Virus record (IMG/VR): IMGVR_UViG_2563366972_000001 | Coordinates: 1-11,846 of that record | Origin: a virus | Lineage: Duplodnaviria > Heunggongvirae > Uroviricota > Caudoviricetes | Strand: one strand, 5' to 3' | DNA: 11,846 nt | Part shown: in pieces, positions 1 through 11,846 of the stretch | Layout of the letters: every line of letters starts with the position of its first letter | Position numbering within the stretch: the first letter of the stretch is position 1 | The notes under the pieces: model-generated | Seen by the model: only the letters and a program-made list of their open reading frames with translations | What the model was told of the DNA's origin: nothing | Databases searched by the model: none | Program-made: the position numbers and the translations under genes

Positions 1-2940
1 ATGCTGTCAGACATAGCGGTCTGCCTGATCCGCTATGTGAAAAATCCCGATTTATGCCCTGCTGAATTGCTGCCATGGCTGGCCTGGGAAATGGCGGTGG
101 ATACCTGGAATGAACACTGGACGGAGACGGAAAAAAGGTCTGCGATAAAACGTGCTGCTTACATCCACCGCCACAGAGGGACTAAAGCGGCGCTGATGGC
201 ATCGCTGGCTGACAGTCCCTTCCGGTCGCAGATTGTTGAGTGGTATGAGCAGACCCCACCCGGGGAGCCGTATACCTTTCGTCTGAACGTGGAGCAGAAG
301 GATTTACCGGTGCTGATGAATGATCATCAGGATCTGAAGCATGCGGTGCTTCGTGCGAAAAATCTGCGCTCATGGTTTTCGGTTCACGTTTATGGTCGCA
401 GTGCAGGCCAGGTTTATGCAGCCGGTTACGCCTGTGCCACCGAATATATAAGGAGCCGCATTTTTCCGACCGGTATCACCCTGACGGAAACGGAAGTCTG
501 GCTGGAGCCCGGGGAATGTCGTTTTATCGGCGTCACTATCCTGCCACCGGAGGCGGAAGACAAAAGTTTCACTGTCCGGGTTGCAGAGCCTGGTTGTGTC
601 ACAGCCACCCTGGCGGAAGGCGGTTTTCTACTGACGGGACAGACGTACGGAGAATGCCAGGTTACCGTGACCACCCTCAACGGTATCAGTTGCACGGTCA
701 GCGTGAAGGTGGTTCCGGTGCTGGCGTTTGTCTCCCGGGTGGAGTCTGCTGACCGGCCCTTATTTTTTGTCCGGCCTGAAAACGCTGATTTCCTGATTAA
801 TTACGGTGACGGTGATAACAGAGAGTATGCGCTCAGGAGTACAAATTCCGGTGTGCTGTATGGTGTATACGCCACACGCCCGCTGACGGAGGGTACCGAA
901 TATCTTATTACCGTAAAAAACCCCGGGCAGGCCACGCTGCAACGCACAGCAGACGCGTTCTCCGCCGCCCTGAATCCGGTCACGGAGCTGGTTCGTTATA
1001 CGGGAACAGTGAGTTCATTAGCGTCGTTTGTCAGTGGACAGCGAAACCTGGTCACTGTACATGACGACGCCTTTAAGGGACTGCAGGGGGTACGGGACTG
1101 TTACAGCCTGTTTACTGGTTGTACCGCACTGGAGACGGTTCCCGCCACACTCTTCGCCGGCTTCACTGAGGCCCGGAGTTTCAGAGGCGTCTTCAGTAAT
1201 TGTACCTCGCTGTCAGCTGTCCCTGACGGCTTATTCCGTGGTCTGGAGAACGCGGGTACGTTTGACAGTGCATTTTATGGCTGCAGCGCGTTGCAGACGG
1301 TGGGGCGAGACCTGTTTTCAGGCTGCACATCGGCCAAGGATTTTGGCAGGCTTTTTTATAACTGTACCTCACTGACCAGTATCGGCGAGGGGCTGTTTAC
1401 TGGCTGTGTCAGTGCCACGCAGTTCAGGGAGGCGTTTTATTCCTGCAGTCGACTGGCGACCATTCCCGGAGGTATCTTCAGCCATGTGCCTGGCGGGGAT
1501 TTTTCCCGGACATTCAGCAAATGTACGTCACTGACGGCGGTACCTTCCGGGATGTTCAGCCCGTGCATCCGCTCAACGACATTCCGGGAGGCATTTATGG
1601 ACTGCAGTGCATTACAGTCCCTCCCGGATGGCCTGTTTGAAAATCTGACCAGCGTCACCACCTTCAACAGTGTGTTCAGAAACTGTACGGCGCTGCGTAC
1701 CACCGGAGACCATCTGTTCCGTAACTGCACGGGGGCAGGAGATTTTTCTTTCGCATTTTACGGTGATAAATCTCTGCAAAGCACCGGAGAGGGGCTTCTG
1801 GCAGGCTGTACCGGTGCAAAAGACTTTGCTTCGGCATTTTATAACTGCCGGGTGCTGAGCGTAATGCCGGATTTTGGTGACTGCCGTGAGCTGACGACCC
1901 TTCATTCTGCATTTCGTAACTGCGAGTCACTGACGGAGATCCCTGACGGTGCGTTCAGAGGGGCTGAAAATCTCATCAACGTGTATAACGCCTTTATGGC
2001 GTGTTCCGGTCTGCTGCGCGTGGGGGAACGTGTATTCAGTGACTGCACCGCCCTGACACAGGTCCGGGGGCTGTTCGTCGACTGTGTCTCGCTGCGCTCT
2101 GTTGGAGCCCGCTTATTTGACGGGTGCTCAGAAATTAAAGAGCTACTGGAGGTATTCAGGAACTGCCGCGCTCTGCGCACCCTGCCGCTGATGCTGTTTG
2201 GCAATGTTCCCGGAGTCACCTATCTCTGGATGACGTTCAGTGGCTGCATTTCGCTGGAAAGCCTCCCGGACGACCTGTTTGGAGCCATGACGAAACTGAC
2301 GACCGCCAGGGGTATTTTTTATTCCTGCACATCACTGACCACTGTTCCGCCCGGTGTGTTTGAGCACAATCCGCTGCTGGTTACGGTGGAGAGTGCTTTT
2401 GCGGGATGTACAGCGCTGCAGACCGTACCGGAGTCGCTGTTTGCTGCCTGTCCGCTGATATCCGTCTTCCTGAGTGCGTTTTCTGAAACCGGACTGGTCT
2501 CAGTGCCTGCAGGGCTGTTCCGTCACAACCTGCACGTCACCACGTTCAGTAAGGTGTTTATGAAATGTTCCCGTCTGGAGGTGGTCCCCGCGGATCTGTT
2601 TTCCGGTAACAGTCTGGCCACGGATTTCAGCTATGCGTTCAGCCAGTGCACATCACTGAAACAGGCGGAAACAGGCTTGCTTTCCGGTACAGCGGTATCG
2701 GATGCCGGGCACCTCTTTGACAGATGTGTATCACTGGAAAGTATTGTGGAGGCGATTTTCAGCCCGGATTTTTTCAGTACGGTGACGGATGTAAGAAGCG
2801 CGTTTGAAGGGTGTGTGAAGCTGCGCGGGCACGGGCTGTCATTTATCAGCAGACTGCCTGAGCAGGTCATCCATGCAAGAACACTGTTTCAGTGCACAGC
2901 ACTGGACGATTACGGCGAATTGCCGACAGGATGGAGTTAA
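1..2940 (+). CDS. 5'-partial baseplate wedge protein (P2 gpI-like) fused in frame to an ~820-aa C-terminal extension: beta-rich, possibly Ig-like, segment plus tandem Cys-containing LRR-like repeats
   Basis: One uninterrupted frame from window position 1 to TAA at 2938-2940; the window starts inside the gene, so the true start lies upstream. Residues ~1-155 carry the tail-protein-I hallmark 'NPDLCPAELLPWLAWEMAVDTWNEHWTETEKRSAIKRAAY...EWYEQTPPGEPYTFRLNV', which aligns to my recollection of P2 gpI (NPDTCPANLLPWLAWAFSVDRWDEKW...). Where gpI normally ends (~nt 465) the frame continues for >800 aa. Residues ~355-979 are ~22 repeats of ~27 aa with motif F-x-x-C-[TS]-x-L-x-x-[VI]-P-x-x-L-F. Confidence 0.8.
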   Translation: MLSDIAVCLIRYVKNPDLCPAELLPWLAWEMAVDTWNEHWTETEKRSAIKRAAYIHRHRGTKAALMASLADSPFRSQIVEWYEQTPPGEPYTFRLNVEQKDLPVLMNDHQDLKHAVLRAKNLRSWFSVHVYGRSAGQVYAAGYACATEYIRSRIFPTGITLTETEVWLEPGECRFIGVTILPPEAEDKSFTVRVAEPGCVTATLAEGGFLLTGQTYGECQVTVTTLNGISCTVSVKVVPVLAFVSRVESADRPLFFVRPENADFLINYGDGDNREYALRSTNSGVLYGVYATRPLTEGTEYLITVKNPGQATLQRTADAFSAALNPVTELVRYTGTVSSLASFVSGQRNLVTVHDDAFKGLQGVRDCYSLFTGCTALETVPATLFAGFTEARSFRGVFSNCTSLSAVPDGLFRGLENAGTFDSAFYGCSALQTVGRDLFSGCTSAKDFGRLFYNCTSLTSIGEGLFTGCVSATQFREAFYSCSRLATIPGGIFSHVPGGDFSRTFSKCTSLTAVPSGMFSPCIRSTTFREAFMDCSALQSLPDGLFENLTSVTTFNSVFRNCTALRTTGDHLFRNCTGAGDFSFAFYGDKSLQSTGEGLLAGCTGAKDFASAFYNCRVLSVMPDFGDCRELTTLHSAFRNCESLTEIPDGAFRGAENLINVYNAFMACSGLLRVGERVFSDCTALTQVRGLFVDCVSLRSVGARLFDGCSEIKELLEVFRNCRALRTLPLMLFGNVPGVTYLWMTFSGCISLESLPDDLFGAMTKLTTARGIFYSCTSLTTVPPGVFEHNPLLVTVESAFAGCTALQTVPESLFAACPLISVFLSAFSETGLVSVPAGLFRHNLHVTTFSKVFMKCSRLEVVPADLFSGNSLATDFSYAFSQCTSLKQAETGLLSGTAVSDAGHLFDRCVSLESIVEAIFSPDFFSTVTDVRSAFEGCVKLRGHGLSFISRLPEQVIHARTLFQCTALDDYGELPTGWS
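1063..2937 (+). repeat. Protein-level tandem repeat array (~22 units x ~81 nt) inside the gpI-fusion ORF; leucine-rich-repeat-like with one conserved Cys per unit
   Basis: Translation shows recurring units such as 'FSNCTSLSAVPDGLFRGLENAGTFDSA', 'FYNCTSLTSIGEGLFTGCVSATQFREA', 'FSKCTSLTAVPSGMFSPCIRSTTFREA', 'FYSCTSLTTVPPGVFEHNPLLVTVESA'. Units are diverged at nucleotide level, so this is an old internal repeat, not a recent duplication. Confidence 0.7.
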
Positions 2941-2942
2941 CC

Positions 2943-3158
2943 ATGACGTTCGTTCAGATGAAGACGTTAATTCATTTCTGCCAGACGGACAGTTGTTTCG
3001 TTGCGTACCTGCAGACACTGGCCCGGGCCGGGGTTCTGGTGATTAACGACGGAGACATTGATGAAGAGAAAAAAGAGGTCAGCCCGGAACTCCGTGACCG
3101 CCTTGTCCGTGTATTTGGTCTGACCACAGAGGAGGCTGTATGTCCGGACTTGTCCTGA
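2943..3158 (+). CDS. Small hypothetical protein (~71 aa) between the gpI-fusion gene and tail fiber H
   Basis: ATG at 2943 preceded by GGAG (2933-2936) with 6-nt spacing. Ends at TGA 3156-3158, overlapping the H start at 3140. Alternative in-frame starts at ATG 2931 or GTG 2892. No family recognised from the translation (MTFVQMKTLIHFCQTDSCFVAYLQTLARAGVLVINDGDIDEEKKEV...). Confidence 0.45.
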   Translation: MTFVQMKTLIHFCQTDSCFVAYLQTLARAGVLVINDGDIDEEKKEVSPELRDRLVRVFGLTTEEAVCPDLS

Positions 3159-4567
3159 CGCTGGCCGGGGCCAGGGAGATTGAAGCCGCCTGGCAGGCCG
3201 GTAAAACGGTTGTTCTGTCAGATGTGGTACTGGGTGACGGTGGTGACGGAAACCTGCCGGATACACCGGATGATATGGCGGCGGTCACGCAGTTGTATGG
3301 GCCGTTTGGCAGTGAACCCTTTTCCACAGCCGGCAGTGACGAAGGGATGATCAGTGGTCAGGTGGTGATTGACTGCAAAAAATATCCGGGAAAAATCCTG
3401 CGTGAACTGGGGCTGCGCAGTCGTTCAGGTACGCTGATTGCTTACGGGCGCTATCCGGATACGTATCTGCCTGCCCAGACGGATTCCATTGTGAAAGAAG
3501 TGATTATCACACTGGTGCTGACACTGACGCATGCGGAAAGTGTGGTGGTGGAAATTGACCCGAACAGGGCCATTATTACTCAGGAAATCGGAGACAGACG
3601 CTATCTGCAACGAAAAAAGAATCTTTCGGATGTGGAAGACAAGGATGAGGCTGTTGAAAACCTCGGATTAAAACCCACGGTGGACAAGGCAAAAAATGCC
3701 GTTCAGCGTGATGGTGACACCATGACCGGGGAACTGAAAATCCGTGGCGTTAATGCGCTGAGGATTTTCAACGACGCTTTTGGCCTTATTTTTCGTCGTT
3801 CGGAAGAGTGCCTGCATCTTATCCCTACCAGTGAAGGTCAGGGCGAGAATGGCGATATTGGTCCACTTCGACCGTTCACTATTAATCTGCGGACGGGTGA
3901 AATATCCATGTCGCATAAAGTGTCTGTTGGCGGCGGTTCTCAGGTCAATGGTGCGCTGGGTATCGGCGTTCAGAACGCGCTGGGCGGAAACTCAATTGCT
4001 TTCGGGGATAACGATACAGGTATAAAACAAAACGGCGACGGCATTCTGGATGTTTATGCGAATGGACAGCATGTATTTCGTTTCCAGAATGGTGTGGCGA
4101 TAGCGTTAAAAAATATTCAGGCCGGAAATGCTAAAAAATTCACGTTATCCAGCGCCAACAACTCCACGAAAAACGCAACGTTTAATTTATGGGGTAATTC
4201 ATCCCGACCTGTAGTTGCAGAGCTTGGTGATGATTCCGGCTGGCATTTTTACAGCCAGAGAAATACCGATGGCAGTATCACATTCGCTGTAAACGGACAG
4301 ATGACCCCATCAAACTATGGAAATTTCGATGCCCGTTATCAGCAGCGAAATGGCGGCGTGCAGGATGTGCGTTATGGTTCCGAAATGTTCTATAACCCTG
4401 GGGGAAATGAAATTTCCTGGACATTTCGCTCACCTGCAGGCTACGGGTTATCCGGTATTAATGTGCAGGAAACCGGAAGTAATTCGGCAGATAACATCGG
4501 CGGCGTGTATTACCGTCCGCTTCAGAAACTGATTAATGGCACCTGGTATAACGTGGCGAGTGTTTAA
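3140..4567 (+). CDS. H: Tail fiber protein (P2 gpH-like) with P2-type C-terminal receptor-binding region
   Basis: ATG at 3140 preceded by GAGGAGG. N-terminus 'LTLAGAREIEAAW...VVLGDGGDG' resembles the baseplate-attachment N-terminus of P2/Mu fibers. C-terminal ~200 aa 'NALGGNSIAFGDNDTGIKQNGDGILDVYANGQHVFRFQNGVAIALKNIQAG...RPVVAELGDDSGWHFYSQRNTDGSITFAVNGQMTPSNYGNFDARY...INGTWYNVASV' closely matches the remembered P2 gpH C-terminus. At 475 aa it is shorter than P2 gpH (669 aa as I recall). Confidence 0.9.
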   Translation: MSGLVLTLAGAREIEAAWQAGKTVVLSDVVLGDGGDGNLPDTPDDMAAVTQLYGPFGSEPFSTAGSDEGMISGQVVIDCKKYPGKILRELGLRSRSGTLIAYGRYPDTYLPAQTDSIVKEVIITLVLTLTHAESVVVEIDPNRAIITQEIGDRRYLQRKKNLSDVEDKDEAVENLGLKPTVDKAKNAVQRDGDTMTGELKIRGVNALRIFNDAFGLIFRRSEECLHLIPTSEGQGENGDIGPLRPFTINLRTGEISMSHKVSVGGGSQVNGALGIGVQNALGGNSIAFGDNDTGIKQNGDGILDVYANGQHVFRFQNGVAIALKNIQAGNAKKFTLSSANNSTKNATFNLWGNSSRPVVAELGDDSGWHFYSQRNTDGSITFAVNGQMTPSNYGNFDARYQQRNGGVQDVRYGSEMFYNPGGNEISWTFRSPAGYGLSGINVQETGSNSADNIGGVYYRPLQKLINGTWYNVASV

Positions 4568-4569
4568 CA

Positions 4570-5112
4570 ATGTTACATTTAAAAAATATTACTGCGGGTA
4601 ATCCGAAAACCGCGGAACAATATCAGATGACAAAACAACATGGTATCACCTGGCTTTTTTCGGAAGATGACAAAAACTGGTATGAAGAGCTGAAAAATTT
4701 TGCCAGTGACACCATAAAAATGGTTTACACCGGAGACGGGCGCGTGGTGTGGGTCGGTAAGGATGTGACAGGCATTGAACCCCGTAACGCCAGTGTTATT
4801 GAAGTTCCTGATATTACCGCTAATCGCCGTATTACCGTGCCTGGTTACTGGTTTTACCGCGACGATAAATTTGTCTTCGACTACAAACTTAAAGCGGAAG
4901 ATGAGCGCGATGCCCTGTTAAAACAGGTCAGCATCATGACCAGCGAGTGGGAAAAAGACCTGCTGCCGGGATTAATCAGTGACGAAGACAGGGAGAAGCT
5001 GAAAGCGTACCGCATTTACGCGAAATCGCTGCAGGCGATGGATTTCAGCGCTATTACGGATAAGACCACATACAACAATATTAGCTGGCCTGAGCATCCA
5101 CAAAATACCTGA
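4570..5112 (+). CDS. G: Tail fiber assembly chaperone (P2 gpG-like)
   Basis: Starts 2 nt after the H stop. N-terminus 'MLHLKNITAGNPKTAEQYQMTK...WYEELKNF..DTIKMVY' and 'VIEVPDITANRR' match the remembered P2 gpG ([22 protein letters not shown]...WYEEVKNF...VVEVPDITSNRR). Confidence 0.85.
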   Translation: MLHLKNITAGNPKTAEQYQMTKQHGITWLFSEDDKNWYEELKNFASDTIKMVYTGDGRVVWVGKDVTGIEPRNASVIEVPDITANRRITVPGYWFYRDDKFVFDYKLKAEDERDALLKQVSIMTSEWEKDLLPGLISDEDREKLKAYRIYAKSLQAMDFSAITDKTTYNNISWPEHPQNT

Positions 5113-5130
5113 AAAAGAAGTTAATCATCT

Positions 5131-5153
5131 GACCGCCTGAGGGCGGTTTTTTT
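5131..5153 (+). terminator. Rho-independent terminator-like hairpin downstream of G
   Basis: Stem CCGCC (5133-5137), loop TGAG, stem GGCGG (5142-5146), then a 7-T run (5147-5153). Lies 19 nt after the G stop and just upstream of the sheath RBS. Confidence 0.65.
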
Positions 5154-5166
5154 ATGGGAGAAATGT

Positions 5167-6642
5167 ATGTCCGGATTACATGGTGTTGAAACCATTGAAC
5201 TGACAACAGGCACGGTTGCCGTGCAGACCATCTCCACGGCAGTGATTGGCCTGGTGGGGACTGCGCCGGGCGCCTCCGGCGGTGTGTGCGCTTCCGGTAC
5301 TGCTGGCTCGTGGCTGCTGGGAACGGCGCTGGATTTCACGGCGAAACAGGAGGGCCGGGTCGGCAATAAGATTTCGGTGGTTGCCGTCGCGGCCACAGAA
5401 CAAAGCGCGCAGACAGTGGTCTCGCTGAAAGGTACGACCCTGACGATAACGCTGGGGACGGATGAGCACAGCCAGGTTAACGCCACGGTGGAGCGTGTGA
5501 CTGAAGTGGTGAATGCGCTGGGGGATTCGCCTGTGACGGCGGCTGTCAGCACCCTGAATGCAGGAGACGCTGAAAATAAAGTGGTGTTGCCGTTCAGCCT
5601 GACGTTATCCGGCGGAGAAGATGAGGCGTTCCCGGTCAATACACCAGTGGTGGTGGCAGGAGCCATTACTCAGGCAGGGAAACTGGGCACAGCCGGAACA
5701 TTATACCCGGCCCTGCGAGATATTTTTGACCAGACTGGTGCGATGGTGATTGTGGTGCGCGCAGAAAGTAAAACAAAGGCGAAAGAGGCCGAACAGCGTG
5801 CGGCGGTGATTCAGGCCATGGAGGCGCTGACAGAAAGTAAGGGCGTGACAGGCTATCAACCGCGCATCCTCATTGCCACGGGGTACAGTGAGGATGATGG
5901 CGTGGCAAAGGCGCTGGAAACGTATGCCGTGAAGCTGCGGGCTGTGGCCTATATTGACTCGCCCTCAATGGCAACGCCGCAGGATGTGGTTCAGCGTCGC
6001 GCGTCCTTTGGCGGACGCGTGGAGCTTCTGCGTCCGCGCGTATCAGTGACGGATGACAGCGGGCAGACGGTGTTTCGTCCGTATTCGGCGCGCGCTGCCG
6101 GGCTGCGTGCCCGTATTGATTACGAAAAAGGGTGGTGGTGGTCCAAATCAAACCAGGACGTGATGAATATCACCGGTCTGGAGCAGGTGGATACGTTTAT
6201 TCTCGGGGAGCAGAACTGCACGGCAAACCTGCTGAACATGGAAAATATCTCCACCATTATTCGTCACGATGGTTTTAAACACTGGGGCAACCGTCTGTGT
6301 TCATCCCACAGTCAGTGGCGTTTTGAGCCGGTACGCCGTACTGCAGATGTGATTGAGGACAGCATTCAGGAGGCCATGCTGCCTTATGTCGATCGTCCGC
6401 TTGATCGGGATGTGGCAGACGACATTCTTGGCAGCATTAATGCCTATATGCGTCAGCTTAAAAATCTGGGCGCGATCCACGGAGGCAGTGCATGGCTGAA
6501 CGATGAACTGAACACTGCAGAAACCCTGGCTGCAGGGCAGTTGTATATCGATTATGACTTTGGGCCGAAGTCACCACTGGAGCGCCTGACACTGCGGGCG
6601 ATGATTAACAATAAACTGGCGCTGGAGGAGCTGACGGTATGA
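5167..6642 (+). CDS. FI: Contractile tail sheath protein (P2 gpFI-like) with an extra N-proximal insertion domain
   Basis: ATG at 5167 with GGGAG at 5156-5160. N-terminus 'MSGLHGVETIEL..GT..V.TISTAVIGLVGTA' and the C-terminal half 'PRILIATGYSED...RAAGLRARIDYEKGWW...IIRHDGFKHWGNRLCS...ETLAAGQLYIDYDFGPKSPLERLTLR' match the remembered P2 FI. At 491 aa it is about 95 aa longer than P2 FI. Confidence 0.9.
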   Translation: MSGLHGVETIELTTGTVAVQTISTAVIGLVGTAPGASGGVCASGTAGSWLLGTALDFTAKQEGRVGNKISVVAVAATEQSAQTVVSLKGTTLTITLGTDEHSQVNATVERVTEVVNALGDSPVTAAVSTLNAGDAENKVVLPFSLTLSGGEDEAFPVNTPVVVAGAITQAGKLGTAGTLYPALRDIFDQTGAMVIVVRAESKTKAKEAEQRAAVIQAMEALTESKGVTGYQPRILIATGYSEDDGVAKALETYAVKLRAVAYIDSPSMATPQDVVQRRASFGGRVELLRPRVSVTDDSGQTVFRPYSARAAGLRARIDYEKGWWWSKSNQDVMNITGLEQVDTFILGEQNCTANLLNMENISTIIRHDGFKHWGNRLCSSHSQWRFEPVRRTADVIEDSIQEAMLPYVDRPLDRDVADDILGSINAYMRQLKNLGAIHGGSAWLNDELNTAETLAAGQLYIDYDFGPKSPLERLTLRAMINNKLALEELTV

Positions 6643-7157
6643 TGACGGGTGAAAAAAAACTGTTGCGCGCATGGGCGTTATTTCTTCCTGGCGGGATCCG
6701 TCTTCAGGGGGCGCATGAATACACGCCGCCTGCCATTAATATCACGACAGTGGATATCAAAACCGGCGCAATGGATGCACCAGTGGCAGTGGATGACGGC
6801 ATGGAGGCGCTGACCTGCTCATTTAAGATTTATGGCTACGATGTTGCCATGCTGACCCTGCTGGGATTACAGGCCGGGCTTTATTCGCCGGAGATTGTTG
6901 TGCGTCAGGCTTACCGGGTGGGAAATGCGACCAGCGGGGAGGTGGAGACACTGCAGGGGATGATCACCAGTATCACACCAGATGCGCGTCCGGCGACATC
7001 ACAGGCGGATGCCTCGGTGACAGTGGAAATGTCGCTGAGTTATTACCGTCAGGCTGTCGACGGTCTGGAAACCATCTGCATTATTCCGGAGGAATTTGTA
7101 CGTCGTATTAACGGCGTTAATGTTCTGTCGGATCTGAAAAAAATTATCCGGGTTTAA
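6639..7157 (+). CDS. FII: Tail tube protein (P2 gpFII-like)
   Basis: ATG at 6639 overlaps the sheath stop (ATGA), with GGAGGAG at 6624-6630. 172 aa, the same length as P2 FII. C-terminal 'MSLSYYRQAVDGLETICIIPEEFVRRINGVNVLSDL' resembles the tube family motif. Confidence 0.85.
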   Translation: MMTGEKKLLRAWALFLPGGIRLQGAHEYTPPAINITTVDIKTGAMDAPVAVDDGMEALTCSFKIYGYDVAMLTLLGLQAGLYSPEIVVRQAYRVGNATSGEVETLQGMITSITPDARPATSQADASVTVEMSLSYYRQAVDGLETICIIPEEFVRRINGVNVLSDLKKIIRV

Positions 7158-7176
7158 TCCCGGCATCCTGTCAAGC

Positions 7177-7205
7177 AGGCGGCTCAGGCCGCCTTTTCTA
7201 TTTTT
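7177..7205 (+). terminator. Intrinsic terminator or attenuator hairpin between tube and E
   Basis: AGGCGGC (7177-7183), loop TCAG, GCCGCCT (7188-7194) form a perfect 7-bp stem, followed by TTTTCTATTTTT. Sits 20 nt after the tube stop and before the E RBS (AGGAG 7208-7212). Confidence 0.65.
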
Positions 7206-7218
7206 AAAGGAGACGCTT

Positions 7219-7521
7219 ATGTCGGAAAAAAACAGTGTTCCCGCCAGCAGTGTGGAAATTGTGTTATCCGTGCCATATGTCACCACATCAGGACAGACGA
7301 TCACCCACGTCACCATGCGTGCGCCTACCGTCCGCGATCGTCTGTTGCATCGTCGGAGTAACAAACCGGAAGCAGAGGCTGATCTGGATATGATTGCCGG
7401 TCTGTGTGGGATGGACGCGGCAGACATGATGAACATGGAAGCGTGTGATTACCTGGCCCTGGAGCGTCAGTTTAATGTTTTTTTGCTGCCGCCGGTCCGG
7501 CGGAAGAAGAAAGCATCCTGA
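7219..7521 (+). CDS. E: Tail assembly chaperone (P2 gpE-like), zero-frame product
   Basis: ATG at 7219 with AGGAG RBS; 100 aa. 'MRAPTVRDRLLHRR...' resembles gpE. The gene position after the tube and before the tape measure is canonical. Confidence 0.8.
   Translation: MSEKNSVPASSVEIVLSVPYVTTSGQTITHVTMRAPTVRDRLLHRRSNKPEAEADLDMIAGLCGMDAADMMNMEACDYLALERQFNVFLLPPVRRKKKAS

Positions 7522-11846: not shown

What the first reader, a model, noticed from the sequence alone, without database searches (positions are those of the whole stretch)
1..2940. Baseplate wedge protein gpI fused to an ~820-aa Ig-like plus LRR-repeat module
In P2 and its relatives as I know them, gpI is a compact ~176-aa baseplate wedge protein and the fiber gene H follows as a separate gene. 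Here the gpI homology ends near nt 465 with no stop codon, and the same frame continues for another ~2.47 kb through a beta-rich segment and ~22 leucine-rich-type repeats. That would place a large solenoid binding domain directly on the baseplate wedge, in addition to the canonical H fiber. LRR-type receptor-binding modules are, to my knowledge, not a described feature of P2-type baseplates. It could be an accessory receptor-binding or adhesin module, or a cargo-like domain displayed on the particle.
Basis: partly seen in the sequence, partly recalled or inferred. Interest (0 to 1): 0.85.

Follow-up and report, generated by a model that had tools for sequence, protein, structure and literature searches.

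The report
Phage baseplate protein carrying LRR arm
A small baseplate protein of an E. coli prophage, the one that normally just holds the tail fibre, has gained an 820-residue arm ending in a curved leucine-rich-repeat domain; this arm is swapped between related phages the way host-recognition parts are, so it is probably an extra, so far unstudied kind of receptor-binding device.

Summary
Window 1-2940 (+) is one uninterrupted ORF with five parts:
- a P2 gpI-type wedge core (Pfam Tail_P2_I, 1.3e-31);
- a Big_2 Ig-like domain;
- a PKD-like domain;
- 22-23 repeats of 27 residues of the BspA/LRR_5/PARCEL type;
- a conserved C-terminal cap.

Three corrections apply.
- The window cuts off the first 26 codons, so the full protein is 1005 aa.
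- This is not a stop-loss or frameshift fusion. Near-identical E. coli prophages have a 196-aa gpI followed directly by the fibre gene. Here 2.73 kb (nt 396-3126) replaces 97 nt.

The family is common but unstudied. It occurs in Klebsiella, Raoultella and E. coli prophages, including the P2-like genus Reipivirus, and is PHROG 9915. The same cassette also sits on an unrelated wedge protein (DUF2612, Pam3 gp23-like).

Among phages whose gpJ is at least 95% identical, the gpI core is 98% identical. The LRR averages only 74%, much like the fibre tip at 77%.

The best reading is six monomeric accessory receptor-binding arms on the fibre-docking wedge subunit. That function is inferred, not shown.

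The parts
1..459 (+). gpI (Tail_P2_I) wedge core, residues 1-153 of the window ORF. It is cut at the 5' end by the window edge; 26 codons are missing.
   Evidence: Pfam PF09684 1.3e-31 with profile positions 26-139 of 139. TIGR01634 5.9e-25. PDB 6u5b_0, pyocin R2 PA0619, 8.4e-16. 97% nt identity over 1-395 to E. coli SC407 gpI, which starts 78 nt upstream.
396..3126 (+). The 2.73-kb cassette relative to cassette-free E. coli prophages. It comprises the end of the gpI core, Big_2, the PKD-like domain, the LRR and the 71-aa gene.
   Evidence: blastn against SC407: window 1-395 and 3127-11575 match, and 97 nt stand in place of the cassette. No blastn match to the cassette in 5,426 complete E. coli genomes. 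Against L003, dS is 0.01-0.03 in the cassette but 0.71 in the gpI core and 0.28-0.36 in tube and sheath.
469..714 (+). Big_2 Ig-like domain (residues about 157-238).
   Evidence: Pfam Big_2 scores 18.8 bits here, below the cut-off of 22.8, but 29-35 bits in homologues. PHROG families described as 'Ig domain' or 'major tail protein' match residues 147-239. Foldseek to the lambda gpV C-terminal Ig domain 2l04 gives TM 0.77 and rmsd 2.0. pLDDT is 84-94.
715..1020 (+). PKD-like beta-sandwich domain (residues about 239-340) with the motif FxI(D/N)YGDG...YxITVKN.
   Evidence: A profile of this segment against PDB hits PKD domains: 4xed 3.8e-4, SorCS2 1wgo 1.3e-3, collagenase ColH 0.015. G269, D270 and G271 are nearly invariant in the family. 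pLDDT is 75-95.
1021..1110 (+). Linker and N-terminal cap leading into the solenoid (residues 341-370).
   Evidence: High-pLDDT segment that precedes the first canonical repeat.
1111..2940 (+). LRR solenoid: 22 repeats of 25-29 residues (mostly 27) plus an 18-residue C-terminal cap (residues 371-979), then the TAA stop. Consensus FxxCxxLxx(V/I)PxxLFxxxxxxxxFxxA, with a Cys ladder.
2943..3158 (+). 71-aa acidic accessory gene of the cassette (PHROG 11426, function unknown). A GGAG precedes it by 6 nt, and its end overlaps the fibre gene start.
   Evidence: phrog_11426 8.7e-39. 48% identical to Klebsiella phage gp36 and 44% identical to the ORF that follows a DUF2612-wedge-LRR protein. Present after the LRR gene in 57 of the 59 loci where the contig continues past it. 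Its divergence tracks the LRR (rho 0.74) and not the fibre tip (rho 0.26). No Pfam or NCBIfam match. The AF2 model is weak, pLDDT 64, with three helices and a hairpin.
3140..4567 (+). Canonical H-type tail fibre, which is retained.
   Evidence: Pfam Phage_tail_fib N-terminal domain 3.5e-14. 94% nt identity to the fibre of the cassette-free SC407 prophage.
4570..5112 (+). Tail fibre assembly protein.
   Evidence: Pfam Caudo_TAP 6.6e-22.

Best explanation
The gene encodes an enlarged version of the single-copy subunit of the baseplate wedge 'triplex'. This subunit is P2 gpI, equivalent to pyocin PA0619, E217 gp45 and Pam3 gp23.

Inferred structure: the N-terminal 180 residues build into the wedge with two copies of gpJ and dock the H fibre, as in ordinary relatives. 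The C-terminus continues as a two-domain Ig-type stalk (Big_2 plus PKD-like) and a curved solenoid of about 610 residues and 22-23 LRR repeats. Each of the six wedges would then carry one monomeric arm beside its trimeric fibre.

The arm and a dedicated 71-aa partner protein form a cassette that recombines between phages independently of the fibre tip.

The most likely function is an accessory receptor-binding or adhesion device that recognises a bacterial surface ligand and so sets or widens adsorption specificity. Because the arm is covalently joined to the subunit that relays the fibre signal to the baseplate, binding could also contribute to triggering. The 71-aa protein is most likely a folding or assembly factor, or a bound partner, of the arm.

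Shown here: the gene anatomy, the fold prediction, the cassette boundaries, conservation as one ORF, the synteny, and the pattern of variation.

Inferred only: presence on the virion, copy number, the ligand, and any role in triggering.
For: Anatomy and fold.

The fusion is real and selected.
- About 15 protein clusters keep one ORF of 995-1148 aa at 31-47% identity. One K. pneumoniae cluster has 1,551 member sequences and another has 877.
- 52 of 70 examined loci show gpI-LRR, then the small ORF, then the fibre. Most of the remaining loci are cut by contig ends.
- Pooled within-type dN/dS is 0.20 for the LRR and 0.03 for the gpI core.

It is a cassette.
- Its boundaries against E. coli SC407 are sharp.
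- Very low dS against L003 inside the cassette contrasts with high dS outside it.
- The same Big_2, PKD-like, LRR and small-ORF unit is attached to a DUF2612/Pam3-gp23-type wedge protein and to a divergent Tail_P2_I.

It behaves like a host-range determinant.
- For 920 phage pairs with gpJ at least 95% identical, mean identity is 98% for the gpI core, 95% for the fibre N-terminus, 74% for the LRR (minimum 44%) and 77% for the fibre C-terminus.
- There are 7 LRR types at 80% identity among 49 loci. LRR and fibre-tip divergence are nearly uncorrelated, rho 0.24.

Position.
- The single-copy triplex subunit is the fibre-docking and signal-relaying subunit in E217 (PMC10329688) and connects to the fibre in diffocin (PMC10996793).
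- PA0619 and Pam3 gp23 occur as 6 chains per baseplate entry.

LRR_5 modules also sit at the C-terminus of a tail protein next to fibre and tailspike genes in E. coli phapecoctaviruses. They are frequent in predicted phage proteins.
Against: - No experiment shows the protein in virions, and no ligand is known.
- Overall dN/dS of the LRR is below 1. No localised hypervariable patch was seen: variability is spread evenly over non-scaffold positions and along the solenoid.
- The AF2 model of the gpI core is poor, with pLDDT 35-80, so the direction in which the arm leaves the wedge is unknown.
- Cassette-free relatives with the same fibre exist, so the arm is dispensable for the tail as such.
- The pair statistics use non-independent pairs from a sample dominated by one Klebsiella phage genus.
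Confidence: 0.55

Rival explanations
1. Artefact or degenerate gene. The long ORF would result from a sequencing or assembly error, or from a recent stop-loss or frameshift joining gpI to a separate downstream gene, and it would not be made as one protein.
For: Ordinary gpI is about 176-196 aa, and close E. coli relatives have a stop at that point. One distant lineage (L053, L061) does carry the module as a separate ORF, split inside Big_2.
Against: The same single ORF recurs in dozens of independent assemblies and 62 IMG/VR loci, at identities as low as 31%, with the domain order preserved. Purifying selection acts on it. The junction is a recombination joint inside homologous gpI sequence, not a lost stop.
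Confidence: 0.02
2. Structural or regulatory arm rather than a receptor binder. The LRR arm would hold or stow the tail fibres, shield the baseplate, or act as a spacer or sensor that prevents premature triggering. Its variation would then reflect co-adaptation to other phage parts.
For: - The arm is attached to the very subunit that docks the fibre.
- Its length is largely conserved: 608-609 residues in most members, with changes only by whole repeats.
- No hypervariable patch was found.
- A dedicated small partner protein co-varies with it.
Against: LRR divergence is nearly independent of fibre-tip divergence (rho 0.24) and of the fibre N-terminus, which stays at 95%. The same cassette works on two unrelated wedge families with different fibres, carrying Phage_tail_fib or Collar/Gp10_C domains. 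Identical fibres function without it.
Confidence: 0.17
3. Adhesin for a non-host surface. The Ig-like domains and the BspA-type LRR would tether the virion to mucus, gut epithelium or other matrices to raise encounter rates with hosts (a 'BAM'-type model), not to a bacterial receptor.
For: Big_2 and PKD Ig-like decorations on phages are commonly discussed this way (my own knowledge, not tested here). The nearest non-phage relatives of the LRR are BACON/DUF285 surface proteins from gut-type metagenomes and Bacteroides or Faecalibacterium LRR surface proteins. The hosts are gut Enterobacteriaceae.
Against: A generic matrix adhesin would not be expected to diversify into at least 7 types and to exchange in step with nothing but its own partner on otherwise identical phages. 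Its location on the distal baseplate, beside the fibres, suits contact with the cell surface.
Confidence: 0.12
4. Cargo, effector or lysogenic-conversion product. The LRR module would be delivered into or act on a target cell like LRR effectors of secretion systems, or be expressed from the prophage as a bacterial surface protein.
Against: It is fused in frame to an outer wedge subunit, in the middle of the late tail operon, with translationally coupled neighbours. It has no signal peptide or lipobox of its own and no enzymatic domain. Wedge subunits stay outside the cell on contraction.
Confidence: 0.03

Closest known systems
P2 gpI / R2-pyocin PA0619 (Pfam Tail_P2_I, TIGR01634): the single-copy subunit of the baseplate wedge triplex
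   Same: The N-terminal 153 (full length about 180) residues match above the curated cut-offs. Gene order is gpW, gpJ, gpI, fibre. The orthologue in cassette-free E. coli prophages is 97% identical at nt level.
   Different: The protein is five to six times longer. The last 16 or so residues of the ordinary protein are replaced by an 826-residue extension of Big_2, a PKD-like domain and the LRR, and an extra 71-aa gene follows.
Enlarged single-copy wedge subunits: E217 gp45 (504 aa), Pam3 gp23/DUF2612, T4 gp7, and eCIS Cis12/Afp12-type proteins
   Same: They hold the same position in the wedge, and added domains on this subunit have precedent. E217 gp45 docks the fibre and relays the trigger. 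A DUF2612/Pam3-gp23-like protein carries the very same cassette in L004 and L052. There is a weak match to NCBIfam CIS12_fam.
   Different: None of those described proteins has an LRR solenoid. Their extra domains are integral baseplate parts rather than an exchangeable distal cassette. The comparison with T4 gp7 and Afp12 rests on my own knowledge and was not tested here.
BspA-type LRR_5 / DUF285 / PARCEL surface-protein repeats (Bacteroides, Faecalibacterium, Listeria, Mycoplasma; PDB 4fs7, 4gt6)
   Different: Here the repeats are not on a secreted or lipid-anchored cell-surface protein but on the C-terminus of a virion baseplate subunit. The function of this repeat class is itself largely unknown. 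A 2020 phage paper notes PARCEL in a jumbo phage as 'not described in phages' (PMC7765460).
'Evolved' distal tail proteins and tail-associated proteins of siphophages, which carry inserted carbohydrate-binding modules (analogy only, from my own knowledge)
   Same: The concept is the same: a conserved baseplate building block decorated with exchangeable binding modules that supplement the main receptor-binding protein.
   Different: The phage morphotype, the carrier protein and the fold differ. Those are CBM or Ig-like insertions in hexameric or trimeric proteins, whereas this is a monomeric LRR on a myophage wedge. This was not tested here.
Klebsiella phage ST16-OXA48phi5.4 gp35 'tail protein I' (Reipivirus, Peduoviridae) and PHROG 9915
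   Same: Full-length homologue: 1008 aa, 43% identity over 100% of the query. It is followed by a 70-aa ORF that is 48% identical to the window's small ORF, and then by a tail-collar fibre.
   Different: It sits in a true P2-like genome, whereas the window element has a lambda-like head module. It is annotated only by name. The papers on that phage do not discuss the extension.

Membership tests
Tail_P2_I (P2 gpI wedge protein; PF09684 / TIGR01634) | Profile match above the curated cut-off | tested here: met
   PF09684 scores 109.7 bits against 20.6. TIGR01634 scores 87.8 against 30.05.
Tail_P2_I (P2 gpI wedge protein; PF09684 / TIGR01634) | Gene position between gpJ (Baseplate_J) and the fibre gene in a contractile-tail module | tested here: met
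   The upstream part lies outside the window, but in the 97%-identical L003 and in SC407 the order is GPW_gp25, Baseplate_J, this gene, fibre. The fibre, sheath, tube, E, tape measure protein, U, X and D genes follow in the window.
Tail_P2_I (P2 gpI wedge protein; PF09684 / TIGR01634) | Compact single-domain protein of about 176-196 aa | tested here: not met
   979 aa in the window and 1005 aa in full. This is a member by its core domain but an extended architecture.
Tail_P2_I (P2 gpI wedge protein; PF09684 / TIGR01634) | One copy per wedge, in a heterotrimer with two gpJ, docking the fibre | not testable with these tools
   Inferred from pyocin R2 (6 chains of PA0619 per entry) and from E217 and diffocin.
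BspA-type LRR_5 / PARCEL (DUF285 clan) repeat proteins | Profile match above the curated cut-off | tested here: met
   LRR_5 scores 43.4-47.6 bits against 27.7. TIGR02167 scores 42.9 against 30. DUF285 itself is detected only in homologues.
BspA-type LRR_5 / PARCEL (DUF285 clan) repeat proteins | Tandem repeats of about 26 residues that form a curved LRR solenoid | tested here: met
BspA-type LRR_5 / PARCEL (DUF285 clan) repeat proteins | Cell-surface protein of a bacterium (signal peptide, lipoprotein or anchor) | tested here: not met
   The N-terminus is a phage wedge domain and the gene sits in a tail operon.
Big_2 bacterial Ig-like domain | Profile match above cut-off, or a fold match | tested here: inconclusive
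   The window scores 18.8 bits, below the cut-off of 22.8. Homologues at the aligned position score 29-35 bits. The predicted fold matches the lambda gpV Ig domain at TM 0.77.
PKD domain | Sequence-profile similarity including the (W/Y)xxGDG motif | tested here: inconclusive
   A family profile hits PDB PKD domains at 3.8e-4 to 0.015. There is no Pfam PKD hit for the window itself.
CBM56 carbohydrate-binding module (considered because of the 7quz match) | Sequence similarity of the second beta-sandwich to CBM56 | tested here: not met
   The 7quz hit (2.9e-6) covers Big_2 plus the next domain. Residues 231-350 searched alone give no CBM56 hit, and the family profile finds PKD domains instead.
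Phage receptor-binding protein (functional class) | Virion-exposed, binds a host surface receptor, determines host range | not testable with these tools
   The only support is indirect. It diverges like a fibre tip and exchanges as a cassette on a conserved backbone.

The most novel reading that the evidence does not exclude
The arm is a new class of phage receptor-binding device: a monomeric LRR solenoid present six times per particle and fused directly to the trigger-relaying wedge subunit. It comes with its own 71-aa helper and is exchangeable as a cassette between unrelated baseplate types. Its repeat scaffold (invariant F/C/L/P core, free surface positions) would work like a natural 'repebody' library for retargeting P2-like phages and tailocins of Klebsiella and E. 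coli.
Probability: 0.4. Interest if true: 0.7.

Novelty: new variant of a known kind. Interest (0 to 1): 0.5.

Why it matters
Known receptor-binding proteins of tailed phages are mainly trimeric fibres and spikes. A monomeric LRR arm built onto the baseplate wedge would add a different recognition principle, in phages of clinically important hosts (Klebsiella, E. coli).

The cassette is easy to recognise and occurs in at least 7 sequence types on an almost constant tail. It could therefore explain host-range differences between near-identical prophages. It also offers a modular handle for engineering phages or R-type tailocins.

The family would also give the large, functionally obscure BspA/DUF285/PARCEL repeat class a tractable test system. 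If the arm turns out to be only decorative, the finding is a well-documented example of module shuffling and little more.

Tried and rejected
- Megablast of the gene against phage GenBank records found nothing. Only tblastn found the Klebsiella homologues.
- blastn of the cassette against 5,426 complete E. coli genomes found nothing, although draft E. coli assemblies hold proteins 97-100% identical.
- Stop-loss or frameshift origin was rejected on the basis of the cassette boundaries and the conserved single ORF.
- CBM56 identity of the middle domain was rejected.
- The idea that solenoid length is strictly fixed was rejected. Relatives carry one or two extra repeats.
- The small ORF has no Pfam or NCBIfam family. 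A single-sequence homologue search found only its own cluster. The AF2 model is too weak (pLDDT 64) for a fold search, so none was run.
- The pooled dN/dS for gpJ (0.45) is unreliable because my fixed-length slicing misaligns it, so I do not use it.
- Window-versus-L003 dN/dS of 1.6 for Big_2 plus the PKD-like domain rests on 9 non-synonymous and 2 synonymous changes. It is not evidence of positive selection.
- Eight literature searches found no description of a gpI-LRR fusion or of a functionally characterised LRR on a phage tail. A CASP16 paper that matched the search terms was irrelevant.
- The afdb50 fold library was unavailable.
- I could not read model coordinates, so the curvature and length of the arm were not measured.


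Full report
**What is in the sequence**

Window 1-2940 (+) is a single open frame of 979 codons ending in TAA.

- Residues 10-123 match Pfam Tail_P2_I (1.3e-31, 109.7 bits against a cut-off of 20.6) and TIGR01634. They also match the solved R2-pyocin baseplate protein PA0619 (8.4e-16).
- The Pfam match begins at profile position 26. The orthologous gpI of E. coli SC407 starts 78 nt further upstream, and the closest homologue has Leu where the window has its first Met. The window therefore cuts off 26 codons, and the full protein is 1005 aa (P0001).
- Similarity to ordinary gpI runs to about residue 153.

After the core come four further parts:

- a Big_2 Ig-like domain, weak by Pfam here but clear in homologues and by fold;
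- a second beta-sandwich whose family profile finds PKD domains in the PDB;
- a short cap;
- a repeat region covering residues 371-979.

Self-comparison of the repeat region peaks at a lag of 27 residues (26% identity against about 5% background). In register there are 22 units plus an 18-residue C-terminal cap, with consensus FxxCxxLxxVPxxLFxxxxxxxxFxxA. LRR_5, LRR_8 and the PARCEL repeat model all score above their cut-offs.

The units are only about 39% identical to each other at nucleotide level, so this is an old repeat array and not a recent expansion.

**Surroundings**

Directly downstream lies a 71-codon ORF (2943-3158), with GGAG 6 nt before its ATG and its end overlapping the next gene.

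The rest of the tail module follows:

| Coordinates | Gene |
|---|---|
| 3140-4567 | H-type fibre with the Phage_tail_fib N-terminal domain |
| 4570-5112 | fibre assembly protein |
| 5167-6642 | sheath |
| 6639-7157 | tube |
| 7219-7521 | gpE chaperone |
| 7639-9291 | tape measure protein |
| 9288-9782 | gpU |
| 9757-9975 | gpX |
| 9966-11066 | gpD |

Contigs that carry the closest relatives show a lambda-type head module upstream: gpA terminase, Phage_portal_2, a ClpP-capsid fusion and a head decoration protein. The element is therefore a lambda-head, P2-tail hybrid and not P2 proper.

**How the fusion arose**

369 of 5,426 complete E. coli genomes carry relatives of this tail module, and none covers the whole window.

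In the best match, SC407, window 1-395 (97%) and 3127-11575 (94%) align. Between them SC407 has 97 nt where the window has 2,731 nt. There gpI is 196 aa and its stop overlaps the fibre start.

The 5' joint lies inside the homologous gpI sequence, because protein similarity continues for 20 residues beyond the nucleotide break. This is recombination between gpI alleles, not loss of a stop codon.

A second E. coli contig, L003, carries the same cassette at 96-100% identity on a more divergent backbone:

| Region | dS against L003 |
|---|---|
| cassette | 0.01-0.03 |
| gpI core | 0.71 |
| sheath | 0.36 |
| tube | 0.28 |

The cassette has thus moved recently between diverged prophages. blastn finds no trace of it in the complete E. 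coli genomes. Draft E. coli assemblies do hold it, under the name 'phage tail protein I'.

**How widespread it is**

A protein search with the extension alone finds a family of 995-1148-aa proteins with the same domain order, 31-47% identical to the window protein. It occurs in Klebsiella pneumoniae (one cluster of 1,551 sequences and another of 877), K. oxytoca, K. michiganensis, K. aerogenes, Raoultella, Enterobacter and E. coli.

It is gp35 of Klebsiella phage ST16-OXA48phi5.4 (genus Reipivirus, Peduoviridae), where a homologous 70-aa ORF and a tail-collar fibre follow it. It forms PHROG 9915, and the small ORF forms PHROG 11426; both are of unknown function.

A scan of IMG/VR gave 62 further loci. 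Over all loci held:

- 52 show wedge-LRR in one ORF, then the small ORF, then the fibre;
- 8 are cut by contig ends;
- 2 lack the small ORF;
- 5 have another kind of N-terminus together with the small ORF.

Those five other N-termini are informative. In L004 and L052 the same Big_2, PKD-like, LRR and small-ORF unit is attached to a DUF2612 protein related to Pam3 gp23 and XM1 gp17, in a Pam3/E217-like tail module. In L038 it is attached to a divergent Tail_P2_I. The module therefore attaches specifically to the single-copy wedge subunit encoded just before the fibre gene, whatever that subunit's family.

**How it varies**

Scaffold positions of the repeat (F1, C4, L7, P11, L14, F15, F24) are nearly invariant across the family. 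All other positions vary freely and evenly along the solenoid. Solenoid length is 608-609 residues in most members, with one or two extra repeats in some.

For 49 complete loci I compared segments pairwise. Among the 920 pairs whose gpJ is at least 95% identical, mean identities are as follows:

| Segment | Mean identity |
|---|---|
| gpI core | 98% |
| fibre N-terminus | 95% |
| Big_2 plus PKD-like | 83% |
| small ORF | 81% |
| LRR | 74% (minimum 44%) |
| fibre C-terminus | 77% (minimum 19%) |

Divergence of the small ORF follows the LRR (Spearman 0.74) and not the fibre tip (0.26), although the small ORF lies between them. LRR and fibre tip vary almost independently (0.24), and there are 7 LRR types at 80% identity.

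Pooled dN/dS within types is 0.20 for the LRR against 0.03 for the gpI core. This indicates purifying but much looser selection. These pair statistics are descriptive, because the pairs are not independent and the sample is dominated by one phage genus.

**How it most likely works**

In solved baseplates the wedge is a triplex of two copies of the gpJ-type subunit and one copy of the gpI-type subunit. PA0619 and Pam3 gp23 appear as six chains per entry. In E217 the single-copy subunit gp45 inserts a loop into the fibre's N-terminal trimer and is proposed to relay fibre pulling to the rest of the wedge (PMC10329688). In diffocin its unresolved C-terminal region connects to the fibre (PMC10996793).

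By inference, each of the six wedges of this phage would carry, next to its trimeric fibre, one monomeric arm made of two Ig-type domains and a curved LRR. Three observations point to an accessory receptor-binding or adhesion function:

- the arm diversifies and recombines like a fibre tip on a constant tail;
- it is independent of the fibre;
- BspA-type LRR modules also end a tail protein next to fibre and tailspike genes in E. coli phapecoctaviruses.

The 71-aa protein, restricted to these loci and co-varying with the arm, is most simply a dedicated folding or assembly factor or a bound partner. Its predicted structure is too uncertain to say more.

None of this is shown experimentally. I put about 0.55 on the receptor-binding reading. 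I put about 0.17 on a structural or regulatory arm, 0.12 on adhesion to non-host matrices, and very little on artefact or cargo.

**Comparison with what is known, and novelty**

By its core the protein belongs to the Tail_P2_I family, but it fails the 'compact protein' expectation. By its repeats it belongs to the LRR_5/PARCEL class, but it is not a bacterial surface protein.

Enlarged single-copy wedge subunits are known (E217 gp45; T4 gp7 and eCIS Cis12 from my own knowledge). Binding modules added to baseplate building blocks are familiar from siphophages. No solved phage particle among the structural hits contains an LRR solenoid.

Eight literature searches found no description of this fusion. 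One 2020 phage genome paper merely notes PARCEL/DUF285 genes in a jumbo phage as undescribed in phages.

The sequences themselves are abundant and already named in databases. I therefore rate this as a new variant of a known kind, with interest 0.5. It is real, recurrent, testable and relevant to host range in Klebsiella and E. coli phages. Its function remains inferred, and the general principle of modular host-recognition parts is familiar.

Noticed in passing
window 11091-11846 (+): A second fibre gene starts 25 nt after gpD and runs off the window end (MSVLISGVLTDGAGLPMSGYHIILKARQNT...). It matches the 'prophage tail fiber N-terminal domain-containing protein' of E. coli SC407 (L001:14460-17024). 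This phage may therefore carry three different adhesion devices.
   Followed up: partly
L053:5365-8859 and L061 (IMG/VR 3300026472_000152 and 3300031372_000443): In one distant lineage the homologous arm is not fused. The 263-aa protein after Baseplate_J ends inside the Big_2 domain (Pfam profile 1-49 of 79). A stop and a 46-nt spacer with a GGAGG site follow. An 811-aa ORF then carries the rest of Big_2, the PKD-like domain and the LRR, followed by the small-ORF homologue. Two separate metagenome contigs show this, so it is not a read error. It could be a split protein that reassembles, or a decaying gene.
   Followed up: partly
window 7471-7655 (+): The tail chaperone gene has the classic slippery run T7G at 7478-7485. 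The -1 frame stays open from there to about 7653 and reads like a genuine gpE' extension (…ILTAIRRAGAWFGWSPGDVMALPYTDFVAMMLAESEE…). This is the usual programmed frameshift of P2-type tails.
   Followed up: partly
window 4094-4513, compared with L003:14172-14381: The fibre gene is itself mosaic. Its first roughly 950 nt are shared with L003 (96%), but its C-terminal part is not. The whole fibre is 94% identical to that of SC407. The fibre tip and the LRR cassette have separate histories.
   Followed up: partly
L001:1-5900 and L003:1-10000 (upstream context of the window's element): The head module next to this P2-type tail is lambda-like: gpA terminase, Phage_portal_2, S49/ClpP protease-capsid, head decoration protein and gpFI. 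The prophage is a hybrid, not a member of the P2 group proper.
   Followed up: no
L007:4078-6750 (Escherichia phage Mt1B1_P17 gp118): An 890-aa 'tail protein' of a lytic phapecoctavirus ends in about 250 residues of the same LRR type. It lies beside a tail fibre gene and a 'colanic acid degradation' tailspike gene. Many related E. coli phages share it.
   Followed up: no
window 7639-9291 (+): The tape measure protein is short (550 aa) and has no Pfam match. Only PHROG families identify it (phrog_3654, plus weak tape-measure families).
   Followed up: no
window 5121-5666 (-): A 181-codon ORF lies antisense to the start of the sheath gene and has no Pfam match. It is probably a chance ORF in GC-rich coding sequence.
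   Followed up: no
L009 (IMGVR_UViG_2711768060_000007, 6.3 kb): A viral-database contig is 100% identical to the window over the whole extension. The element, or a twin of it, is therefore already in IMG/VR.
   Followed up: no

Follow-up and report, generated by a model that had tools for sequence, protein, structure and literature searches.

A cysteine-containing leucine-rich repeat solenoid in a phage tail protein I and its putative role in a baseplate-anchored arm

Tail protein I and its gene neighborhood

The window analyzed here is the whole stretch of 11,846 nucleotides (positions 1 to 11,846) of the Caudoviricetes record IMGVR_UViG_2563366972_000001, and it opens inside a tail protein gene (gene I) whose first 26 codons lie beyond the window edge. 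The features on which the analysis relies are the following:

1..2940, plus strand: phage tail protein I gene (P2 gpI / BW3 / Tri2 class) with a long C-terminal extension, 979 codons
1..395, plus strand: baseplate-anchoring gpI/Tri2 core, aa 1-~131, similarity continuing more weakly to ~aa 155
469..720, plus strand: Big_2-type Ig-like domain, aa ~157-240 (Pfam, Foldseek, model)
721..1029, plus strand: CBM56-like β-sandwich, aa ~241-343 (phmmer and Foldseek to 7quz)
1030..2937, plus strand: leucine-rich repeat (LRR) array, 24 units of ~27 aa, aa 344-979 (autocorrelation, unit HMM, profiles, model)
396..3126, plus strand: 2.73-kb cassette of extension plus small open reading frame (ORF), replacing 97 nt of the Escherichia coli SC407 prophage
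2943..3158, plus strand: conserved acidic 71-aa ORF (phrog_11426 at 8.7e-39, "unknown function")
3140..4567, plus strand: gpH-like tail-fiber gene, 475 aa (Phage_tail_fib, 53.5 bits; phrog_6859 tail fiber, 2.8e-139)
4570..5112, plus strand: tail-fiber assembly chaperone gene (Caudo_TAP, 78.5 bits)

[quoted passage not shown] The window protein also scored 87.8 bits with TIGR01634 (cut-off 30.05) and matched the R-type pyocin protein Tri2 PA0619 (PDB 6u5b) at E=8.4e-16, while the DNA of the core (1..395) exhibits 97-99% nucleotide identity to E. coli prophages bearing a short gpI. The gene order agrees with this assignment, as tail protein I lies between Baseplate_J and the tail fiber in a contractile-tail cluster: gpJ (Baseplate_J) precedes gene I both in the SC407 prophage and in a twin locus (L002), and the genes following gene I in the window comprise fiber, chaperone, sheath, tube, E/E', tape measure, U, X, and D. 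The bacterial surface protein setting suggested by the sequence-only reading of this DNA is thus not where the array resides, since the protein is a phage tail protein I encoded among tail genes.

BW3 is part of a (BW2)2-BW3 heterotrimer, and receptor-binding proteins attach to BW3 (T4 gp7, PA0619, P2 gpI) at the baseplate periphery (PMC10811340). By analogy with these relatives, on whose structures the one-copy-per-wedge placement rests (PMC10811340), the gpI/Tri2 domain is expected in one copy per wedge (six in each tail), on the baseplate periphery to which tail fibers dock.

The C-terminal extension, of ~820 residues, is composed of a Big_2 Ig domain, a CBM56-like sandwich, and the LRR array. 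The Pfam Big_2 profile was weak in the window protein itself (14.3 bits) and matched 17 of 21 homologs; in the predicted structure this segment is all-β with a pLDDT of ~90, and Foldseek aligned it with the Ig domain of lambda gpV (2l04; TMt 0.78, rmsd 2.0) as well as with a Big_2-CBM56 protein (7quz). The latter, the Paenibacillus β-1,3-glucanase BglH, was also recovered by phmmer (E=1e-6) in an alignment spanning both the Big_2 and the CBM56 domains, and by Foldseek at E~3e-5.

Immediately downstream, the 71-aa ORF begins 3 nt past the stop codon of gene I and runs into the start of the tail-fiber gene. It is 33-48% identical to ORFs at the same position in two relative loci (L003 and L006), and a small ORF accompanied the LRR extension in all seven contexts inspected, whereas the short-gpI prophage of SC407 lacks it. 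It matched no Pfam family, and its AlphaFold2 model (pLDDT 70.5) found nothing better than E=4 among PDB structures by Foldseek.

The repeat array

Autocorrelation of aa 355-979 under BLOSUM62, compared with 300 shuffles, peaked at a lag of 27 (z=19.6) with harmonics at 54 (z 12.7), 81 (9.9), and 107/108, and revealed a sub-period of 13/14 (z 6.7-7.7); each coil is built of two ~13.5-aa half-units. The N-terminal 354 aa exhibited no periodicity above z=3 in the same analysis. An HMM of the unit, seeded with 17 clean copies, found 21 units, to which a degenerate first unit (344-370) and the last two (935-961 and 962-979) were added, totaling 24. The unit consensus reads F-x-x-C-[TS]-[SA]-L-x-[TS]-[VI]-[PG]-x-G-L-F-x-G-[C/L]-x-x-[AVL]-T-x-F-x-x-A, with F1 present in 22 of the 24 units, C4 in 21, L7 in all, and F15 in 20; at position 11, 13 units have P and eight have G, and a second Cys occupies position 18 in nine units. 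The sequence-only reading had proposed about 22 units of ~27 residues at 1063-2937 with the motif F-x-x-C-[TS]-x-L-x-x-[VI]-P-x-x-L-F: both the periodicity and the motif are borne out by these counts, and its boundaries were accurate to within one unit.

At the DNA level, Tandem Repeats Finder detected no tandem array in positions 1-3200 other than a 19-nt microrepeat, and direct repeats were confined to stretches of 14-34 nt, 60-93% identical, most of which coincide with the codons of the conserved F-x-x-C-x-x-L. This divergence marks the units as old, and an origin by recent slippage or DNA tandem repetition was rejected. That the array is also under selection, as had been suggested, is corroborated by the 27-aa spacing and the array span being kept in homologs of 24-46% identity. 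Minus-strand ORFs of 79-105 aa occur inside the array and were taken as by-products of the periodic sequence rather than as genes.

Profile searches place the array as a Cys-rich LRR solenoid in the group formed by BspA/LRR_5, TIGR02167 ("PARCEL"), and DUF285. The whole window protein scored 43.4 bits with Pfam LRR_5 (cut-off 27.7), a score summed from weak units, two stretches passing E<=1 and none reaching E<=0.01; LRR_8 gave 35.2 bits (cut-off 27), and NCBIfam TIGR02167 ("PARCEL repeat-containing surface protein") 42.9 bits (cut-off 30), with no single stretch significant alone. Among the 21 aligned homologs, LRR_5 matched 17, TIGR02167 19, and DUF285 12 (E<=0.01). The window protein itself had no match to Pfam DUF285 (PF03382) at E<=1, which places the family at the border of DUF285 rather than inside it. 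The earlier comparison with the group of BspA-type or DUF285-type repeats is supported by LRR_5, LRR_8, TIGR02167, the profile matches of the homologs, and the structural match to 4gt6.

The AlphaFold2 model (mean pLDDT 88.9, and ~95 over the repeat region) predicts a confident repeat solenoid instead of a non-repeat fold, with two parallel β ladders per coil at unit positions 9-10 and 23-25. Foldseek matched LRR solenoids, including the BspA-like 4gt6 (E=1.3e-7, with a TM of only 0.30), along with viral "BspA family LRR" proteins. From ~24 coils and a rise of ~4.8 Å, the modeled solenoid would be ~110 Å long.

Across 21 homologs and 17 units, the most conserved positions were F1 (4.24 bits), C4 (4.18), F15 (3.92), and L7 (3.91), with F24 also among the conserved ones, and the least conserved were 25, 2, 19, 8, 26, and 23 (1.7-2.0 bits). 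Homologs of the gpI type are nearly fixed in length, most having 1005-1012 aa, and their arrays span roughly 500-640 aa.

A cassette shared among baseplate lineages

Comparison by blastn with the SC407 prophage delimits the cassette, as window positions 1-395 correspond to 6001-6395 and 3127-11575 to 6493-14944 of that locus, the remainder of the prophage being ~94-97% identical. Megablast of window positions 1-3200 returned no match among 50,697 phage records, and among 5,426 complete E. coli genomes nt 1-395 alone were matched, leaving the cassette unmatched. A 1005-aa twin protein (P0001) is 97% identical over aa 131-979 of the query and 96% over its full length. Relative to the twin locus, the gpI N-domain has a dS of 0.86 and the extension one of 0.02-0.03, which, along with the precise boundaries against SC407, speaks for mobility of the cassette. 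The dN/dS of the extension against this twin (0.46-0.95) derives from only 47 substitutions and is uninformative; positive selection was considered and set aside, as so few changes permit no inference.

The Big_2-LRR module was found fused to Tail_P2_I, Phage_Mu_Gp48, DUF2612/Phage_Wedge1, and an HP1-type N-terminus. The module directly follows Baseplate_J in all of these fusions, with a tail-fiber gene next wherever the contig continues, and the combination of Big_2-LRR protein, small ORF, and tail-fiber gene occurs on at least four baseplate lineages. The module is abundant in Klebsiella P2-like prophages, where it is annotated only as "tail protein I" and where a single protein cluster (P0007) holds 1,551 member sequences. 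In Phapecoctavirus, an LRR "tail protein" adjoins tail-fiber and colanic-acid-degrading genes. The closest cellular relatives are BACON-LRR surface proteins of Bacteroidota, whose locus is PUL-like, with a TonB-dependent receptor, GH2, and peptidases.

A more far-reaching proposal, which we regard as somewhat less likely than not, is that the Big_2, CBM56-like, and 27-residue Cys-LRR arm and the ~70-aa partner gene form a mobile two-gene cassette converting the BW3 of unrelated myophages (P2 gpI, Mu gp48, DUF2612/Wedge1, and HP1-type) into a second, LRR-based receptor-binding device. Such a device would constitute a class apart from the usual trimeric fibers and spikes, and one frequent in prophages of Klebsiella and E. 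coli.

Possible role and comparison with known systems

Position, domain types, and conservation pattern, the grounds for a receptor-binding role here, lead us to favor, by a modest degree of confidence, the reading of the gpI extension as a putative accessory receptor-binding or adhesion arm anchored on the baseplate. Each of the six wedges would carry one such arm, pointing outward next to the tail fiber and presenting as ligand surface the variable residues around the ladder at positions 23-25, with the Ig and CBM-like domains serving as spacer and possibly as a glycan-binding site. Cys4, and Cys18 of the "G-type" units, would be buried structural ladder residues. The 71-aa protein may act as a dedicated assembly or attachment factor, although its casting as a partner is a guess, and movement of the module between phages as a cassette would change what the virion can bind. 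As the normal tail fiber and its chaperone are retained, adsorption can be explained without the arm.

That same retention of a fiber serving host recognition would suit an arm directed to targets other than the bacterial host (mucus of animals, glycans of epithelia, or the extracellular matrix, for example), holding the virion in the niche that its hosts occupy, as proposed for Ig-like capsid decorations. The Big_2 and CBM-like domains agree with such binding, as do the BspA-class LRR proteins typical of host-associated bacteria and the Bacteroidota surface proteins closest to the array. The module nevertheless sits at the baseplate periphery, where receptor-binding proteins are found, rather than on the capsid, and a tail-fiber gene was linked to it in every context examined, which renders niche binding unlikely. 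A comparably low probability is given to a ligand-free structural or regulatory accessory, be it a strut holding or retracting the fiber, a baseplate stabilizer, or a trigger gate. The nearly fixed array length would fit a geometric role, the small partner ORF and the fiber gene are always adjacent, and the BW3 of larger phages (T4 gp7) bears extra structural domains (PMC10811340); yet close prophage relatives function with a 196-aa gpI devoid of any extension, cellular surface proteins carry the same LRR class, and exposed positions that vary over a fixed core are the usual signature of a binding surface and not of a fixed protein-protein strut.

Two further readings concern the repeat itself. 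The Cys occurring once per unit had earlier suggested a disulfide or metal ladder, that is, inter-coil disulfides or bound metal conferring extra stability, or a redox or metal function, on an extracellular protein. The array does hold 31 Cys in 636 residues, with C4 and C18 recurring as counted above, the Cys count remains mostly 30-44 across phage and cellular homologs, and disulfide networks occur in phage tails such as that of phage Milano (PMC10811340). Against this, Cys4 is conserved to the same degree as the core Phe, which better fits, as far as conservation can tell, a buried structural ladder, and it adjoins the Asn/Cys ladder position of LRRs in the phmmer alignment to LRRTM. The Cys position is Asp in unit 586 and deleted in unit 827, leaving the predicted solenoid unbroken, no His/Cys metal-site pattern was found in the array, and virions assemble in a reducing cytoplasm; a disulfide or metal ladder is the less likely reading, with a small probability. 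Smaller still, and largely refuted, is the case for a strict PARCEL element, a palindromic, slippage-prone repeat of variable number generating surface variation, to which the TIGR02167 score and the DUF285 matches in homologs had pointed. The period is 27 aa and not 25, the canonical 25-residue motif (W / V..M..MF / FNQ; PMC2996958) is absent from the array, and neither a DUF285 match in the window protein nor a DNA tandem repeat was found. Inverted DNA pairs in the array amount to four weak, long-range ones, 219-765 nt apart, plus the short local palindrome CAGTGCACAGCACTG, the reverse frames scored with the unit HMM do not encode the motif, and the array span is similar among gpI-type homologs.

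The repeat class is known, and what is uncharacterized is its phage architecture. Host recognition in P2-like and Mu-like phages is normally credited to trimeric tail fibers alone, so an LRR solenoid on the baseplate protein where fibers dock would be a second, independently evolving recognition surface, and one that prophages of clinically important Enterobacteriaceae exchange as a cassette (more than 1,500 sequences in the Klebsiella cluster). If host or niche ligands are bound, this would bear on prophage host range and, as LRR scaffolds are easy to re-target, on phage therapy and tailocin engineering, as well as on the function of the large uncharacterized BspA/DUF285 repeat families; if nothing is bound, the result comes down to the correct recognition of an LRR array in a protein already annotated as "tail protein I". 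A full-text literature search combining LRR, BspA, or DUF285 with phage tail or baseplate yielded no description of the fusion, and one paper reporting a PARCEL/DUF285 giant ORF, without function, in a Vibrio jumbo phage.

Among known systems, P2 gpI, Tri2 (PA0619), and BW3 are homologous to the N-terminal ~150 residues, and the gene position directly after Baseplate_J and before the tail-fiber gene is shared as well; ordinary members have ~176-196 aa, whereas the window type reaches ~1005 aa by addition of the Ig domain, the CBM56-like domain, and a 636-aa LRR solenoid. The same gpI-Big_2-LRR architecture is found in the 1008-aa "tail protein I" gp35 of Klebsiella phage ST16-OXA48phi5.4 (Peduoviridae, Reipivirus), where gp35, gp36, and gp37 reproduce the trio, including a 70-aa ORF and a tail collar fiber gene. 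This gp35 is only 40% identical over the whole extension, and its phage differs in the true P2-type backbone, the Klebsiella host, and a shorter fiber (365 aa) with no fiber chaperone gene after it. BglH (7quz) resembles aa ~149-315 in sequence (E=1e-6) and fold at ~20% identity.

For the array, the typical 24-residue LRRs of LRRTM, lamprey VLR, and TLR ectodomains share the L-x-x-L-P-x-G-x-F-x-x-L segment and provided the best PDB sequence and fold matches, with query-normalized TM-scores of 0.1-0.25 indicating that curvature and geometry are not matched; the window units are three residues longer and have Cys in place of the Asn ladder. The 26-residue repeats of PARCEL/DUF285/TIGR02167 proteins (e.g., Mycoplasma LppQ) resemble the window array in conserving hydrophobic positions and varying hydrophilic ones, but their period is 25-26 aa, their motifs differ, and unlike them the window array exhibited no detected variation in unit number and only few, weak inverted DNA pairs. 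Amphipathic helices were predicted for PARCEL (Roske et al. 2010; PMC2996958), whereas the model of the window protein is a β-ladder solenoid. The BspA-type LRRs (LRR_5; 4gt6 and 4fs7 of gut-bacterial cell-surface proteins, both matched by Foldseek and phmmer) have the A-F-x-x-C-x-x-L core motif in common with the window array, which is distinguished by its 27-aa period, the 13/14 duplication inside the unit, and the additional Cys that many units bear; the BspA-type repeats belong to secreted or lipid-anchored cell proteins, and the array described here is carried on a phage baseplate protein.

Domain organization of tail protein I and its locus

The repeat array forms the C-terminal end of the product of gene I, within which the window begins, 26 codons inside the gene. 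Together with its domains and neighboring genes, it is organized as follows.

Features of the gene I product (gpI) and its locus
aa 1 to ~155, + strand: gpI core; Tail_P2_I match at residues 10-123 (109.7 bits); TIGR01634 'phage tail protein I'
aa ~157-240, + strand: Big_2 Ig domain; homologue Big_2 matches; lambda gpV Ig domain, TMt 0.78
aa ~241-343, + strand: CBM56-like sandwich; phmmer to 7quz Big_2-CBM56, E=1e-6
aa 344-979 (nt 1030-2937), + strand: LRR array of 24 units in ORF 1-2940 (979 codons); unit HMM plus degenerate ends
nt 2943-3158, + strand: acidic 71-aa ORF, phrog_11426 'unknown function'; starts 3 nt past the gene I stop codon
nt 3140-4567: tail fibre, downstream of gene I
nt 4570-5112: fibre chaperone, downstream of the tail fibre
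downstream in the window: sheath, tube, E/E', tape measure, U, X and D genes

The gpI core was also matched by Tri2 PA0619, from the R-type pyocin baseplate (E=8.4e-16). The sequence-only reading had recognized the repeat itself and missed its phage baseplate context. The locus is the tail module of a prophage with an E. coli-type host: the E. coli SC407 prophage matches the window at 94-97%, and an E. coli protein has 100% identity to the product of the small ORF. In SC407 itself, gpI is limited to 196 aa and the fibre gene comes right after it.

A T_TTT_TTG slippery heptamer at 7479-7485 (+) lies shortly before the end of the tail-assembly gene resembling gpE (7219-7521). Past it, the -1 frame has no stop until ~7655 and its reading resembles gpE'; this corresponds to the classic programmed frameshift seen in tail chaperone genes. 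A second tail-fibre-type gene (11091-11846, +) follows gpD and runs off the end of the window, its SC407 counterpart being annotated as 'prophage tail fiber N-terminal domain-containing protein'; the phage therefore has two fibre genes in addition to the LRR arm.

Repeat unit, class and fold

The BLOSUM62 autocorrelation of aa 355-979 is highest at lag 27 (z=19.6, relative to 300 shuffles); harmonics appear at 54, 81 and 107/108, and a 13/14 sub-period has z~7. No periodicity was found by this measure in the N-terminal 354 residues. The unit HMM recovered 21 units, or 24 once the degenerate first and last units were counted, so that the earlier placement of ~22 units at 1063-2937 holds with slightly wider limits. 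The proposed motif, F-x-x-C-[TS]-x-L-x-x-[VI]-P-x-x-L-F, likewise persists in the unit consensus, F1-x-x-C4-[TS]-[SA]-L7-x-[TS]-[VI]10-[PG]11-[DE]-G-L14-F15-x-G-[C/L]18-x-x-[AVL]21-T-[DT]-F24-x-x-A27. Of the 31 Cys residues in the array, C4 is present in 21 of the 24 units and a second Cys at position 18 in nine. Cys18 accompanied Gly11 in all six canonical Gly11 units vs 3 of 13 Pro11 units (hypergeometric p ~0.003, by hand), and a half-unit of ~13.5 aa with the pattern F-x-(G)-C-x-x-[LA]-x-beta-beta is discernible; given this association, the 27-aa unit is an ancient duplication of that half-unit. The array was also claimed to be old, which is borne out at the DNA level, where no tandem repeat was found over the array and similarities are confined to stretches of 14-34 nt at 60-93% identity, mainly at conserved codons. 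Several ORFs of 79-105 aa on the minus strand within the array (1437-2219 and 2631-2870) carry a 27-codon periodicity of their own (e.g. ...QFLNT...); the repeat HMM had no match in them, and they seem to be by-products of the periodicity in the coding sequence.

Concerning the repeat class, the window protein scored above the cut-offs of LRR_5 (BspA-type; 43.4 bits vs 27.7) and LRR_8 (35.2 vs 27) in Pfam and of TIGR02167 in NCBIfam (42.9 vs 30; now named 'PARCEL repeat-containing surface protein'), all of these scores being sums over many weak units. The earlier suggestion of BspA- or DUF285-type repeats is supported at the level of the group. Pfam DUF285 gave no match to the window protein at E<=1, but among 21 aligned homologues, TIGR02167 is found in 19, LRR_5 in 17 and DUF285 in 12. 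In Roske et al. 2010 (PMC2996958), the canonical PARCEL unit is 25 residues long and bears W / MF / FNQ signatures; both this length and these signatures are absent from the window array. A short palindrome, CAGTGCACAGCACTG, arises locally from the codons of Q-C-T-[SA]-L (2643-2664 and 2884-2905); it is probably a by-product of codon choice and a faint echo of the dyad symmetry in PARCEL coding DNA.

The AlphaFold2 model, built from the 21-sequence alignment, reached a mean pLDDT of 88.9 and ~95 across the repeats. Foldseek against the PDB retrieved LRR solenoids (TLR13 at 1e-8, then the BspA-like Faecalibacterium protein 4gt6 at 1.3e-7, TLR3, Toll and SHOC2), with low TM-scores, so that the curvature of the array differs from theirs; against viral models, it retrieved many phage proteins labelled 'BspA family leucine-rich repeat surface protein', '26-residue repeat' or 'Internalin-like'. 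DSSP placed two parallel beta ladders in each coil of the model, at unit positions 9-10 and 23-25, in agreement with the 13/14 sub-period. Together, the profile scores, Foldseek matches and ladders place the array in the BspA/LRR_5-TIGR02167 group, as a Cys-rich variety of its own with 27-residue units. The 27-aa spacing, mostly 30-44 Cys and an array of ~500-700 aa are kept in phage and cellular homologues down to ~25-30% identity.

A cassette shared among tail backbones

Window nt 396-3126 stand in place of 97 nt of the SC407 prophage (L001 6396-6492), such that the C-terminal extension of gpI and the small ORF behave as a 2.7-kb cassette in flanks otherwise ~94-97% identical. At a 97% twin locus (L002, cassette at 10474-13204), the extension differs from that of the window by dS=0.02-0.03 vs 0.86 for the gpI N-domain, a disparity pointing to a recent transfer of the cassette between diverged backbones. 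More broadly, the LRR module is fused to differing N-terminal adaptor families, in each case directly after Baseplate_J. The adaptor is Tail_P2_I in the window lineage and in P2-like prophages of Klebsiella, among them the ICTV-classified Reipivirus ST16-OXA48phi5.4. An E. coli Mu-like prophage has Phage_Mu_Gp48, a Pam3/E217-like tail has DUF2612/Phage_Wedge1, and a further adaptor is on an HP1-type backbone. Among cellular proteins, the nearest relatives are BACON-LRR proteins of Bacteroidota, encoded in a PUL-like locus.

Homologues of the 71-aa ORF (68-74 aa, 33-48% identical) lie between a Big_2-LRR baseplate protein of ~1,010-1,147 aa and a Phage_tail_fib gene, and occupied this slot at all seven loci inspected, on several phage backbones; the ORF is absent where gpI is short. 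No Pfam family matched it, nor was there a fold match to its model (pLDDT 70.5).

The distal part of the tail fibre (4094-4513, +) diverges from the twin locus, elsewhere 96% identical, with 86-89% matches instead to the fibres of phiP27, Rac-SA53 and an Actinobacillus phage, as would be expected from the usual mosaic swapping of fibre tips. In Klebsiella P2-like prophages, variable cargo encoding AIPR, AAA_15/AAA_21 and DUF262 proteins directly follows the short tail-fibre gene (L003/L004 10485-12260; L009 6596-9060; L013 8462-9685), and looks like defence-type genes in the place of the fibre chaperone.

Proposed role and known relatives

BW3 proteins (T4 gp7, PA0619, P2 gpI), as part of a (BW2)2-BW3 heterotrimer, make up the periphery of the baseplate and are the attachment points of receptor-binding proteins (PMC10811340). 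From this position, a C-terminal extension should stand out from all six wedges, next to the fibre. In 21 homologues and 17 canonical units, F1, C4, L7 and F15 are near-invariant (3.9-4.2 bits), and variability is greatest at positions 25, 2, 19, 8, 26 and 23 (1.7-2.0 bits), which would give a constant core and a freely varying surface about the 23-25 ladder. Such an arrangement is the customary layout of an LRR binding face. Because of this variable surface, the Ig/CBM-like domains and the linkage to fibre genes, we lean slightly toward the extension being an accessory receptor-binding or adhesion arm. The LRR gene of Phapecoctavirus likewise adjoins a colanic-acid-degrading gene.

It is unlikely that such an arm binds the animal niche instead of the bacterium, and we consider it equally improbable that the extension is a strut with a purely structural or regulatory role. 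That the array Cys form a functional disulfide or metal ladder is more doubtful still: phage tails do have disulfide networks (PMC10811340), but Cys4 behaves as a core residue and adjoins the Asn-ladder position in the phmmer alignment to LRRTM, and the predicted structure appears undisturbed in two units lacking it.

In the literature searched, neither the gpI-LRR fusion nor its small partner was found to be described or studied by experiment. Proteins of the same architecture are already databased as 'phage tail protein I' or 'tail protein', including a Klebsiella cluster (P0007, 1,551 member sequences) and NC_049450 gp35; PHROG 9915, 'unknown function', also covers them (1669 bits), and BspA-type LRR proteins are annotated across many phages. 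The array is thus a further member of a known repeat class, in a phage architecture that is databased but uncharacterised; were the cassette an LRR-based receptor-binding module, the finding would be more notable.

Follow-up and report, generated by a model that had tools for sequence, protein, structure and literature searches.

A mildly AT-rich fibre-tip and chaperone cassette, exchanged among phages, in a P2-like prophage tail

Results

Gene content of the fibre region

The window, by which we mean the whole stretch of 11,846 nucleotides analysed here (positions 1 to 11,846 of the Caudoviricetes record IMGVR_UViG_2563366972_000001 of IMG/VR), carries a P2-like tail region in which the genes I, H and G and a terminator lie ahead of the sheath operon, the gene order of P2, where a terminator occupies the same position after G. 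Unlike that of P2, the tail here belongs to a hybrid prophage with non-P2 head genes. The fibre gene H directly follows the baseplate gene I and directly precedes G, the gene for the tail fibre assembly chaperone (Tfa), with 3 nt between the H stop and the G start. The features on which the analysis turns are listed below; L002 and L010 are two relatives with the same tail backbone, L002 being a prophage of Escherichia coli SC407.

396..3563, + strand: second, separately exchanged block, consisting of gpI from residue 132, a 71-codon ORF and H codons 1-141 (comparison with L002 and L010)
3140..3563, + strand: H codons 1-141, tail-collar, baseplate-docking N-terminal domain (PF12571, phrog_4618), 56% GC; left flank, outside the cassette
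3481..5210, no strand: low-GC block, defined by composition alone (likelihood scan and block-shuffle control)
3564..3570, + strand: left recombination breakpoint, H codons 142-144 (triplet test and alignment)
3564..3721, + strand: conserved linker, H residues 142-194 (...RRYLQRKKNLSDVEDKDEAVENLGLKPTVDKAKNAVQRDGDT), in which junctions with other backbones cluster
3722..4092, + strand: shaft segment, H residues 195-317 (protein identity and shared match ends)
4093..4567, + strand: distal tip of H, residues 318-475, the presumed receptor-binding region (matches to 5yvq_A and 9cuy; identity to P2 H)
4570..5112, + strand: G, tail fibre assembly chaperone (Tfa), 180 residues (Caudo_TAP, phrog_136, Mu U, P2 G)
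5076..5204, + strand: right junction zone, comprising the last 12 G codons, the intergenic terminator and the first 13 sheath codons (match ends)
5131..5155, + strand: intergenic hairpin resembling a terminator, GACCGCC-TGAG-GGCGGTT with a T-run after it, behind G and ahead of the sheath gene (pattern scan)

Two PHROG families share H between them, phrog_4618 ('tail collar fiber protein') over residues 3-200 and phrog_6859 over residues 156-475 (E = 2.8e-139), and PF12571 matches residues 4-148 with 53.5 bits against a cut-off of 23. The distal region matches the structures of the Mu fibre S (PDB 5yvq_A, E = 2e-20) and of the PhiTE short tail fibre (9cuy, E = 5e-17). Its homology with the C-terminal region of Mu S includes the linker motif, the linker stretch matching Mu S residues 148-199, and the C-terminal ...INGTWYNVAS strand; the N-terminus of the Mu fibre is unrelated to that of H. 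G is matched by the Pfam family Caudo_TAP (PF02413) over residues 40-178 (78.5 bits, cut-off 22.1), by phrog_136 (E = 2.3e-58) and by the Mu Tfa U over residues 1-158 (PDB 5yvq_B, E = 2e-36). The complex of Mu S (gp49) with its Tfa U (gp50), in which Tfa is bound to the fibre tip (PDB 5YVQ), is the source of the mechanistic model considered below; by analogy with Mu, G would act as a chaperone on its cognate fibre, while H, as in Mu and P2, is probably a trimeric, receptor-binding fibre that sets the host range.

Residues 172-475 of H align with residues 376-669 of P2 H at 49% identity (319 aligned columns, E = 4e-86), rising to about 83% over H 279-398, and G is 40% identical to P2 G, so that the low-GC block described below does coincide with the P2-like part of H together with its chaperone, as a sequence-only reading of this DNA had proposed. 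The fibre here is nevertheless shorter than that of P2 (475 residues against 669), the long repeat-rich P2 shaft being absent, and the N-terminal docking domains of the two proteins share only 27% identity. Within the tip, residues 318-399 are conserved and P2-like (79% identity to P2 H), residues 400-457 form a variable loop (21%), and residues 458-475 make up a conserved C-terminal strand. Tfa proteins combine a variable fibre-binding N-domain with a conserved C-domain (PMC9608196), a layout that fits the identity of G to the Tfa proteins of phiP27 and of two relatives with the same backbone (L003 and L010), which is 59-64% over the N-domain (residues 1-100) and 79-91% over residues 101-168; P2 G shows the opposite pattern (N 54%, C 19%). 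Among ten homologues the correlation between variation of the H tip (400-457) and that of the Tfa N-domain was suggestive but not significant (Spearman rho 0.58, p = 0.08). No Rfam family of structured RNA reached threshold anywhere in the window, and a promoter scan of 2800-5400 was uninformative, returning three sigma-70-like sites where 2.7 are expected.

Composition of the block

An unconstrained two-change-point maximum-likelihood scan returned 3481-5210 as a low-GC block, with 46.6% GC against 54.4% elsewhere (LLR 17.7). The contrast was matched by none of 200 shuffles in 50-nt blocks (top shuffle LLR 10.8), 100-nt bins inside and outside the block differed (Mann-Whitney p = 1.4e-6), and no 1563-nt window has a lower GC than the one that starts at 3570. 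When blocks are drawn independently by GC and by sequence relatedness, the two nearly coincide, the latter being the segment 3564-5204 ( 46.6% GC against 54.3% for the rest). A sliding-window check had been proposed together with the sequence-only reading, and the discontinuity that it looked for is present; the existence and place of the block are borne out, but the figures attached to it are not. The block had been put at 38-40% GC between flanks of about 55-65%, whereas 3550-5112 has 46.9% (H from 3550 onwards 47.6%, G 45.5%) and the flanks have 54-57% (5' part of H 55.9%, gpI 54.8%, sheath 57.0%). The 60-nt hand counts behind the earlier figures were themselves correct (36.7% at 4081-4140, 38.3% at 4621-4680 and 65.0% at 5281-5340) but not typical, since they lie next to the places where 200-nt windows reach their lowest and highest GC in the whole sequence (37.0% from 4521 and 66.5% from 5211). 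The AT-rich block is real but much milder than first stated, amounting to some 7.5 percentage points and not 15-25.

Codon usage, which had been set beforehand as the refuting test, showed a discontinuity that is weak and only partial. The distal part of H has a significant synonymous GC3 deficit (z = -3.2), G does not (z = -0.8), and two backbone genes deviate similarly, those of the tape measure (T, z = -3.0) and of the second fibre (z = -2.8). When GC is predicted from the amino acids and the codon usage of the backbone, the distal part of H should have 50.9% (observed 47.9%) and G 46.8% (observed 45.6%). On these predictions, protein composition explains about half of the deficit in H and nearly all of that in G; in the cassette proteins Asn, Ile, Lys, Gly and Tyr are raised and Ala, Leu and Thr lowered.

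The dip over the P2 genes is of the same kind and stronger, with 43.0% GC in the C-terminal part of H and 43.8% in G against 57.9% for V-I and 56.2% for FI-E. Searches of literature text found no explicit published statement of a GC dip over P2 H/G, and the P2 values rest on the sequence. Within the backbone studied here every allele is likewise AT-rich (distal H 48-52%, G 43-46%). Low GC characterises the circulating cassette family, at about 43-48% in all the backbones examined, and arises partly from proteins rich in Asn, Ile, Lys and Tyr and poor in Ala and Leu and, in H, also from AT-leaning synonymous codons. As the signal in G is almost wholly one of amino acid composition, composition alone would not prove transfer, and a dip of some 7.5 points that is largely due to amino acid composition and is common to all alleles of the slot is not in itself good evidence for it, although the sequence-only reading had taken it as a signature of exchange. 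We would caution that low GC over fibre-tip and Tfa genes is a constant feature of the family and no evidence of recent transfer into a given genome.

Breakpoints and segments

The same P2-like tail, with tail genes 90-95% identical, is found in the prophage of E. coli SC407 (L002; NZ_LR778141.1, 835-845 kb) and in about 77 other complete E. coli genomes. The SC407 prophage has a gpI of 196 residues without the leucine-rich repeat (LRR) extension seen here, an H N-terminal domain about 67% identical to that of the window, and lambda-like head genes unrelated to those beside the window; its cassette, at 3564-5204, is 98% identical. In a triplet test of the window against L002 and L010, 148 of the informative sites at 3127-3563 group the window with L010 and none with L002, while at 3564-5204 the counts are 10 with L010 and 297 with L002, and the maximum chi-square of 195 places the breakpoint between 3563 and 3571. 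Accordingly, H DNA at 3140-3563 is 99.5% identical to L010 and 62-68% to L002 and L003, and at 3564 the identity to L002 rises from 62-68% to 98-100%. Rightwards of the breakpoint the identity to L010 changes from 99.5% to 89%, is about 30% over 4093-4512 and stands at 71% over 4513-5076. The break is sharp and lies 14 nt from 3550, where the sequence-only reading had let the block begin.

Outside this backbone the nearest DNA relatives of the cassette, at 84-97% identity, are phiP27 (L54/L55), Rac-SA53 (tail1/tail2), B-766 and the 'Actinobacillus' phage vB_Apl-pPE4 (pPE4), whose matches have junctions in common, namely 3613 or 3722, 4092 and 5076. On the left, homology in other backbones starts at 3542/3564 (collar-type H), 3613 (phiP27), 3669/3681 or 3722 (Rac-SA53, pPE4 and B-766). 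The shaft protein is 97.6% identical in phiP27 L54, 95.9% in Rac-SA53 and 99.2% in B-766, and the DNA matches to phiP27, Rac-SA53 and L010 all stop at 4092-4094; L010 has a different tip from 4094 onwards, and L003 from about 4300. On the right, the matches to phiP27, pPE4, Rac-SA53, B-766 and the SfV-like RMDEC364 all stop at 5074-5076, backbone similarity to L011 returns at 5086, and near-identity to L002 stops at 5205.

The cassette in other backbones

The Rac-type prophage of E. coli B-766 carries 3722-5076 at 96.9% DNA identity in an unrelated baseplate context; shorter or more diverged copies are found in phiP27 (3613-4092, 94%), Rac-SA53 (3722-4092, 93%), pPE4 (3722-5074, 84%) and RMDEC364 (3973-5076, 84%), and the P2 DNA is 72-76% identical to the cassette. 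The baseplate genes and fibre N-termini of phiP27, Rac-SA53, B-766 and pPE4 are entirely different from those of the window, and the phages that share the cassette outside its backbone have no other match to the window except the second fibre gene. In these four that gene directly follows Tfa, whereas its homologue here lies 6 kb off, after gpD, at 11091. Conversely, the same backbone carries other cassettes in L003, L010 and L011, whose H proteins have 467, 405 and 336 residues and whose Tfa alleles differ. Among complete E. coli genomes, the sheath and tube of this backbone occur in 77 and cassette DNA of at least 80% identity in 222 records. The sharp break at 3563/3571, the copies in unrelated backbones and the other alleles within the same backbone establish the horizontally exchanged cassette that the sequence-only reading had suspected.

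Relative to L002, dS is 1.81 for the N-terminal part of H, 0.077 for its distal part, 0.067 for G and 0.165-0.29 for other tail genes. The dN/dS ratio of 0.05-0.15 across the compared genes reflects purifying selection, which indicates that the genes are functional.

The neighbouring block

The H N-terminus to which the cassette is joined forms part of the second exchanged block, 396-3563, which is 3.2 kb in size and 98-99.5% identical to L010. Its gpI part consists of an Ig-like domain and a BspA-type LRR domain and is followed by the 71-codon ORF at 2943-3158; by comparison with L002, window 396-3126 stands in place of 97 nt. To the left of the block, window 1-395 is 97% identical to L002 and 85% to L010, and to its right 3564-5204 is 98% identical to L002 and about 70% to L010. 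Informative sites in the backbone favour L002 over L010 by 361 to 148. The head module of the prophage belongs to the type seen in L010 and L011, and the L002 head genes are unrelated to it. Neither the 5,426 E. coli genomes nor the 50,697 phage records searched contain a DNA match to 396-3563. Residues 1-141 of H are 99.3% identical to L010; in the E. coli prophages whose tail backbone is closest, the identity is only about 67% (dS = 1.8). The description of this part as a resident fibre N-terminus, onto which the cassette had been grafted, is not supported, as it belongs to the exchanged block with the C-terminal LRR extension of gpI.

Discussion

The composition, breakpoints, distribution, homology and purifying selection documented above make it very probable that the segment from 3564 to about 5204 is the distal specificity module of a P2/Mu-type fibre, consisting of H residues 142-475 (linker, shaft and receptor-binding tip), its cognate Tfa G and the terminator. 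Mu, P2 and R-pyocin suggest how such a module may work in docking, receptor binding, chaperone action and host range. The N-terminal collar domain (1-141) would anchor the H trimer to the baseplate by docking on the wedge protein I, and the distal part of H would reach the cell surface and bind the receptor. G is expected to grip the fibre tip through its variable N-terminal domain, its conserved C-terminal domain starting trimerisation from the C-terminus. As a conserved linker separates the docking and distal parts and the tip must travel with its matching chaperone, distal H and G would be swappable as a unit, presumably by recombination between co-resident or co-infecting phages, with sub-units split at 4092 and about 4300/4513. 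Such a swap could alter host range with baseplate assembly undisturbed.

A purely compositional origin of the dip, in a block inherited vertically with the tail module and never exchanged, would agree with the closeness of the GC of G (and, less closely, of distal H) to that predicted from backbone codons, with the insignificant synonymous shift in G and with the AT-richness of every allele of the slot whatever its sequence. It is at odds with the abrupt change in informative sites at 3563/3571 (from 148:0 to 10:297), with a cassette dS that is lower than in the adjacent tail genes by a factor of 2-4 and lower than in the N-terminal part of H by a factor of about 25, with the nearly identical copy in the unrelated baseplate context of B-766, with the different alleles within one backbone and with the significant synonymous shift in distal H. 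As sole explanation it is already contradicted, and we consider it highly improbable. We also think it very unlikely that only the block 396-3563 was imported, the cassette being part of a recipient SC407-like tail and unmoved in this lineage, even though the sequences on both sides of that block are nearer to L002 than to L010, the backbone leans to L002 and the block itself is unmatched in complete E. coli genomes. The dS of the cassette to L002, about 0.07, is well below that of the adjoining tail genes (0.165-0.29), which points to a separate, more recent shared ancestry with L002, and when other phages are considered as well, the cassette clearly passes from one backbone to another. The term recipient is moreover ill-defined for a prophage whose head module goes with L010 and L011 and is unrelated to the one in L002. 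The nearest relatives differ from part to part (heads, gpI N-terminus, docking block, cassette and remaining tail), so that these sequences indicate neither the direction of the graft nor the order in which the exchanges took place.

Since the Mu homologues of H and G, S and U, are partly contained in the invertible G segment of that phage, the question of programmed variation also arises, whether by an invertible host-range segment such as Mu G, P1 C or e14 P or as the target of a diversity-generating retroelement. In Mu the variable part of the fibre gene lies in the G segment together with a second, inverted gene pair and the Gin invertase, none of which occurs here. Of the inverted pairs in the window, the longest being 16-29 nt and 73-95% complementary, none brackets the cassette; there is no inverted second copy of a fibre tip and Tfa and no long direct repeat of the template/variable type, and the ORFs of the window include neither an invertase nor a reverse transcriptase gene. 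Both forms of programmed variation are rejected on these absences, and their probability is negligible. An assembly chimera at the 3564 junction was conceivable, because the source is a draft genome, possibly with several related prophages, in which the window is a single contig flanked on either side by a gap (a run of N) in scaffold KB733034.1; such prophages are often multi-copy in E. coli, at up to 8 places per genome. The identical 475-residue H is, however, present on 8 contigs, and the five places shown (SRR22402264, SRR16178801, SRR33701578, GCA_012346295.1 and the source assembly GCA_000352305.1) represent five samples with the same G and sheath genes in all. Three of the four non-source samples extend upstream of H, each showing the 1005-residue LRR-bearing gpI and the 71-codon ORF. 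At the junction the two parental types have only about 8 bases in common, which is too short a stretch for an assembler to switch paths. The same neighbourhood around an identical H in five samples leads us to reject a chimera, which has next to no probability.

The exchanged distal fibre module is real but ordinary, an instance of the classical mosaicism of the P2 H/G and Mu S/U fibres that is already known. That P2-, Mu- and lambda-like phages exchange fibre tips together with their chaperones has been textbook knowledge since 1992, and such exchange is already used for retargeting phages and tailocins; the original published case is reportedly that of P2 H/G, fibre genes described by Haggard-Ljungquist et al. 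in 1992 as horizontally transferred between unrelated phages. The cassette is of little importance for discovery, although its precise module boundaries, at 3564, 4092, about 4300/4513 and 5076-5204, are natural splice points for fibre engineering on this tail.

The LRR-extended gpI is the more unusual feature nearby and a more promising lead than the cassette. Divergence of gpI from its E. coli relatives begins at residue 132, a position that corresponds to the fibre-docking loop 133-155 of the gpI homologue of Mu, gp48, on which the N-terminus of the Mu fibre docks (PMC11915804). Such a match would explain why the gpI piece and the H N-terminus are inherited together. It is tempting, though on balance doubtful, to view the fibre apparatus as two independently exchangeable layers, one for docking (gpI from residue 132, with some 850 residues of Ig and LRR domains, and H 1-141) and the other the AT-rich cassette, the LRR solenoid of gpI perhaps serving as a second, baseplate-mounted host-recognition device beside the fibre. 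Family annotation and the literature searched yielded no functional description of an LRR-extended gpI. Such proteins are nonetheless widespread, in Klebsiella clusters of 1,551 and 877 member sequences and in a bona fide Peduoviridae phage, and the same gene trio of LRR-bearing gpI, small ORF and H N-terminus is present in the Klebsiella phage ST16-OXA48phi5.4.

The tail module and its two-part fibre

The distal part of tail fibre H has been swapped together with its matching chaperone, by recombination at a conserved linker and at internal junctions. The window coincides with a single contig of scaffold KB733034.1 (NCBI assembly GCA_000352305.1), bounded by N runs on both sides (6736–10000 and 21847–22306 of the source-genome stretch L009), and contains the tail module of a prophage whose contractile tail is P2-like:

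1–2940, baseplate wedge protein I (gpI), 5′ end lost in a scaffold gap
2943–3158, 71-codon ORF
3140–4567, tail fibre H, 475 residues
4570–5112, Tfa chaperone G, 180 residues
5131–5155, terminator-like hairpin and T-run ending the cassette block
5167–6642, sheath
6639–7157, tube
7219–7521, E
7639–9291, tape measure
9288–9782, U
9757–9975, X
9966–11066, D
from 11091, second fibre gene, lambda Stf-like, cut by the other scaffold gap

Because the window starts and stops at N runs, the ATG at position 1 is not where gpI truly starts (26 codons are lost), and the 'second fibre', at 252 residues, is truncated. The backbone tail genes are present at 90–95% identity in 77 of 5,426 complete E. coli genomes.

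By its domain matches H is a two-part protein, in which residues 4–148 form a tail-collar N-terminal domain (PF12571; phrog_4618) and residues 156–475 belong to a separate fibre family, phrog_6859. Homologues of the distal part are Mu fibre S, whose structure is solved (5YVQ chain A, E = 2e-20), and P2 H residues 376–669 (49% identity overall, about 83% over residues 279–398). G, a Caudo_TAP protein, has a homologue in the Mu Tfa protein U (5YVQ chain B, E = 2e-36) and shares 40% identity with P2 G. The low-GC block does match the P2-like part of H and its chaperone, as the sequence-only reading had proposed. In P2 the block has a terminator-like end at the same place. The gap between G and the sheath gene is just 54 nt long (5113–5166), and since the hairpin occupies most of it a P2-type Ogr-dependent late promoter cannot fit before the sheath operon; late transcription is probably arranged differently from P2, for example by read-through or antitermination.

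Breakpoints and ages

Compared with the prophage of E. coli SC407 (L002, NZ_LR778141.1), identity is 62–68% up to position 3563 and 98–100% from 3564. Compared with L010, a Logan contig carrying the same leucine-rich repeat (LRR) type of gpI, it is 99.5% up to 3563, then 89% (3564–4092), about 30% (4093–4512) and 71% (4513–5076), with 91% in the tail backbone. In a three-way alignment all 148 informative sites before 3564 join the window to L010 and none to SC407, whereas over 3564–5204 SC407 is favoured by 297 sites to 10. The best left breakpoint lies between 3563 and 3571 (chi-square 195), at H codons 142–144 where the collar domain ends, and only 14 nt from the edge predicted at 3550.

Adjacent segments differ in age: relative to SC407, dS is 1.81 for H codons 1–141, 0.077 for codons 142–475, 0.067 for G and 0.165–0.29 for sheath, tube, tape measure and D, with dN/dS of 0.05–0.15 throughout. 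An artefactual origin of the junction is excluded by the identical 475-residue H on eight contigs; the five places shown come from five samples, in all of which identical G and sheath genes follow, and a 1005-residue gpI precedes H in the three of them with DNA upstream of H. Within the cassette (distal H and G), 14 of the 34 differences from SC407 are concentrated in 63 nt (4389–4451; H residues 417–438, in the variable tip loop), which could be a gene-conversion micro-patch or diversifying change at a likely receptor-contact loop.

Circulation and internal structure of the cassette

Close DNA matches in the phage collection are confined to 3613/3722–5076 and the second fibre gene, and every carrier listed below has different baseplate genes and a different fibre N-terminus.

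Cassette DNA in other tails (carrier, window positions, DNA identity)
phiP27, 3613–4092, 94%
phiP27, 4513–5076, 75%
Rac-SA53, 3722–4092, 93%
vB_Apl-pPE4, 3722–5074, 84%
Rac-type prophage of E. coli B-766, 3722–5076, 96.9%
SfV-like prophage of RMDEC364, 3973–5076, 84%
P2, 3973–4339, 76%
P2, 4532–4728, 72%

Conversely, the same tail carries other cassettes, with H of 467 (P13-6 prophage), 405 (L010) or 336 residues (L011) and different tips and Tfa alleles. Cassette DNA occurs at at least 80% identity in 222 E. coli records, backbone sheath and tube in 78. The sharp breakpoint, the dS contrast, the copies in unrelated tails and the other alleles in the same tail bear out a horizontally exchanged specificity cassette; this core of the earlier interpretation holds, including a left edge near 3550. 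It is also classical P2 H/G and Mu S/U fibre mosaicism, reportedly described by Haggard-Ljungquist et al. in 1992, and the finding is thus already known.

Recurrent junctions at 3542–3564, 3613, 3669/3681 and 3722 all fall in a conserved linker (H residues 142–194, in which NLGL occurs) that can be aligned with Mu S as well; others lie at 4092–4094 (H residue 318), at about 4300 or 4513, and at 5074–5086, in the last dozen codons of G. A table of per-segment identities shows semi-independent reshuffling of the shaft (195–317), conserved tip base (318–399), variable loop (400–457) and Tfa N-domain. Tip and Tfa N-domain tend to co-vary among ten homologues, not significantly (rho 0.58, p = 0.08). 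An invertible segment and a DGR were both tested for and not found.

By analogy with Mu, P2 and R-type pyocins, the H trimer would be docked on wedge protein I through residues 1–141 and would bind the receptor through its distal part, while the N-domain of G would bind the fibre tip and G would drive trimerization from the C-terminus, as in the published chaperone model for Tfa (PMC9608196).

Two of the carriers merit comment. vB_Apl-pPE4 (PP818812.1), labelled 'Actinobacillus phage', holds an E. coli-type fibre cassette and is collinear gene for gene with the E. coli prophage Rac-SA53 (KU052037.1) over the baseplate, antirepressor and fibre region; judged from these sequences, its stated Actinobacillus host looks doubtful. 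In RMDEC364 the homologous fibre/Tfa cassette is followed directly on its 3′ side, at the prophage end, by an ipaH gene (T3SS effector E3 ligase, LRR protein; L008, 7494–9257).

Composition of the AT-rich block

The AT-rich block is real but was exaggerated. Against a claimed 38–40% GC, 3550–5112 measures 46.9% and the rest of the window 54.2%, a contrast of about 7.5 points, not 15–25. The three 60-nt hand counts behind the claim are exact (36.7%, 38.3% and 65.0%) but adjoin the global 200-nt minimum (37.0%, from 4521) and maximum (66.5%, from 5211). A free two-change-point likelihood scan places the low-GC block at 3481–5210 (LLR 17.2, against a highest value of 10.8 among 200 shuffles of 50-nt blocks on the same grid); the lowest-GC 1563-nt interval of the whole sequence begins at 3570, and 100-nt bins of block and rest differ with p = 1.4e-6. 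Codon usage shows a partial discontinuity: the synonymous GC3 deficit reaches significance in distal H (z = -3.2) and falls short of it in G (z = -0.8), and the tape measure and second fibre gene deviate as much as distal H. When the actual amino acids are encoded with backbone codon preferences, protein composition by itself predicts 50.9% GC for distal H (47.9% observed) and 46.8% for G (45.6% observed); Asn, Ile, Lys, Gly and Tyr are over-represented in the cassette proteins, and Ala, Leu and Thr under-represented.

In P2 the C-terminal part of H has 43.0% GC and G 43.8%, against 57.9% for V–I and 56.2% for FI–E; in phiP27, SC407, P13-6, L010 and L011, Tfa has 43–46%, the distal fibre 48–52% and the flanks 52–58%. 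In Rac-type prophages the baseplate neighbourhood itself is at 43–50% and the cassette is not distinct. The cassette thus stays at about 43–48% in any backbone, and the dip belongs to the cassette family. Such constancy agrees with a shared circulating pool combined with compositional constraint on the proteins, and disagrees with fresh import into the source genome from an AT-rich donor. Composition is a weak argument for exchange.

A second mosaic block and the extended gpI

Contrary to the earlier reading, the fibre N-terminus is not 'resident': H codons 1–141 sit in a second mosaic block, 396–3563, which runs from gpI residue 132 through the 71-codon ORF to H residue 141, is inherited as a unit and is 98–99.5% identical to L010. 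Relative to SC407, 97 nt are replaced by 2.7 kb encoding an Ig-like domain and a BspA-type LRR extension of gpI, and the 71-codon ORF and a divergent collar domain are added. No DNA match to this block was found in complete E. coli genomes or phage records; the gene trio is found in the Klebsiella Peduoviridae phage ST16-OXA48phi5.4. Mu anchors its fibre by the N-terminus on loop 133–155 of gp48, the gpI homologue (PMC11915804), and gpI divergence begins at residue 132, coinciding with that loop. A docking interface would predict co-inheritance of the C-terminal part of gpI with the H N-terminus, which suggests that 396–3563 may be an exchangeable docking module separate from the distal specificity cassette.

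The head genes adjoining the window are of the L010/L011 type (89–90% identical) and unrelated to those of SC407, while SC407 is the closer of the two in the gpI N-terminus, in the cassette and over most of the tail, so that no direction of grafting onto a resident fibre can be assigned. One P2-like tail module is here joined to two unrelated head modules, one with GpA terminase, Portal_2 and a ClpP-capsid fusion (source genome, L009 1–6735; L010; L011), the other lambda-like with S49 protease, decoration protein and major capsid protein (SC407 and P13-6), a case of whole-module head/tail mosaicism.

gpI is about five times its normal size, with a full length of 1005 residues in L010 and in three further contigs (L013, L014, L016) against 196 in E. 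coli relatives with the same tail. A Tail_P2_I domain (residues 10–123, matching R-pyocin Tri2 PA0619, PDB 6u5b) is followed by the Ig-like domain (about 147–239) and some 700 residues of BspA-type LRRs. Homologues of 593–1049 residues occur in Klebsiella (two clusters, with 1,551 and 877 members), E. coli, Salmonella, E. albertii, Trabulsiella and phage ST16-OXA48phi5.4; the nearest is about 45% identical, save one protein at 96%. Its family, phrog_9915, is annotated 'unknown function', and a literature search on LRR-extended gpI found no paper. The extended protein may be a second, baseplate-mounted adhesin.

The 71-codon ORF between gpI and H overlaps the H start by 19 nt and matches phrog_11426 (unknown function, E = 9e-39), with no match in Pfam. 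It accompanies LRR-type gpI in the source genome, L010, L013, L014, L016 and the Klebsiella phage, and is absent from L011 and from short-gpI prophages.

The second fibre gene (11091–11846), 3′ of gpD, has an N-terminus of the lambda Stf 'phage_tail_N' type. In phiP27, Rac-SA53, pPE4 and B-766 its homologue lies directly 3′ of the Tfa gene; homology of the window to these four breaks off at 5076 and restarts at 11084–11091, with the 6-kb sheath-to-D block between. Given this gene beside H and the LRR-extended gpI, the virion may carry two fibre types plus the extended gpI.
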